Shown: positions 1 to 64,000 of the stretch, in pieces | Position numbering within the stretch: the stretch's first letter is position 1 | How the letters are laid out: every line of letters begins with the position of its first letter | DNA from: Deltaproteobacteria bacterium | Lineage (GTDB): Bacteria > Myxococcota > JACRCW01 | Direction of reading: 5' to 3' | DNA: 64,000 nucleotides | NCBI GenBank assembly: GCA_016218805.1 | Contig: JACRCW010000080.1 | Location: 62,001 to 126,000, forward strand | Translations under genes and position numbers: made by a program | Notes under the pieces: model-generated | Told to the model about the DNA's origin: nothing | What the model saw: only the letters and a program-made list of their open reading frames with translations | Database searches by the model: none

Positions 1-1
1 A

Positions 2-1267
<1,266 letters not shown>

Positions 1268-1486
1268 GGCTGCTCTCTCCTCGTTCCGGGCCCGGGCGGC
1301 CGTGCCGCCCATGGGACTTGTCGTCCGCCCGCACGGCGCACCCGCGCGTGGCGTATCCTTGGTTTCTGCCTCGTTCCCCGCGGTCGCCCCGGGGTCGTTA
1401 CCGCGCGCACCATAAGCACCCCGGGCCGCCCGTCAAGGGGTGGAGACGCTCATCGGCACGGGGCTGGCATGCGGAAAACCGCCCGT

Positions 1487-2884
1487 TCAGCCCTGGTCGT
1501 CCTGGTACACGCGAACCTGGCTCACCTGGTACTGCCGCCTGCCCGCCGCCCTTTCCGGAATGCGGTCGCGCACGGCCCCCTGGTGGGACCTGGGGGCGGG
1601 CGGATCACGCCGCTCAAACAGTTCCCCGTTGTCCCCGTCCACGTAGAAGCGCCGCTCCCCGCCGTCGCCCGGGTCGTTGAACCTGTAGAACACCTTGCCA
1701 TCGGCGTCGTAGTCGCGCCCCTTGACCACGACAAAGTGGTCCGTCACCCGGTCCCTGTTGGCCTCGCCGCCGGGCGCCTTCCCCTGTGCACGGTTGGCCC
1801 GTTGCTGCTCCCGGTCCTTATAGCTGACACCCACCAGCACCGGCCGCCCGCGGTCCAGGCAAGTGTCGATGTAGTTGCGCCCGATCTGGGCCTGCAGCGG
1901 ATTGACCAGGACGCGGCCGTCGTCATCCTCTTCGTCCGCAACCTGGATGGCTGAATAGGGCCCCGCCAGGCGCGGTCCCGTTTCGCCATTGGCGTCGTCC
2001 ACCATGGCCGTGGCCGTGGCAAAACACGCGGTGGCGGGGTCCAGGGGTTTGAGATCCCTGAGTTTGTTTTGGGCGCCCCCAATCTTTTGGTTCAGCGCTT
2101 TGGCGTCCCGCCCGCTCACCAGGGCAAGCTGCTGTTGCATCGCTGCGATCTGGCTGGTCAACGCTTCCCGCGCCGCCGGCAAATGGGCATTCCAGGTCTC
2201 GGCGAAGTCGGCTTGGTCGCGGCGCGCCACCGCCACGGCAACCGGTTTGCGTTCCGCCTCGGCCACGGCGGCGGCGTTGGCCACCGCCAGGTCCGCCAGG
2301 GGCGCATGAACCTGGTTCCCTCCGGGGGCGCGCGCTCCCAGGCGCGCATGGTTGGCGTCAATCTCGTGTTCCAGGGCCATCACAACGGCCTGGCCCTGGG
2401 GTCCTGGAGCGCGCTGCAGCAGCTTGAACAGCCCGTCATACTCCGAGGCCCGCAGCAGCCCATCCGGACCCGCCAGCCGCCGCAACTCGTGCAATCCAAT
2501 GCCCGCCTCCACCAGCGCCTTCATGGTTGGGCGCGCCAGATGATTGAGGTCCACCGTGGAGTAAGGACCCAATTTTCTCAGACGGTGCACATCCGCGCGC
2601 GACGGAGCAGGCACAACCTTCGCGGGTGCTGCGTTCCCCGGCGCGCCTTTGGCCGCCGCCTTGCGGCCCGGCCGCTCCAGCACCGCCGCCTTTCCGTCCG
2701 CGGGCGCCGGGGCACGGGTGGCATCCGCAAGGGACCGGCTGACCGCTTCCTCCTCGGAGAAATAGCGCCCGATCGCCTTCAGACCGTCTGAGATGGCGTC
2801 CATCCAGCCGCGTTGTTGTGGTGTCAGACCCGGGCCTGCAACGCCGGATGAAGATGTTGTCCGCCCGGCCTTCTGCGCTTCCAT
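1487..2884 (-). CDS. Hypothetical protein with C-terminal papain-like (peptidase C39-like) domain
   Basis: Motifs ACFATA (Cys), RPVLVGV, TDHFVVVKG (His) and FNDPG in the C39-like order. RBS-like AGGGGG before the ATG at 2884. Confidence 0.6.
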   Translation of the reverse strand: MEAQKAGRTTSSSGVAGPGLTPQQRGWMDAISDGLKAIGRYFSEEEAVSRSLADATRAPAPADGKAAVLERPGRKAAAKGAPGNAAPAKVVPAPSRADVHRLRKLGPYSTVDLNHLARPTMKALVEAGIGLHELRRLAGPDGLLRASEYDGLFKLLQRAPGPQGQAVVMALEHEIDANHARLGARAPGGNQVHAPLADLAVANAAAVAEAERKPVAVAVARRDQADFAETWNAHLPAAREALTSQIAAMQQQLALVSGRDAKALNQKIGGAQNKLRDLKPLDPATACFATATAMVDDANGETGPRLAGPYSAIQVADEEDDDGRVLVNPLQAQIGRNYIDTCLDRGRPVLVGVSYKDREQQRANRAQGKAPGGEANRDRVTDHFVVVKGRDYDADGKVFYRFNDPGDGGERRFYVDGDNGELFERRDPPAPRSHQGAVRDRIPERAAGRRQYQVSQVRVYQDDQG

Positions 2885-3027
2885 GTTCACCCCCTTGGTG
2901 GTCCATGAGCTCTACAACAGTCCCCCCCACCCGCGTCATGACGCACCGTGGCAGTGGCGCGGCCGGGTTGCGGCGTGCCAGCCTTGGGCCCATGACGCTT
3001 GCCCTGCTTGCAGACGGGTCGTGCTCC

Positions 3028-3702
3028 ATGGCGGACCGGTGCCGCGTGGACGCCAACGGTGTCGCACCGGACTGCCCGCAGCTGCACAAGTGCGGCTCGT
3101 GCGTGCTGTGGAGCCCGCGCGAGCCCTCCCCCACGCGCCGCAACCTGGGCGTGTGCCTGCTGGAGAACGACGCGCGGCGGACGCTGGACTGCAACGCGTG
3201 GGCGTGCCCGTACTACCGGCCGCGCCGTGGCTCGCCTGCGGCCGCTGAACACCATGCCCGCCGCCGCATCCCCGCCCCGCGCACCTCGTCGTCGCGCGCG
3301 CTGGGCCGCGAGGCCCCCGCCCCCACGCCGGCCGCGCTGTCCATCCGCGCGCTGGAGGGCGCCCATGACGGCGGCGCCATTGCCGAGCTGGCGTTGGAGT
3401 GCGTGCTGGGCGGCCGCCGCGTTCCCCCGCTGCTGGAGCGCTTCCGCGGCGGCAGTGTCACGGTGACCCCCGCGGGGGGCGGGACGCCGTGGACGGTGCC
3501 GGTGGAGCGGTGGTTTGCCTGGGTGTGCGGGGTGAAAGCGGCGCTGGAGGCGCTGGAGGCGGAGGTGGGAGGGTGCGGCCTGGCCGCCGACGAGAAGGAG
3601 AAGATCCGCAGCGACATCAAGAGCATGCGCGGAACGCTGACGACCTTCAACGTGCTGTTCCGTGACCGGGAGGATCATTTCGTAGGGCAGAAGGGCGGCT
3701 GA
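3028..3702 (+). CDS. Conserved hypothetical protein with Cys-rich N-terminus
   Basis: Several Cys (including CGSC) in the first ~60 aa. C-terminal GTLTTFNVLFRDREDHFVG resembles a conserved uncharacterised family. Start codon uncertain (ORF track starts at 2818). Confidence 0.7.
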   Translation: MADRCRVDANGVAPDCPQLHKCGSCVLWSPREPSPTRRNLGVCLLENDARRTLDCNAWACPYYRPRRGSPAAAEHHARRRIPAPRTSSSRALGREAPAPTPAALSIRALEGAHDGGAIAELALECVLGGRRVPPLLERFRGGSVTVTPAGGGTPWTVPVERWFAWVCGVKAALEALEAEVGGCGLAADEKEKIRSDIKSMRGTLTTFNVLFRDREDHFVGQKGG

Positions 3703-3765
3703 TCCGTGGGTGACGGGGAACTTCCGGCAGCGTAGCGTTGTCAGACGGCTGCGGAGGGCCTTGCC

Positions 3766-4644
3766 GTGCAGGACGAGGACCACCTCTTCGTAAGATGCCT
3801 CATGGTGGTGCTCACCGTCGTCGGTGGGTTCCTCAGCATGCTCGTGCTCAGCCCGGGGCCCGGGCAGGGCCTCCCTGATGGGGAGCCCGGCGCGGAGGCG
3901 CCCGCCCCCACCGTCAGGGCGCGCTGGGTCCGCACTGCGTTCTCGTTGCCCTCCGCGGGGCCCCGCCCGGCGCCCGCGCCGGTGCAGTCCGGTGACAGTG
4001 CGCTCGCGTTTGCGCGGCTGCTGGCACAGGAGGCGCTGGAGCCCCCCGCGCCGCCGCGTACGGGGCGGGACCGCGCGCAGGTGGCCGCCGCCAGCGTCCT
4101 GAGCGGTCCGGTGCTGGAACTGGCGCTGGACGGCCAGGGGGACCGGGACACGCCGTTTGCCCGCCGCCTGGCGGAGGAGACGCGTGGCGACGAGCCCGCC
4201 ACCCCGCCCCCGTGGGGCCTGGGGCTGCGCACGCACCGCGTGGCCGCCGTGGCGCTGCCCCCTGACGTGATGCCCGCGCTCAAGGAGATGGCGCCGGTGG
4301 AGATCATTGTGCGCCGCGTGGCCGCCATCCCGCGCCAGGAGGCGCCGTTGCGCGGCCAGGATCTGGATGATGACCCGCTGCCGGAGTTCCGCCGCTTCCT
4401 CCCGCGCGTGCAGGTGTGTGTGGCCCAGGCGCGCAAGCGCGGCGGCGTGCCGGTGGACGGCAAGGTGGTGCTGCGGTTCACGGTGGACCCGGACGGCTGG
4501 GTGCGCGAAGCGCGCGCCGTCGGCGGCACACTGTCTGACCCGGACGCGCGCGCTTGCGTGGAGTCCATGCTCACCCGGGACCGTTTCTTTGACCGGCGGC
4601 CCGTCGCGGTGCAGGCGGAGCGGGCGGTGATCGTGGCGCGGTGA
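3766..4644 (+). CDS. Membrane-anchored protein with AgmX/PglI (TonB-C-like) C-terminal domain
   Basis: N-terminal hydrophobic helix, Pro/Ala-rich linker, then VQVCVAQARKR...GKVVLRFTVDPDGWV...ACVES. Confidence 0.7.
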   Translation: MQDEDHLFVRCLMVVLTVVGGFLSMLVLSPGPGQGLPDGEPGAEAPAPTVRARWVRTAFSLPSAGPRPAPAPVQSGDSALAFARLLAQEALEPPAPPRTGRDRAQVAAASVLSGPVLELALDGQGDRDTPFARRLAEETRGDEPATPPPWGLGLRTHRVAAVALPPDVMPALKEMAPVEIIVRRVAAIPRQEAPLRGQDLDDDPLPEFRRFLPRVQVCVAQARKRGGVPVDGKVVLRFTVDPDGWVREARAVGGTLSDPDARACVESMLTRDRFFDRRPVAVQAERAVIVAR

Positions 4645-4692
4645 GGCTCGCTTGACGCGGGGGACGGGCCGTCCACAGGATGCGTCCCTCGC

Positions 4693-5112
4693 ATGATCTC
4701 CACGGTGGAAAAGGTGCTGTTCCTCAAGGGCGTGGACCTGTTCTCGGCCATCCCGGGAGAGGACCTGTCCCAGATTGCCCAGATTGCGGATGAAGTGGAG
4801 ATGGACTCCGGCGAGACCATCTTCAAGGAGGGAGACCTTGGGGATTCGCTCTACCTCATCGTCTCCGGCAAGGTGCGCATCCACCGCGGGGACAAGGAGA
4901 TTGCGGTGCTGGGGGAAAAGCAGGTGTTCGGCGAGATGGCGCTGTTGGACAGCGAACCGCGCTCCGCCTCCGTCACCGCCACCACGGACGTCAGCCTGCT
5001 GAAGATCACCCAGGAGGACTTTGCGGACATCCTGGCTGAGAAGGGCGAGATTGCGCAGGGTATCATCAAGGTGCTCACGCGCCGGCTGCGCGGGCAGCTG
5101 ACGCGCAAGTGA
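4693..5112 (+). CDS. Stand-alone cyclic nucleotide-binding domain protein
   Basis: IFKEGDLGDSLYLIVSGKV and phosphate-binding cassette FGEMALLDSEPRSASV. No HTH follows. Confidence 0.92.
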   Translation: MISTVEKVLFLKGVDLFSAIPGEDLSQIAQIADEVEMDSGETIFKEGDLGDSLYLIVSGKVRIHRGDKEIAVLGEKQVFGEMALLDSEPRSASVTATTDVSLLKITQEDFADILAEKGEIAQGIIKVLTRRLRGQLTRK

Positions 5113-5123
5113 GGAGGACCGCC

Positions 5124-5453
5124 ATGGGTCTTTGGGAGCAAGCCACCGCCGCGGCCAGGGAGGCGCGCGCCGACCACGACCAGCTGCGCGCGCGTTGGGA
5201 GGAGGTTGCCCGCCGCCTGTTTGGCGCAGCACCGCGCCCGGCGGGAGAGACCGCGCCCACGCTCACCGTGGACCATGACGGCCACGCCCGCCCGGACGCG
5301 CAGCCCCACGCGCTGCGCATCCTGGGGCAGTCGCTGTTGCTCGCCGCCTCGTCACTGCTGGCCGCCGGGATGGCTTGGCTGGCCGCGTTCTTCCTGGGCC
5401 TCTACCTGTTCTTCCAGCGCCTGTTTGGCCTGCGCGTCCACGCCCCGGCCTGA
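5124..5453 (+). CDS. Small hypothetical membrane protein
   Basis: RBS GAGGAGG before the ATG at 5124; long C-terminal hydrophobic segment. Confidence 0.65.
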   Translation: MGLWEQATAAAREARADHDQLRARWEEVARRLFGAAPRPAGETAPTLTVDHDGHARPDAQPHALRILGQSLLLAASSLLAAGMAWLAAFFLGLYLFFQRLFGLRVHAPA

Positions 5454-5470
5454 CGCGCTCTCGGGACGCC

Positions 5471-5504
5471 ACAAAACGTTGAGGGCCCCGTCACCGGGGC
5501 CCTC
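5471..5504 (-). terminator. Intrinsic terminator-like hairpin (may also act bidirectionally)
   Basis: Perfect 10-bp stem GAGGGCCCCG/CGGGGCCCTC with a GUGA (GNRA) loop on the minus strand, followed by AACGUUUUGU. Confidence 0.75.
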
Positions 5505-5602
5505 GCGTCTCATTCCATCTCAACCGCGCCATTCCATTCCAAGCGACCGATCACCCAAACCAACATTCCATCCCATGAAAGGCCACCCGGAGGCGGCAAC
5601 GG
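5471..5602 (-). ncRNA. Predicted sigma-54-dependent small RNA (~130 nt) with repeated GGAAUG motifs
   Basis: Lies between a sigma-54 box (5613-5629, minus strand) and a terminator hairpin. 5' hairpin GCCGCC-UCCG-GGUGGC (5582-5597). Four GGAAUG copies (plus-strand CATTCC at 5511, 5530, 5535, 5564). Ends are approximate. Confidence 0.65.
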
Positions 5603-5612
5603 GATTCACTTG

Positions 5613-5629
5613 AGCAACGGCCGCGCCAG
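5613..5629 (-). promoter_or_regulatory. Sigma-54 (-24/-12) promoter
   Basis: Minus strand CTGGCGC-GGCCG-TTGCT matches TGGCAC-N5-TTGCW with exact GG-N10-GC spacing. Confidence 0.75.
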
Positions 5630-5656
5630 GGTGGAACCCGCGCCCGGCCAGCGCGC

Positions 5657-5683
5657 AAAAAAACAAATCATGTCAAACTATTA
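5657..5683. promoter_or_regulatory. IHF-like binding site
   Basis: TGTCAAACTATTA (5671-5683) has one mismatch to WATCAANNNNTTR and is preceded by an A-tract (5657-5667). It sits between the sigma-54 box and the upstream palindromes. Confidence 0.55.
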
Positions 5684-5735
5684 TGAACTCCACGCGGCCC
5701 CGGCGGCCCAGCCGACCCAACCGTGGAACGGCGCC

Positions 5736-5755
5736 CAGACCTGACAGGTCTGTCA
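5736..5755. promoter_or_regulatory. Overlapping palindromes, candidate enhancer-binding-protein site
   Basis: CAGACCT-gac-AGGTCTG (5736-5752) overlaps TGACAG-gt-CTGTCA (5742-5755), about 135-155 nt upstream of the predicted sigma-54 start. Confidence 0.45.
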
Positions 5756-5905
5756 TGCCAGGTCCCATGAGCGTCACTGCGCGGCCCCCTCAGACAGGGC
5801 GGCCTGAACACGGGAATTCGGCGACGGGGCTCCCTCAAAGCCATGATCCACGGGGCCAATTCGCCGCGTCTGGACGCGGCGATTTGGGAGCGTCCGTTTT
5901 TTCCA

Positions 5906-5934
5906 TTGACAGTCCGGATCCGGTCCGTTAGTTG
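5906..5934 (+). promoter_or_regulatory. Sigma-70-type promoter of the Fic-like gene
   Basis: TTGACA-N17-TAGTTG. Confidence 0.5.
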
Positions 5935-6069
5935 CGGCCACCAATTCTAAAACCGTAATGGCCCCGCACGGTTGGACCCAAGATTCAAAGCGGAGCCCCC
6001 CTGTCAGTTGGCCCAGTCGGACGCAGGCAGTTTGCCCGGCGGTGGGATTCCATCCCCTTGGAGGTTGAC

Positions 6070-6882
6070 ATGGCTGTGCAGGATTTTGATCTCAAGTCTC
6101 GCTACCTGGACGTGGACGACCGGCTGGTTGAGCTCAAGACGCTCGTGGAGGAGGCGAACTTTGCCCAGGCGGACTTCCGGGAAAAGTTTGACATGTCATG
6201 GATTTACCATGACTGCGGCCTGGAAGGTATTGTGCTGTCCTACCACGAGATCAAGGCCGCCATTGACCGCAAGGTGGCCTCTGACAACCACTTGCTGCCC
6301 ACCTACACGCTCATCAAGAACCTCAAGGGCGCCATGGACTACGTGCGGGACCAGGCCTCCCGCAAGACCTCCCGGGTCAGCGTCCAGATGATGCAGGACG
6401 TGCACGCCATCCTGGTGAAGGGCTTTGAGAAGTACGAGCCGGGCGCGTACCGCAAGGACATCCCCATCCACCGCAACTACTTCCACGAGATCTCACCGCC
6501 CCACAAGGTGGCCGCGCGCATTGAGAAGCTGATGGAGACCGTGCAGACGGCTGACTTCCGCTCGTGGCATCCCATCAAGCAGGCCGCTGCGTTCCACCAT
6601 GAGTTCCTGGGCGCGTTCCCGTTCACGGACCACTCGGGCCAGGTGGGCCGGTTGCTCATGAACTTCTTCCTGCTGCGCGGGGACTACCTGCCCGCCGTGA
6701 TCCACGCGGTGGACCGCCAGCGCTATTACGAGAGCCTGCGCGGCACCAACAGCCTGGCCCTGCGCGAACACCTGGTGGACGCCATGGAGAACGCGCTGGA
6801 GAGCGCCATCCAGTACCACCGTGACGCCCTCAAGACCGCTGAGCTGATGCGCCGGCAGTCCGGTTACGACGCCACCAAGTGA
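6070..6882 (+). CDS. Fic-domain protein with degenerate active site
   Basis: Fic fold motifs WIYHDCGLEG, PGAYRK and HPIKQAAAFHHEF. The signature reads FPFTDHSGQVGRLLMN instead of HPFxDGNGRxxR. RBS GGAGG before the ATG. Confidence 0.88.
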   Translation: MAVQDFDLKSRYLDVDDRLVELKTLVEEANFAQADFREKFDMSWIYHDCGLEGIVLSYHEIKAAIDRKVASDNHLLPTYTLIKNLKGAMDYVRDQASRKTSRVSVQMMQDVHAILVKGFEKYEPGAYRKDIPIHRNYFHEISPPHKVAARIEKLMETVQTADFRSWHPIKQAAAFHHEFLGAFPFTDHSGQVGRLLMNFFLLRGDYLPAVIHAVDRQRYYESLRGTNSLALREHLVDAMENALESAIQYHRDALKTAELMRRQSGYDATK

Positions 6883-6892
6883 CGCCTCTGGG

Positions 6893-6928
6893 ACCCCGCG
6901 CCGTTCGACGAGGAACGACGCGGGGTTG
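6893..6928 (+). terminator. Stem-loop downstream of the Fic-like gene
   Basis: ACCCCGCG-CCGTTC...GAACG-A-CGCGGGGT imperfect inverted repeat; weak U-tract. Confidence 0.45.
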
Positions 6929-7030
6929 CCCGCCTTGACACCCTTTCAAACCACGCGGTAGGTCGCCGCCCGTTCTTTCCGACGGACGGAGCGAGTTCGC
7001 CGTTCGTCCCCGCATGCGGAGGGCCGCCCC

Positions 7031-8653
7031 TTGGCCAACCCCGAAAGCACCCCGTCGCAGGATCCGAAGGCCATGAAAAACGGCAAGGGCGAACGCTCCG
7101 CAGCGCTGATGGCGGAGCTGGAGAAACTTGCCGAGGTGGCGCCGGAGCACAAACGCTCCTTTGTCAAGGAGACCGCCGCGTTCCTGGCGTTCCTGGCCGT
7201 GCTGGGCGGCGTCTACGTGGGTTACAAGACGTGGGCCAAGCAGGCCGGCCAGGTGTTTGACACCCTGCGCGAGGTTCGCGACATCCAGCGCCAGGACTCC
7301 TACGACAAGCTCAAGGAGTCCAAGGCCAAGCTGGAAGAGACCATGGCGGTCAAGCAGGAGGGCCGGCTGGTGTCCCTGCTGGCGGAGACGGACGTGCTGT
7401 TGGCGTGCGTCCACCTGGAGGGTGGTGACACCCGCGCGGACGCTGAGAAGTGGACCGCCAAGGCCGCCGCGGACGACGTGCTGCGCGAAGAGCGCTACTC
7501 CGCCGAGGGGTACCTCAAGATCTGTGACGGCAAGGCCGCGGAAGCGGAAGAGTACCTGGCGCGCATCCTGAACAAGGGTGCCAGCCAGCCGCGCATCTAC
7601 CACGCGCTGGGCCTGGCCATGATGGCGCAGGGCAAGCTGGTGGAGGCGGACGCGGTGCTCAAGCAGGCCGCGGAAAAGGGCCCGGGCAACCCGCGCTTCC
7701 CCTACAGCTACGGCGAAGTGCTGCTGCGCCAGGGCCAGTACTGGGAGGCGGTGCAGCAGTACACGCGCGCGGTGAACATCAACGGCAGCCACGTGATGGC
7801 GCGCGTGGGCAAGGCGCTGGCTGAGGGCATGGCCGGCATCAGCGCGGAGAAGGTGCTCAAGGACATTGAGAAGGCGTTGGAGGGCGCACCGTCACAGGGC
7901 GAGAAGGCGTTTGCCCAGTACGCGCGCGCGGAGATTGCCGTGCGCAGCGGCTTCTTGGACGCGGGACTGCAGTTCCTGGCGGATTCCGAGAAGCAGGCCG
8001 GCGGCAAGTCGGATGCCCGCCACGCACTGCTGCGCGGGAAGATTGCCGCGCTCAAGGGTGACGAGGCGGCCGCCAACAAGGCGTTTGACGACGCGGCGAA
8101 GCGGGAGCCGGGCAACTCGCTCAGCTATTTCATGCCCGCGGCGCTGTTCATTGACCTGGGCAAGGGCGACGCCGCGCTGGCGCGCCTGCAGGCGTACACC
8201 AAGAACCGCAACGCGGAGAACCCGGCGTACTTTGCCCTGCTGGGAGATGCCCACGCGCTGCGCGGCAAGGCGGATGACGCCGCCAAGGCCTACCAACAGG
8301 CGCTGGAGAAGGATGAAGGCAACGTGCGCGCCACCATGGGCACGGGCCGCCTGCTGCTGGAGAAGAAGAAGTGGGAGGAGGCCGGCGCGCTGCTGGAGAA
8401 GGTGTCCACGGCGTGGCCCAACAACGGTGACCCCTGGTTCTACATGGGTGGCGCGTACATTGAGCAGAAGGACCCCGGCTACGCCGCGCAGATGTCCGAC
8501 AAGGCCGTGGAGCTGTACAAGAAGTCCAACGCCGAGCCGCGCTACCTCATCCGCGCCCTCAAGCTGTCCGCCAAGGCACATGAAATGGCCAAGAACAAGA
8601 AGGACGCTGAGGAACGCGTCAAGGCCATTCAGGAGCTGGAGAAGATCAAGTAG
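7031..8653 (+). CDS. Membrane-anchored tetratricopeptide-repeat protein
   Basis: One TM helix (AAFLAFLAVLGGVYVGY) followed by many TPR-like repeats. TTGACA at 6935 upstream. Start could be the ATG at 7073. Confidence 0.85.
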   Translation: MANPESTPSQDPKAMKNGKGERSAALMAELEKLAEVAPEHKRSFVKETAAFLAFLAVLGGVYVGYKTWAKQAGQVFDTLREVRDIQRQDSYDKLKESKAKLEETMAVKQEGRLVSLLAETDVLLACVHLEGGDTRADAEKWTAKAAADDVLREERYSAEGYLKICDGKAAEAEEYLARILNKGASQPRIYHALGLAMMAQGKLVEADAVLKQAAEKGPGNPRFPYSYGEVLLRQGQYWEAVQQYTRAVNINGSHVMARVGKALAEGMAGISAEKVLKDIEKALEGAPSQGEKAFAQYARAEIAVRSGFLDAGLQFLADSEKQAGGKSDARHALLRGKIAALKGDEAAANKAFDDAAKREPGNSLSYFMPAALFIDLGKGDAALARLQAYTKNRNAENPAYFALLGDAHALRGKADDAAKAYQQALEKDEGNVRATMGTGRLLLEKKKWEEAGALLEKVSTAWPNNGDPWFYMGGAYIEQKDPGYAAQMSDKAVELYKKSNAEPRYLIRALKLSAKAHEMAKNKKDAEERVKAIQELEKIK

Positions 8654-8713
8654 GCGGGTAACCGGGCGGACGGCAGCGACGCCCCCACCGTTTTATGCCA
8701 ATGCATGCCGTAC

Positions 8714-13593
<4,880 letters not shown>

Positions 13594-13662
13594 GTCATTG
13601 ACGACGAGAAGCGCCCCCTCCCCGCGCCGGGGCGGGGGCGCGGCTCCTCCCCCCAACCCACC

Positions 13663-14727
13663 ATGACCATCGACTTCCTCGACCAAGCCGCGGCCGCGCT
13701 CCGGGGGAAACGCGTCCTTGTCCGCTCCGACCTGGACGTGCCCACCGAGGCCGGCCGGGTCACCGACGACCACAAGATCCGCGACGCGCTCCCGACGCTG
13801 GAACTGCTGCTGCAGGCCGGGGCGCGTGTGCTGGTGGCCAGCCACCGGGGGCGCACGCGGCGGCCGGGGCCGGAGGATTCGCTGGAGGCGCCGGGAGAGA
13901 CGCTGGCGGAACTGCTGGGCCAGGAGGTGCGCTTCATTGATGAATGCGTGGGTGACGGCGTGAAGATGCTGGCCGGCGAGCTGCAGGACGGTCAGCTGCT
14001 GTTGCTGGAGAATGTGTGCTTCCGCTCCGAAGAAGAACGGGACGACGACACGTTTGCCCGCGCCCTGGCCACGGGGGTGGACGCGTACGTCAACGACGCG
14101 CCGGCGCTGTTGTCCCGCGCGCACGCGTCCATCCACGCGGTCACACGGCACGTGCCGCGGCGCTACGCCGGGCAGCTGGTGCGGTTTGAGCTGGATGCGG
14201 CGCACGCGCTCACCGGCGCGCCGGAGGGCACCGCGGCGCTGCTGCTGGGCGGTGACCGGCTGGCCGGCCGCGAGGGCGTGCTGGCGACGCTGCTGGCGCG
14301 TGCGCGCGTGCTGGTGGTGGGCGGCGGCGTGGGTGAGACGTTCCGCCACGCGGCGGGCATGGCGTGTGACGAGGCCAAGGTGGAGACGGCACGCGTGGCG
14401 GCGGTGCAGCAGGTGCTGGCCACCGCGCGGGACCGCGGCGTGCGCGTGGTGTTCCACGGTGACGACGTGGAGCGGACCACGCTGGAGGACGTGCGCGCGC
14501 TGCTGTGGAGCGGTTCACTGGGGACGCATGACGCGCGGCTGGCGCTGGCGGTGGCGGAGGCCACGCGGCGCGGCACGTTCTCCGTGCTGGCGGGGGATGA
14601 CACGGTGGCGGAGTTGGGCCGCGCGCACGCGCTGGGCGGCTTCCGGCACGTCAGCCGCGCGGGGACCGCGTTCCTGGACCTGGTGGAGGGCCGGGACGTT
14701 CCCGGGCTGCAGGCACTGCACCGCTGA
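13663..14727 (+). CDS. Degenerate phosphoglycerate kinase paralog (probable pseudoenzyme)
   Basis: PGK-like order of motifs, but altered: [42 protein letters not shown]. 354 aa with an intact frame. Confidence 0.85.
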
Positions 14728-14750
14728 GACAACCGCTTCAGGAGGAGACC

Positions 14751-15518
14751 ATGCGCAAGCCGTTTGTGTGCGGGAACTGGAAGATGAACAAGAACGTGGG
14801 CGAGACGCGGTCCCTGTGCGCGGAGCTGCGCACCGCGCTGGGTGCGTTTTCGCAGGTGGAGCTGGCGGTGGCGCCGGTGTTTGTGTCCCTGCCGGCCGCG
14901 GTGGACGCGCTCAAGGGGACCAACATTGGCGTGGCCGGGCAGGACTGCCACGCCGAAAAGGAGGGCGCGTACACGGGCAATGTGAGCGCGCCCATGCTGT
15001 TTGACGCGGGCTGCCGGTACGTGATCCTGGGTCACAGCGAGCGGCGCACCTACCACGCAGAGACCGACGCGCTCGTCGCCAAGAAGGCGGCGGCGGCGTT
15101 GGCCGCGGGCCTCAACCCCATTGTGTGCGTGGGCGAGACGCTGGCGGAGCGCGATGGCGGCAAGACGCTCACCGTCGTGGAGACGCAGGTGCGCGGCAGC
15201 CTGGCGGACATCCCGGAGGCGCTGGCCGCACGGGTGACGCTCGCCTACGAGCCGGTGTGGGCCATTGGGACGGGGCGCAACGCGACGTCGGCGCAGGCGC
15301 AGGAGGTGCACGCGTTCATCCGCGGCCTGCTGCGCTCCATGGTGCACGGCGAAGCGGACAAGATGCGCATCCAGTACGGCGGCAGCGTGAAGCCGGACAA
15401 CGCCAAGGAGCTGATGGCACAGCCCGACGTCGACGGCGCGCTGGTGGGCGGGGCGTCGCTCAAGGCGGACAGCTTTGCCGCGATTGTGAAAGCCATGCAC
15501 GAGGCGCGCGCGCGCTGA
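14751..15518 (+). CDS. tpiA: Triosephosphate isomerase
   Basis: [27 protein letters not shown] and LVGGASL. Strong RBS AGGAGG. Confidence 0.98.
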
Positions 15519-15527
15519 ACCGCGCCC

Positions 15528-17237
15528 ATGCGCCTGCGGCCGCTCCCCTACAAGACCCTCCCCGACGCGCTGGCCGCCGCGGCGGACGCGGGCGCCGCGC
15601 TCACCCTGCTGGAATGGGACGACCCCGACGCGGGCACGCCGACCTCCACGCGGCGGGTGCCCTACGCGGAGCTCATGGACCGCGCCCGGCGCGCGGCCAC
15701 GGAGCTGCGCGCGGCGGGGGTGATGCGCGGGACGTATGTGCTGATGGTCCTTCCCAACGGGCTGGACTTTGTCATCACGTTCTTTGCCGTCCTGCTTGCC
15801 GGCGGCGTGCCGGTGCCGCAGCCCTACCCGGCGCCGTTTGACGACCCCGATGCGCTGCTGTGGAACTTTGAGCGCATCCTGGAGCGCACACGCGGGGGCC
15901 TGCTGGTGCTGTCAGAACCGCTCATGGAGCGCTGGGCAGCCGAGCCGCGCCTGGGCCCGCTGGCGCGCACGGGTGCGCCGCCGGCGCGCGCGGAACCGCT
16001 GGCGGAGGTCGCCGTGCTGGCCCCTGAGGACGTGGCGTTCGTGCAGTTCACGTCGGGGAGCACGGGCCACCCCAAGGGCGTGATGCTCACGCACCACAAC
16101 CTGTTGTCCAACTGCGCGGCCATTGGCATGGGCCTGCACATGCAGCGCGGCGAAGTGGGCGTCAGCTGGCTGCCGCTGTGCCATGACATGGGTCTCATCG
16201 GCGCGTGGCTGGCCACCATGTGCCACCACATGGACCTGGTGCTGATGAGCCCGTTTGACTTCGTCGTCGATCCGCTGCGCTGGCCGTGGGCGCTGTCGCA
16301 GTTCAGGGGTGCCATCTCCACTTCGCCCAACTTTGGCTACGCGCTGTGCGTGCGGGCGCGGCGTTCCGCCGTGGACGCCGCAACGCTGGACCTGTCATCC
16401 TGGCGCGCGGCGCTGTGCGGCGCGGAGCCGGTCAGCGCGGACACGCTGCAGCGCTTTGCCGAGCGCTTCCGCGGGCACGGTTTCAACGCGCACGCGCTGC
16501 TGCCGGTGTTTGGCCTGGCGGAGGCGTCCCTGGCGGTCACCTTCCCCAAGCCAGGCGTGCCGCTGCACGTGGACCACGTGGACCGCAATGCGCTGTCTGA
16601 TGCGCGGCGCGCCATTCCCTCACCGCCGGGGATGCCGTGGTCCGTGGGCCTCACCGCGCTGGGCACGCACGTGGCGGGTCACCGCGTGCGCGTGGTGGAC
16701 GAGCACGACCGGCCACGGGCCGAGCGTGAGGTGGGCGAGATCTGCGTGCGCGGACCGTCGGTGACGCCGGGTTACCTCAACGACACCGCGGCCACCCAGG
16801 ACCTGCTGCGCGGCGGGTGGATGCACACCGGGGACCTTGGTTACGTGGTGGACGGGCAGCTGTACGTGTGCGGCCGCAGCAAGGACGTGATCATCTTCCG
16901 CGGCCGCAAGTACTACCCGCAGGACCTGGAGCGCGCGGCCCAGGACGTGGAGGGGGTGCGCAAGGGCAACGTGGTGGCATTCAGTGACATGGACCCCGGC
17001 GGTGGCGTGGAGCGGGTGACCCTGGTGCTGGAGTCCCGGGCGGACGGGGAGGACAAGGCGGCGCTGCCGGGGCGGGTCCGCGCGCGCGTGTCGGAGTGCA
17101 CCGGGGTACCCGTGGAGCGCGTGGTGGTGCTCTCCCCCGGCGAGCTTCCCAAGACGCCGTCGGGAAAGCTGCGGCGCCTGGAATGCCGGGCCCGGTTCCT
17201 TCCCCCGCACGCACGGGAACCGGGGTCCCAGCTGTGA
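15528..17237 (+). CDS. Fatty acyl-AMP ligase (FAAL-type adenylating enzyme)
   Basis: FVQFTSGSTGHPKG, SWLPLCHDMGLIG, FGLAEASLAV, TGDLG and LPKTPSGKLRR. Confidence 0.9.
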   Translation: MRLRPLPYKTLPDALAAAADAGAALTLLEWDDPDAGTPTSTRRVPYAELMDRARRAATELRAAGVMRGTYVLMVLPNGLDFVITFFAVLLAGGVPVPQPYPAPFDDPDALLWNFERILERTRGGLLVLSEPLMERWAAEPRLGPLARTGAPPARAEPLAEVAVLAPEDVAFVQFTSGSTGHPKGVMLTHHNLLSNCAAIGMGLHMQRGEVGVSWLPLCHDMGLIGAWLATMCHHMDLVLMSPFDFVVDPLRWPWALSQFRGAISTSPNFGYALCVRARRSAVDAATLDLSSWRAALCGAEPVSADTLQRFAERFRGHGFNAHALLPVFGLAEASLAVTFPKPGVPLHVDHVDRNALSDARRAIPSPPGMPWSVGLTALGTHVAGHRVRVVDEHDRPRAEREVGEICVRGPSVTPGYLNDTAATQDLLRGGWMHTGDLGYVVDGQLYVCGRSKDVIIFRGRKYYPQDLERAAQDVEGVRKGNVVAFSDMDPGGGVERVTLVLESRADGEDKAALPGRVRARVSECTGVPVERVVVLSPGELPKTPSGKLRRLECRARFLPPHAREPGSQL

Positions 17238-17340
17238 CCAGACTTGGCAGACTGTAAGCGGTGCGACGCTGCCTCGCGGATGGAATGGCTCCACGCCGTT
17301 CCCGTTCCCATCCTCAGCAATGACCAGGAACGGGTCCGGG

Positions 17341-17706
17341 TCAGCAGGCAACAACGTCAAGGGACGGGTCCAGGTGGCGGATGTCGCCGGCGTCGCTGGT
17401 GAGGACCACGGCATGTTGAACCCGCGCGGCGATCACCACGCTCGCGTCCACGACGTCCGATGTTCCGCGGGCGCCACACAACACGCCAGCCGCCTGCGCC
17501 TCCAGTTCATCCAGGGGCCGGACGGTGACGGCAGCCGACCCCACCAGGCGAGCCAGGCGCACGTGCCGTGAACCATCACGCCACGCCTGCGCCAATACGC
17601 CCGCAGGCACGTACAGCGGCACCCGGTGAAGAACCGCAAGTTCAACCAGTCGCCGCACGCGCGGGAGATTGCGTTCAAACGCGATCAATGCGCCCGTATC
17701 CAGCAC
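17341..17706 (-). CDS. PIN-domain (VapC-like) protein, possibly with a damaged 5' end; no antitoxin visible
   Basis: VLDTGALIA...VLAQAWR...DVVDASVV...VLTSDAGD. The upstream in-frame ARKVPRPV has no start codon and is closed by a TGA. Confidence 0.78.
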   Translation of the reverse strand: MLDTGALIAFERNLPRVRRLVELAVLHRVPLYVPAGVLAQAWRDGSRHVRLARLVGSAAVTVRPLDELEAQAAGVLCGARGTSDVVDASVVIAARVQHAVVLTSDAGDIRHLDPSLDVVAC

Positions 17707-18033
17707 GACAGGCCGAGGAACCTTGCGTGCCGCGGGGCCTCAACCGGGAGGGTTGGGCGGGGTGCGAACCCAGGCCGGTGGACCTGCGGTTGGGGAGGGC
17801 CCGCCTCCCGGCCTCCCGGCGAGCCCCGTGCAGAGGGTCGGTTTGGCGCCGTGCGCAACCCAAGCGGCTCGGCAGGAGCGCAGGAGCCGAGCCCTCCATG
17901 CTGTTCTGGGACAACTGGGGGCCAACTGCGAGACGCCCCAAGCACCGGGTGGACCCGGCGCGGCGGGGTGCGCGCATGTGCGTCCCCCGTCGGGGTTGAC
18001 CGGTTGCCGGAAGCCGCTAGCATCCGGCGCACC

Positions 18034-18462
18034 ATGACAACGCGCCTGTTCACGGCGGGTTTCCTCGGGTGCCTCCTTGCGGTTGGCGCTGCGGATGCCG
18101 CCCCCAAGAAGCCACCGCCCCCACCGCCGGCCAAGCGGCCAGCCGCCCCGGCGCCCGCCCGGCCCGCCCCACCTCCCAGCGCGCCGGAGGCCGCGGCGCC
18201 GGCACCGGCGGGCCCTCGGGCTGGGGCGGGCGGCAGCCCGGCGTCCCGCAAGACCGCCGCCGAGGCGCAGGACTCCGCCGTGGACGCCGCGGCGGCGGCG
18301 CGCAAGGGCCCCACGCGCGTGGACTTTGACGACCGGCTGGTGCAGGGGCAGTCCACCAAGCAGGGCGCCATCTACCTGTTCGAGCGCAAGGAGTCCGCGC
18401 TGCGCAGCATGCTGCGCAAGCGGGAGAGCTTCCGTTCGGAGATTTCGGGCAGCATCCAGTGA
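18034..18462 (+). CDS. GltF/CglF-like small exported protein
   Basis: Signal peptide, Pro-rich linker and C-terminal VDFDDRLVQGQSTKQGAIYLFERKESALRSMLRKRESFRSEI, resembling the CglF/GltF motif. TTGACC-N16-TAGCAT upstream. Confidence 0.7.
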   Translation: MTTRLFTAGFLGCLLAVGAADAAPKKPPPPPPAKRPAAPAPARPAPPPSAPEAAAPAPAGPRAGAGGSPASRKTAAEAQDSAVDAAAAARKGPTRVDFDDRLVQGQSTKQGAIYLFERKESALRSMLRKRESFRSEISGSIQ

Positions 18463-18496
18463 ACCGTCCCGGCCGGGACAACGACGGGGGTCCGCC

Positions 18497-20767
18497 GTGA
18501 GCTGGGTTTTCCAGGTGTTTGTGTTCCGGGACGGCGAGTTCCTTGGGACGGAGATGGCGGCGGGCAGCCGGGTGGAGTTTGGCCGGGACCCGGGCTGCGG
18601 CGTGGTCATCCAGGACGACCAGGCCTCCCGCAAGCACCTGGTCATCCAGGTTTCGCCGACGGGCGACGTGATGGTGCAGGACCTGGGCAGCGCGAACGGC
18701 ACCTATGTCAACGGGCAACGCCTGGGCGGGCCGGTGCTGCTGTCCGCGCGTGACGACGTCCGCGTGGGCCGCCACACGTTCAAGGTCAAAGCGATCAACC
18801 AAGCCGCGCAACCCGGCGGCTTTGCCGATGTGTCCACCAACGTCTCGGCGGAGCAGGCGCCGCCACCACCACCGCCGGCTGCGCGCGCGGCCCCGGCGGC
18901 AGCACGGCCCGCACCGCCTCCACCGCCTCCACCGCCGCCACCGCCACCGCCGCCACCCGCGGCCCGCGCCGGCGGCGTGCCCCGCATCGGTGACAATGAT
19001 CTCACGGAAGAGGAGATGGTGCTGCCCACCCGCGGTGCGCGGCCCACCTCCGGGCCCGCACTGCCACCGGTTGCCGCGGCCACCCCTGCCGCCGCGGCGC
19101 GGGGGCGGCCGGCGCCGCCACCCGTCCCGCCCCCTTCGGATCCCACGCAGGTGTCGCCGCTGCCCCAGGCGTATGTCCCCGCGCCGCCGCCCGCGGCCCC
19201 GGTCCGCGCGCCCGCGCCTCCGGCGGCGCGGCCCACCCCCGCGGCGGCCGTGGCGCGCCCCACGCCGGCCGCCCCCGTGGCGCAGCCCATGCCCCCCGCC
19301 CCGGTGGCCGTGGAGGCCACGGTCCCCGCGGCTCACGCCGTGGCGCCGTTTGTCCCCGTCCATGACGAGGAGGACGAGGACGCAGAGCACGAGGACGACG
19401 GCCCGTTCTTTGAGTTCAGCCTGGTGGACCACCTGGCGCGGGAGAAGCGCCTCACCGGCACGCGCAGCCTGTCCGAGGTGATGCACCTGGACGGGGACGC
19501 GCTGAAGGGCTACGCGGCGCTGCCTTCCGGCGGGAAGCACCGCATCCGGCTGCCCTCCGCGGACGGCGTGAAGCCCGGCAAGAAGCACCTGCTCATCAAG
19601 TCCGGCAAAGACGGCGCGGAGCTGTTCCCGGTGGCCGGGATGACCGGGCGGGTGATGGTGTCCGGGCAGGCTCAGGACGTGGCGGCGCTGGCCGGCGCGG
19701 GCAAGGTGCACCTGAAGGTGGGGGACGGCGCCAGCCTGCGGATGGGGCGGGACGCGTACTTCCTGCGGGTGACGCCGGCACCGTCGGAACTCAAGGAGAC
19801 CGTCAAGTACGTTCCCGACGACACCGCGCAGCGGCGGCAGGACCGCAAGGTGGCGGGCATCTCGGCGGGCGGCAGCGTGGCCACACACGGCGCGCTCATC
19901 CTGGCCATGTTCATTGCCTCGCTGCTCAACCCCAACACGCGGGTCACCCAGCTGGAAGATGAGTTTGCCGAGATCAAGATGCCGGAGGTGCAGCTGGAAC
20001 CGCCCCCCGAGCCGGAGCCCGAGCCGCCGCCCCAGGCGGAGCCGCCCCCGCCGCCGCCGGACATGAAGCAGCCCAAGCCGCTGCAGAAGGTCCCCAAGGC
20101 GCGGCCGGTGGGCAAGCAGCCCAACACGCCGGCGCCGGAGGCCCCCGCGCCCAAGCCGGGCATCCTGGCCGCGCTCACCAAGCTGCCGGTGAGCAAGCAG
20201 AACGCCGGGTCCCAGACGGTGCTGGCGGCGGTGTCCAACATCAATGCGGTCAAGGTCCCCGGCGGGCAGACGGGCTTCAAGGTCAGCGCGCTCATTGGCA
20301 AGGGGCCGGCCAACTCCGTGCAGATTGGCGGGTCCGGCGGCGGCGTGGCCACCAAGGGGCTCAACAGCATCCTGCGCGAAGGCGGCGCGGGGGTGCTGGG
20401 CGGCAAGGGCACCGGCGTGGTCCGGGCGGCGCCCACCATGGCCATGCACCGCCAGGCCACCGCGCAGGGCGAACTGAGCCGCGAGGAGATTGCCAAGGTG
20501 ATCAACCAGCACCTGGGCGAGATCCAGTTCTGTTACGAAAAGGAACTGCTGCGGCAGCCGGGCCTGCAGGGCAAGGTCGTGTTCGAGTGGACCATCAAGC
20601 AGGACGGCCGGGTCCTGGTGGTGAAAACCAAGGTGGGCCAGCTGCCCAGCGCGGGGGCCACCAACTGCATGATTGACAAGATCAAGACGTGGCAGTTTCC
20701 CAAACCCCGGGGCAACGGGGTAGTGGTGGTGACGTACCCCTTCGTCTTCAAACAATCCGGCTTCTGA
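18497..20767 (+). CDS. GltG/PglI-like protein: FHA domain, Pro-rich region, TM helix, TonB-C-like domain
   Basis: FHA motifs FGRD, ASRKH and DLGSANGTYVNG. TM helix SVATHGALILAMFIASLL. C-terminal IQFCYEKELLRQPGLQGKV...WQFPKPRGNGVVVVTYPFVF. Confidence 0.85.
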   Translation: MSWVFQVFVFRDGEFLGTEMAAGSRVEFGRDPGCGVVIQDDQASRKHLVIQVSPTGDVMVQDLGSANGTYVNGQRLGGPVLLSARDDVRVGRHTFKVKAINQAAQPGGFADVSTNVSAEQAPPPPPPAARAAPAAARPAPPPPPPPPPPPPPPPAARAGGVPRIGDNDLTEEEMVLPTRGARPTSGPALPPVAAATPAAAARGRPAPPPVPPPSDPTQVSPLPQAYVPAPPPAAPVRAPAPPAARPTPAAAVARPTPAAPVAQPMPPAPVAVEATVPAAHAVAPFVPVHDEEDEDAEHEDDGPFFEFSLVDHLAREKRLTGTRSLSEVMHLDGDALKGYAALPSGGKHRIRLPSADGVKPGKKHLLIKSGKDGAELFPVAGMTGRVMVSGQAQDVAALAGAGKVHLKVGDGASLRMGRDAYFLRVTPAPSELKETVKYVPDDTAQRRQDRKVAGISAGGSVATHGALILAMFIASLLNPNTRVTQLEDEFAEIKMPEVQLEPPPEPEPEPPPQAEPPPPPPDMKQPKPLQKVPKARPVGKQPNTPAPEAPAPKPGILAALTKLPVSKQNAGSQTVLAAVSNINAVKVPGGQTGFKVSALIGKGPANSVQIGGSGGGVATKGLNSILREGGAGVLGGKGTGVVRAAPTMAMHRQATAQGELSREEIAKVINQHLGEIQFCYEKELLRQPGLQGKVVFEWTIKQDGRVLVVKTKVGQLPSAGATNCMIDKIKTWQFPKPRGNGVVVVTYPFVFKQSGF

Positions 20768-20826
20768 GGCGCCGGGGGTTTCTGTGACGGCACCTCGGGC
20801 CCGCACGCACCGGACGGCAGGCGCAC

Positions 20827-21558
20827 GTGATCACCTCCAGGCAAGCCCAGACACCCCAGTCCGTCCGCGCGGCGCTCACGGGCGCGGTGCTGCTGTGCGC
20901 GCTGCTCGCGCCGGGCGGCGTCCACGCACTGTCCAACCCGCTGGCCGGCTATGACGACGAAGAAGCCGCCTACAAGGCGGACGTGGTGCAGAGCCGGCGG
21001 TTCGGCAAGCTGCACGAGTTCTCGCTGTCCGGCGGCGTGTTCCCCGGGGACGCGCTGTACGTGGGGTTCGCCGGCACGTTCCGCTACACGCTGCACCTCA
21101 GTGACCTGTGGGCGTGGGAGATTGCCGGCGGGACGTACTCGTTTGACCTGTCCACCGGCGCGGAGAAGCGGATGCTGGACCGCTACGCGCTCAAGTTCAC
21201 GGACACCGAGCGCCTGCTGGTGTTGGCCGAAAGCAACGTGATGGTGAAACCCATCTACGGCAAGTTCACCGTGTTCAACCGGTGGATCTGGTACGCGGAG
21301 CCCTACCTGCTGGCCGGGGCGGCCATCACCCGCTACACGGCCAGCTGGCGCGTGGGACCTGACGTGGGCGCCGGCGTGCGCTTCCACCTGTTTGACTGGT
21401 TGGCCCTGCACCTGGACGGCCGCTACTACATGCTGTGGTCCGGGCTGCCCGCGCGGCCCACCTCGCCGGCGGACCTGCTCACTGGCCCCAGCACGCTCAC
21501 CAACGTCTACTACCTGGGCGCGGGGGTCAGCTTCCTCGTGTGGGATCGGTCGCCATGA
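20827..21558 (+). CDS. Myxobacterial outer-membrane beta-barrel protein (GltA/B/H-like)
   Basis: Signal peptide; VVQSRRF..HEFSLSGG..PGDALY..YTLHLSDLWAWE; KPIYGKF; terminal GAGVSF strand. Confidence 0.8.
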   Translation: MITSRQAQTPQSVRAALTGAVLLCALLAPGGVHALSNPLAGYDDEEAAYKADVVQSRRFGKLHEFSLSGGVFPGDALYVGFAGTFRYTLHLSDLWAWEIAGGTYSFDLSTGAEKRMLDRYALKFTDTERLLVLAESNVMVKPIYGKFTVFNRWIWYAEPYLLAGAAITRYTASWRVGPDVGAGVRFHLFDWLALHLDGRYYMLWSGLPARPTSPADLLTGPSTLTNVYYLGAGVSFLVWDRSP

Positions 21559-22478
21559 ACCAACTCCACCGCTGCACGTGGCTCGGCAGGAGCCTCGCCC
21601 TCCCAGGCTGCGCGCTGGTGCTGGCCTTGCTGGTCAGCCCATCCGCGCAGGCCCAGGACCGCCGCGTCATCCAGAACCGCACCTACGCGGTCAACCACGA
21701 ACTGCAGGCGGAACTGGGGCTGCTGCCGCTGGACGTCCTGTACAAGGCGCCCACCGTCAGCCTGCGCTACCAGTGGCACATCAACGACTACGTCGGCTGG
21801 GAGGTGCTGTCGGTCACCTACGCGCCCACCACGGACCTGTCACTGCTGCCGCTGGATTTTGGCCCGTTTCAATTCAACCACTTCAGTTCCCAGGGCAATG
21901 AGCTGCAGGACAACTTTGGTTACCGCCCCTTTGACATTGACCAGATCCGCTTCATTGCCGAGAGCAACTTTGTCCTCACGCCGCTGTACGGGAAATTCAG
22001 CCTGTTCAACCGTTCCAATGCGCGCCTGGAGCTGTTCGGGCTGGGTGGCGCCGCGCTGGCCAACTACATTGCGTGGAATCCGTGGCCGCCCGATCCGCTG
22101 GCCGCCTTGCCCGGCGCGCCGGCGCTGCCCTCGCAACCCTCGGATTTTGTCCCCATGGGCGGCCAGACGCTGCTGCTGCGGCCCGGGCTGGACATTGGTG
22201 GCGGCACGCGGCTGTTCCTGGGCCAGCGGGTGAGCGTGCGGCTGGACGCGCGCGCGTACGGGTTCTTTGAAGGCTACCGCTGCCTGGACCTCTCCCCCGT
22301 CACGTCGCTGCCGCTGCTCAACCAGCTCTCCTGCCCGGATGCGTCCCCGGACAAGCGGGACAGCCGCAACCGCCTGTTCCCCTCCAGCCCGCGCGAAGCG
22401 CCGAGCCTGCCGTTCGGTGTATCGCCGGCGCTGTACATCGGCACCGGCATCTCCGTGAGCCTGGGAGGTGGGTCGTGA
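21555..22478 (+). CDS. Second myxobacterial outer-membrane beta-barrel protein (GltA/B/H-like)
   Basis: VIQNRTY..HELQAELGLLPLD.LYK, TPLYGKFSLFN and terminal GTGISVSL. ATGA overlap with the previous gene. Paralogous to 20827-21558. Confidence 0.8.
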   Translation: MNQLHRCTWLGRSLALPGCALVLALLVSPSAQAQDRRVIQNRTYAVNHELQAELGLLPLDVLYKAPTVSLRYQWHINDYVGWEVLSVTYAPTTDLSLLPLDFGPFQFNHFSSQGNELQDNFGYRPFDIDQIRFIAESNFVLTPLYGKFSLFNRSNARLELFGLGGAALANYIAWNPWPPDPLAALPGAPALPSQPSDFVPMGGQTLLLRPGLDIGGGTRLFLGQRVSVRLDARAYGFFEGYRCLDLSPVTSLPLLNQLSCPDASPDKRDSRNRLFPSSPREAPSLPFGVSPALYIGTGISVSLGGGS

Positions 22479-24079
22479 GCACCTTCACCGCCGGTTGCAC
22501 GCTGGCCTGGACGCTGCTGCTGGCTCCGCAGGGTGGCCGCCCGCCGCCGCCGCCACCGCCACCGCCGCCCGCGGCGGAACCCGCCCCGGCTCCCGCCGCC
22601 AAACCGGCGCCCGCGGCGGCGCCGGGCAAACCCGCCGCAACCCAACCGGCTGAGGGTGAGAAGAAGGAGGCGGCCAAACCGGAGAGCAAGCCCGCGCCCA
22701 AGAAGGTGAGCCCGGAGCAGGCGTTTGAAACGGGTGTGAAGGCGTTCAACACCGGCGGGTACGGCAAGGCCGCGGAGAATTTCTACGTCTACCTGACCAC
22801 GCAGGAGCCCAACGCGCCGTTTTATGACTGGAGCGAGTACTACCTGGGCCGGTCCCTGCGGGCGGCCGGCATGGCGCACGCGGGTGACGAATACCTGTAC
22901 AACGTGGCCAAGGCGCGCGCGCGCCCGGACCTGGTGCCCGACGCGCTGCGGGGCCTGGAGGAGGACATCCGGCACGGCGCGTACGACGAGGAACTGCTGG
23001 TGCGCGACCTCATTGCGGGGAGCGAGTTTGGCGACGTGCCCAACGATGTGAAGGCGTTTGTCCAGTACTGGCAGGGCATGGTGGACCTGCGCGACGGGCG
23101 CGAGGACTGGGCGCTGCTGCACTTCCACAAGATCCCCGAGGGCACGCGCTACACGGCCATGGCCACCCACGTGATGGCGGTACAGGCGCTCACCAAGGGC
23201 AAGGTGGATGAGGCCGGCGAGATGTTTGCCTCCATTCTCAAGGACCCGCACGCGGACCTGGAGACGGTCAATGAGGCGCACCGCAGCCTGGCGCGCGTGC
23301 TGTTTGAGAAGAAGGACTACCTGGGCGCACTCAAGAAGTATGACGACGTGAAAGTGCCGTTCCTCTCCGAGGAGGAGGCGTCCATCTTCCTGGAGAAGGC
23401 GTGGGCCCGTTACTACCTGAAGGACCACCGCGGCGCGCTGGCCATCCTGCTGTCTTTGGACGCGCCCTCCTACCGCCGCACGTACTTCCCGGAGCGGTGG
23501 ATCCTGGAGGCGCTCATCTACAAGAGCCTGTGCCACTACGCGGCGTCCAAGGCCTCCGCGCGCGAGTTCACGCGCCGCTACGGGGACGCGCTCAAGGCGC
23601 TGCGTGACCAGCGCACGCCGCTGGCGCACCCCACCATCCGCAACGCCGCGCTGCAGAGCCCGGTGGCGGGCCGCCGCCTGCGGCAGCTCAAGCGGCTGAC
23701 CACGGAACGGGACCGCCTGCTGGATTTCAAGACGTCCGACGTGCTCAAGAAGCACCTGCTGCGCGTGTACGACCTGAAGGTGAAGGAGACGGGGCGCCTG
23801 CTGGAGGAGGACCTGGAGCGCGAAGCGCGGCGCGTGGCGGACGAGCTGCTGGACATTGAGGAGCAGGCGCGCCTGGTGGACTACGAGGTGGGCCTGGAGG
23901 TGTTCCGCCGCGTGCCGCAGGCCGCGCGCCGCACCCGGATTCCGGAGCGGGACAAGCCCGCGCCGTTTGGCAGCCGTGAGGTCCACTACCTGTTTGACGG
24001 CGAATACTGGAACGACGAGCTGCACGACTACCAGGTCTCCATTGAGGACCGGTGCTTTGCGGAGGGCCTGTTCAAATGA
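22475..24079 (+). CDS. GltC-like periplasmic TPR protein
   Basis: TPR-like helices, FLEKAWARY and C-terminal YLFDGEYWNDELHDYQVSIEDRC, characteristic of GltC. Confidence 0.8.
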   Translation: MSTFTAGCTLAWTLLLAPQGGRPPPPPPPPPPAAEPAPAPAAKPAPAAAPGKPAATQPAEGEKKEAAKPESKPAPKKVSPEQAFETGVKAFNTGGYGKAAENFYVYLTTQEPNAPFYDWSEYYLGRSLRAAGMAHAGDEYLYNVAKARARPDLVPDALRGLEEDIRHGAYDEELLVRDLIAGSEFGDVPNDVKAFVQYWQGMVDLRDGREDWALLHFHKIPEGTRYTAMATHVMAVQALTKGKVDEAGEMFASILKDPHADLETVNEAHRSLARVLFEKKDYLGALKKYDDVKVPFLSEEEASIFLEKAWARYYLKDHRGALAILLSLDAPSYRRTYFPERWILEALIYKSLCHYAASKASAREFTRRYGDALKALRDQRTPLAHPTIRNAALQSPVAGRRLRQLKRLTTERDRLLDFKTSDVLKKHLLRVYDLKVKETGRLLEEDLEREARRVADELLDIEEQARLVDYEVGLEVFRRVPQAARRTRIPERDKPAPFGSREVHYLFDGEYWNDELHDYQVSIEDRCFAEGLFK

Positions 24080-27000
24080 GGCGCGCACTGATGGCGGGCC
24101 TGCTGCTGCTGGCCCAGCCCCCCGCCGCGGAGGCGGCCAAGGACTACCGCACCACCGTGCAGCGGCGCGGCGAGTTCCTGCAACAGCTCAAGCGGGACAT
24201 CAGCAAGATAGACAAGTCCATTGTCATCACCAAGGAGCTCATTGCCCGCTCCAAGGGCGAGAAATACCTGGCGGACCTCAACTTCCGCCTGGCCGAGCTG
24301 TACGTGGCCAAGAGCCGCCTGCTGTACTTCAAGGTGCTGGAGGAGGCGGGTGTTGAGGACAAGCGGTCCATCACGGCGCCTGAGGCGCGCCTGCTCAAGG
24401 ACCAGGCCATCCAGACCTACCGGCGCATTCTGCGGGAATTCCCGGATTACCCGGATAACGACAAGATCCGCTTCTACATTGCCCATGAGCTGCGGGAGCT
24501 GGGCGAGTTTGAGCAGATGATCAAGGAGTACCAGCTGCTGGTGGAGCAGTACCCGGAGAGCGACCTGCGCGTGGAGGCGTGGCTGGTGCTCGGGGACTAC
24601 TACTTTGACAAGGCGGACCTGGACCAGGCGGAGGTCTATTACCGCAAGATCATCGACAGTCCCGAGAGCTACGTGCACAACCTGGCGCGCTACAAGCTGG
24701 CGTGGGCGCACATCAACCGCGAGCGCTGCAAGGAGGCACTGGGACTGTTTGAGAAGGTGGTGACCAGCGAGAACGTGGAGGCGCAGCGCGCGGTGCAGGT
24801 GGACAGCCAGAGCCGCATGAACGTGCGCCGCGAGGCGCTGGTGGACAGCGCGTTCTGTTACACCGAGGTCAAGAAGCCGCAGGACGCGGTGCTGTACTAC
24901 CGGCGGCTGGCGTCATCCCGGCAGGACTACCTGGCCGCCATTGAGAAGCTGGCGCGCCGCTACACCATCAAGGGGGACCCCGGCTCCTCCGCCATGCTGT
25001 ACCGCGAGGCAATGGCGGTCTCCAATGACGTCGAGCACAACATGGAGCTCGCGTTCAAGATCTACGAGATGGTGCAGCAGTCCAAGCGGCGGGAGGACAC
25101 TGACCGTGACGTGGAGCTGCTCATTGGCGCGGCTGCGCGGTACCGCTACTCCTGGCGCGGCAGCGACCAGCAGCGCGAGGAAACGCTCAACGACGTGGAG
25201 CTCATCACGCGCGACCTGGCGACGAAACTGCAGCTGGAAGCGCAGCAGAAGAACAACCCCAAGCTGCACGCCAAGGCGGCACGCGCGTACAAGGCGTACC
25301 TGTCGCTGTTCAGCGAGTCCCCCGCGGCCATGGACATGACGTGGAACTTTGCCGAGGCGCAGTTTGAGAGCGGGCAGCACGTGGAGGCGGGGCGCACCTA
25401 CGAGAAGCTGGTGCGCATCTACGACGTGCAGAACCCGCGCGCGGCACCCGTGGCCGCGGCCGCCCCCCCGCCGGCCAAGGGCGCGCCGGCCAAGGGCGGG
25501 AAGGCGGCCGTCCCCGCCGCCAAAGTGCCGGAAGCCAAGAAGGCCGGTGCGCCCGCCGCGCCCAAGACGGACGTGGCCAAGGTGGTCAGCGCGGGCGCCG
25601 GCGGCGCGCAGGAGGGCGAGCGCAAGAAAGCGCTGTATTCGGCAGTGGTGGCGTATTTTGAGGCAATCAAGCGGGCGCAGACCCTCAGCCGCCTGGACCA
25701 GACGCTGGCGCGCGAGGGCATCAAGAACCTGGGCGCGCGCTACGTGGAGGAATACCCCAAGGACGAGAACACGCCGCAGGTGAAGTTCAACGTGGCGCGC
25801 GCGTACTACGAGCAGGGTGAACTCAAGAAGAGCTTTGAGCTGTTCTACGCGTTTGCCAACGAATACCCCGGCAACAAGGACGCGCTGGCCGCGGCCAACC
25901 TGTCCATGGACGCGCTCAGCCAGCTGGAGGACTTCACGGAACTGGCCAAGCGCGCGCGCGAGCTGGCCAAGAACGAACGGCTGGGCGACAAGGCGTTCCG
26001 CGACGAGCTGGTGGCCATGGCGGGCAGCGCCGACCAGTCCGAGATCAACAAGCGCACCATTGAGGCCGAGGGGAACCTGCAGGTGGCCCTCAAGGACATC
26101 ATCCAGGAGAAGAAAGGCACGGAGATGGCCGCCAAGGCGCTGTACCAGGCCTTTGCGGTGGCCAAGGACCGGCGCGACGTGGCGTCCATGGAGCAGGTGG
26201 GCAAGGAACTGGCCGAGGAGTACCCCGACAGCCAGTACACCCAGACGGTGCTGCCGGCGCTGGGCGAAGCGGCCATCCAGGCCGGCGAGTTTGAGAAGGG
26301 CGCCGGGTATTATGAGGAGTTTTCGCGGCGCTTTGCGCGGGACAAGGCGGCGCCGGACCTGCTGTTTGCCGCCGCGGAGCTGCGGCTGGCGCTGGGTGAC
26401 CGCAGCGCCGCCATGACGATGTTTGAGAAGCTGGCGCAGATCCAGCCGGACCAGGCCAAGCGTGCTGACATCATGATGCGCGCCTCCCGCGCCGCGTTTG
26501 ACGCGCGCAACTACCGGCGCGCGGCCGAGGTGGCGGCGGGACTGTTTGGTGACAAGGACCGCGGGGTGCCGGCGCGCGCGCTGGCGGGGGAAGCGTACTT
26601 CCGCTCGGGTGACGAGGCGCAGGCCGCGCGGCTGCTGCAGGAGGCGGCGCTTGCCGGGGCCAGGGGCGAGGGCGGCGCGGAAGGGCGCGAGGCCGCCTCG
26701 CGCGCGCAGTTCCTGTTGGGAGAGGTCCTGCGCAAGGAATGGGAGCCCATCCAGTTTGGCAGCGGGCAGGATGACAACGCGGTCCTGGAGGCCAAGTTCA
26801 CGCGCCTCAGCCAGATGGAGGAGCTGTACGCGGGCGCGGTGCAGCTGGGTGACCCGGACAGCGCCATTGGCGCGCTGTACCGCCTGGCGCACATCTACCG
26901 TTCCACGGCGGACATGCTGGACAACGCGCCCATGCCCGCCGGCCTGTCCGCGGATGACCAGAAGGCCTACAAGGCCGCGCTGGCTGAACGCTCCGGGCCC

Positions 27001-27537
27001 ATGCGCACCCAGGCCGACGAGTACCTCAAGGCGTGCAAGCAGAAGGCGGTGGAGCTCAAGGTGTTCACCCACTACACCAAGGGCTGCCTGACGGGCGCCA
27101 GCGTCACCGACGAGCTGCCGCAGCCGCCGCCGCGTCCGTCCGTGGAAATCCCCGGTGCCGCCGAGTTGCGCAACAAGCTGCGCAGCAACCCCAAGGACTT
27201 TGCCGCGCTGGTGGAGCTGGGGCGCAAGGCGCTGGGCGTGGGTGACTTCTACGCGGCGTCCGTGATCTTCAACCGCGCTGAAGAACTCAACGAGAACTCC
27301 GCCGAGGTGCAGAACGCGTTGGGCGTGACCGCCTACGCCACGGGCCGGCCGCAGGAGGCGTACTTCCTGTTCCAGAAGGCCGCCAAGCTGGAGCCCGCCT
27401 ACGCGCCGGCCCAGCACAACCTGGCACTCATGTACGCCGAGTACGGCGACCAGAAGCACGCTGACGAAGCGCGCAAGGCCGCGGCCGGGTCCGCCGGGTC
27501 CGGCCCGGAGATCATCCGTCCCGCGGGAGGTGGCTGA
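24076..27537 (+). CDS. GltD/AgmU-like large TPR protein with an extra C-terminal TPR block
   Basis: Signal peptide, FRLAELY, EFPDYP, ARYKLAW, AIGALYRLAHIY...NAPMPAGLSADDQKAYKAAL...CKQKA. ATGA overlap with the previous gene. Confidence 0.82.
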   Translation: MRRALMAGLLLLAQPPAAEAAKDYRTTVQRRGEFLQQLKRDISKIDKSIVITKELIARSKGEKYLADLNFRLAELYVAKSRLLYFKVLEEAGVEDKRSITAPEARLLKDQAIQTYRRILREFPDYPDNDKIRFYIAHELRELGEFEQMIKEYQLLVEQYPESDLRVEAWLVLGDYYFDKADLDQAEVYYRKIIDSPESYVHNLARYKLAWAHINRERCKEALGLFEKVVTSENVEAQRAVQVDSQSRMNVRREALVDSAFCYTEVKKPQDAVLYYRRLASSRQDYLAAIEKLARRYTIKGDPGSSAMLYREAMAVSNDVEHNMELAFKIYEMVQQSKRREDTDRDVELLIGAAARYRYSWRGSDQQREETLNDVELITRDLATKLQLEAQQKNNPKLHAKAARAYKAYLSLFSESPAAMDMTWNFAEAQFESGQHVEAGRTYEKLVRIYDVQNPRAAPVAAAAPPPAKGAPAKGGKAAVPAAKVPEAKKAGAPAAPKTDVAKVVSAGAGGAQEGERKKALYSAVVAYFEAIKRAQTLSRLDQTLAREGIKNLGARYVEEYPKDENTPQVKFNVARAYYEQGELKKSFELFYAFANEYPGNKDALAAANLSMDALSQLEDFTELAKRARELAKNERLGDKAFRDELVAMAGSADQSEINKRTIEAEGNLQVALKDIIQEKKGTEMAAKALYQAFAVAKDRRDVASMEQVGKELAEEYPDSQYTQTVLPALGEAAIQAGEFEKGAGYYEEFSRRFARDKAAPDLLFAAAELRLALGDRSAAMTMFEKLAQIQPDQAKRADIMMRASRAAFDARNYRRAAEVAAGLFGDKDRGVPARALAGEAYFRSGDEAQAARLLQEAALAGARGEGGAEGREAASRAQFLLGEVLRKEWEPIQFGSGQDDNAVLEAKFTRLSQMEELYAGAVQLGDPDSAIGALYRLAHIYRSTADMLDNAPMPAGLSADDQKAYKAALAERSGPMRTQADEYLKACKQKAVELKVFTHYTKGCLTGASVTDELPQPPPRPSVEIPGAAELRNKLRSNPKDFAALVELGRKALGVGDFYAASVIFNRAEELNENSAEVQNALGVTAYATGRPQEAYFLFQKAAKLEPAYAPAQHNLALMYAEYGDQKHADEARKAAAGSAGSGPEIIRPAGGG

Positions 27538-28172
27538 TGCGGACCCCACGGCACCTCGTTGGGCTCATCGCCGGCGGCATGCTGGTTGCGTCATTGGGCT
27601 GCGGGCTGCGCTACCGCGTGGACCGCGACCTGTTGGAGTCCATCCCGCCGGAGGACAAGCTGGCTCTGTTTGACGCGGAGAATGACGTGCTCATTGCCAA
27701 GGACGAGGGCGAGGCAGCGCGCAACGACCGCGAGGACGCGCAGCGCGCGCTGGAGGACGCCGAGGACGACGTCTCCAGCATCCGCAAGCGCGCGGACGCG
27801 GAGAAGGACACACGGCTCAAGACGCTGCTGCGCGCCTGGGCGGACCGGAAGATTGAGTGGCGGGAGGCGGAGGTGGACCTGGCGGAGGCGCGCATGGACG
27901 CGGCGCACGCCGCGCTCATGGCGGCGCGCGCGCGCTACGAACGCGCCAAGGCGCTCATCATGAAGGAGCGCGCGCCGCGCCGGGCCACGGACATCAGCAT
28001 GAAGGACTTTGACGGGCAGGTGAAGGACCGGAATGCGGACGCCGCGGAAGGGCTCAAGGACACTGACAAGGTGCGCGCGGAACGCGACAAGAAGCGCGCC
28101 GCGTATGACGACGTGAGCCGGCAGCTGCAGCAGATCTCCGGGGGCGCCTACGGCGGCCCGTGGGCGGATTGA
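27537..28172 (+). CDS. Coiled-coil lipoprotein
   Basis: Lipobox-like ASLGC and a long helical heptad-like region. Overlaps the previous stop (TGATG). Confidence 0.8.
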   Translation: MRTPRHLVGLIAGGMLVASLGCGLRYRVDRDLLESIPPEDKLALFDAENDVLIAKDEGEAARNDREDAQRALEDAEDDVSSIRKRADAEKDTRLKTLLRAWADRKIEWREAEVDLAEARMDAAHAALMAARARYERAKALIMKERAPRRATDISMKDFDGQVKDRNADAAEGLKDTDKVRAERDKKRAAYDDVSRQLQQISGGAYGGPWAD

Positions 28173-28188
28173 GCGGAGGCGGGGAACG

Positions 28189-30180
28189 ATGCGCGCGACA
28201 CACGCGTTGGCTCGGTGGTGGATCGGCGGGCTGTGCGGCGCCCTCCTGCTGTCCGCGGGGATGCTGCACGCGCAAGCCGAGACGATTGAGACGCTGGAGA
28301 ATGCCGTCAAGGCGGCGCCCGACGACGCTGAGAGCCGCTACATGCTGGCGATGGCGTTTGCCAAGGAGAACCGCCTGGAGGACGCGCTGCGCGAGCTCAG
28401 CGCCGCCGTGGATACCGAGCCGCAGAACCCGGACTTCCACCAGGCCCTGGGCCTGCTGCTGGAGAAGAAGGGTGACTCCGCCAAGGCCATGGAGGAGTTC
28501 CAGAAGGCGTTTGACCTGGCGGACAGCCCGGAGGCCAAGTTTGACCTGGCACGCTCCTTCATCACCGGGGGGAAACCGGAGCAGGCCATCAAGCTGCTGG
28601 AAGGCATGCTCTCCGAAACACCCGAGTTCACCGCGGCGCGGTTCAACCTGGCACAGGCGTACGAGGCCGCGGGCCGCATGGATGAGGCCGTGCAAGCCTA
28701 CCAGCGCGTCATCAGCGAGGCGCCCAAGGACAACAGCGCACTCATCAACCTGGGCAAGCTGTACGCGGAGCGCGGGTTCTTTGATCAGGCGCTCACCAAC
28801 CTGAACAAGGCGCTGGAGGTGGTGCCGCGCGACGCCGAGGCCAAGTACAACCAGGGCACCGTCTACTTCCGCATGAAGCGCTTCCCGGAAGCGGCCAAGG
28901 CGTTTGAGGAGGCGATCACGTACGACCCCAAGCGCCTGCAGGCCCACAACAACCTGGGCGTCACCTACCAGAAGATGGGGCAGAAGGAGAAAGCGGTGGC
29001 GCAGTTCCGCCGCGTGCTGGCGCTGGATGACAAGTACGCGGACGCGCACTTCAACCTGGGACTGGCCGCGTTCCAGACGGCGCAGTTTGAAGAGGCGGAG
29101 AAGGAATTCAAGCGCACGCTGGAGATCAAACCGGACTACGCGGAGGCCAAGTTCCACCTGGGCGAGGTGTACTTCCAGCGCGGCCAGACCGGCAAGGCGC
29201 TGGACGAGTACAAGGCGGCCCTGCAGCTGTCTCCCGACGACGCCGCGACCCATCACCGCCTGGCCGACGCCTACCTGCGGCAGGGCGAGATTGACCTGGC
29301 CATTGGCGAATACCGCGCGGCGTACAACGCCGACCCGCGCGACCGGCAGGGCCGGCAGCAGCTGATGCGCCTGCTGGTGGGGAAGTCCCGCAACGACGAG
29401 GCCATTGAGATTGGCAAGAGCGCGCTGGAGAAGGACGCGCGCGACATGGAGACCCATCACCTGCTGGCCGAGGCGTACAAGGCGCAGGGCTTCAGCCGCC
29501 TGGCCGTGGAGCAGTACCAGGCCGCCCTGCAACTGGTCCCGGAATCCGCGGTCACGCACGCCCGCTACGCGCAGGCCCTGGTGGACAAGGGTGACGCGGC
29601 CGGCGCCGCCTCCGCCGCCAAGATGGCCATGCAGCTGGACCCCAAGCTGCCGGAGGCGCGCATGGTGCTGGGAGACCTGGCCATGGCCAAGAATGACTTC
29701 AAGGGCGCCATCACCGAGTACAAGGCCGCCACCGCCGCCGCACCCAAGAACGCGGACGCGTGGGTGGACCTGGGGTTTGCCTACCTCAAGAGCCCGGACG
29801 CCAAGGACACCAAGGCGTGCATTGACGCCCTGCAAAAGGCGGCCAAGCTGGACCCCAAGCACGCGCGGGCGCGGTATTACCTGGGCTTTGCGCTGTTCAA
29901 GACGGGGGACAAGAAGAAGGCGCTGGAGAGCTTCCTGACCGCGGGCGGGCTGGACCCGCACCTGGCTGAGGCGCATTTCAACGCGGGGAAGATTCTTGTG
30001 GGTGACGGGCGCAAGCAGGAGGCCGCCAATGCGTTCAAGCGCGCCACCACCGCACGCGAAGGTTACGGCGAAGCGCTGCTGGAGCTGGAGAAACTGGCCG
30101 CCGAGGGCGTGAAGCCCGAACTGCCCGGCGCCACCCCCGCCCCACCCACCGCGCCGGCGGCGGCGTCCGGCCCCCAATAA
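28189..30180 (+). CDS. Exported multi-TPR protein
   Basis: Signal peptide followed by many canonical TPRs (AHNNLG, AHFNLG, AKFHLG). Confidence 0.92.
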   Translation: MRATHALARWWIGGLCGALLLSAGMLHAQAETIETLENAVKAAPDDAESRYMLAMAFAKENRLEDALRELSAAVDTEPQNPDFHQALGLLLEKKGDSAKAMEEFQKAFDLADSPEAKFDLARSFITGGKPEQAIKLLEGMLSETPEFTAARFNLAQAYEAAGRMDEAVQAYQRVISEAPKDNSALINLGKLYAERGFFDQALTNLNKALEVVPRDAEAKYNQGTVYFRMKRFPEAAKAFEEAITYDPKRLQAHNNLGVTYQKMGQKEKAVAQFRRVLALDDKYADAHFNLGLAAFQTAQFEEAEKEFKRTLEIKPDYAEAKFHLGEVYFQRGQTGKALDEYKAALQLSPDDAATHHRLADAYLRQGEIDLAIGEYRAAYNADPRDRQGRQQLMRLLVGKSRNDEAIEIGKSALEKDARDMETHHLLAEAYKAQGFSRLAVEQYQAALQLVPESAVTHARYAQALVDKGDAAGAASAAKMAMQLDPKLPEARMVLGDLAMAKNDFKGAITEYKAATAAAPKNADAWVDLGFAYLKSPDAKDTKACIDALQKAAKLDPKHARARYYLGFALFKTGDKKKALESFLTAGGLDPHLAEAHFNAGKILVGDGRKQEAANAFKRATTAREGYGEALLELEKLAAEGVKPELPGATPAPPTAPAAASGPQ

Positions 30181-30274
30181 CCCCGAAAGTGCCTCATGGG
30201 GTGCGGCACTCTCCGCCGGGCCCCCCGCCGTGGCCTGTGGACGCGCCGATCCGCGGCGGATACACGTCGCCACC

Positions 30275-30832
30275 ATGCCCGGCCCCCTGCCCCGCCATCT
30301 GACAGCCGCCCTGGCGGTGGTGGCGCTGGCTTCCGGCTGCGCCGCGCTGCGCCCCCGCCCGTCCGACGACGTGGCGCTGCAACAGAAGGCCGCCGTGGAG
30401 AAAGGCGTCCGCATCTACCTGGGCACGCGCTACCGCACCGGCGGCACGGACCGCCGCGGCATGGACTGCTCCGGGTTCACGCGCACCGTCTACGCGCGCG
30501 CGGGCATCACGCTCCCGCGCACCGCGGTGGACCAGTTTTCTGCCGGGCACTCCGTGGACAAGGACGAGCTGCAGTACGGGGACCTGCTGTTCTTCAACAC
30601 CAAGCGGCTGGCCACCAGCCCCTGCGCGTGCTGGTTCTCGTGGTGGAAGAGTTCGTGGGACGTGCCCGGGGTGTACGGCATCACGCACACGGGCATCTAC
30701 GTGGGCGGCGGGAGGTTTGTGCACGCCAGCCCCACCTCCGGCGTGTCCCATGCGCGCCTGGAGGACGACTACTGGCGGGAACGCTACGTGGGCGCGCGCC
30801 GGGTGATGGAAGACCTCCCGGAGGGGGATTGA
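30275..30832 (+). CDS. NlpC/P60 (C40) peptidoglycan endopeptidase lipoprotein
   Basis: Lipobox LASGC; YLGTRYRTGG, DCSGF, LPRT, GDLLFF, THTGIY and FVHAS. Confidence 0.93.
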   Translation: MPGPLPRHLTAALAVVALASGCAALRPRPSDDVALQQKAAVEKGVRIYLGTRYRTGGTDRRGMDCSGFTRTVYARAGITLPRTAVDQFSAGHSVDKDELQYGDLLFFNTKRLATSPCACWFSWWKSSWDVPGVYGITHTGIYVGGGRFVHASPTSGVSHARLEDDYWRERYVGARRVMEDLPEGD

Positions 30833-30892
30833 CGGCGCGGTGGAAGTATCCACTATTCCGCGCGGACACGTTGGCGCGACAGGAGGGCAACC

Positions 30893-32182
30893 ATGGCGGG
30901 CGTGGTGTGCGTGGGGGCCCAGTGGGGCGACGAGGGCAAGGGCAAGGTGGTGGACCTGCTGACGGAGCGCGCCGACGTGGTGGTGCGCTTCCAGGGCGGG
31001 AACAACGCGGGGCACACGCTGGTGGTGGCCGGCGTGCAGACCGTGCTGCACCTGGTCCCCAGCGGCGTGCTGCACGAGGGCAAGACGTGCGTCATTGGCA
31101 ATGGCGTGGTGGTGGACCCGGAGGTGCTGCTGCACGAGATTGAGAGCCTGCAGGCGCGCGGCCTGCTCAAGGACCCGCGGCGGTTGGCGGTGAGCGGGCA
31201 GGCACACGTGATCCTGGACGTGCACAAGCGCATTGACCGCGCGCGTGAGCAGTACCTGCCGCGGAAGATTGGCACCACGGGGCGCGGCATTGGCCCGGCG
31301 TACGAGGACAAGGTGGCGCGGCGCGGGCTGCGCATGCAGGACATGCTCAAGGCGCAGTGGCCGGACCTGCTGCGCGAGCGCATTGCGTCCGTGAACACGT
31401 ACCTGACGGGCATGGGCGCGCCGTCCATCACCGGCGCGGAGTTGGAGGAGATGATTGCGCGGACGCGGCGGCACGCTCAGGCGCTGCGGGACCACGTGAC
31501 AGACACGGTGTTTCTGTTGGACCAGGCGCGCCGGGCCGGGAAGAACATCCTGTTTGAGGGCGCGCAGGGCACGTTCCTGGACGTGGACCACGGCACCTAC
31601 CCGTACGTGACCAGTTCCAACACGGTGGCGGGCGCGGCGTGCGCGGGGGCCGGCGTGGGCCCCACGGCCATCCAGCGCGTGGTGGCGGTGTCCAAGGCGT
31701 ACACCACGCGCGTGGGCGAGGGCCCCTTCCCCACCGAACTGCATGACGCGATGGGGCAGCGGCTGCGCGAGACGGGCGCGGAGTTTGGCGCGACGACGGG
31801 ACGGCCGCGGCGGTGCGGCTGGCTGGACCTGGTGGCGCTGCGGCGCGCGGTGTGCCTGTCCGGCGCGGACGCGCTGGTGGTCACCAAGCTGGACATCCTC
31901 AGCGGCATTGGCCCGCTGCCGGTGGCGGTGGCCTACGAGGTGGACGGCAAGCGCGTGACCGAGTTCCCCACCGACACCGACGACGTGACCCGCGCCCGGC
32001 CGGTGTACCGCGAACACCCGGGCTTTGACGGCGAACTGCGCGGTGCGCGCACCCTGGCGGAACTGCCCCCGAACGCGCGCGCGTACGTGGAGATGATGGC
32101 ATCCGAGCTGGGCGTGAAGCTGGCGCTGGTCTCTGTGGGCGCGGGCCGCGGCGAAGAGATCATGCTGGACCCGGTGTTCTGA
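30893..32182 (+). CDS. purA: Adenylosuccinate synthetase
   Basis: GAQWGDEGKGK, GGNNAGHT, IGTTGRGIGPAY, FEGAQG and GATTGRPRRCGW. Confidence 0.98.
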   Translation: MAGVVCVGAQWGDEGKGKVVDLLTERADVVVRFQGGNNAGHTLVVAGVQTVLHLVPSGVLHEGKTCVIGNGVVVDPEVLLHEIESLQARGLLKDPRRLAVSGQAHVILDVHKRIDRAREQYLPRKIGTTGRGIGPAYEDKVARRGLRMQDMLKAQWPDLLRERIASVNTYLTGMGAPSITGAELEEMIARTRRHAQALRDHVTDTVFLLDQARRAGKNILFEGAQGTFLDVDHGTYPYVTSSNTVAGAACAGAGVGPTAIQRVVAVSKAYTTRVGEGPFPTELHDAMGQRLRETGAEFGATTGRPRRCGWLDLVALRRAVCLSGADALVVTKLDILSGIGPLPVAVAYEVDGKRVTEFPTDTDDVTRARPVYREHPGFDGELRGARTLAELPPNARAYVEMMASELGVKLALVSVGAGRGEEIMLDPVF

Positions 32183-32194
32183 ACCGGCTGCACG

Positions 32195-35100
32195 TCAGGA
32201 CTGCCGCCGGCGCCGGACCAGCATCCGCAGGCCGAAGGCGGTCCGGTAGATGGCGGGCAGCACCAGCAGCGTCAGCGCCGTGGACGAGACCAGGCCACCG
32301 ATCACCACGGTGGCGAGCGGCCGCTGCACTTCCGAACCCGGCGCGGTGGAGACCGCCATAGGCATGAACCCCAGCGCGGCCACCGCCGCGGTCATGAGCA
32401 CCGGGCGCAGGCGCAACGTCGCCGCTGCGGTGATGGCCTCGTTGGCCTGCGTTCCCGCAAGCTCCAGGCGCCGCGCAAACGTCACCAACACCAGCCCGTT
32501 GAGCACCGCCACGCCGGACAGCGCAATGAACCCAACGCCCGCTGAGATGCTGAACGGGAGGCCGCGGACCAGCAACGCCAGCACGCCGCCGACGACGGAG
32601 AACGGAATGGCGCTGAAGATGAGGAGCGCGGGTGCCACGGCACGGAACGCCATCCACAGCAGCAGCAGGATCAGCGCCAAGCTGAGTGGCACGGCCACCG
32701 CCAGGCGGCCGCGCGCTTCAAGAAACGACTGGAATTGCCCACCCCACTCCACGCGGTAGCCGGTTGGCAGACGGAGCGCGGCCGTGCGCGACCGCGCGTC
32801 CTCCACGGTGGAAAGCAGGTCACGGTCCCGGACGTTGAACTCCACCGTCAGGCGCCGGGACTGCTGTTCGCGGCTCACCTGCGCCGGGCCGTCTTCAAAA
32901 CGGACGCTGGCCACGTCCCCCAGCGGCACCATCTGCCCGCTGGCGGAGCGCAGCGGCAATGACCGGATGGCGTCCAGCTCGCCGGTGAACGTGTGACCGA
33001 TGCGCAGCACCAGTTCAAAGCGGCGCTCGCCCTCATACACGGTACCCGCGCGGTGGCCGACCGCCAGGCTCTCCGTGAGCAGGTTGATGTCCTCCACCGT
33101 CAGGCCGTAGCGCGCCAGCCGGGGGCGATCAGGATCCACGCGTAGATACCGCAAGCCAGCAACCTGCTCGGCCCGCACGTCCACCGCGCCTCTGACCCCG
33201 CCGAGCACGGCCACCAACTGCTCGCCGATTGTCTTGAGCACGTCGAGATCAGGCCCGTATACGAACGCGGCCACGTCCGAGCGCACGCCCTCCATGAGTT
33301 CATTGGTGCGCATTTCAATGGGCTGCGAGAGGCCCACGGCGACTTCGGGGACGTGCTCCTCCAGCAGTTCGGCCGCCTCCTGGGCGATGGATTCCTTGGT
33401 GACGCCGGGCCGCCAGTCGTCCCGCGCCTTGAGAATCACGTAGTTGTCAGACTGTTCCAGCCCCATGGGATCCGTGGCCAGCTCCGGTGCGCCCGCGCGG
33501 CTGACGACGTGGAGCACCTCCGGAATGCGGGCCAGCGCCCGCTGCATCCGTGAGTCGGTGGCCACCGTTTCGGAGAGCGCCACGCCGGGGAGACGCCGGG
33601 CCTCCACCAACAGGTCCCCCTCATCCAGCGTGGGCACAAACTCCGCGCCCAGCCGCCCGAACAGGACCACCGTGGCCACCACCGCAGCGAGCGCAACCGC
33701 CACCGTGGCGCGGTGAAACCGCGTGACCAGCCGCAGCAGGCGGTCATAGGCGGCCACCGCGGCGCGCATCAGGAGCGTGGGCCGCTCGTTCTCCTCGGGC
33801 ACCAGCACCAGCGACGCGAGCACCGGCACCACCGTCAGGGAGAGGATGAACGCGCCCGTGAGCGCCAGCAACACGGTGGTGGCCATGGGACGGAACAGTT
33901 TCCCCTCGGTACCGCCGAGCACGAGGATGGGCACGTAGACAATGGCGATGATCATCTCGCCGAACACGGTGGCGCTGCGCACCTCCAGCGTGGACTCGCG
34001 CACGGTGTCCAGCCGCTCGTCCGGCGTCAGCATCCGCCCCAGGCGCTGCCGCATTTCGCCGAGGCGACGCACGGCGTTCTCCACGATGATGACGGCCCCG
34101 TCCACCACCAGCCCAAAGTCGATGGCGCCCAGGCTCATCAGGTTCCCGGAATCCCCGCGCACGCGCATCATCACCAGCGCGAACAGCAGTGCCAGCGGGA
34201 TGGTGACCGCCGCCACCAGGCCGGCGCGCAGGCCACCCAGCAGCAGGAACAACACCGCAATGACCAGGCACGCGCCCTCCAGCAGGTTGACGGCCACGGT
34301 GCGGATGGTCCGGTTCACCAGCACCGAGCGGTCATAGAACGGCTGCACGATCACCCCCGCCGGCAGCGACGGCGCCAGCTCGGCGAGCCGCTGCTTCACG
34401 GCCTCCGTCACCGTGCGGCTGTTTTCGCCCATGAGCATCATGGCCACGCCCACCACCACCTCCCCCTGGCCGTCCATGGAAGCGGCCCCGTGGCGCAGCC
34501 GCGGCCCCAGCCGCACGTCCGCCACCTGGCTCAGCAGGATGGGCGCCCCCAACGACGTGGCGCCAATGACGACGTTCTGCAGGTCCTGCAGGCTGGTCAC
34601 CAGGCCGCTGCTGCCGATGACGAAGTGTTCGCGCTGGTGCTCGATGTAACCACCACCGGCGTTGGCGTTGCTCTTCTCCAGCGCCGAATCCACGTCCTGG
34701 AGTGACAACCCCAGCGACTGCAGCCGGGCCGGGTCCACGATCACCTGGTACTGCTTGTTCTCGCCGCCGAAGCTGTTGGCCTCCACGACGCCGGGGACCA
34801 TGCGGAGCTGCGGCCCGATGTACCAGTCCAGCAACTCCTCCAGCTCCATCAGCAAGTGTCCCTCGCCGCGCACGACGAACTGGAACACCTCGCCCATGCC
34901 GGTGGTGATGGGACCCATCTCCGGGCGGCCGTAGCGCGGCGGCACGGCGTCCTCCGCCTCCTTCATGCGCTCCATCACCAGCTGCCGCGCGAAGTAGATG
35001 TCCGTCTCATCCGTGAACACCACGGTCACCACGGACAGGCCGCCCTTGGAGACCGACCGCACCTGCGTCAGCCGCGGGAGGCCGGCCATGGCCCGTTCCA

Positions 35101-35311
35101 CCGGCACGGTCACGTACTGCTCCACCTCAATGGGTGACAGGGCGGGCGCGGCGGTGATGATTGCCACCTGCACGTTGGTGACGTCCGGGACCGCGTCAAT
35201 AGGCAGGCGGCGCGCGCTGTCCAGGCCCAGCAGCGCGAACAACACGGTGGCCGCCAGGACCACGGGCCGGTTGTTCAACGCCCAACGCACCAGCGCGGAG
35301 AGCAGCGCCAT
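32195..35311 (-). CDS. czcA: Heavy-metal efflux RND transporter, CzcA/CusA family
   Basis: LPIDAVPDVTNVQV, NLMSLGAIDFGLVVDGAVIIVEN, EGKLFRPMA, RLRPVLMTA and GSEVQRPLATVVIGG. Confidence 0.95.
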   Translation of the reverse strand: MALLSALVRWALNNRPVVLAATVLFALLGLDSARRLPIDAVPDVTNVQVAIITAAPALSPIEVEQYVTVPVERAMAGLPRLTQVRSVSKGGLSVVTVVFTDETDIYFARQLVMERMKEAEDAVPPRYGRPEMGPITTGMGEVFQFVVRGEGHLLMELEELLDWYIGPQLRMVPGVVEANSFGGENKQYQVIVDPARLQSLGLSLQDVDSALEKSNANAGGGYIEHQREHFVIGSSGLVTSLQDLQNVVIGATSLGAPILLSQVADVRLGPRLRHGAASMDGQGEVVVGVAMMLMGENSRTVTEAVKQRLAELAPSLPAGVIVQPFYDRSVLVNRTIRTVAVNLLEGACLVIAVLFLLLGGLRAGLVAAVTIPLALLFALVMMRVRGDSGNLMSLGAIDFGLVVDGAVIIVENAVRRLGEMRQRLGRMLTPDERLDTVRESTLEVRSATVFGEMIIAIVYVPILVLGGTEGKLFRPMATTVLLALTGAFILSLTVVPVLASLVLVPEENERPTLLMRAAVAAYDRLLRLVTRFHRATVAVALAAVVATVVLFGRLGAEFVPTLDEGDLLVEARRLPGVALSETVATDSRMQRALARIPEVLHVVSRAGAPELATDPMGLEQSDNYVILKARDDWRPGVTKESIAQEAAELLEEHVPEVAVGLSQPIEMRTNELMEGVRSDVAAFVYGPDLDVLKTIGEQLVAVLGGVRGAVDVRAEQVAGLRYLRVDPDRPRLARYGLTVEDINLLTESLAVGHRAGTVYEGERRFELVLRIGHTFTGELDAIRSLPLRSASGQMVPLGDVASVRFEDGPAQVSREQQSRRLTVEFNVRDRDLLSTVEDARSRTAALRLPTGYRVEWGGQFQSFLEARGRLAVAVPLSLALILLLLWMAFRAVAPALLIFSAIPFSVVGGVLALLVRGLPFSISAGVGFIALSGVAVLNGLVLVTFARRLELAGTQANEAITAAATLRLRPVLMTAAVAALGFMPMAVSTAPGSEVQRPLATVVIGGLVSSTALTLLVLPAIYRTAFGLRMLVRRRRQS

Positions 35312-36552
35312 CACTCCTCCTCGCCGAAGGTGCTCTTGAGCACAAGGCTCTTGAGCGAGAACACACCCTCCACGACGACGGTCTCACCCGCGCGGAGGCC
35401 CTCGATGATCTCCACGCGGCCCGCGGCGCTCTGCCCGAGCGTCACGGGATGCACTTCGTAGTCACCGCCGGGATGCGCCACGAACACCACGTCCCGCCCG
35501 GCCACGCGCGTCACGGCGGACAGCGGCACGGCGAGCACCTGCGGTCCGGCCGCTGGCCGATCAACCACAATCCGCGCCGTCCCGAACAGGCCGAGCTTGA
35601 GCAGGTCACCGCGGTTGGTCAGCGCAATGCGCGCCACAAAGGTGCGCGCCGTGGGATCCACCTGGTGGCCCACCGCCTCCACCCTTCCGGCGAAGACCTC
35701 CGACGGGTACGCGTTGAGCCGCACGTCCGCGGCGCGCCCGGGCTGCACGTCCGCCAGGTTCTTTTCAAACAGGCGCCCCTGGAAGAACACGCGTTGCATG
35801 TCCACCACGGTGGCCAGGACATGATCGGGCGCCACGCCCTGCCCCAGCACCGCGTCCCGCGCCACCACGCGTCCCGAGATGGGCGCGGCCACGTATGCCA
35901 ACGCCGCCTCCTCCGGGGCCTGCGCGCGCACCGCGCCAAACGCACCGAGCACCTGGCGTGCGGCCAGCGCGTCCGCCTCCAGCGCCGTCGCATCACTTTC
36001 TGCAACAGCAACCTGCTGGACCGGCACCAGGCCTTCGCGGAATGCGGCCGCCGCGCGTTCGGCGCTGGCACGCGCCCCGCGCGCGCGCGCGTCCGCGCTG
36101 GTCCATGCCGCGCGGGCTCGTGCCAACTCGGCCGATTCAAGCACCACCAGCACCGCGCCCTGTTTCACCAGGTCGCCCTCGCGGAAGCGCACCTCGCGCA
36201 CGCGCGCGGCCACCCGCGCCGTCACGCGGGCCACGTGGTCCGGGTCCGCCATCACTTCGCCGGTGATGTCCACGGTGGGACCCAACTGCCCGGCGGTGAC
36301 GGGCTCCGTGCGGACCGCCGCCTCGTCGTGCGCGGCCGCGGAAAGGCGTACGCGCGTGGGCAGGCCCTCGTGCTCATCCGCGTGTTTGCCGTCATGCGCT
36401 GCCGGCGGTGCTGCGGGCGCAACCGGCGCGCTGGGCGCATCCACCGCACGCGGGCAGGCGCTCAGCACCACGGCGGCCAGCAGCGCACGCGCTCCTACCC
36501 GTTGCTGCGAGCGGTCGAGCCACACCACGTGGCACCTACGGGTCGCGCTCAT
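35311..36552 (-). CDS. czcB: RND periplasmic adaptor (CzcB-like)
   Basis: His-containing N-terminus, biotinyl-lipoyl-like GDLVKQGAVL, APISGRV, VDPTART and GLRAGETVV. Coupled to czcA. Confidence 0.9.
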   Translation of the reverse strand: MSATRRCHVVWLDRSQQRVGARALLAAVVLSACPRAVDAPSAPVAPAAPPAAHDGKHADEHEGLPTRVRLSAAAHDEAAVRTEPVTAGQLGPTVDITGEVMADPDHVARVTARVAARVREVRFREGDLVKQGAVLVVLESAELARARAAWTSADARARGARASAERAAAAFREGLVPVQQVAVAESDATALEADALAARQVLGAFGAVRAQAPEEAALAYVAAPISGRVVARDAVLGQGVAPDHVLATVVDMQRVFFQGRLFEKNLADVQPGRAADVRLNAYPSEVFAGRVEAVGHQVDPTARTFVARIALTNRGDLLKLGLFGTARIVVDRPAAGPQVLAVPLSAVTRVAGRDVVFVAHPGGDYEVHPVTLGQSAAGRVEIIEGLRAGETVVVEGVFSLKSLVLKSTFGEEE

Positions 36553-37808
36553 GGAAATCCCCCCATCGCCGCGTCCAGCCAGACCCGCGCCAGGGCTTCC
36601 TGGAGATCCAGGTCCAGTGACGCCCGGCGCGCCTGGATGAGCCGGCGCTGCACGCCCAGCACGGTGTTGAGATCCACAACGCGCAGCGCGTAGTTGCGCT
36701 CAAGCCGCGCCAGCAGCTCCGCACCCTCCGCACTCTCCGCGGGTCGCGCATCCCTGGCCTCGCGTATGCGTGAAAGCAGCGCATGCGCCGCGCGCACCTG
36801 TGCCTCCGCGCCCCGGCGCGCCTGTTCCTCCTCGTCAGCAAGCCCGGCCGCGCGGGCGCGCGCGCGTCCTTCCTCTCCCTGACCGCGCGCAAACACCGGC
36901 AGCGGGAAGGTCACCTGCGCCATCAGCACGTGCTGCGGGGCCGGTGCCTGGTGCTGGAACTCGTATTGCGCGCCCAGCACCGGCGTGGGGAACGCGTCCG
37001 CGTGCGCAAGGTTCGCCTGCCGCAGCGCCGCCAACCGCTCCGCCCGCAGACCCTGGATGTCCGCACGCTCCGCCACGCGGCGCAGTGCCGGTTCCAGCGG
37101 CGGCAACGGCGCGTGCTGTGCCAGCTCCCCGTCCACGCTGTCATACGCGTCCGGCGGCAGACCGAGATACGCGAGCAACTCCGTGCGCAGGCGCAGCGCG
37201 TTGATCTCCGCAGACAACGCCACCTGGGATGTTTCCTCCACTTCCAACCGCGCCAGGTCCACCTCCAGCGCCGAGCCCAGACCCGCATCACGCAGGCCGT
37301 GTGCCGCCGCCTGGAAGCGCCGGGCCAGGTCCACGGATGCGTGCGCCACCTCCGCAAGACGCTGCGCGTGCAGCGCGCGGGCGAATGCGTCCGTGGCGAC
37401 GAGCATGGCCCGGCGCGTGGCGTCACCCTGGGCGTGTTCCCGGGCCTTGATCACCGCGTCCGCCGCGCCCACCCGCAATGACCGTTGGCCGGCAATCTCC
37501 ACGGGCACCTGCACAGACAGCGTGCCCGCGCCACCGACGCCCCACTCGCGTGGCCGCCATCCCTCGGGCTGACCGACGACGCCGGCGCCCCCGCTCACCG
37601 ACGGGTTGGTGGCGAACAGGGGCGTCGCTCCCGCCCGAGCGCCTTGCGCTTCGCGCAGCGCGGTGCGCGCGCTGAGCACGTCCGGCGCCTGTTGCCGGAC
37701 CAGTTGTTGAACCCGCGCGAGCGTGAGCCGCTCCGCGCCATGGACGGGATGGGCAGCGAGCGTGAGTGCCAACGCACCCACCGCGCTGCCCAGGACGGGC
37801 AATCGCAT
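36549..37808 (-). CDS. czcC: TolC-family outer-membrane factor (CzcC-like)
   Basis: Signal peptide, NPSVS, VPVEIAGQR, ERADIQ and FPLPVFARGQGE. ATGA overlap with czcB. Confidence 0.88.
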   Translation of the reverse strand: MRLPVLGSAVGALALTLAAHPVHGAERLTLARVQQLVRQQAPDVLSARTALREAQGARAGATPLFATNPSVSGGAGVVGQPEGWRPREWGVGGAGTLSVQVPVEIAGQRSLRVGAADAVIKAREHAQGDATRRAMLVATDAFARALHAQRLAEVAHASVDLARRFQAAAHGLRDAGLGSALEVDLARLEVEETSQVALSAEINALRLRTELLAYLGLPPDAYDSVDGELAQHAPLPPLEPALRRVAERADIQGLRAERLAALRQANLAHADAFPTPVLGAQYEFQHQAPAPQHVLMAQVTFPLPVFARGQGEEGRARARAAGLADEEEQARRGAEAQVRAAHALLSRIREARDARPAESAEGAELLARLERNYALRVVDLNTVLGVQRRLIQARRASLDLDLQEALARVWLDAAMGGFP

Positions 37809-37857
37809 GCAGACCTCCGGTGATGACGTGAAGTGCCGAGTGGCAGTGTTGCGGCGT

Positions 37858-38157
37858 TCACGCCCTCGGAGGATGGAAGATCCCGCCGGCGCGGTGGTCC
37901 GTGTGGGGGCTGCGCTCCGGCCACCACGCGCGGTTCGCGTGGGACAGGGGTTCGTGCGCCACGGTGACCTGCGCGCTGGTGATGCGCGTGGCGGTGAGGT
38001 TGCACGCGCACGACCCGCACAGCGGCGGACACGAGTCGCCGTCGCGATCATCCGGGCAGGCGGAGGTGCAGGTGTCGGCGTCGGTGACGAGCACAGCGGC
38101 CTGCGGCACGAGCCACAGGGACAGGACGGCCAGACAGAGTGTGCGCAGCCAGCGCAT
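37858..38157 (-). CDS. Small Cys-rich exported leader protein (CzcI/DUF2946-like) ending IFHPPRA
   Basis: Signal-like N-terminus, CTSAC...CPPLCGSCAC and C-terminal HPPR. RBS GAGG; TTGACC-N17-TACCCA upstream. Directly precedes czcC. Confidence 0.75.
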   Translation of the reverse strand: MRWLRTLCLAVLSLWLVPQAAVLVTDADTCTSACPDDRDGDSCPPLCGSCACNLTATRITSAQVTVAHEPLSHANRAWWPERSPHTDHRAGGIFHPPRA

Positions 38158-38215
38158 CAAGGACACCTCAGTCCGGTGGGTACCGGCGCGGGCAGACCGG
38201 GTCAAGCCGGAGCCC

Positions 38216-38746
38216 TCAGTGATGGCCTGTCGGATCGGGCGGCGCACTCGCGGTGAGACGTTGCCACGTGGGGTCGTCCACCACCCGCTGCTTCCATGCG
38301 GCATGACACCCCGTGCAGGTCTGCAGCGTGGCCCCGAGCTCCACGAGAACGCGTCCCCGGTTCCGCTCCCGTGCCGCGGCGGCGATGCCATCCGCCGTCC
38401 GGTGAAACGTCAGCGCCTGCTCCGTGAATCCCGGGGCACCCGCGCCCATGTGCGTGCACATCTGCGCCATTTGCTGCGAGTACCCGATCCGCCCCGCCGC
38501 CTTCTCAATCGCAGCGAAATCATCCGCGGCAACGGCGGCGACGATCTCCTGCACCGCCAGCAGGTGATCGCGCATGTTCTGTTTCTGGTGGTTGGCCATC
38601 ATGGGCAGGAGCGGCACCGCGGTGCGCGTGTCCATCTGGTCCAACGCGTCCGCGGGAGACGGCGCCGCCGGTGCGGGCGCAGGCGTTGCTTCGCGCGCGC
38701 AGGCGGTGAGGAAGGCAAGGGCGCCGAGGACACGCATGGCAATCAT
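38216..38746 (-). CDS. Monoheme cytochrome c'-like lipoprotein
   Basis: Lipobox FLTAC, helical body and C-terminal CTGCH heme motif. RBS GGAG. Confidence 0.8.
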   Translation of the reverse strand: MIAMRVLGALAFLTACAREATPAPAPAAPSPADALDQMDTRTAVPLLPMMANHQKQNMRDHLLAVQEIVAAVAADDFAAIEKAAGRIGYSQQMAQMCTHMGAGAPGFTEQALTFHRTADGIAAAARERNRGRVLVELGATLQTCTGCHAAWKQRVVDDPTWQRLTASAPPDPTGHH

Positions 38747-38780
38747 GGGGATCTCCGTTCCGCTGACGGCCGTGGCGACG

Positions 38781-39932
38781 TCAGAACCTCCGCCGCAGCC
38801 AGTCCTTCTCAAACAGTACCTTCGCGGCATGCCAGTGGCGACCCGGCGCGTGCATCTTCATCTGCGGCGTGGGCTCCGCGTAGAAGTTCCCTTCGCCAAA
38901 GCCTGCCTTGCCATCCCCGGTCTCAATGAAGCACTCGCCGTGTCCTTCAAACGCCGCCGGTTTGCCCTTGCCGGTGATGCTCCGCGCGATGTTCCCCGCG
39001 ACCACCTCCGCTTCACCGTGTGCGAACACGCCGGCCTTGGGCAGCGGCTTGCCGAGCTTCAACGGAATGGCGACGACGTCACCGAGCGCGTACACACCGG
39101 GGTGCCGGGTCTCCAGCGTGTGGCGGTCCACCTGCACCCAGCCGCTGTCCGCCACCAGGCCCGCGTCACGCACCACCGCCGGCACGCGATGCGGCGGCAC
39201 ATACGCCAACAGGTCAAACACCGCCTCCGCGCCGCTGGCGAACTTCAACCGCTTGCCCACGACGTCGACCTCCGTGACCTGGTGCTCCGGGTGGTAGGTG
39301 ACCCCCTTGGCCTCCACCATCCCCCGCACCGCCTTGGACACCTCGGGGCCGGCCACACCCATCGGCCCGGCCTCCGCGGCGAACAGGTCCAGCTGCGTCG
39401 CATCACGGATCTTCCGCTTGCGGCACGCGGCCTCCAGCAGCATGGCCGCTTCGTACGGCGCCGCCGGGCACTTGTACGCGGGCGCGGCGGTCAGCACGAC
39501 AATCCGGCCACCGGTAAAACCTTCAAAGGCGTCCCGCAGCGCCGCGGCGCCAGCGAGCGTGTAGAAGTTGTGCCCCGCCTCCTTGAGGCCGGGCACGGTC
39601 TCCGGTGCCAGGTCTGCGCCCAGCGCGATGACCAGGTGATCCGCGGCCAGCGTGCGCCCGTCCACGACGACCTCGCGGTTTGCGGCGTCAATGCGCTGGA
39701 TCTCACCGCGGATCACTTCCACGCCGCGCCGTTCCAGCAGCGCCAGCGGGCGCGAGATCTTCTCCGCGGTCCGGTCACCCGTCATCAACCACAGCAGGGA
39801 CGGCGCAAACACCGAACGCGCCTCGCGGTCCACGAGCACCACTCGGTGCTCCTTGGGGAGCGCCTTGCGGAGCGCGTTGGCCGCCACCACGCCCCCCACC
39901 CCACCACCGAGAATGAGAACTGTCTGGTTCAT
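38781..39932 (-). CDS. Sulfide:quinone oxidoreductase-like FAD flavoprotein
   Basis: ILGGGVGG, YKCPAAPYE, VYALGD, PKAGVFA and ECFIETG (two SQR-type cysteines). Confidence 0.85.
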   Translation of the reverse strand: MNQTVLILGGGVGGVVAANALRKALPKEHRVVLVDREARSVFAPSLLWLMTGDRTAEKISRPLALLERRGVEVIRGEIQRIDAANREVVVDGRTLAADHLVIALGADLAPETVPGLKEAGHNFYTLAGAAALRDAFEGFTGGRIVVLTAAPAYKCPAAPYEAAMLLEAACRKRKIRDATQLDLFAAEAGPMGVAGPEVSKAVRGMVEAKGVTYHPEHQVTEVDVVGKRLKFASGAEAVFDLLAYVPPHRVPAVVRDAGLVADSGWVQVDRHTLETRHPGVYALGDVVAIPLKLGKPLPKAGVFAHGEAEVVAGNIARSITGKGKPAAFEGHGECFIETGDGKAGFGEGNFYAEPTPQMKMHAPGRHWHAAKVLFEKDWLRRRF

Positions 39933-39953
39933 GTTGATCGCTCCCGTTCAGAA

Positions 39954-40307
39954 TCAGAACACCAGGACCTTCGCGCTCGCGGCGGTCAGCTCGGTGAGCT
40001 CGTCCAGCGTGCTGCGCTGGCAGCCCTCCAGGACCTCAGTCTCCTTCAGCGCGCGCGCATCCATGCACGTGCCGCACAACAGGACGCGGCCCTTGCGGCT
40101 CAGTACGCCTTTCAGCATGCGCTCCAGGTTGTAGTAGCCGTTGGGCGTTTGCTGCCCCGCCTTGGCGGCGGCCACGGCGTCCCCCATGAGGAACACGGTC
40201 AGCGCCAGCGTGTCGTTCTTGGTCAGCAGGTTCAGCGCCAGGCGCAGACCGTTGTAGGTCCGCTCGGTGCCGTAGGGCGGGTCGTTGAGGATCATCAGGA
40301 TGCTCAT
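39954..40307 (-). CDS. DsrE/YchN-family sulfur-relay protein
   Basis: ILNDPPYGTER.YNGLRLA, FLMGDAV and CGTCMDAR. Confidence 0.92.
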   Translation of the reverse strand: MSILMILNDPPYGTERTYNGLRLALNLLTKNDTLALTVFLMGDAVAAAKAGQQTPNGYYNLERMLKGVLSRKGRVLLCGTCMDARALKETEVLEGCQRSTLDELTELTAASAKVLVF

Positions 40308-41005
40308 GTGCGCTTCTCCGTTGTGCGTCGTCGTGTGGCAGGCACGCCGGCCTCCACGGGGAGACCGGCCTGGTTCCATTCGGGGTAGCCGTCTTTCAGG
40401 CGGACCGCGTCACGGCCGCGCCGGCGCAACATGCGAACCGCCTCCGCAGCCAGCACGCAGTAGGGGCCGCGACAGTACGCGACCACGCGCTTGCCGGTCG
40501 GCAACTCGGCCAGGCGGCGCTCCAGTTCGCCCAGCGGGATGGACAGCGCGCCCGCAATGTGGCCGGCGGCGTATTCAACCCGCGGCCGCACGTCGATGAC
40601 GACGACTTCGCGACCGCGCGCGCGCCGCAACAGTTCCACGCGCTCCACCGGTTCCAGACCATCCGCGTCGCCAAAGTAGTCGTCCACCAGGCGGCCCACC
40701 TCGGCCAGGCGGGCCTCCGCCAACTCCTGCAACGCCCGGTAGCCCCGGGAAACCAGCGGGTCAGCCAGCCGGTAGAACACCTGCAGCCCGTCCTTGCGCG
40801 ACGCCACCAGGTTGGCGCCCTTGAGCACCTGCAGGTGCCGTGACGTGTTGGCCACCGTGGAGCCGGTCTCCGCGGCCAGCGCTTCCACGTGGCGCTCGCC
40901 CTGGGCCAGCACGTCAATGAGCTCAATGCGCTTGGGCGCGGAGAATGCCGCCGCCACCAGGGCAAACTGCTCAAACACCGCATCCTTGAACTCGCGTCCG
41001 CGCAT
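40304..41005 (-). CDS. ArsR-family regulator fused to a rhodanese domain
   Basis: ArsR HTH (PKRIELIDVL..GERHVE..NTSRHLQVL) plus rhodanese motifs IDVRP..EY.AGHI.GA.SIP and YCRGPYC. Confidence 0.93.
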   Translation of the reverse strand: MRGREFKDAVFEQFALVAAAFSAPKRIELIDVLAQGERHVEALAAETGSTVANTSRHLQVLKGANLVASRKDGLQVFYRLADPLVSRGYRALQELAEARLAEVGRLVDDYFGDADGLEPVERVELLRRARGREVVVIDVRPRVEYAAGHIAGALSIPLGELERRLAELPTGKRVVAYCRGPYCVLAAEAVRMLRRRGRDAVRLKDGYPEWNQAGLPVEAGVPATRRRTTEKRT

Positions 41006-41007
41006 GG

Positions 41008-41033
41008 ACTAATCAACTCCTCAATTGATTAGT
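41008..41033. promoter_or_regulatory. AT-rich inverted-repeat operator between the ArsR-rhodanese and PLP-lyase genes
   Basis: ACTAATCAA-N8-TTGATTAGT, perfect 9-bp arms, 2 nt from the ArsR start codon. Confidence 0.75.
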
Positions 41034-41076
41034 AGAGTACTCCCCACCGCGCGTCAACCGTGGTATCCACGCGCCC

Positions 41077-42258
41077 ATGACCACGCCCCCCACGCCCGGA
41101 TTGTCCACGCGTTGCATCCATGCCGGTGACCACCTTGATGAGCGGGGCGGGATCCACACGCCGCTGTACAACCATTCCACCTTTGCCTTCACCAGCACGC
41201 AGGGTGTGCTGGACGTCGTGGAGGGCCGCGCCAACGGCAACCTGTACACGCGCTATGGGCTGAACCCCACCATCCGCTCGGTGGAGGAGAAGCTTGCCAG
41301 CATTGAGGGGGGCGAGGCCGCCTGGGTGTTCAGCTCCGGGATGGCCGCCGAGGCGGCAACGCTGCTGAGCTGCTGCAAGACCGGCGACCACGTGGTCTGC
41401 ATTGGCGACGTCTACGGCGGCACCTATGAGCTGCTCGGCACCAACCTCCCGGACCTTGGCATCACCACCACGTTCCTGCTGGGGTCACAACTGGACCGCC
41501 TCCCCGAGGCGCTGAGGCCCAACACGCGCCTGGTGTTCTTTGAGACGCCCACCAATCCCAACATGGAAGTGCTGGACATCGCGGCCATCGCCGCCATTGC
41601 CCGGCGGCACGGGGTGCTCACCGTGGTGGACAACACGTTTGCCACGCCGGTGAACCAGGACCCGCTGGCGCTGGGCGCGGATCTCGTCGTGCACAGCACC
41701 ACCAAGTACCTGGGCGGGCACAGTGACCTCACCGGTGGCGCCGTCATCGGGTCCGCCAGACTGCTGCAGCCCATCTGGATGTGGCGCAAGAACCTGGGGC
41801 AGATGATGGCGCCGGAGGTGGCGTTCCTGCTGGCGCGCAGCCTGCGGACGCTGGTCATCCGCGTGCGTGCGCACAATGACGCCGCGGCCACGCTGGCGCG
41901 CCGGCTGGCGGAACACCCCCGCGTGGCAAGCGTGAACTACCCGGGGCTGACCACGCATCCGGGCCACGCCGTGGCGCGCGCCCAGATGAAGGGGTTCGGA
42001 GGCATGTTGAGCTTTGTTGTCCGCGGTGATGCCGCCGCCACCGCCGCCGTGGTGGACCGGCTCCGGTTGTTCGCCATTGCCCCCAGCCTGGGCGGCGTGG
42101 AGAGCCTGGTCACGCAACCCGTCACCACCACGCACCACGGGCTCACGCCGGAGGAGCGCGCACGGCGCGGCATTGTGGACGGGATGGTGCGCCTCTCCGT
42201 GGGCCTGGAGGACGTTGAAGACCTGTGGGCTGACCTGGAACAGGCGCTGGCGTCCTGA
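41077..42258 (+). CDS. Cys/Met metabolism PLP enzyme (cystathionine gamma-synthase/lyase family)
   Basis: YTRYGLNPT, FSSGMAA, FETPTNP, DNTFATP, HSTTKYLGGHSD and SLGGVESL. Confidence 0.93.
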   Translation: MTTPPTPGLSTRCIHAGDHLDERGGIHTPLYNHSTFAFTSTQGVLDVVEGRANGNLYTRYGLNPTIRSVEEKLASIEGGEAAWVFSSGMAAEAATLLSCCKTGDHVVCIGDVYGGTYELLGTNLPDLGITTTFLLGSQLDRLPEALRPNTRLVFFETPTNPNMEVLDIAAIAAIARRHGVLTVVDNTFATPVNQDPLALGADLVVHSTTKYLGGHSDLTGGAVIGSARLLQPIWMWRKNLGQMMAPEVAFLLARSLRTLVIRVRAHNDAAATLARRLAEHPRVASVNYPGLTTHPGHAVARAQMKGFGGMLSFVVRGDAAATAAVVDRLRLFAIAPSLGGVESLVTQPVTTTHHGLTPEERARRGIVDGMVRLSVGLEDVEDLWADLEQALAS

Positions 42259-42264
42259 TCCGGT

Positions 42265-42293
42265 TTGACCCCGCCTACTACGGGGCGTAGGAG
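42265..42293 (+). promoter_or_regulatory. Promoter of the blaI-like gene with overlapping BlaI-type operator
   Basis: TTGACC-N17-TAGGAG overlapped by TACTAC-N5-GTAGGA (42276-42292). Confidence 0.65.
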
Positions 42294-42300
42294 ACGGGGC

Positions 42301-42681
42301 ATGACCGCGGTGAAACGCCCGCTGGGTGAGCTCGAGCACGCCATCATGACCGTCCTGTGGACGCGCGCGCCGCTGTCCGGCCGCGAGGTGCTGGCTCGGC
42401 TGCACCGGCGCCCGCAGCCCGCCTACACCACCGTGATGACGGTGCTGGACCGCCTGCACGCCAAGGGGTTTGTGGAGCGGGTGAAGGACGGCAAGGCGTT
42501 CCTCTACGGGCCCACCGTGTCACGCGAGGAATGGACGGCACAGAACGCGCTGCGCGCGCTCGGGAAGGACCCCACCACGGGGGTGCTCGTGGCGTTCCTG
42601 GACTCCGCGGAGCGCGCGGATTCGGACCTGATGGACCGCCTGGAGCGTCTCATTGCCGCGCGCCGGGAGCGTGGCACGTGA
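42301..42681 (+). CDS. BlaI/MecI/CopY-family transcriptional repressor
   Basis: LGELEHAIMTVLW...AYTTVMTVLDRLHAKG.V.R.KDGKAFLY. Confidence 0.93.
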   Translation: MTAVKRPLGELEHAIMTVLWTRAPLSGREVLARLHRRPQPAYTTVMTVLDRLHAKGFVERVKDGKAFLYGPTVSREEWTAQNALRALGKDPTTGVLVAFLDSAERADSDLMDRLERLIAARRERGT

Positions 42682-43661
42682 GCGCGCTGCTGCTGGGCCC
42701 GCCGCTGCTGGCGGTCTTCCTGGTGTCCGCGGCGGGCGTCACGGCGTGCACCGCGTGGCCGGGCCGGTGGAGCGCGCGGCGCGCGGGTGTCCTGGCGCTC
42801 CTGGCCGTGGCCGGGCCCCTGGTAGCGGGCCTGCTGACCGCCGCCGCGTTCCTGGCGCCGCTGTTGGAGGGCCACTGTCATTGCGCCGACCACGGGCTCC
42901 ATCACCCGCACCTGTGTCCGCTCCATCCCGCGCATGCGGCCGCGCTGGTGGCACCAGGCGTGTACGTGTTGGCTGCGTGGGTCCTGTTTGTCGCGCCGGA
43001 CGTGGGCGGGCTGGTCCGCGGCCTGCTGCACGCGGCAGTTTGGCGGCGGGCTGTTCTGCGGACGCCGGCCCGGCGGGTGGCAGGCCACCGGGTCCACCTG
43101 TCCGGGTGCGGTGGCCTGGGCGCGGTGACGGTGGGTCTGCTGCGGCCCGTGATCGTCGTGGATCCGCGGGTGTGGGACGCGCTGGCACCCGCAGAGCGCA
43201 AGGCCGTGGTCCAGCACGAGGCCGCGCACGCGCGTCGACGGGATGCGCTGGTGCTCCTGGGGCTGCGCTTGTGGACCGCCCTGTGCCCGCTGCCCGCGCT
43301 CCGGCGCGTGGTGGACGCGTGGCGCGTGGCCGCGGAGCACGCCTGTGACCGGTACGCCGCCGGGCGGGTCGGGAACGCGTGCATCGTCGCTGCCGCGCTG
43401 GTTGCCGTGGAACGCGCCCGCCACGGCCCGCTCCCGGCGTTCCCGCCACAGGGTGTGCTGCCGGTTGGCGGCGGGGACGGACTGGAGCACCGGGTGCAGT
43501 CCCTGCTGGCCGATCCCCCGGCAGCGCCCCCCGCCGCGCATGCCGTCCTCCCCGTCGTGGCGCTGGCCCTGGCCGGCGGCGTCCTGGCGCTGGGCGTCGC
43601 CGCGGATGGGGCCCATCACTTCGTCGAAACCGTCCTCGGTTTCCTCTTCCCCGCCCGCTGA
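42678..43661 (+). CDS. M56 (BlaR1-like) membrane metallopeptidase with His/Cys-rich loop
   Basis: TM helices, TVGLLRPVIVV, HEAAH..RRD, EHACD and loop HCHCADHGLHHPHLCPLHPAH. GTGA overlap with the blaI-like gene. Confidence 0.88.
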   Translation: MSALLLGPPLLAVFLVSAAGVTACTAWPGRWSARRAGVLALLAVAGPLVAGLLTAAAFLAPLLEGHCHCADHGLHHPHLCPLHPAHAAALVAPGVYVLAAWVLFVAPDVGGLVRGLLHAAVWRRAVLRTPARRVAGHRVHLSGCGGLGAVTVGLLRPVIVVDPRVWDALAPAERKAVVQHEAAHARRRDALVLLGLRLWTALCPLPALRRVVDAWRVAAEHACDRYAAGRVGNACIVAAALVAVERARHGPLPAFPPQGVLPVGGGDGLEHRVQSLLADPPAAPPAAHAVLPVVALALAGGVLALGVAADGAHHFVETVLGFLFPAR

Positions 43662-43705
43662 GGCGGCACGCGCTGCGTTTGCGGCGGGTTGCCCAGGAAT
43701 TCACA

Positions 43706-43722
43706 TACTACAGCGCGTAGTA
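43706..43722. promoter_or_regulatory. Second BlaI-type operator
   Basis: Perfect palindrome TACTAC-AGCGC-GTAGTA. Confidence 0.7.
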
Positions 43723-43727
43723 CAGCC

Positions 43728-44175
43728 ATTGCGGTGCTGCGGCTGGGAGTGACGGCGTGCCCGGGTGCGCCGGCGCCGCACCGGCACCCGCATGACGCGC
43801 CGGAGGTCCGCCCGTCGCCATCACGCGCTGGACGGCGCAGCCTGAGCTGTTTGTGGAGTTTCCGTGGCTGGCACGGCCCTGTTCCACGCCCACGGCACGA
43901 GCCGGGAGGGCACACAGGCCGCCACGCGCGGCGCCTTACGCGTGGCCTTCCGGCGTGAGGGACGGGTCGCCGCCGAGGGCAGCGCCGCGGGGGGTGGCCC
44001 GCCCCGGCGTGTTCACGCCGGAGACCACCGCACCGGCGCCGGGCGAGTCCCAGGTGGAAAGGGTCTACGCCGTCGAGGGCGACGCGGACACGTTCGGTTG
44101 CGGCGCGGTCACCGTGCACGCGACGCCGACCGCAGCGACGGAGGAGGTGCCCGCGGGGGCGGCCATCGCGTTCGG
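43728..44175 (+). pseudogene. Frameshifted, truncated remnant of a metal-efflux RND periplasmic adaptor (N-terminal domain)
   Basis: Fragments in alternating frames: LGVTAC..HRHPH / VAITRWTAQPELFVEFP / VAG..LFHAH.T / RPGVFTP..AIAF. No start codon found. Confidence 0.6.
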
Positions 44176-44258
44176 CGTTGTTGTGGTTCTGCGCTCCGCG
44201 GTGGTGGAGCTGAACACGCGCCCCTGGGTGTTTGTGCAGACGGAGGGCCAAGCCCTGT

Positions 44259-45305
44259 TCACGGTTGGGCAACCGCCGGCAGGTCAATCGGGATCGTACG
44301 TACTGCAAGGACGCCTGCCGCCGGGATGTCCAGCTCCTGCTGGCGGCACTTTCCGCTGCTGCGCCACGCCACCCGGCGCATCCCTGCGGGTGCGCTGAAC
44401 GCGGGCGCTACCACCGCTTTCCCGTCCACCCATGCCGCGTCAGGCTGGGGGGAGAGCAGGACAAGATTCTCCCCGGGCGAGGCGGCCGGTGCGGACTCCC
44501 TGGGACACGCGGTGTCAGCCGCCCCGCGCGTCTCCGCGTAACGTTTCTCAACCTCAGGCGGCGGATGCACCTGGTGGCGCGCGGCCTGCAGGCGCAGCGC
44601 GATGAGCGGCAACCCCTGCTGGCAGCGTTTGAGCTCCACCGTTCCGTACGCGCTCTGGCGACGGACGCGGTCGTACTCCGCCACGCGTTTGGGAAGTTGT
44701 ACGCAGTAGGTATCCAGCCGCTTCTCTGCCTCCAGGAGGCTCCTCTCCGCGTCCGCAAACGCGCGCACCGCGGACTGGGACAGCGCCAGATCCACCCAGC
44801 GGTCCTGGTCTTCCGGCCACCGTTCCACCACGACACGTGCCGCCCACAGCGACGCCTGCGTGCCGCGCGTCTGCTCCGCGATGAGCCGCAGGTTGGAGCG
44901 CACCGCCGGTTCCTCGCCCATCTCCGGCTCCAGCGCGGCCAACGCGGGGCCCAGGTCCTTGACGTCCGCGTGACGCGCCATGACGCGCAGCACGCGCTGC
45001 GCCGCACGCGCCCGCTCCTCGGACCCGGGGGGCAACCCCTCAAACAACTCAAACGCCTCCTCCTTGGACTCCGTGTCCGGCGCGCCCAGGATGGCGCGCG
45101 CGGCGAGGATCAGCACCGTGCGCATGCGGCGAACGTCGTCGTCAGACTGGCCCTCCTGTCTGAGCAGCGCGCGCGACGCGCGGAACGCCTGCAGGTGGTT
45201 CTCCTTCTCCAGGAAGCGCTCTGCCTGTTGCACGCGGTCCAGGCAGGACGCGGCCAGGGCCACCGCACACACGGCGATAACGATTCTCTTCGGCTCAGCC
45301 TTCAA
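44259..45305 (-). CDS. Hypothetical lipoprotein, helical/TPR-like with a PEGA-like tail
   Basis: Lipobox ALAASC; tail SPQPDAAWVDGK. Overlaps the end of the response regulator gene. Confidence 0.65.
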   Translation of the reverse strand: MKAEPKRIVIAVCAVALAASCLDRVQQAERFLEKENHLQAFRASRALLRQEGQSDDDVRRMRTVLILAARAILGAPDTESKEEAFELFEGLPPGSEERARAAQRVLRVMARHADVKDLGPALAALEPEMGEEPAVRSNLRLIAEQTRGTQASLWAARVVVERWPEDQDRWVDLALSQSAVRAFADAERSLLEAEKRLDTYCVQLPKRVAEYDRVRRQSAYGTVELKRCQQGLPLIALRLQAARHQVHPPPEVEKRYAETRGAADTACPRESAPAASPGENLVLLSPQPDAAWVDGKAVVAPAFSAPAGMRRVAWRSSGKCRQQELDIPAAGVLAVRTIPIDLPAVAQP

Positions 45306-46005
45306 AGCGGTATCCCATGCCTCTCACGGTGACGATGTACCTGGGGTTCTCCGGGTCCGCCTCCAGCTTGGTACGCAACGCGCGCACAAAGTTGTCCACG
45401 GTGCGCGCGGTGCCTTCGTAGTCCGCGCCCCACGCGCGGCGCAGCAGGCTCTCGCGGTCCTGCACGCGGCCGGGCCGTTCCATCAGGCACTGCAGCAGCG
45501 CCAGCTCCGTGGAGGTCACGTTCACCGGCTCGCCGCCGCGCGTGACCTTCCCCGCCGCCAGGTCCACCACCACGTCACCAAATGCGTGCAGGCGCCGCGG
45601 CTCATCAGCGGGACGGCGCATCAGCGCCCCCACGCGCGCCAGCAGTTCCTGCAGCCCAAACGGCTTGGACATGTAGTCATCCGCGCCCAGCTGCAGGCCC
45701 ATCACCTTGTCCGCTTCTGAGCCCTTGGCGGACAGCATCAGCACGCGCGTGCGCGCCCCCGCAGCGCGCATCCCGCGCAACACCTCAAACCCGTTGAGCT
45801 CCGGCATCATGACGTCAAGAATCACCAAATCGTACCCGCCGTTGAGGGCGCGGTCCAGGCCGGTGCGGCCGTCCCGCGCAATGTCCACGTGGTAGCCCTC
45901 GTAGCGCAGGTTGATGGACAGGCCGGTGGTGATGGCCGCGTCATCCTCGACAATGAGGATGCGCCTGGACGGGGCCGCGGTCTCTGCCAAGGCTTCCTCC
46001 TTCAC
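45295..46005 (-). CDS. OmpR-family response regulator
   Basis: ILIVEDD, LVILDVMMP, LSAK, GADDYMSKPF and winged-helix RTVDNFV..LRTKLE..TVRGMGYRF. Confidence 0.96.
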   Translation of the reverse strand: MKEEALAETAAPSRRILIVEDDAAITTGLSINLRYEGYHVDIARDGRTGLDRALNGGYDLVILDVMMPELNGFEVLRGMRAAGARTRVLMLSAKGSEADKVMGLQLGADDYMSKPFGLQELLARVGALMRRPADEPRRLHAFGDVVVDLAAGKVTRGGEPVNVTSTELALLQCLMERPGRVQDRESLLRRAWGADYEGTARTVDNFVRALRTKLEADPENPRYIVTVRGMGYRFEG

Positions 46006-47393
46006 CCGCGCGCGCGGGCCTCCGCCATCAGGGCCTGTTCATGCTGCCGCAGGGACGCGGTGGGCAGTTCCACGGTGAAGGTGCTGCCCTTCCCGGGCGT
46101 GCTCTGCAGGCGGATGCGGCCACCGTGTGCCTCCACCACGTGCCGCGCCAACGCCAGGCCCAGTCCGCTGCCGTGTGCGCGCGCGTTGAGCGGGTCCTCC
46201 GCCCGGTAGAACCGCTCAAAGATCTTCTTCTGCTCGCGCCGGGGCACGCCCGGGCCGTTGTCACTGACCGCAAACGCCACCATGCTGCCCCGCTGTTCCA
46301 CCCGCAGCCCAATGCGCTTTTCCTCCGCCGTGTACTTGAACGCGTTGTGCAGCAGGTTGAGCAGCGCCTCCGTGATGGCGTCCGGGTCCACCAGCAGCGG
46401 CGCATCCGGCGCAAGGACCTCGCGGGTGAGCACGTACGGCGCCTCCAGCGCCTGCGTGGCGAACGACTGGAGCGCCGCCTCTGCGATCTCCCCCGCCGTC
46501 ACGGGACGCTTCTGGTAGCTCTTCTTGCCCGCCTCCACGCGGGCCCAGTCCAGCACGCGTTCAATCATGCCGGACAACCGCTCGGTCTCCTGTGCGCACA
46601 GGCGCAGGCATTCCAGCTCTTCCTCGCGGCTCTGCACGCGCCCCAGCCGCACGGTCTCCAGGAACATGCGGATGGAGGTCAGCGGGGTGCGCAACTCGTG
46701 GCTCACGTGGCTGACAAAGTCCGTCTTGAGCCGCCCCAGCTGCACTTCGCGGTACAGGGACATGCTGACCCACGCCACGCCCACCGCCAGCAGCACGTAG
46801 AACAGGAACAGCAGCGCCGAATACAGCACCGCGGTGGTGCGCACCTGCTGGGCCAAGAGGTCATCCCCCAGCAGGCGGGCCTGCAGGCGGTAGCTGTCCA
46901 GCGGCGGCGGCAGGCGCAGCTCGGTGATGACGTCACGGCGGAACAGGTCCGCGGGCTCCGCGCGGCCCTGCAGCCAGTCATCCAGTGTGCGCCGCATCGC
47001 CTCGGCGGTATTGGCCGGCGGCAGGTCGGTGTCGTGGACCAGTTCCACCACCGCGGTCTCGGGCGGGAAGTGGCGCGGGGCCAGCTCGGGGAGCAGCTCG
47101 CGGACGCGGCCCAGCTGCGCCTCCACCACGCGGTTCATGTTCTCCGGGTCACCGGGGGCATCCCGGATGGCGCGGGCCACGGGCTCCAGCGGCGCGGCCA
47201 GCTCCGCCGCCAACAGGCGGAGTTTCTGCGCGTAGGACTGCTTGAGCCGCGCCTCGGCCACGGCACGCGCGTCGACAATGGCCAGGATCCCAAACCCGCT
47301 GATGGCAAAGCTGGGGACCGCGACAAAGATGGTGAACACCACGAACAGTCCGCGGAATCCGCGTCCGGCCCCCCTGCGTGTCGTCGTTGCCAT
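46002..47393 (-). CDS. Membrane sensor histidine kinase
   Basis: Two TM helices, H-box VSHELRTPLTSI, NLLHNAFKY, DNGPG, IFERFYR and GSGLGL. Start approximate. Confidence 0.95.
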   Translation of the reverse strand: MATTTRRGAGRGFRGLFVVFTIFVAVPSFAISGFGILAIVDARAVAEARLKQSYAQKLRLLAAELAAPLEPVARAIRDAPGDPENMNRVVEAQLGRVRELLPELAPRHFPPETAVVELVHDTDLPPANTAEAMRRTLDDWLQGRAEPADLFRRDVITELRLPPPLDSYRLQARLLGDDLLAQQVRTTAVLYSALLFLFYVLLAVGVAWVSMSLYREVQLGRLKTDFVSHVSHELRTPLTSIRMFLETVRLGRVQSREEELECLRLCAQETERLSGMIERVLDWARVEAGKKSYQKRPVTAGEIAEAALQSFATQALEAPYVLTREVLAPDAPLLVDPDAITEALLNLLHNAFKYTAEEKRIGLRVEQRGSMVAFAVSDNGPGVPRREQKKIFERFYRAEDPLNARAHGSGLGLALARHVVEAHGGRIRLQSTPGKGSTFTVELPTASLRQHEQALMAEARARG

Positions 47394-47537
47394 GCGCGTG
47401 CTGACCGTCCGTGCGCGTTCCCTACGCCCACCTCCTTGTACACCACGCGGCGGGGGACGGTGGACGCGGCGGCCGTGGATGCCTATCTGACCACCCACTT
47501 TGCCGGGACCGCTGGTCTCCGGCCCGGAGGAACACCC

Positions 47538-48536
47538 ATGGGTCAGTCCGCTTCATCGCCCGCTCCCCTGCCCTTCCCGCCCAAGGACGCCGTTCGAGAC
47601 GTGATCATCGTCGGGTCGGGCCCCGCGGGTTACACGGCGGCGCTGTACTGCGCGCGCGCCAACCTGCAGCCGCTGATGTTTGAAGGGGACATCCCGCACA
47701 TCCCCGGCGGACAACTGATGATCACCACGGAGGTGGAGAACTACCCGGGGTTTCCCGACGGCGTGGCGGGTCCGGACCTGATGGAGAAGCTGAAGGCGCA
47801 GGCCGCGCGGTTTGGCACGGAGCTGGTGCAGAAAAGCGTGAGCCGGATTGACTTCAGCAAACGCCCGTTCCGCGTGGAGGCGGATGACGAGGTGCGGTTT
47901 GGCAAGGCGATCATTGTGGCCACCGGCGCCACCGCGCGCTGGCTGGGCGTGGACAACGAAGACGAGGCCCGCAACCGCGGCGCCTCCGCGTGCGCCACCT
48001 GTGACGGCGCACTGTTCCGCGGCCGCGAGCTGGTGGTGGTGGGCGGCGGTGACACCGCCATGGAGGAGGCCACCTTCCTCACGCGCTTTGCCACCAAGGT
48101 CACGCTGGTGCACCGGCGGGATTCGTTGCGCGCGTCCAAGGTGATGGCGGACCGCGCGGCCAAGAACCCCAAGATCGCCTTCAAGTGGAACAGCGTCGTT
48201 GAGAAGTACCTGTTTGACGACAAGAAGTACGTCAACGGTGTGGTGCTCAAGGACGTCAAGACCGGCAAGACGGAGAACTTCCCGTGCGGTGGCGTGTTTG
48301 TTGCCATTGGGCACAAACCCAACACGGAACTGTTCCACGGCGTGCTGGACACCGACGAGAACGGCTACCTGAAGACCAAGGGCGGCCCCAAGGGCGCCAC
48401 CATGACCAACGTCACCGGTGTGTTTGCGTGCGGGGACGTGCAGGACAGCTACTACCGCCAGGCCGTCACCGCCGCGGGCAGCGGCTGCCAGGCCGCCATT
48501 GACGTCGAGCGGTGGCTGGAAGCCGTAGGTCACTGA
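47538..48536 (+). CDS. trxB: Thioredoxin reductase
   Basis: GSGPAGYTAA, GGQL, VENYPGF, SACATCDG, GGGDTAMEEA and YRQAVTAAGSGC. RBS GGAGG. Confidence 0.97.
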   Translation: MGQSASSPAPLPFPPKDAVRDVIIVGSGPAGYTAALYCARANLQPLMFEGDIPHIPGGQLMITTEVENYPGFPDGVAGPDLMEKLKAQAARFGTELVQKSVSRIDFSKRPFRVEADDEVRFGKAIIVATGATARWLGVDNEDEARNRGASACATCDGALFRGRELVVVGGGDTAMEEATFLTRFATKVTLVHRRDSLRASKVMADRAAKNPKIAFKWNSVVEKYLFDDKKYVNGVVLKDVKTGKTENFPCGGVFVAIGHKPNTELFHGVLDTDENGYLKTKGGPKGATMTNVTGVFACGDVQDSYYRQAVTAAGSGCQAAIDVERWLEAVGH

Positions 48537-48578
48537 CCCCGTCTTGCCGTGGCGCGGTCCGCTTGGCAGGCTGCGCCC

Positions 48579-49688
48579 ATGCGACAACCCACGCGCGTTC
48601 TGCCGGGCCTGTGCACCGTGTTCTTCCTGGGTGGCGGCTGCACCGGCTGCCCCGTGACGGGAACAACGGACGGTGGTGGCGGCGGTGGCGCGGCCGACGC
48701 GGCGGGCCACCACGACGCCGGGGGGACCGGTTCCTCTTCCGGCGCCAGCGCCGACGCGGGCCGTGACGCCGGCCCCGTGACGTTGGACGGTGGTCCGCGG
48801 GACGCGGCGGCGCACCCGCCCGACGCTGCGGTGGAGGTGGACGCGGGCAGCCCATTTGACCATTGGCCCATCACGTCCACCGGCGCGCTGGACCCGGTTC
48901 CAGGACTGGTCACCCCCGGCGCCACCGCGGACGGCGGGTGCGCGGCGCCCATCCCGGTGGACCCGCCGGACCTGGAGGTCGGTGCCGCCACCACGCACCG
49001 CTTCACCGGCACGGTGCCCGGCATCGCTGAGACGGGAACCTTCTACGTGTACGCGGGCAACGGCCTGGAGATTGTGGGCCCGGCGGAGACGGACACGGCG
49101 GGCGCTTACGCGGTCTCCGTGCCGCTGTTCTGCGGCTACAACCTGGTGAAGCTGACGTGGGACACCGGGACCGCGTGCCGGCCGTCCACGGTGCACCGGG
49201 TCTACTCGCGCGCGTGCACCAAGATGGACCTTCGCATCACCATCCTGTGGGATGCCATCGGGCGGGACTGGGAGCTGCACCTGATCCGCCCGGGCGGGCG
49301 CATCAATGACTCCGTCAGCGACTGCACGTGGACCACCTGCATCAACGGCAGCCCTGACTGGGGACGCCCCGCCGATCCGAGCGACGATCCGCACAAGGAC
49401 GTTGACGACGTGACGGCGTTTGGACCGGAGAGCATCTACCTGCCGGAGCTGGAGACGGGCGTCTACACGGTGATGGTGGAGCACTGGAATGCGTCCGGTG
49501 ACCCCGCATCGGATGGGCAGGCCATCATCAACCTCGCAGGGCAGACGCGCGTGTTCACCCTTTCGGACCTGGCGCCCATGCGGGTGTGGACGGTGGCCAC
49601 CATTGACGGGACCACCGTCACGGAAGGCGGCGCGGTCCATGACTGCTCGGCGAATTGGTCGGGCGGTTGCCGCGACGCGATCCCCTGA
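48579..49688 (+). CDS. Exported protein with DAG-rich linker and YfaP/DUF2135-like C-terminal domain
   Basis: DLRITILWD..DWELHL..DVDDVTAFGPESI..GVYTVMVEHW; repeated DAG/DGG. Confidence 0.75.
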   Translation: MRQPTRVLPGLCTVFFLGGGCTGCPVTGTTDGGGGGGAADAAGHHDAGGTGSSSGASADAGRDAGPVTLDGGPRDAAAHPPDAAVEVDAGSPFDHWPITSTGALDPVPGLVTPGATADGGCAAPIPVDPPDLEVGAATTHRFTGTVPGIAETGTFYVYAGNGLEIVGPAETDTAGAYAVSVPLFCGYNLVKLTWDTGTACRPSTVHRVYSRACTKMDLRITILWDAIGRDWELHLIRPGGRINDSVSDCTWTTCINGSPDWGRPADPSDDPHKDVDDVTAFGPESIYLPELETGVYTVMVEHWNASGDPASDGQAIINLAGQTRVFTLSDLAPMRVWTVATIDGTTVTEGGAVHDCSANWSGGCRDAIP

Positions 49689-49691
49689 GCG

Positions 49692-50714
49692 TCACAGCGC
49701 GCCCTTCCACGGGGCCCCCAGCGCCTCCTTCATCCGGCGCAGCGTCACGGCGGAACGACCGGCGCGGCCCCGCAGCGGCGGCGCCCCGCCACCCGCCAGC
49801 ACAGACACGCATCCGCGCACGGACTGGGCCAGCGCATCCAGGTCGTACCCACCCTCCAGGCACAGCACCATCTTCCCGGCGGCGTGACGGCGCGCCACTT
49901 CGCGCACCGCACCGCACAGCGCCGTGAATCCCTCCGTCGTCAGTTCCATGCCGCCCAGCGGATCATCCCGGTGCGCGTCAAACCCCGCGGACACCATCAC
50001 CAGCTCCGGACGGAACGCTTCCGCAATGGGCAGCAGCACCTCCGCAAACACGGCCGCGTAGTCCGCGTCGTCACAGCCGGCCGGCAGCGGGGCGTTCACC
50101 GTGAAGCCCGCACCGTCACCCGCGCCGGTCTCCGTGACGTCGCCACTGCCCGGGTAGAACGGATACTGGTGCGTGCTCATGAACAGCACGTCACGCCGCG
50201 CGTAGAACGCATCCTGCGTGCCGTTGCCGTGGTGGACATCCCAATCCACAACGAGCACCCGCGCGATCCCGCGGGAGACCGCGTGTGCCGCACCGATGGC
50301 GAGGTTGTTGAAGAAACAGAAGCCCATGGCCCGGGTGGGCGTGGCGTGATGGCCCGGTGGCCGGACCAGCGCAAACGCATTCTCCGCGCGCCCGTCCAGC
50401 ACGGCATCCACCGCTTGCACAGCCGCACCCGCGGCCAGCAGCGCCGCGTCCACAGAGCGGGGGCTCGTTGCAGTATCGGGATCCAGCGCGTCATGCCGGC
50501 CGCGCGCGGACAACACCTGCTCCACCAGCGCGGCGGAGTGCACGCGCCGCAGCGCAGCGTCATCAACGGGGCGCGCGTCCTCCCACGCGGTCACCGCCAC
50601 GGGCTCACCGCGCAGCACGGACAGAATGGTCCCAAGGCGTTCCGCGCGCTCGGGGTGGCCCGCACCGGGGTGGTGGTCCAGACAGGTGGGATGGGTGAGC
50701 AGCAGGGTGGTCAT
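49692..50714 (-). CDS. Histone deacetylase-family amidohydrolase
   Basis: HPERAERL, RPPGHHA, GFCFFNN, DWDVHHGNGTQ, SAGFDAH and LEGGY. Confidence 0.95.
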   Translation of the reverse strand: MTTLLLTHPTCLDHHPGAGHPERAERLGTILSVLRGEPVAVTAWEDARPVDDAALRRVHSAALVEQVLSARGRHDALDPDTATSPRSVDAALLAAGAAVQAVDAVLDGRAENAFALVRPPGHHATPTRAMGFCFFNNLAIGAAHAVSRGIARVLVVDWDVHHGNGTQDAFYARRDVLFMSTHQYPFYPGSGDVTETGAGDGAGFTVNAPLPAGCDDADYAAVFAEVLLPIAEAFRPELVMVSAGFDAHRDDPLGGMELTTEGFTALCGAVREVARRHAAGKMVLCLEGGYDLDALAQSVRGCVSVLAGGGAPPLRGRAGRSAVTLRRMKEALGAPWKGAL

Positions 50715-50786
50715 GACGCCGCAAGCCTACCGCGTTCAGCGCGGTCATTGACGCCGAGGTCCGCGGTACCCAAGATCCCGTCCCGG

Positions 50787-51683
50787 ATGTCACCCACCCT
50801 GTTCCTGGCGTCGGCGGTCCTCATTGCGGCACCGGCGTTGCCGGAGCGCCTGGCGCGCTTCCCGGTGCAGGGTCCGCCGGAGCTGGCCGGTCCCGCCGCG
50901 CACGAGGTGGACGCGGCGTTGGCACGCTGGAGCAGATGGCCGCGCGTGCCCGCCGTGGAGATGGACGGACTGGGCCTCATGGGCGGGCTGGAGAAGGCGC
51001 TGGCCTGCAGTGGCGAAGATGCGTGCAGCGCGCAGGCGGCCCGCATGGCCCAGGCGCGCTACGTGTTGTTCTGCCGCATTGCGGCGGACGCGGTGACCGT
51101 GGCGGTCTACGACGCGGGCGAAGGGAAGCTGGTCAAGCGCGTCCTGGAGCGGACCACGGAGCCGCTCGCGTCCATCGAGCTCGCGGTGGCGCGCGCGCTC
51201 GCGCCCGAGGAGGCCACGGGTCTGCTCGTCGTTGACGGCGCGGGCCCGGTGGAAGTGGACGGCGAGGTGGTGCGTAGCCCCGCGCGCGTGGCAGCAGGAA
51301 CCCACCAGGTCCGCATTGGACGGGACCCGCCGCGGGCGCTGCGGGTGCCCCTGCGGGGCGAGATCCGCGTGGTCGCCCCGGAGGCGCTGCGCGCTCCACG
51401 CTGGGGTGCGCACCTTCTCGTGGGTGCGGGCGCACTGGTGATGGTGGCCGGCGTCGTGGGCGCGCTCGGTGGCCTGACGGCGGTGGCCGCATGGGCGGAA
51501 CGGCGCATCACTGCTTCACAGCCGGAGCGCCTGGAGGGCTCAGCCCGCCTGCAACGGTTTGTGCTGTGGCAGGCAGGCGTGGCCGGTGGGCTGGCGGCGG
51601 GGATGATGGCCGTGGCGGCGCTGTTGCTGGGGAGCGGGGCCGCGCTGCTGTTGGGCGGTGCAACCTGGGAAGTGATGGGCTGA
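50787..51683 (+). CDS. Hypothetical exported/membrane protein with PEGA-like region
   Basis: Signal-like N-terminus, C-x5-C pair, VEVDGE..AGTHQVRI and two C-terminal hydrophobic segments. Confidence 0.7.
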   Translation: MSPTLFLASAVLIAAPALPERLARFPVQGPPELAGPAAHEVDAALARWSRWPRVPAVEMDGLGLMGGLEKALACSGEDACSAQAARMAQARYVLFCRIAADAVTVAVYDAGEGKLVKRVLERTTEPLASIELAVARALAPEEATGLLVVDGAGPVEVDGEVVRSPARVAAGTHQVRIGRDPPRALRVPLRGEIRVVAPEALRAPRWGAHLLVGAGALVMVAGVVGALGGLTAVAAWAERRITASQPERLEGSARLQRFVLWQAGVAGGLAAGMMAVAALLLGSGAALLLGGATWEVMG

Positions 51684-51697
51684 GGCTGGAGGGAAGC

Positions 51698-53218
51698 ATG
51701 TTGATGCGTTGGTTCATCCCGCGGTGCCCTGCGTTGCTGGCGCTGGCGTTGCTCTCCGCCTGCCCGCCCGATCCGACGGGGAACTACCGCGGCTGCCGCG
51801 ACGACACGGATTGCCTCAACGGCTACCGCTGCGTGCAGTCCGGCGCCGACACCGCCGTCTGCGAACGCCGCGACAACAACACCGCCACCAGCGCGCCCAC
51901 CGCCACCAGCGCCGTTTCCGGCGGCGCCTCCTCGTCGGCGGCCGCCGCGTCATCAGGCCCGTTGTGCGACCTTGCACAACTTACGCGCACATGCACCGCG
52001 CTGGGCATGGCGCAGGATGGCAACCGGTGCCTGTGCGTGGCCATCCCGCCTGCGCCCGACGCGGGCGTGGACGCCGGAACCTGCAACCCCGTGCTGCTGC
52101 GCTCCATCTGTGACGCGCTGGGCAAGGACACGGATCCCGGCGCGTGCCTTTGCAGGGACTACCCGCCGGACGGCGGGTTTGACGCGGGACCAAACGGCTG
52201 CCGCGTGGACACGGACTGCGCCACTGGCGAGTTCTGCTGCGGACTGCGCTGCCAGCCCACCAACGCCAACACCATCAACCGGCATTGCGGCTGCGCGCCC
52301 GGCGTGCCGGGGGACACCGGCGTGGACTGCACCACGGGAACAAGTGGGCGGCGTTGCATGGGCCCTGCTGACGCGCCGCTGGACGTGCGTGACGGTGGCG
52401 TGCGCGGGCTATTGGCCGGCGCGGTGTGCGGCTGCGGGGATGAGCGGCTGGCGCCGGATGACTGCGGTGTCGACGGGGAAGGGCTGGCCGCGTACTGCGT
52501 AGACCACCGCTGCGCGTGGCAGTCCACCACGCAGTGCGGGCCCGCGCGGGAGCCGTGCAGCGCGGCGCGCGGCGGAATGCACTGCATTGCCCAGGACGGC
52601 GGGGCGGGCCGGTGTGCCTGCGACGCCAACGCGGCGGATGCCACGGCGGAGTGCCCGCCGCTGCAGTCCCAGTTCCGCGCGGCCAGCCGGTGCGCCAGCG
52701 GCACCCTGCCTGCACCGTGGGGCACCTGCGCGTGCGGGTCAGGAACCGCGCTGTGCGTGGGCAGCCCCACCAGCACCTGCTGCAACACGTCCGGGTCCGC
52801 CATGGCGTGTGTCAACGTGACGTCGGACAGCAGCCACTGCGGCATGTGCGGCGTGGTGTGCGAAGACAACAACGCCAAGGGCTGCGCCATGCGTGCGCCC
52901 GGCACGTTTGCCAGTTGCGCCGGCACCTACAGCTACTCCAACGACGAGTGCTACCCCGGCACCGCGCAGAACCCGTTGGCCACAACCAACAAGGTCCGCG
53001 CCGTGCAGACCGCCAGCTACGTCTACGCATGCGTGTGTGACGCGTTCCGCGCGTACGGTGACGAGAGCGCCTGCCCGCCGGGCTACCACTGCTGCCCCGC
53101 CGGTGTGGCGGACGCCGGCGCCGGCTGCTGCGAACGCGTCTGCACCACGCCCGCCGCCTCCAACCGCTGCTTCACGACGTGGCCCAGGGACGCCGGCACC
53201 GCTGACGCCGGCCCTTGA
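51698..53218 (+). CDS. Cysteine-rich surface lipoprotein
   Basis: Lipobox LLSAC, very high Cys content, DAG motifs and STIG1-like CVNVTSDSSHCGMCGVVC. RBS GGAGG. Confidence 0.85.
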   Translation: MLMRWFIPRCPALLALALLSACPPDPTGNYRGCRDDTDCLNGYRCVQSGADTAVCERRDNNTATSAPTATSAVSGGASSSAAAASSGPLCDLAQLTRTCTALGMAQDGNRCLCVAIPPAPDAGVDAGTCNPVLLRSICDALGKDTDPGACLCRDYPPDGGFDAGPNGCRVDTDCATGEFCCGLRCQPTNANTINRHCGCAPGVPGDTGVDCTTGTSGRRCMGPADAPLDVRDGGVRGLLAGAVCGCGDERLAPDDCGVDGEGLAAYCVDHRCAWQSTTQCGPAREPCSAARGGMHCIAQDGGAGRCACDANAADATAECPPLQSQFRAASRCASGTLPAPWGTCACGSGTALCVGSPTSTCCNTSGSAMACVNVTSDSSHCGMCGVVCEDNNAKGCAMRAPGTFASCAGTYSYSNDECYPGTAQNPLATTNKVRAVQTASYVYACVCDAFRAYGDESACPPGYHCCPAGVADAGAGCCERVCTTPAASNRCFTTWPRDAGTADAGP

Positions 53219-53279
53219 CGCTCCCCCGCCGCTCCCCCATATCCGCTCCGCCCGTCGACAACGCGGGCTGAGGTGCCTG

Positions 53280-55181
53280 ATGCGGCTCATCAAGATTGCG
53301 CTGTGCAGCGTGAATGCCACCGTGGGAAGCGTGAAGTCCAACGTGGACCGCTGCGTGCGCCTGGCCACGGAGGCGGCGCGGGACGGCGCCACCGTGGCCG
53401 CGTTCCCGGAACAGGTTGTCGGCGGGTATTCGCCGGAGGACCTGGTGCAGTGGCACGGGTTTGTGGAGGCGCAGTGGCGGGAGCTGTCACGCTTTGGCCG
53501 GGAGACGGCGGCGCTGGACCCCGTGTTCATCCTGGGCGTGACGGTGGGCGCGGGCGGGCACCTGTACAACGCGGTGGCGGTGGTGCACCGCGGCGCGGTG
53601 CTGGGCGTGGTGCCCAAGGAGAAACTGCCCACCTACGGCGTCTTCTATGAAGCCCGCACCTTCTCGCCGGGCGCGCCCGGCCTGTCCGGCAACGTTGCGG
53701 GTGTCCCCTTTGGTGACCTGGTGTTCGCGTTTGATTTTGGCACCCTGGGCGTGGAGGTGTGCGAGGACGCGTGGTCTCCTGACGGGCCGCTGCGCCGCCG
53801 CAGCTACGCGGGCGCCGAGCTCATAGTGAACGTCTCCGCCAGCCCGTTCCGCATGGGCGTCATGGGCACCCGCCGCGAAATGCTGGCCACGCGCTCCGCG
53901 GACAACCAATGCACGCTCGCGTACGTGAACCTGGTGGGCGCCAATGACGGGCTGGTGTTTGACGGTGGGGGCTTTGTGCACCAGAACGGCCGCCCCGCGC
54001 TGGAGGCCCCGCGCTTCCGTGAAGGGCTCGCCTCCGTCGTGGTGGACCTGGACCGCACGCGCCGGCTGCGCACGGAGAACACCACGTGGCGGCGGGATTG
54101 CCAGCAGGCGCTTGAACAGGTTGCGCGCCCCACCGTGGTGGAATGCACCGGCCGCACCGCGGACCGCACCGCGTTGGCCTATCCGTTTCCACCGCACCGT
54201 TCGTTCTTCCTCCCGGGCGCCGCCGCGCGGCGCACGGCGCGTGAGGAGTTTGCCGAGGACCTGCTGGACGCGCTGTCCACCGGCGTGGGCGACTACCTGG
54301 AGAAGACCGGCGCGTTCCGCGGGCTGGGCATTGCGCTCAGCGGCGGCCGGGACAGCCTGCTCACGCTGCTCGTTGCCTGGCGCTACCTGCAACGCCGCTT
54401 GGCGGACCTGTCGGAGACGGAACGCCGCGCCAAGGTGGGCGCGCTGATGCACGCGTTCTACATGCCCACGCGTTTCTCGTCGGACCACACACAGAAGAGC
54501 GCGCAGCGCATCAGTGATGACCTGGGCGTGCCGCTCAAGGTGGTGCCCATTGAGGAAGCCTTCAAACGCGAAGCGGACGCGGCGCGCGAAATGGTGGGCG
54601 GGGACCTCACGCCCGTGACCATGCAGAACGTGCAGGCGCGCATCCGCGGCCAACGCATGTGGAACTGGGCCAACACCACCGGGATGCTGTTCCTGCAGAC
54701 GGGCAACATGAGCGAAAAGGCGATGGGCTACACCACCATTGGCGGCGACCTGGAGGGCGCGCTGGCGGTGCTGGCCAATGTGCCCAAGACCGTTGTCATC
54801 TTCCTGCTGGAGTACCTGCTGGAGAAGCACGGCTTTGAAGGGATCCGCATGACGCTGGCCGCCCCCGCCGGGCCGGAGCTGGCTGCCAACCAGAAGGGCG
54901 AAGACGAATTGATGCCATTCCCCGTGCTGGACAGCTGCTTCTACCTGTACGCGGCGGAGAAGCTGTCACCGGCGGAGATGACACCGGTGTTGTGCACCAT
55001 GTTTCCTGAGTTTGACCGCGCGCAGGTGGACGCATGGGTGACGCGGTTCACGCGGCTGTTCGTGCAGTCCATCTACAAGTGGGTGCAGGCGCCGCTGAGC
55101 CTGCACGTCGGAAACCTGGATCTGGATCGCGAGCGCGCCCTGCAGCTTCCCGTGGTGGAGACGACGGAGTGGACGCGCTGA
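53280..55181 (+). CDS. nadE: Glutamine-dependent NAD+ synthetase
   Basis: Nitrilase-fold triad (FPE, PKEKLPTY, EVCEDAW) plus synthetase motifs ALSGGRDS, QNVQARIR and TGNMSE. Confidence 0.95.
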   Translation: MRLIKIALCSVNATVGSVKSNVDRCVRLATEAARDGATVAAFPEQVVGGYSPEDLVQWHGFVEAQWRELSRFGRETAALDPVFILGVTVGAGGHLYNAVAVVHRGAVLGVVPKEKLPTYGVFYEARTFSPGAPGLSGNVAGVPFGDLVFAFDFGTLGVEVCEDAWSPDGPLRRRSYAGAELIVNVSASPFRMGVMGTRREMLATRSADNQCTLAYVNLVGANDGLVFDGGGFVHQNGRPALEAPRFREGLASVVVDLDRTRRLRTENTTWRRDCQQALEQVARPTVVECTGRTADRTALAYPFPPHRSFFLPGAAARRTAREEFAEDLLDALSTGVGDYLEKTGAFRGLGIALSGGRDSLLTLLVAWRYLQRRLADLSETERRAKVGALMHAFYMPTRFSSDHTQKSAQRISDDLGVPLKVVPIEEAFKREADAAREMVGGDLTPVTMQNVQARIRGQRMWNWANTTGMLFLQTGNMSEKAMGYTTIGGDLEGALAVLANVPKTVVIFLLEYLLEKHGFEGIRMTLAAPAGPELAANQKGEDELMPFPVLDSCFYLYAAEKLSPAEMTPVLCTMFPEFDRAQVDAWVTRFTRLFVQSIYKWVQAPLSLHVGNLDLDRERALQLPVVETTEWTR

Positions 55182-55187
55182 ACTGCG

Positions 55188-55508
55188 TCAGCCCGCCAGT
55201 GCCAGCGCGCCACCGCGCAGCACCTCGTCGACAATGTGCGCGCGCTCGGACGGCTTGAGGCCCAGAAATTCAATGGCCGCCCGCCGGCCCTCGCTCCGCA
55301 ACACGCGGCCCAGCACGGTCACCGCCCACCGGTCCGCCGCGAACACCACGCGCAACGTGAGGAAGCTGCGCGCGGGCAACGGTTCAGGGGTCTCCAGCAG
55401 CATGCCGCCCGCGCCCACGTCCCGGCCCACCGCCACCACCGCATCCCGCTTCCGGCAGATGGCCACCTTCCCCTGGAACGCCGCCCTCTCAAATGCACGC
55501 CGTGACAT
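55188..55508 (-). CDS. Stand-alone PilZ-domain protein
   Basis: RRAFER (RxxxR) and DVGAGG (D/NxSxxG-like); GRVLR..AIEF. RBS GGAGG. Confidence 0.85.
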   Translation of the reverse strand: MSRRAFERAAFQGKVAICRKRDAVVAVGRDVGAGGMLLETPEPLPARSFLTLRVVFAADRWAVTVLGRVLRSEGRRAAIEFLGLKPSERAHIVDEVLRGGALALAG

Positions 55509-55720
55509 GTCCACGCCTCCTTGGAGCCCGCCCACCTTTCAACACGTTCCATGCCAATGGACACCGCGAGGTGGCCGGATGGAAACCCGGCCGTGGCGCC
55601 TGCGGTTTTGCGCACCGCCGCGGATTGGCCGGCAGAGGCGCAGGCCTGGGAAAACCGTGCACGCGTGACATTTCCGTCGGTGCACTAACGCGTGCGGCAT
55701 CCGCCGTTTGACGGATACGC

Positions 55721-57160
55721 TCACAGAATCCAGCTGACCCACGTGGCCGCGTACACAGCGACCAGCAACGCCGCCACCACATCCAGCAGCGCGCCGGTGC
55801 GCATCATGACGGGGAGGCGCACGTAGCCGCTGCCAAACACGATGGCATTGGGCGGCGTGCCGGCAGGCAGCGCAAAGTCGCACGACGCGGCCACCGTGGC
55901 AGAAAACAACAGCGGCAGCGACGGGGGCAGCACGTTCAGCATCACGTTGATGGTTGCGGTGTTGGAGGCCACGGCGGACAGCGCCACGGTGGACAGCGCC
56001 ACCACGCCGTACTGCACGGCCACCGGCTGGTCCTGCAGCCCGCGCAGCTGTCCCGCCAGCCACGTGGAGAACCCGCTGGTCTCCAGCCCCGCCGCCATGG
56101 CAAAGCTCCCGCCCAGCAGCAGCAGCGTGTCCCACGGCACGCGCTTCAACGTGGGCCAGGAGACGCGCCCCAGCGCCAGCACGGTGGCGCCTGCCAGCAT
56201 GGCCACCGTGGCCTCGTAGTGCTTGCCCTGGAAGCGGAAGCCGGGCCACGGCGCCGGCACGTGTGGGGCAATGACGTCCTTGAGCACGTCCCCCAGCATC
56301 CAGGCCACCGCGGCCACGGAGAACACCAGCGCCACCTGGCGTTCGCCGCGGCCCATGGGGCCCAGCGCCGTCAGCGCCGCGCGCAGCGTGTCCCGCCCGG
56401 TGCCGGAACGGGGCGCATCCCGGCGGCCGCTGAGCCACAGGAACAGCCAGCACACCGGCAACAGCAGCAACACAAACGGCAGCGCCGCGGCGACGTACTC
56501 AAAGAACCCGATGTCACGGTGGAGCACGCGGCTGGCGTACCCGCAAAAGATGGAGTTTGTGCCCGTTCCAATCTTGGTGCCAATGCCGCCGACGTTGGCG
56601 CCGTACGCCACCGCCAACATGATGGATCCGCCGTACGCCTGCAGGCGCCCGCCTCCCGCCTGCGCCTCCAGCTGCCGCACCAGCGCCAGCGCAATGGGGC
56701 ACATCATGACAGCGGTGGCCGTGTTGCTGATCCACAGGGACACCATCGCCGTGGCCAGCAGCATCCCCAGCAGCAGGCGCGGCGGATCCGTGCCCACCGC
56801 CGTCATGATCTGCAGCGCCACGCGCCGGTGCAGCCCCGTCTCCTCCATGGCCGCGCCCAGCACCATGCCGCCCAGGAACAGGAAGATGTACGCGTCCACG
56901 TACGGCGCCGCGGCGCCGGCCATCCCGTTCACGAAACCGCCGCCAAACACGCCCAGCAGCGGGAAGGCCACCAGCGGCACGCACGCCGTCACGCCAATGG
57001 GCAGCGCATCGGTGAGCCACCACAGCGCCATGAGCAGGGCGACGCCGGCCGCGCGCGCGGGACGGTCACCGGCGCCGGGGATGTCGCGCAGCGGGTTGGG
57101 GAGCACGCACAGGGCGGCGCATGCCACCACGCCCAGCAGGAGCCCCGCCCGTCGCCACAT
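55721..57160 (-). CDS. SLC13/DASS sodium:anion (dicarboxylate/sulfate) symporter
   Basis: WISNTAT, GGIGTKIGTGTN, VPWDTLLLLGG, ASNTAT and LPAGTPPNAIV. Confidence 0.92.
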   Translation of the reverse strand: MWRRAGLLLGVVACAALCVLPNPLRDIPGAGDRPARAAGVALLMALWWLTDALPIGVTACVPLVAFPLLGVFGGGFVNGMAGAAAPYVDAYIFLFLGGMVLGAAMEETGLHRRVALQIMTAVGTDPPRLLLGMLLATAMVSLWISNTATAVMMCPIALALVRQLEAQAGGGRLQAYGGSIMLAVAYGANVGGIGTKIGTGTNSIFCGYASRVLHRDIGFFEYVAAALPFVLLLLPVCWLFLWLSGRRDAPRSGTGRDTLRAALTALGPMGRGERQVALVFSVAAVAWMLGDVLKDVIAPHVPAPWPGFRFQGKHYEATVAMLAGATVLALGRVSWPTLKRVPWDTLLLLGGSFAMAAGLETSGFSTWLAGQLRGLQDQPVAVQYGVVALSTVALSAVASNTATINVMLNVLPPSLPLLFSATVAASCDFALPAGTPPNAIVFGSGYVRLPVMMRTGALLDVVAALLVAVYAATWVSWIL

Positions 57161-57272
57161 GGTCCGGCACCGCACTGCCTTGGGCTGATCCTGTCAAGGG
57201 ACTTGAAGGCCACGCGCGCTTCTGGAAGGTTGCCCCCGCCCGGCGCCCCCGCCGAGGCCGCGGAGTCCGACG

Positions 57273-57959
57273 ATGTCATCCGGCATGCTTCCCGTTGTTC
57301 GCGTGGCGCTGCTCCTGCTGGCCGTCTGTCTCCCCACGGTGGCGCGGGCCCAGGCCGCACCCGCGGACAACGCGGCCCCGCTGCCACCCGCCTCAGAAGG
57401 CGAGTTTGTCCCATATGCGCCGGCGCCGCCCGCCGACGCGGCAGCCACCCCGCCCCCGGCGACGACGACGACGACGACTCCCGCGCCGGCCGCGCAGCCC
57501 CCGCCGCCCGCCGCACCGCCTCCGGCCGCGGTGGAAGCGCCGCCACCCGTCATCAACGCTCCGCCTCCGGCCGCGCCCGCTTCGCCGCGTACGGACGACA
57601 AATGCGGCGGTCCGCGGCGCGGGTTCTTCCGTGGTCCCATCCCCAACTGGGCGGCTGGCGCCGTCGCGGGCGGTGCTGTGGGCGCGCTGGGGTTTTCGCT
57701 GCTGGGGCTGGGTGCCGCGCTGGTGATCAACATCGCCGTGGTGCGCGGGTACCTGCCCACGCCGTCTGCGCAGTTGCCGGGCGTGTACGCGCTGCCACTC
57801 GCCGCGCTGCCGCTGGGCGCCGTGCTGGGCGCGGTGGTGGGCGGTGTGGCCGCGCCGTTCATCCCCACCCTGCCCATCAGCCGTCCCTGCACCACGGGCC
57901 CCGGGAATGACCCCACGCTGCGGCAGAGCGGCACGGCGTCAGCACCCGGCACCGGCTGA
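57273..57959 (+). CDS. Pro-rich hypothetical membrane protein
   Basis: Signal peptide, Pro/Thr linker and two Gly-rich hydrophobic segments. Confidence 0.65.
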   Translation: MSSGMLPVVRVALLLLAVCLPTVARAQAAPADNAAPLPPASEGEFVPYAPAPPADAAATPPPATTTTTTPAPAAQPPPPAAPPPAAVEAPPPVINAPPPAAPASPRTDDKCGGPRRGFFRGPIPNWAAGAVAGGAVGALGFSLLGLGAALVINIAVVRGYLPTPSAQLPGVYALPLAALPLGAVLGAVVGGVAAPFIPTLPISRPCTTGPGNDPTLRQSGTASAPGTG

Positions 57960-58060
57960 CGGCAACCCCAACGCGGCAGCGGCGAGCGTACGCGCCTGCT
58001 GCCCAGACCCGATCCAGTCTGCCGCCCACAGGGCCCGTCCCAGATTTCTTTCTGGGAGGG

Positions 58061-58087
58061 TGTCCAATAAGGGGACCCTCGCGCGTC
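58061..58087 (+). promoter_or_regulatory. ECF42-type promoter candidate
   Basis: TGTCCA-N17-CGTC upstream of the YciI/ECF pair; resembles the TGTCGA...CGTC ECF42 motif. Confidence 0.55.
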
Positions 58088-58137
58088 ATCCTCCCAAAGA
58101 AGCCCGTACTTCGCGGGCGCCGCTTTCAGGAGAAGCC

Positions 58138-58485
58138 ATGTCTGATCGCAAGTTCCTCGTCCTGTTCCGCCGGGCTCCCCCGTCATCCCAGCAGCCGGAG
58201 CCTTCTGCGGAAGACATGCAGAAGATGTACGCCGTCTTCAACACGTGGAAGGAGAAGTACAAGCGCGAGATTCTCGACATGGGCAGCGCGCTCAAGCCCG
58301 GCGGCAAGGTGTGGCGGCATTCCGGCGTGACGGACGGACCCTTCGTTGAAGCCAAGGAGATTGTCGTGGGCTACATGATCGTGCAGGCCAAGGATTACGA
58401 CGCTGCGGTGCGCGTGGCGGCGGAAGGCCCGCCCGGGATGGCGCCGGACGGGGCGTTGGAGATTCGCGAGCTCGCTGCGCACTGA
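58138..58485 (+). CDS. YciI/DGPF-domain protein
   Basis: VTDGPFVEAKEIVVGY..LEIRE. RBS AGGAG. Confidence 0.92.
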   Translation: MSDRKFLVLFRRAPPSSQQPEPSAEDMQKMYAVFNTWKEKYKREILDMGSALKPGGKVWRHSGVTDGPFVEAKEIVVGYMIVQAKDYDAAVRVAAEGPPGMAPDGALEIRELAAH

Positions 58486-58490
58486 GTGGC

Positions 58491-59765
58491 ATGAAACCCG
58501 CGCGCACACCGTCGCCGGGAACCCCGCCGGCGCTCGTGGAGCATTCCTTCCGGCACGCCTACGGCAAGCTGGTGGCGGTGCTGGTGCGCAAGGTGGGCGT
58601 GCAGCATCTGGAGCGGGTGGAGGATGCGGTCCAGGGCGCCCTCCTGACGGCACTCACCGCATGGGATGCGCACGGCACGCCCACGGAGCCGGAGGCGTGG
58701 CTGTATCGTGTGGCCCACAACAACGTGATCAGCGCTCTCCGGCGGGAGGCAGGCCGCGCGCGCATCCTGGAGCGTGCCGGACAGGACGCGGATCAGGGCG
58801 CGGAAGTGAACGCGCCGCCGCATTTTGACGGGGAAGTCCCGGACGAACTCCTGCGCATGCTGTTTGTGTGCTGCCATGAATCCATTCCGCCGGATTCGCG
58901 GTTGGTCATGGCGCTGAAGACCTTGTGCGGCTTTGGCACCGGCGAGATTGCCGACCGCCTGTTCATCAGCGAAGCCCATGTGTTCAAACGCCTCGCGCGC
59001 GCGCGTGAGCGATTGCGCGAGCTTCTCGTCGACACCGAGACGCCGTCGCTGGACGCCATGCGGGCGCGCCTCCCGGGCGTGCACGCGGTCATCTACACCC
59101 TGTTCAACGAGGGCTACCTTTCCGCACGCCACGAACAGGCCATCCGCCGTGAATTGTGCGACGAGGCCATCCGCCTGGCAACGGTGTTGGCGAACCATCC
59201 TGCCGGCGCCACGCCCGAGACTTTTGCCTTGCTGGCGCTCATGCATCTGCACGCGGCGCGCCTTGATGCCCGGCGCGATATCACGGGCGGCCTGCTGCTC
59301 CTTGAGGAACAGGACCGGACGCGGTGGGACCAGACACGCATCCGCGCCGGCATGACGTGGCTGGCGCGCGCGGCCAGCGGTGAGACCTTCACGCGCTATC
59401 ACGCCGAGGCGGGTATTGCCGCCGAGCATTGCCTCGCGCCGTCGTTCGCGGAGACCCGCTGGAGCGAGATCGCCGACCTGTACGCCATGCTCGAGAGCAT
59501 TGACCCTTCCCCGTTGCACACGTTGAATCGCGCGGTGGCGATCGCCGAGGCCACCGGCCCTGAGGCGGCACTGGCATTGCTCCATGGAGTGATTCCGCCC
59601 AGCTGGCTGGAAGGCCATTACCTCTGGGCGGCGGTGCTGGCGGATCTTCACGGGCGTGCCGGGCACCGTGCACAAGCGGTCCGCTACGCCGAGACAGCGG
59701 TCAGTGCAGCGCCGACGGATCGCGTGCGCGAGGTGCTGCGCAGGCGCCTGGCGGGCAGGGTTTGA
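58491..59765 (+). CDS. ECF sigma factor with C-terminal TPR-like extension (ECF42 type)
   Basis: EDAVQ, WLYRVAHN, LRMLFVCCH, FNEGY, LEEQDRTRWD and LNRAVA. Adjacent to the DGPF gene. Confidence 0.93.
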   Translation: MKPARTPSPGTPPALVEHSFRHAYGKLVAVLVRKVGVQHLERVEDAVQGALLTALTAWDAHGTPTEPEAWLYRVAHNNVISALRREAGRARILERAGQDADQGAEVNAPPHFDGEVPDELLRMLFVCCHESIPPDSRLVMALKTLCGFGTGEIADRLFISEAHVFKRLARARERLRELLVDTETPSLDAMRARLPGVHAVIYTLFNEGYLSARHEQAIRRELCDEAIRLATVLANHPAGATPETFALLALMHLHAARLDARRDITGGLLLLEEQDRTRWDQTRIRAGMTWLARAASGETFTRYHAEAGIAAEHCLAPSFAETRWSEIADLYAMLESIDPSPLHTLNRAVAIAEATGPEAALALLHGVIPPSWLEGHYLWAAVLADLHGRAGHRAQAVRYAETAVSAAPTDRVREVLRRRLAGRV

Positions 59766-59938
59766 CGCGCTCCACGACGCGTCGTGACTTCGGGCGGGGT
59801 GTGTCGGATCTTCACAGCCCTTCCGTTCCTGCCCGCTCGCGTTTTGAAGCGCAGGCGTTACTGCGCGAGACTCGCTGCTGAAGGCAACGAAGGACGAACA
59901 TTGTCGCGGGTTCACCCGGTGGCTCGGGGAGGACGGTC

Positions 59939-60358
59939 ATGAAGGCGCTGGTCTACGTCATTGCGTGCCTGGTGTTGCCGGTGGGGTTGATCTTTGGCCT
60001 GCGAGGCCCCCCCACGACGACGGAGCCCGACGCTGCGGAGTTCACCGAACCCAAACCCCTCGGCACGTGTGCGTACCGCGACTGCCAGAGGAGTGCGGTG
60101 GACACGCTGCCCGTCCGCGTCACGGTGGGGACGGATGCAGAATCCCACCGGATCATCATCAACGTGGCCAACCGGGATGTGCCGCTGTGTGCCAAGGATG
60201 CCAGTCATGCGCGCAAGGGAAAGTGGCCGCTGTACGGTGCCGCGTTCTTCCTCCCGTTGGTCTTCATGATCGGGTTCTCCCTGTTCGTGTCAGTGGGGTT
60301 GCTGGGGCTTGGCTTGGTCCTGGGCGGCCGTCAGAAGCCGGCGGCCCCCAAGCGTTGA
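59939..60358 (+). CDS. Small hypothetical membrane protein
   Basis: RBS GGAGG; N- and C-terminal hydrophobic helices; C-x4-C...C-x4-H possible metal site. Confidence 0.65.
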   Translation: MKALVYVIACLVLPVGLIFGLRGPPTTTEPDAAEFTEPKPLGTCAYRDCQRSAVDTLPVRVTVGTDAESHRIIINVANRDVPLCAKDASHARKGKWPLYGAAFFLPLVFMIGFSLFVSVGLLGLGLVLGGRQKPAAPKR

Positions 60359-60483
60359 GGATGGGTGGTGTGCATCAGCGCCAATGCGGGCCACACCAGG
60401 AAGCGCGAAACAGCGCCGTGAGGAAGCGCAACACGCTGCGGATGACGGGGGATTCCTGGCCAAAGCCCCGTCGGCGCTGCGGC

Positions 60484-60984
60484 TCAGCCCTTCTTCCGCG
60501 CCGCCTTCAGCTCCGCCAACTGACGCTTCGCTTTCTCTTCGGGCGTCTCCGCGGGCGCGGCCGCAGCGGCGGAAGGATTCAACTCCCGGTCCAGCGCCAC
60601 GCGGTTCTCCGCCTCGCGGATGCCTTCCCGCGCGCGCGCCAGCGCCTGGTCCACCAGGGCATCCGACAGCGGGTCCCCCGGCTTGGCCACGCGCACGGCG
60701 GCCATCTGCGCGGCGCGCTCGCCTTCCTTGCCCACGCTGACCAGGCCGTCCATCTGCGCCAGCACCGCCGCGTGGTCGCGGTCCGCCTCCTCCGCGGCGG
60801 TCCGCTTGCGCGCCACGTCCTCGTCCAGCAGCGCGGCCTCGGGCGAACCCTCCGTGGCGGCGGCGCGTGCCTTCTCAGCGGCGGCCAGGGCCGCGGCGGC
60901 CTCCTCCTTGTGTGCCAGCGTGCGGCCGGCAATCTCACGGAGCTTGGCGCGGGCGTCGCGCACGGATTCGCGGGGCGTGTTCAT
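60484..60984 (-). CDS. Hypothetical coiled-coil protein (PspA-like tail)
   Basis: Ala/Glu/Arg-rich helix ending KAKRQLAELKAARKKG; codon usage like the core genes. Confidence 0.7.
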   Translation of the reverse strand: MNTPRESVRDARAKLREIAGRTLAHKEEAAAALAAAEKARAAATEGSPEAALLDEDVARKRTAAEEADRDHAAVLAQMDGLVSVGKEGERAAQMAAVRVAKPGDPLSDALVDQALARAREGIREAENRVALDRELNPSAAAAAPAETPEEKAKRQLAELKAARKKG

Positions 60985-61017
60985 GGGCGGGAAGCTACGC
61001 CCGCGCGCGGTGCGCCG

Positions 61018-61851
61018 TCACCTCTGGGGGAGCGCGGGGCAGATGTCCCGCAGCAGCCCCACAAAACGGCTCTCCACGGCGTTGGCCACGTCTTTCACCT
61101 CGGTGTGGCTGAGGGCCACCTTGCTGATGCCCGCCGCCAGGTTGGTGATGCATGAGATGCCCAGCACCGGCACGCCCAGGTGGCTGCAGGCAATGGCCTC
61201 GTGCACGGTGGACATCCCCACCGCGTCGGCGCCCAGCGTGCGCGCCATGCGGATTTCCGCGGGCGTCTCGTACTGCGGGCCGTTGAGGCCCAGGTAGACT
61301 CCGGACCGCAGCGTCAGGCCCATCCCCTTGGCCGCGCGGTGCGCCACCTCCTGCAGCTCAGCGGGATACACGTGGCTCATGTCAGGGAAGCGCGGGCCCA
61401 GCCGCACATCGTTGGGGCCGGTGAGCGGGCTGCGGCCGGTCAGGTTGATGTGGTCGGTGATGACCATGAGGTCACCGGGCTGCCAGTCTTCGTGGATACC
61501 GCCCGCCGCGTTGGTGAGCACCATGGTGCGAACGCCCGCGCGGATGAGCACGCGTGCCGGAAAGACCACGCCGGTGGGGTCGTAGCCTTCGTAGCCGTGC
61601 ACGCGTCCCTGCATGCACAACACCGCGCGGCCGTTGACGCTGCCTGCCACCATCTGGCCCCGGTGCCCCTCCACCGTCGACACGGGGAAGTGCGGGATGG
61701 TGGCGTAGGGGACGCGCACCGCGCCCTCCAGCTGGTCGGCAAACCCCCCCAGCCCGCTGCCCAGCACCACCCCTACCGTCGGGGGGAGACCGCCCAGGCG
61801 GTCGGCCAGGAAGGCCACGGCAGACTGGATCTGGTCAAAACCGAGCGGCAT
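61018..61851 (-). CDS. punA: Purine nucleoside phosphorylase (trimeric type)
   Basis: VLGSGLG, STVEGH.G, QGRVHGYEG, TNAAGG, GPQYETPAE and VGMSTVHE. Confidence 0.95.
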   Translation of the reverse strand: MPLGFDQIQSAVAFLADRLGGLPPTVGVVLGSGLGGFADQLEGAVRVPYATIPHFPVSTVEGHRGQMVAGSVNGRAVLCMQGRVHGYEGYDPTGVVFPARVLIRAGVRTMVLTNAAGGIHEDWQPGDLMVITDHINLTGRSPLTGPNDVRLGPRFPDMSHVYPAELQEVAHRAAKGMGLTLRSGVYLGLNGPQYETPAEIRMARTLGADAVGMSTVHEAIACSHLGVPVLGISCITNLAAGISKVALSHTEVKDVANAVESRFVGLLRDICPALPQR

Positions 61852-61925
61852 CGGTGCGTCCCTTCGGCAGGCGGTGCGTCGCTGAAGCTACCATGCAGCG
61901 TGGACGGCCCGGCAATTTTCCGGCG

Positions 61926-62528
61926 TCACTTCCACGCCGCCGTCCAGCGCGCCGCGGTGTCCGAATGCGCCGTGAGGTCCAGCCGCACGCTCTGGGCCCG
62001 CGCCGCCGTGAGCGACGCGCGGAAGGCCTCGCCCAGCGCGCGGGCCATCAGCTCCGGGTACAGCCCGCGCGGGTAGGTCACCGCCAGGCGCGCGCTGGTC
62101 TTGTCCCCGTCAGGCACCAGCGTGGTCCCGCGCCGGAACGTGCCCCAGCGGCGGGCGCCGCCCATCAGCACCAGGCTGGGAGACAGCACAAACATGAGCA
62201 TCCGGTACACCGGTGACGAGAACACCTTCATGGCCAGGTCAAAGTTCCACGTCAGGAACGCCTGGTCCGTGGTGAGCGCCACGTCCCGCACCATCAGCCG
62301 CAGCGCGGTGCCCATCACGTCCGGGATCCACTCCTCTGACGTCACCGCGCGCTGGATGCGCTCCCTGATGGCGGGCTCCACGCCGCGTTCCAGCAACTGC
62401 GGGAAGTCCAGCACGGCCATGCGCCCCGTCTCGGCCCGCGCCTGGCACTCCGGGTAGCTGTTCCACCCGTCTGGCAGTGAGCGCAGGTAGGCCGATGCGC
62501 GCGGAAAGCGTTCCGGATCCAACGTCAC
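61926..62528 (-). CDS. Myxobacterial-type hypothetical protein (DUF2378-like)
   Basis: RBS AGGAG before the GTG; YLRSLPDGWNSYPEC..SPVYRML..RWGTFRRG. Confidence 0.7.
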   Translation of the reverse strand: MTLDPERFPRASAYLRSLPDGWNSYPECQARAETGRMAVLDFPQLLERGVEPAIRERIQRAVTSEEWIPDVMGTALRLMVRDVALTTDQAFLTWNFDLAMKVFSSPVYRMLMFVLSPSLVLMGGARRWGTFRRGTTLVPDGDKTSARLAVTYPRGLYPELMARALGEAFRASLTAARAQSVRLDLTAHSDTAARWTAAWK

Positions 62529-62633
62529 GGTGTACTCCTGGCGTGAGGTCCCCGACGTCACGACTACCACGCGCGGGGGCGCCCCGCACCACCGGTTGAC
62601 GCCCACAGGCGCCGCCGCGGATAGCTGCCCGCC

Positions 62634-63476
62634 ATGCTGCCTCCCGCTGACTTGATGGAGACCTGCGCGGAACTCGCGGCCGGCGCGGGGCGCATCCTGG
62701 CCGAGCTGTTCATGCAGCCGCGCACGGTGCACGAAAAGGCGCACAACGACCTGGTCACCGATGCGGACCGCGCCAGTGAAAGCTGGCTGCTGGCCCAGGT
62801 GCGCCGCCGCCACCCGGACCATGCACAGCTCGTTGAGGAATCCGGGGCGTTTGACCTGGCTGGCGCGCCGTACACCTGGGTGATGGACCCGCTGGACGGG
62901 ACCACCAACTACGCGCACGGTTTCCCGCACTTCAATGTGAGCGTGGCGGTGTGCACGCCGGATGCGCTGCCGGTGGCGGGCGCCGTGGCGGACCCCATGC
63001 GGGATGAATTGTTCGTCGCGGCGCGCGGCGCGGGTGCGTGGCTGCGCACCCCGGGGGGAGCGCGGCGCCTGTCTGTGACGTCATGCGCCGCGGTGTCCAC
63101 CGCGCTGCTGGCCACGGGCTTTCCGTATGACCGCGCGCGTGAACCGGACAACAACCACGCCGAGCACGACGCCATGAGCTGCGCCTCCCACGGCGTGCGC
63201 CGCGCGGGCGCGGCCGCGCTGGATCTCGCGTACGTCGCGGCGGGCCGGCTGGATGGCTACTGGGAGGCCCACCTCAAGCGCTGGGACCTGGCGGCGGGGG
63301 CGCTGTTGGTGTTGGAGGCCGGCGGGGTGGTCACGGGCTATGACGGCCGCCCGTTTGACGGGAAGATGTCCGCCGTCGTCACGGCGGGGCCGCGGGTGCA
63401 CGCGGACCTGCTGGCCGGGATTGCGGACGTGCGGCGCGCGCGCGGCCTGCCCGCGGCCCCGGCCCGCTCCGCCTGA
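62634..63476 (+). CDS. suhB: Inositol monophosphatase family protein
   Basis: DLVTDAD..SE, WVMDPLDGTTNY, TGFPY, RRAGAAALDL and WDLAAG. Confidence 0.93.
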   Translation: MLPPADLMETCAELAAGAGRILAELFMQPRTVHEKAHNDLVTDADRASESWLLAQVRRRHPDHAQLVEESGAFDLAGAPYTWVMDPLDGTTNYAHGFPHFNVSVAVCTPDALPVAGAVADPMRDELFVAARGAGAWLRTPGGARRLSVTSCAAVSTALLATGFPYDRAREPDNNHAEHDAMSCASHGVRRAGAAALDLAYVAAGRLDGYWEAHLKRWDLAAGALLVLEAGGVVTGYDGRPFDGKMSAVVTAGPRVHADLLAGIADVRRARGLPAAPARSA

Positions 63477-63483
63477 GCGTTCC

Positions 63484-63822
63484 TCAGGCCGCAAACGGCG
63501 CGCCCGCCACCACGACCTCAAAGGCCAGGCCCTGTTCGCGCACGCCGGCGCCCAGGCGGCGCAGCGTGGAGGCGGTACGCGGGTCCGGCGCCTGCGCCAG
63601 TTCCAGCCGGATCACCACGTCCTTGCCCTCCGCGCCCGGGTACAGCTCTGACATCCGCCCATCCAGCGCAAACCCCAGGTACGCGTTGAGCTTGGCCTGC
63701 AGCCGCTTGAGGCGGACCACGCTGCCGTCCCACGGCCCGTCCTCCACCACCACCAGGCGGTACAGGTCCGCGGCCTGGTCAAAGGCCACCACGTCAATGT
63801 GACCGGGGTTGTCAATGCCCAT
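63484..63822 (-). CDS. DUF6572-like small protein
   Basis: IDNPGHIDVVA..PWDGS..LQAKLNAYLGFALDG.M..LYP. Confidence 0.75.
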   Translation of the reverse strand: MGIDNPGHIDVVAFDQAADLYRLVVVEDGPWDGSVVRLKRLQAKLNAYLGFALDGRMSELYPGAEGKDVVIRLELAQAPDPRTASTLRRLGAGVREQGLAFEVVVAGAPFAA

Positions 63823-63947
63823 GCCGGCGTGTGGGGGAGCCATGTGGGCCCAACTTCTCCGGCCCCCACGCGGCGCGTCAACACCAGCCGCCGCCCCGTT
63901 TTTCCCCCTCCGCGCCCCCCGTGTGTTACGTTCGTGTGGAGACACAC

Positions 63948-64000
63948 ATGATCTCCCCGGTGCTGTTGACCCTGGCCCTGTCCGCCGCCGCGCCCGACGC
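63948..64000 (+). CDS. Start of a probable exported protein, truncated by the window end
   Basis: RBS GGAGA, then MISPVLLTLALSAAAPD (signal peptide-like). Confidence 0.55.
   Translation, partial: MISPVLLTLALSAAAPD

Follow-up and report, generated by a model that had tools for sequence, protein, structure and literature searches.

Sigma-54-dependent small RNAs (sRNAs) include Qrr1-5 (LuxO), GlmY/GlmZ (GlrR), CrcZ (CbrB) and NrsZ (NtrC), and some of them carry repeated functional motifs, which are A-rich in CrcZ and take the form of a triple repeat in NrsZ. These examples act through Hfq, Crc or RapZ. In the myxobacteria, the one sRNA that the Pxr literature presents as characterised is Pxr itself, a 108-nt non-coding RNA of Myxococcus xanthus and its relatives, which is apparently transcribed from its own upstream sigma-54 promoter and folds into multiple stem-loops with a terminator at the end (PMC5568312). 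The pxr gene adjoins nla19, an activator gene, and the same source reports that no Hfq homologs were found among the myxobacterial genomes sequenced (PMC5568312); a further paper describes the binding targets of Pxr as still unknown (PMC11928866).

The locus considered here lies in a window of 64,000 nt (the whole stretch of DNA that was analysed) from a genome of 6.43 Mb and 70% GC, which is held in 170 contigs, is 92% complete (G000) and finds its best DNA matches in groundwater metagenomes. GTDB holds a single other genome of the family, from a sister genus (G001), and the class is represented by two more. A gap of 600 nt between two plus-strand units of the window houses the candidate (Table 1), whose best explanation, at a probability of roughly 0.5, is a lineage-specific, sigma-54-dependent, base-pairing sRNA of ~131 nt, read on the minus strand from ~5602 to 5472. 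A promoter box, palindromes, an AT-rich stretch, repeats and a terminator are all present, with no coding gene behind them: a crude gene call based on GC3 finds no minus-strand ORF between 1432 and 6962. The coherent sigma-54 unit without a protein gene that was set out in the original prediction is thus borne out as a layout. Elsewhere in the window, GAPDH and PGK are encoded in a single open frame (10483-13593).

Table 1. Features of the candidate sRNA locus and its neighbours (window coordinates; minus-strand features are given as they stand on that strand where a direction is shown).
Feature	Position	Strand	Remark
cNMP-binding gene	4693-5112	+	Pfam PF00027
114-aa ORF, membrane protein gene	5109-5453	+	adjoins the candidate RNA locus
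Intrinsic terminator (10-bp stem with GUGA loop; tail AACGUUUUGU)	5504-5471	-	U-tract on the minus strand
Repeat 4, GAUGGAAUG	5511-5519	-	kept in G001; just 5' of the terminator in both genomes
Repeats 2 and 3, CUUGGAAUGGAAUGGCGCGG	5524-5543	-	20/20 identical in G001
Repeat 1 with flank, GGGAUGGAAU	5565-5574	-	perfect complement of the Fic-leader site
Local 5' hairpin GCCGCC(UCCG)GGUGGC, exposing CCUCC	5582-5597	-	-11.2 kcal/mol as a local fold
Predicted RNA, ~131 nt	~5602 to 5472	-	start placed from the -12 element, end from the U-tract
Sigma-54 -24/-12 box TGGCGC-N5-TTGCT (TGGCGCGGCCGTTGCT)	5628-5613	-	exact match to TGGCRC-N5-TTGCW
AT-rich stretch, A-tract and IHF-like core, between palindromes and promoter	5657-5690		consensus match by eye
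Two overlapping palindromes, candidate activator site (UAS)	5736-5755		UAS role suggested by position only
Candidate target site, AUUCCAUCCC	6047-6056	+	Fic mRNA leader
Fic-domain gene	ATG 6070 to 6882	+	PF02661; divergent from the candidate RNA

Both of the palindromes that had been predicted upstream of the promoter are found there. The first, CAGACCTG-A-CAGGTCTG (5736-5752), is a perfect 8+8 repeat, and the second, TGACAG-GT-CTGTCA (5742-5755), overlaps it; their centre lies ~142 bp upstream of the predicted RNA start. The 17-mer of the first palindrome occurs once in the 6.43 Mb genome, and because of this uniqueness it was rejected as a regulon-defining site and no regulon can be defined from it. 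Between the palindromes and the promoter the GC content falls to 0.40 (5660-5699), against 0.70 genome-wide. The IHF consensus is WATCAA-N4-TTR, and the AT-rich stretch, read by eye, consists of an A-tract followed by TGTCAA-ACTA-TTA, which resembles it. Of the IHF-like site with an A-tract that had been proposed, the AT-rich stretch and the A-tract are therefore present, and the likeness to IHF is one judged by eye.

The sigma-54 box predicted on the minus strand at 5613-5628 is likewise an exact match, and differs by one base from the consensus TGGCAC-N5-TTGCW. Two exact matches to TGGCRC-N5-TTGCW occur in the window, compared to a mean of 0.39 in shuffled sequence, and across the genome there are 37, compared to ~12 expected, the latter being an estimate by composition. 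Nearly half of the genomic matches (18/37) fall outside called ORFs, that is, in 29% of the DNA, and ~9/37 are members of one multi-copy unit. The machinery that such a promoter would use is encoded: rpoN, which the original prediction had named as a gene to look for, was found (Sigma54_DBD, 222.5 bits), ~34 of the 40 Sigma54_activat matches listed for the genome score at least 120 bits, and there are three genes of the HU/IHF family. None of the 40 listed activator matches lies on the contig of the window. Considering the presence of rpoN, activators and HU/IHF genes, the 37 versus ~12 matches and the 18 of 37 that lie outside ORFs, this intergenic, exact box is probably real.

The multi-copy unit is an observation in its own right. 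It consists of a sigma-54 box followed by near-identical sequence, often ~160 nt from contig ends, and was seen at C36:168, C60:50480, C65:151, C67:27211, C127:49541, C131:52320, C145:163 and C155:163. No complementarity of 10 nt or more was found between this unit and the candidate RNA.

The same counts bear on an alternative in which there is no dedicated RNA, the box has arisen by chance, the hairpin serves simply to terminate the convergent operon on the plus strand, which ends at 5453, and some other reason accounts for the conservation of the repeats. By composition, about 12 chance matches per genome are to be expected among the 37 observed, and two or more matches were reached in 8 of 100 shuffles of the window. 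The hairpin, moreover, begins 28 nt past the stop codon of the 114-aa gene. However, no gene occupies the gap in which the box lies, its distances from the unique palindrome and from the AT-rich stretch are the right ones, and the features downstream of it, discussed below, speak further against this alternative.

The four GGAAUG repeats that had been claimed for the minus strand are present between 5569 and 5511, as four GGAATG copies within 59 nt (5564-5569, 5535-5540, 5530-5535 and 5511-5516), and in three of the four the sequence reads AUGGA, fitting ANGGA as had been stated. The hexamer itself has 29 copies in the window on both strands together, but such dense clusters are very rare: only five places in the genome have at least three copies on one strand within ~130 nt. 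Three of the four other clusters look coding by sequence reading, one of these three being a PGMM-type coding repeat. In one stretch on the minus strand of contig C154 of the same genome (43650-43950), which is less GC-rich and non-coding-looking, (C/T)GGAATG occurs three times within 107 nt, and no sigma-54 box was seen there by eye. Intergenic matches to ATGGAATGG and GATGGAATG in the source genome gave no sibling copies with a promoter-to-terminator frame, and several of them lie at putative gene starts (Met-Glu-Trp).

The predicted terminator, with its 10-bp stem, GUGA loop and U-rich tail, is also found at 5504-5471. Its stem (5504-5481) has 10 pairs, 9 of them GC, closed by the loop GTGA and followed by the tail AACGTTTTGT, and with its flanks it has a folding energy of -27.5 kcal/mol. 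The terminator is a strong one, with its U-tract on the minus strand only, and it may double as the stop for the convergent plus-strand operon, whose end is at 5453. None of 200 shuffled versions folds as well as the whole 140-nt stretch (z-score -3.67). The hairpin with a C(UCCG)G loop that had been proposed for the 5' end is a valid local fold, but the global optimum (-63.2 kcal/mol) lacks it and pairs the 5' segment, including CCUCC, with the tandem GGAAUGGAAUGG instead; enforcing the hairpin gives -53.3 kcal/mol, a cost of ~10 kcal/mol. The minimum-energy structure also leaves repeats 2 and 3 partly paired, with unpaired probabilities of 0.37 and 0.46, respectively, which counts against the base-pairing reading.

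Support for an RNA at this position comes from the sister genus. When 5440-5780 was searched by BLAST against 40 relatives, no match was returned, and the G001 homolog was missed too, being found only via synteny; the conservation that the original prediction had proposed to look for in relatives was therefore missing by BLAST but present by synteny, as the repeats and a terminator on the same strand. Contig C364 of G001 carries the ortholog of the cNMP-binding gene, at 92% identity, together with that of the 114-aa gene (43%, E 3e-11), and the homolog lies downstream of both on the same relative strand. The comparison spans 190 nt, from the 114-aa ortholog to the contig end, which falls inside the RNA, so that repeat 1, the 5' hairpin, promoter and palindromes all lie beyond it. 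A search of G001 for this 5' half returned only chance GC-rich matches in coding regions.

Within the 190 nt, the G001 block CTTGGAATGGAATGGCGCGG is identical to window positions 5543-5524 (20/20) and a second block, GATGGAATG, to 5519-5511 (9/9), with a hairpin-forming insertion of ~60 nt between them. Directly 3' of the second block there is a terminator whose sequence is unrelated and whose U-tract lies on the same strand, and the remainder of the gap gave no alignment between the window and G001 outside the conserved blocks. At four-fold degenerate sites the two genomes are identical at 35/64 positions in the cNMP-binding gene and 58/100 in the Fic gene, i.e. 55-58%, a level near saturation given such GC3. 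Since the repeat blocks are identical while four-fold sites are near saturation, the blocks are under purifying selection, and the terminator is kept in structure and strand without conservation of its sequence. Judged from these two genomes, the conserved blocks and the same-strand terminator are good evidence for a functional RNA on the minus strand.

The same comparison weighs on the alternative without a dedicated RNA, as the U-tract stands on the minus strand in both genomes and the conserved blocks sit exactly between box and terminator; we regard that alternative as rather unlikely. It also bears on whether the transcript might instead be the message of a sigma-54-driven micro-protein, namely the 18-codon frame MGWNVGLGDRSLGMEWRG starting at 5576, which is the only ORF inside the predicted RNA. 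Its ATG lies 27 nt past the predicted start, and the same frame in G001 crosses the conserved block and stops three codons later. Against a coding role, the GC3 of the frame is 0.44, compared to 0.86-0.90 in the neighbouring genes, there is no good Shine-Dalgarno (SD) sequence, the G000 and G001 peptides differ upstream of the block, and, in both genomes, the stop codon comes before the fourth conserved repeat, which is outside any short ORF. This makes a peptide-coding function very unlikely, and a non-coding, base-pairing sRNA is the reading followed here.

Beyond the two genomes of the family, the sister family (G002, G003) has no GGAATG and no sigma-54 box at its syntenic loci within 1.5 kb. 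A scan of 401 genomes of the phylum for a triple TGGAATG pattern, which also misses G001, gave nothing convincing: its 35 match rows, two of them in the source genome, are mostly regular tandem repeats, as judged from the matched strings. Because neither the sister-family loci nor the phylum scan yielded a homolog, the RNA looks confined to one poorly sampled family. Two irregular triple-repeat matches were rejected as intergenic repeat arrays with no promoter or terminator frame, and are not homologous to the candidate RNA. These are arrays of a CCATGGAATGTGGCTGACACCTGTC-like unit on the minus strand of their loci, at ~1470-1560 of L281 (G081:C26) and ~1500-1600 of L282 (G056:C5), in a divergent intergenic region of another family of the phylum, and may be repeated DNA sites or a different RNA. 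Matches to the 15-mer TGGAATGGAATGGCG in public metagenomes and genomes were likewise set aside, those among the 239 screened being chance occurrences in unrelated taxa or satellite-like repeats; the 15-mer is too short as a pattern, and real metagenomic homologs may exist.

A candidate target lies close by. In the leader of the divergent Fic gene, AUUCCAUCCC is complementary over 10 nt, without a mismatch, to GGGAUGGAAU of repeat 1, and this site ends 3 nt before the SD sequence GGAGG (6060-6064) that precedes the ATG at 6070. None of the 12 other genomic copies of this 10-mer lies beside a ribosome-binding site. The site is absent from the Fic leader of G001, where the Fic gene (86% identical) lies elsewhere, behind an ilvE-like gene. 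Genome-wide, complementary k-mers were not enriched in 5' regions over shuffled controls, and RNAduplex run on 4245 crude 5' regions produced meaningless full-length duplexes, with Fic ranked 1747. From sequence complementarity, the Fic link is thus a testable lead, a candidate and not a result.

The Fic site also invites a reading at the level of DNA, in which the ATTCCAT(C/T)C repeats would be binding sites of a transcription factor, three of them within the RNA gene and one before Fic. On the plus strand there are indeed four direct copies of the 10-mer, at 5512, 5531, 5565 and 6047, and the TGGAATG-based intergenic arrays in an unrelated family of the phylum (L281, L282) offer a parallel. 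Such sites would, however, leave the promoter-to-terminator frame and the same-strand terminator of G001 unexplained, their spacing is irregular (19, 34 and 482 bp) and the Fic leader of G001 has no copy. We therefore hold it highly improbable that the repeats are transcription-factor sites, and return to a repeat that acts in RNA.

Several observations were made on the Fic gene itself. Its protein has matches in 19 of the 21 genomes searched, G000 included, and seems to be a conserved Fic of the housekeeping kind, not a mobile toxin module. Short contigs from four other studies, one of them a soil metatranscriptome, match the leader and start of the gene (6002-6180) at ~97% identity with a 1-nt insertion after 6017, which indicates that close relatives occur outside the source study. 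The four sequencing runs compared with the locus, out of 12 listed, match its flanks, and none of them covers 5455-5671. Upstream, on the plus strand, there is a hairpin with 15-nt arms, 93% complementary, followed by TTTTTT (5856-5902), near which no plus-strand gene of the window ends. Immediately 3' of it is a sigma-70-like Fic promoter, TTGACA-N17-TAGTTG (5906-5934). The Fic ortholog of G001 likewise has a terminator, a T-run and TTGACA-N17-TAGATG in front, with another gene upstream.

Putting these elements together, the locus may work as follows. An activator bound at the palindromes, aided by an IHF-type bend, would switch the promoter on, and the RNA would be made from ~5602 and stop at the terminator. 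The conserved (G/A)AUGGAAUG repeats would serve as seeds that pair with CAUUCC-containing mRNAs, with the RNA presumably acting in trans and without Hfq. One predicted target in this genome is the divergent Fic gene, where pairing beside the ribosome-binding site could block access of the ribosome and hence translation.

A different use of the same repeats is that the RNA is real but serves as a protein decoy, its GGAAUG/AUGGA motifs titrating an RNA-binding protein in the manner of CsrB/RsmZ. The repetition of a short motif four times, the AUGGA reading of three copies, the conservation of the motif but not of the surrounding sequence, and the lack of target enrichment in the searches above would all fit such a decoy. 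What it lacks is a partner: in this 92%-complete genome csrA was not found (0 PF02599 matches among 32 scored candidates), nor was hfq (0 PF17209 matches) or proQ. The sole RRM-domain match in the genome, in a 645-aa open frame, has no link to the RNA. There are also only four motifs, and in the predicted fold the GGA-containing repeats are single-stranded or embedded in helices, with none of the four in a hairpin loop. Of the two modes of action that the original prediction had offered, the CsrA/RsmA sponge is accordingly not supported, as no csrA was found to partner it and no motif is predicted in a hairpin loop, and csrA and hfq, both of which it had listed as genes to look for, were not found in the 92%-complete assembly. 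A decoy for some other protein we consider unlikely. Decidedly unlikely is the version in which a novel RNA-binding regulator recognises the conserved GGAAUG repeats and is titrated by the sigma-54-switched RNA, as a global switch like Csr but made of other components, in a lineage with no Hfq, CsrA or ProQ gene found; if that were true, the first partner to consider would be the genome's single RRM-domain protein. The broader claim of a new regulatory sRNA has fared better than its sponge variant, being consistent with the lack of a known RNA family, the selected repeat blocks and the same-strand terminator in G001.

If the base-pairing reading is true, this would be a second sigma-54-driven sRNA in the group, unrelated to Pxr, with a seed that is both repeated and clearly conserved, an activator site of its own that is unique in the genome, and a specific candidate target in the leader of a Fic AMPylase. 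It would also provide a tractable entry into Hfq-independent riboregulation, in a group with dozens of sigma-54 activators and no Hfq. As the organism is uncultured and the RNA a predicted one, the immediate impact is modest.

How, then, does the candidate relate to the sRNAs already described? A cmscan with all 4227 Rfam families, a scan that had been part of the original proposal, returned no hit that reached gathering score over the whole window. Even at E<=10 no family matched the minus strand between 5200 and 6000, and at the G001 locus there was no relevant match. With no Rfam match, the candidate is not of the Pxr, Qrr, GlmY/Z or CsrB type by sequence and structure, and the earlier impression that it is not recognisable as Pxr agrees with the Pxr covariance model, which found no match.

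Pxr nevertheless remains the closest analogue, as a small non-coding RNA with an apparent sigma-54 promoter and a terminator, from bacteria of the same phylum-level group for which no Hfq homolog was detected. Unlike Pxr, the candidate has no adjacent activator gene, its neighbours being the 114-aa membrane protein gene and the Fic gene, and the repeated GGAAUG motif is, to our knowledge, not a described feature of Pxr. Compared to Qrr, GlmY/GlmZ, CrcZ and NrsZ, it shares, as predicted here, the arrangement of a candidate upstream activator site, a putative bend, a -24/-12 promoter, a short predicted RNA and a terminator, but differs in having no Rfam match and no hfq found, and in belonging to a different phylum. 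It resembles the CsrB/RsmZ sponges in the repetition of a GGA motif along a short RNA, with three copies fitting ANGGA, but stands apart from them in the lack of a detected csrA and in its motifs, which number only four and are predicted to lie outside hairpin loops. On these likenesses and differences, the candidate is a probable new family within the sigma-54-dependent sRNAs.

Follow-up and report, generated by a model that had tools for sequence, protein, structure and literature searches.

Decoy RNAs of the CsrB, RsmY and RsmZ type carry several GGA repeats at variable spacing and end in an intrinsic terminator, and CsrA sites share the consensus core ANGGA. In Pseudomonas, CrcZ and CrcY depend on RpoN and an activator and antagonise RNA-binding proteins, with CrcZ acting on Hfq/Crc, according to the excerpted text of PMC5113210. 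The LhrC sRNAs of Listeria monocytogenes, which are encoded in five gene copies and driven by LisRK, combine redundant short, CU-rich sites in one RNA and bind their targets independently of Hfq (PMC4132741, in excerpt). Within the Myxococcota, Pxr of Myxococcus xanthus (RF01812) has been described as a clade-restricted RNA, 108 nt long, that is preceded by an enhancer region and a predicted sigma-54 promoter (PMC5684412 and PMC5568312, in excerpt). Our literature searches returned no sigma-54 sRNA of myxobacteria other than Pxr; the RNA described here would be a second, unrelated candidate.

We located this predicted noncoding RNA in the window, by which we mean the whole 64,000-nucleotide stretch of DNA analysed here. 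Among relatives that bear a name, the nearest is a metagenome-assembled genome of the Myxococcota. Like Pxr, as far as the excerpted sources describe the latter, it is a clade-restricted sRNA of the Myxococcota, of similar size and with a sigma-54-type promoter. The RF01812 covariance model finds no match in the genome that contains the window (G000; 6.43 Mb, 92% complete) or in a genome from the same family but a different genus (G001; 96% complete), whereas it matches 3/3 genomes of family f11, whose Pxr copies contain neither TGGAAT nor ATTCCA. No pxrR-like gene (pxrR/pxrK) adjoins the window sRNA, which instead neighbours a small ORF, a cNMP-binding gene and fic or ilvE. Given the missing RF01812 match and the different neighbours, we rejected its identification as Pxr. 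The redundant short sites are shared with LhrC, which in the excerpted account also provides a precedent for action without Hfq; the window sRNA differs in its G/A-rich motif, its single copy per genome and a pairing that is so far predicted. Its sigma-54 promoter and upstream activator site, recognised by sequence conservation, recall CrcZ, whereas its motif is another one, Hfq is found in 0/41 genomes and Rfam holds no relevant match. GGA-containing repeats, variable spacing and an intrinsic terminator make it resemble CsrB, RsmY and RsmZ; it is set apart from these by the Rfam result and by the failure to find CsrA in G000/G001, and predicted folds, which differ between homologues, place none of the GGA repeats in loops. 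In six genomes of family f11, genus g48 (L092-L097), we further noticed a conserved sigma-54-like promoter with a strong hairpin and a U-run before a gene start, a possible attenuator.

Anatomy and conservation of the small RNA locus

The predicted RNA comprises ∼129 nt (5474..5602, minus strand) between a promoter and an oriented terminator, and has homologues in G001 and in two close metagenome loci found by Fic protein search (L042 and L043). Its 5' end would lie ∼12 nt past the -12 element, and the predicted fold has a z of ∼-3.8. The -24/-12 promoter, TGGC-N7-TTGC (5614..5628, minus strand), is of the sigma-54 type and is kept in L042 and L043; in G001 the contig ends, its sRNA copy is partial and the promoter region is not assembled. 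We found rpoN in both G000 and G001. A palindrome, TGACA-N4-TGTCA (5742..5755), is located ∼113 nt upstream of the promoter and may represent the site of an enhancer-binding protein. It occupies the same position in L042, and related half-sites are present in L043 and G001 (∼105-115 nt upstream of the promoter). The RNA is convergent with a small ORF whose C-terminal half is hydrophobic (5124..5453, plus strand) and which adjoins the element, and thereby marks the locus, in all three relatives (L042, L043 and G001). The gene for a stand-alone cNMP-binding protein (4693..5112, plus strand) is syntenic in L042 and G001. This anatomy can be read directly, whereas transcription and the activator are what we infer.

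CATTCCA starts at positions 5511, 5530, 5535 and 5564, which places four copies of UGGAAUG in the RNA. Copy 1 (5564..5570, minus strand) is part of the 10-mer GGGAUGGAAU and has an opening cost of 3.4 kcal/mol. Copies 2 and 3 overlap (5530..5541, minus strand; a 20-nt stretch here is identical in G001), and copy 4 forms the 9-mer GAUGGAAUG (5511..5519, minus strand) just 5' of the terminator hairpin (5481..5504, minus strand; U-tract 5473-5476). This 9-mer is invariant in 4/4 sequences and its first 8 nt are predicted to open at 0.1 kcal/mol, with the predicted accessibility of the 3' seed copy varying with the assumed RNA end (0.83 versus 0.03). The original prediction had correctly noted a second copy of the seed, ATTCCATC at 5512-5519, but overlooked two of the four in total. 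In the window, ATTCCATC occurs four times against 0.41 expected, two of these occurrences being the RNA's own repeats. G000 as a whole contains seven clusters of the motif, and a promoter and terminator are found at the window cluster only. Elsewhere in the window, positions 17273-17288 match 14 nt of the seed context of L043 and G001; this stretch is intergenic, between the end of a plus-strand gene and a minus-strand ORF that appears PIN-like by eye.

Across the four sequences there are 12 copies of UGGAAUG (four in G000, three in L042, two in L043 and three in G001 before its contig ends), all of them in one orientation. The spacers between them diverge, and their spacing, from 5 to ∼75 nt, is not conserved. 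In the terminator stems, 96.9% of cells are paired and 4/8 pairs have changed on both sides (5/500 shuffles), a covariation that lends modest support, coming from four related sequences of which one is partial. The terminator U-tract is on the sRNA strand in 4/4 sequences. AUG-started short frames in the RNA, read by eye, are not common to the homologues, and thus the sRNA contains no conserved small ORF.

Three wider searches (401, 101 and 401 genomes) returned no convincing homologue outside the family. A promoter-plus-motif pattern was matched in 104/401 genomes, far above its reversed control, and among 45 loci inspected more than one TGGAATG is present only in the window. We rejected the others as sRNA homologues, as they have a single TGGAATG and several are plainly mRNA starts in which the ATG of the motif is the start codon. 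A two-copy motif pattern was matched in 15/401 genomes, and TGGC-N7-TTGC within 150 nt upstream was seen in the window only, out of 16 loci. A model of the 3' module, for which 56 candidates were scored in each of 101 genomes, gave strong scores only in its two training genomes; 12 weaker matches were inspected and discarded, being mostly terminators and none with a promoter. The sRNA is present in one copy per genome and was found only in a single family, whose members are uncultured, myxobacteria-like bacteria. Taken together, the conserved locus, the repeats and a terminator with compensatory changes make the sRNA look real, and the conservation of promoter, upstream palindrome, repeats and terminator supports its original assignment to the sigma-54 type.

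The match in the fic leader and the order of sRNA, ilvE and fic

Divergent from the sRNA lies a Fic-like gene whose ATG is at 6070 and whose Shine-Dalgarno sequence (SD), GGAGG (6060..6064, plus strand), is shared by 4/4 close loci. The original prediction envisaged a linked module, in which the sRNA seed pairs with the fic leader and switches its translation. We could confirm the underlying 10-mer, ATTCCATCCC, at 5565-5574 and again at 6047-6056, 3 nt 5' of the fic SD. A sigma-70-like promoter (5906..5934, plus strand; TTGACA 5906-5911, 17 nt, TAGTTG 5929-5934), which was read by eye and is below the threshold of our promoter scan, is conserved in L042 and similar in G001, and would place the seed site inside the fic transcript. 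The 10-mer of the fic leader occurs 13 times in the 6.43-Mb genome of G000. Perfect 10-nt complements that contain the seed are found in 10/4945 of its 128-nt leaders, and any 10-nt complement to the RNA in 169/4945. A match in the neighbouring gene is unusual, at 0.2-3.4% a priori, yet a post-hoc search can yield one; this one, which duplex energy places in the top 1.6% of leaders and the exact seed 10-mer in the top 0.2%, is hard to call plain chance.

The site is not found in the relatives. The motif is absent before the fic orthologues of all three that keep the sRNA, an absence that had been named beforehand as refuting the sRNA-fic module, and the seed complement is missing from the fic leaders of 29/29 other genomes examined, G001 included (29 of 35 genomes with a Fic match; fic starts estimated from tblastn). 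Paired with the fic leader of its own genome, the seed forms a duplex that is equalled or surpassed by 1.6% of G000 leaders in the case of G000 itself, and by 59, 83 and 97% in the case of L042, L043 and G001, respectively. The intergenic region of L042 aligns end to end with the window, and both promoters, the palindrome and the SD are kept. The leader of the window can form a 5-bp hairpin, GGGAU-UCC-AUCCC (6044..6056, plus strand), whose loop and 3' arm constitute the 10-mer complement at 6047-6056. Where the window DNA reads GGGAT-TCC-ATCCC, L042 reads GGGGC-CGC-GCCCC, so the hairpin has been maintained by two compensatory changes, whereas the seed complement is lost. The leaders of L043 and G001 have a hairpin just 5' of or over the SD, written in other letters (no fold is significant compared with shuffles). 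On the simplest reading, the leader would be selected for a small hairpin and the letters used in G000 happen to match the seed. Because the perfect match is present in only one of four genomes, fic is probably not the real target of the sRNA. The case urges caution, as a perfect 10-nt match beside a neighbour's Shine-Dalgarno sequence can vanish in every relative.

The 10-bp sRNA-fic duplex amounts to -15.3 kcal/mol, or ∼-7 kcal/mol after opening both RNAs (∼5.3 kcal/mol on the fic leader and 3.4 on the sRNA). The two alternative leader folds put forward in the original prediction are possible, but neither is dominant (probabilities are 0.18-0.30 for UUCCA/UGGAG and 0.14-0.34 for GGGAU/AUCCC). 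Once the sRNA is bound, opening the fic SD costs 1.0 instead of 2.3 kcal/mol in the full leader, but more than before in a truncated leader. For the region from -12 to +13, the cost of opening shifts by -0.7 or +0.4 kcal/mol when the leader is complete and by -2.6 kcal/mol when it is truncated. An anti-anti-SD switch, one of the two outcomes that had been considered, is thus energetically small and not robust across leader lengths. A duplex at -23 to -14, beside the SD, would more likely obstruct the 30S subunit and repress fic than activate it. Genome-wide target ranking did not bring fic to the fore (161/4949 genes, and 64/377 among genes whose best site uses the seed), with the qualification that gene calls and ranking were made with our own scripts (5001 genes, some with wrong starts; ungapped helices plus accessibility) and not with Prodigal and IntaRNA.

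In L043, a gene for an aminotransferase, which from its sequence we take to be ilvE-like, sits between the sRNA and fic. The fic contig of G001 opens with elements that L043 also has upstream, and ilvE and fic come next; we therefore consider that its gene order probably matches that of L043 across the assembly gap. ilvE is found ≤1.5 kb upstream of fic in 7/29 loci from other genomes and ∼1.5 kb upstream in two more loci fetched with wider flanks, and the genomes with this arrangement span six families besides that of G001. We did not find ilvE beside fic in the two other genomes of the class, and the G000 assembly (92% complete) contains no ilvE orthologue, only a 27% paralogue. Since ilvE is directly upstream of fic in relatives and intervenes in L043, the divergent adjacency of sRNA and fic is probably derived; with ilvE missing from the G000 assembly, fic most likely became the neighbour of the sRNA when ilvE left the locus. 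Two smaller features were seen in this region. A partial seed complement is located just 5' of the ilvE SD in L043 (L043:452-465), forms a duplex matched by 27% of leaders and is absent in G001. An element, GGCTACTTT, lies ∼25 nt beyond the palindrome in all three relatives (L042:2630-2650, L043:385-395 and L001:105-117) and is missing in the window; it is kept even in L042, which has no ilvE there.

The Fic-like protein

The fic gene (6070..6882, plus strand) encodes a FICD-like pseudo-Fic of 270 amino acids (Pfam Fic, E 3e-15) with Phe in place of the catalytic His. It aligns with FICD over residues 8-232 (E 2e-18) and, like FICD/HYPE-type proteins, keeps the inhibitory-helix Glu. Unlike these, it does not have HPFxDGNGR with the catalytic His but reads FPFTDHSGQVGR, the DGNGR stretch being replaced. 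A catalytically altered Fic protein had been predicted, and this is borne out by its homologues: the position of the catalytic His is taken by Phe in 85 and Tyr in 35 of 120, and by His in none, whereas the inhibitory Glu is kept in 117/120 and the motif Arg in 120/120. From known Fic chemistry, replacement of the catalytic His and of the DGNGR stretch renders canonical AMP transfer unlikely. Several residues are invariant (H47, G53, R128, R194 and RQ..Y216-219), which suggests a retained, non-canonical function. The AlphaFold model is poor (pLDDT 54.9), and a search of the Atlas returned Fic clusters only.

The protein has one match in 36/41 Myxococcota genomes, often just behind ilvE, and shares 88% sequence identity with its counterpart in L042 and 86% with those in L043 and G001. 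This pseudo-enzyme is conserved and much older than the sRNA. Our literature searches found nothing on this protein among the matches listed, which does not show absence of publication. A His-less FICD-like protein that is present once in most Myxococcota genomes searched, including the Pxr-carrying family, represents a separate lead.

Mode of action and candidate targets

The reading we tentatively prefer, and rate not far short of an even chance, is that of a family-restricted sigma-54 sRNA whose redundant UGGAAUG seeds pair with targets in trans, fic not being a conserved one. An enhancer-binding protein at the upstream palindrome would switch on the sigma-54-type promoter, and the RNA would end at its intrinsic terminator and have the repeated heptamer, in 2-4 copies, as its working unit. 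Any of the redundant seeds could then base-pair, without Hfq, with C/U-rich sites on mRNAs encoded elsewhere, and the 10-nt match in fic would be a by-product of the letters with which this lineage spells a small hairpin in the leader. As in RNAs that base-pair in trans, we find a conserved seed, a promoter and terminator of its own and no conserved ORF; pairing mode and targets are inferred. Against base pairing, no conserved target was found among the sites compared, and a protein decoy would account just as well for copies that vary in number and spacing.

In genome-wide tests, leaders show no enrichment of seed complements beyond composition; one enrichment test returned p 0.027 uncorrected, but ranks 11/46 and 20/164 against permuted words. 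In G001 we compared 294 ATTCCA sites, including 98/100 CATTCCAT and all 82 GCCATTCCA[ACG] sites, of which 161 have a G000 homologue nearby and 11 fall on or ahead of the start of such a homologue. None of these 11 sites is found again upstream of the G000 gene; one has a wobble match at +44. Being limited to two genomes of different genera, these tests have little power, those of enrichment included. The nuoA leader of G000 (C107:5153-5509; L377, L384) is built much like that of fic, with a 13-nt complement to the tandem seed copies, containing one G-U, just 5' of the SD. This site is absent at that place in 29/29 other nuoA loci, G001 included, and a similar site just 5' of the SD of a second G000 gene (C143) is absent in G001. 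A gene on the sRNA contig, napA-like from its sequence (G000:C28:48850-51144; L108) and ∼17-19 kb from the sRNA locus, carries, across its SD, 17 nt that are complementary to the sRNA's 5' hairpin; we rejected it as a target because that hairpin is not conserved.

The repeats could instead be read by a protein. Each UGGAAUG would bind one copy of an RNA-binding repressor other than CsrA or Hfq, sigma-54 induction would release the mRNAs of the titrated repressor and the fic match would be incidental; we regard such a decoy as possible and as the main rival, if the weaker candidate. A short invariant motif in 2-4 copies, spaced by 5 to ∼75 nt of unconserved sequence, argues for it, and 8/12 copies read AUGGA and so match ANGGA, the core found in CsrA sites. 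A decoy would also agree with the target comparison, in which the 11 G001 sites, nuoA and one more gene yielded no conserved pairing site, and control by sigma-54 and an activator corresponds to the layout of CrcZ as excerpted (PMC5113210). However, CsrA (PF02599) was not found in G000/G001 and was found in 11/41 genomes (controls positive 3/14), and Hfq was found in 0/41 (controls positive 5/14); these results count against both decoy types known so far. Only G000 yielded an RRM protein, the sense motif is without clear enrichment in leaders (rank 25/120; 3 versus 2.7 expected over start codons) and the UGGAAUG copies are not in predicted hairpin loops. That the sRNA titrates, under sigma-54 control, an undescribed kind of repressor reading UGGAAUG seems to us rather doubtful; if true, it would add a third protein-titration system to Csr and Crc/Hfq. 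A literature search for repeated UGGAAUG returned no bacterial sRNA by title among the matches listed. The failure to find CsrA in G000/G001 and Hfq in any of 41 genomes leads us to favour base pairing over the decoy. As the usual RNA chaperones were not found in this lineage, the sRNA could serve to study how small RNAs act in their place.

Other readings concern fic itself or the DNA. It is unlikely, in our estimate, that the fic leader became a real base-pairing target in this lineage alone, after the loss of ilvE, in which case repression would be likelier than activation. The perfect 10-bp duplex of -15.3 kcal/mol, the mere 10/4945 leaders with such a site, the similar sites just 5' of the SD of nuoA and one other G000 gene, and the partial complement in the adjacent ilvE leader of L043 would all agree with it. 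Yet fic ranks only 161/4949 (64/377 among seed-using best sites), two extra G's are found only in copy 1 of G000, a hairpin explains the site, the L043 duplex is matched by 27% of leaders, and the opening costs of the SD and of -12 to +13 change little in the full leader. That sRNA and fic form a conserved, linked module, with translation of the pseudo-Fic switched by the sRNA as first proposed, is barely credible: the sRNA is near fic in G000, L042 and L043 and the match is perfect in G000, but 0/3 sRNA-bearing relatives have the motif, their duplexes are at or below background, and the adjacency looks derived, with ilvE intervening in L043 and probably in G001. Moreover, fic is phylum-wide whereas the sRNA was found in one family only. 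We consider it very unlikely that the repeats are transcription-factor sites in the DNA and that any RNA made there is incidental. Such sites may exist in distant genomes: in L265 (G045:C25:202548-202579), a TGGAATG pair directly follows an enhancer-protein-like gene (type assigned by eye) and precedes a sigma-54-like promoter, where it probably serves as a binding site on the DNA, and in L276 a pair is found before a LysR-like start (by eye). The window copies, in contrast, have a promoter on one side and an oriented, covarying terminator on the other, and they share one orientation but no conserved spacing.

Outside the sRNA locus, the window contains GAPDH-like and phosphoglycerate-kinase-like sequences in one open frame (10483-13593, called as 11293-13593), an apparent fusion. 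Behind it, at 13663-14727, comes another kinase-like ORF, all three types being assigned by eye.
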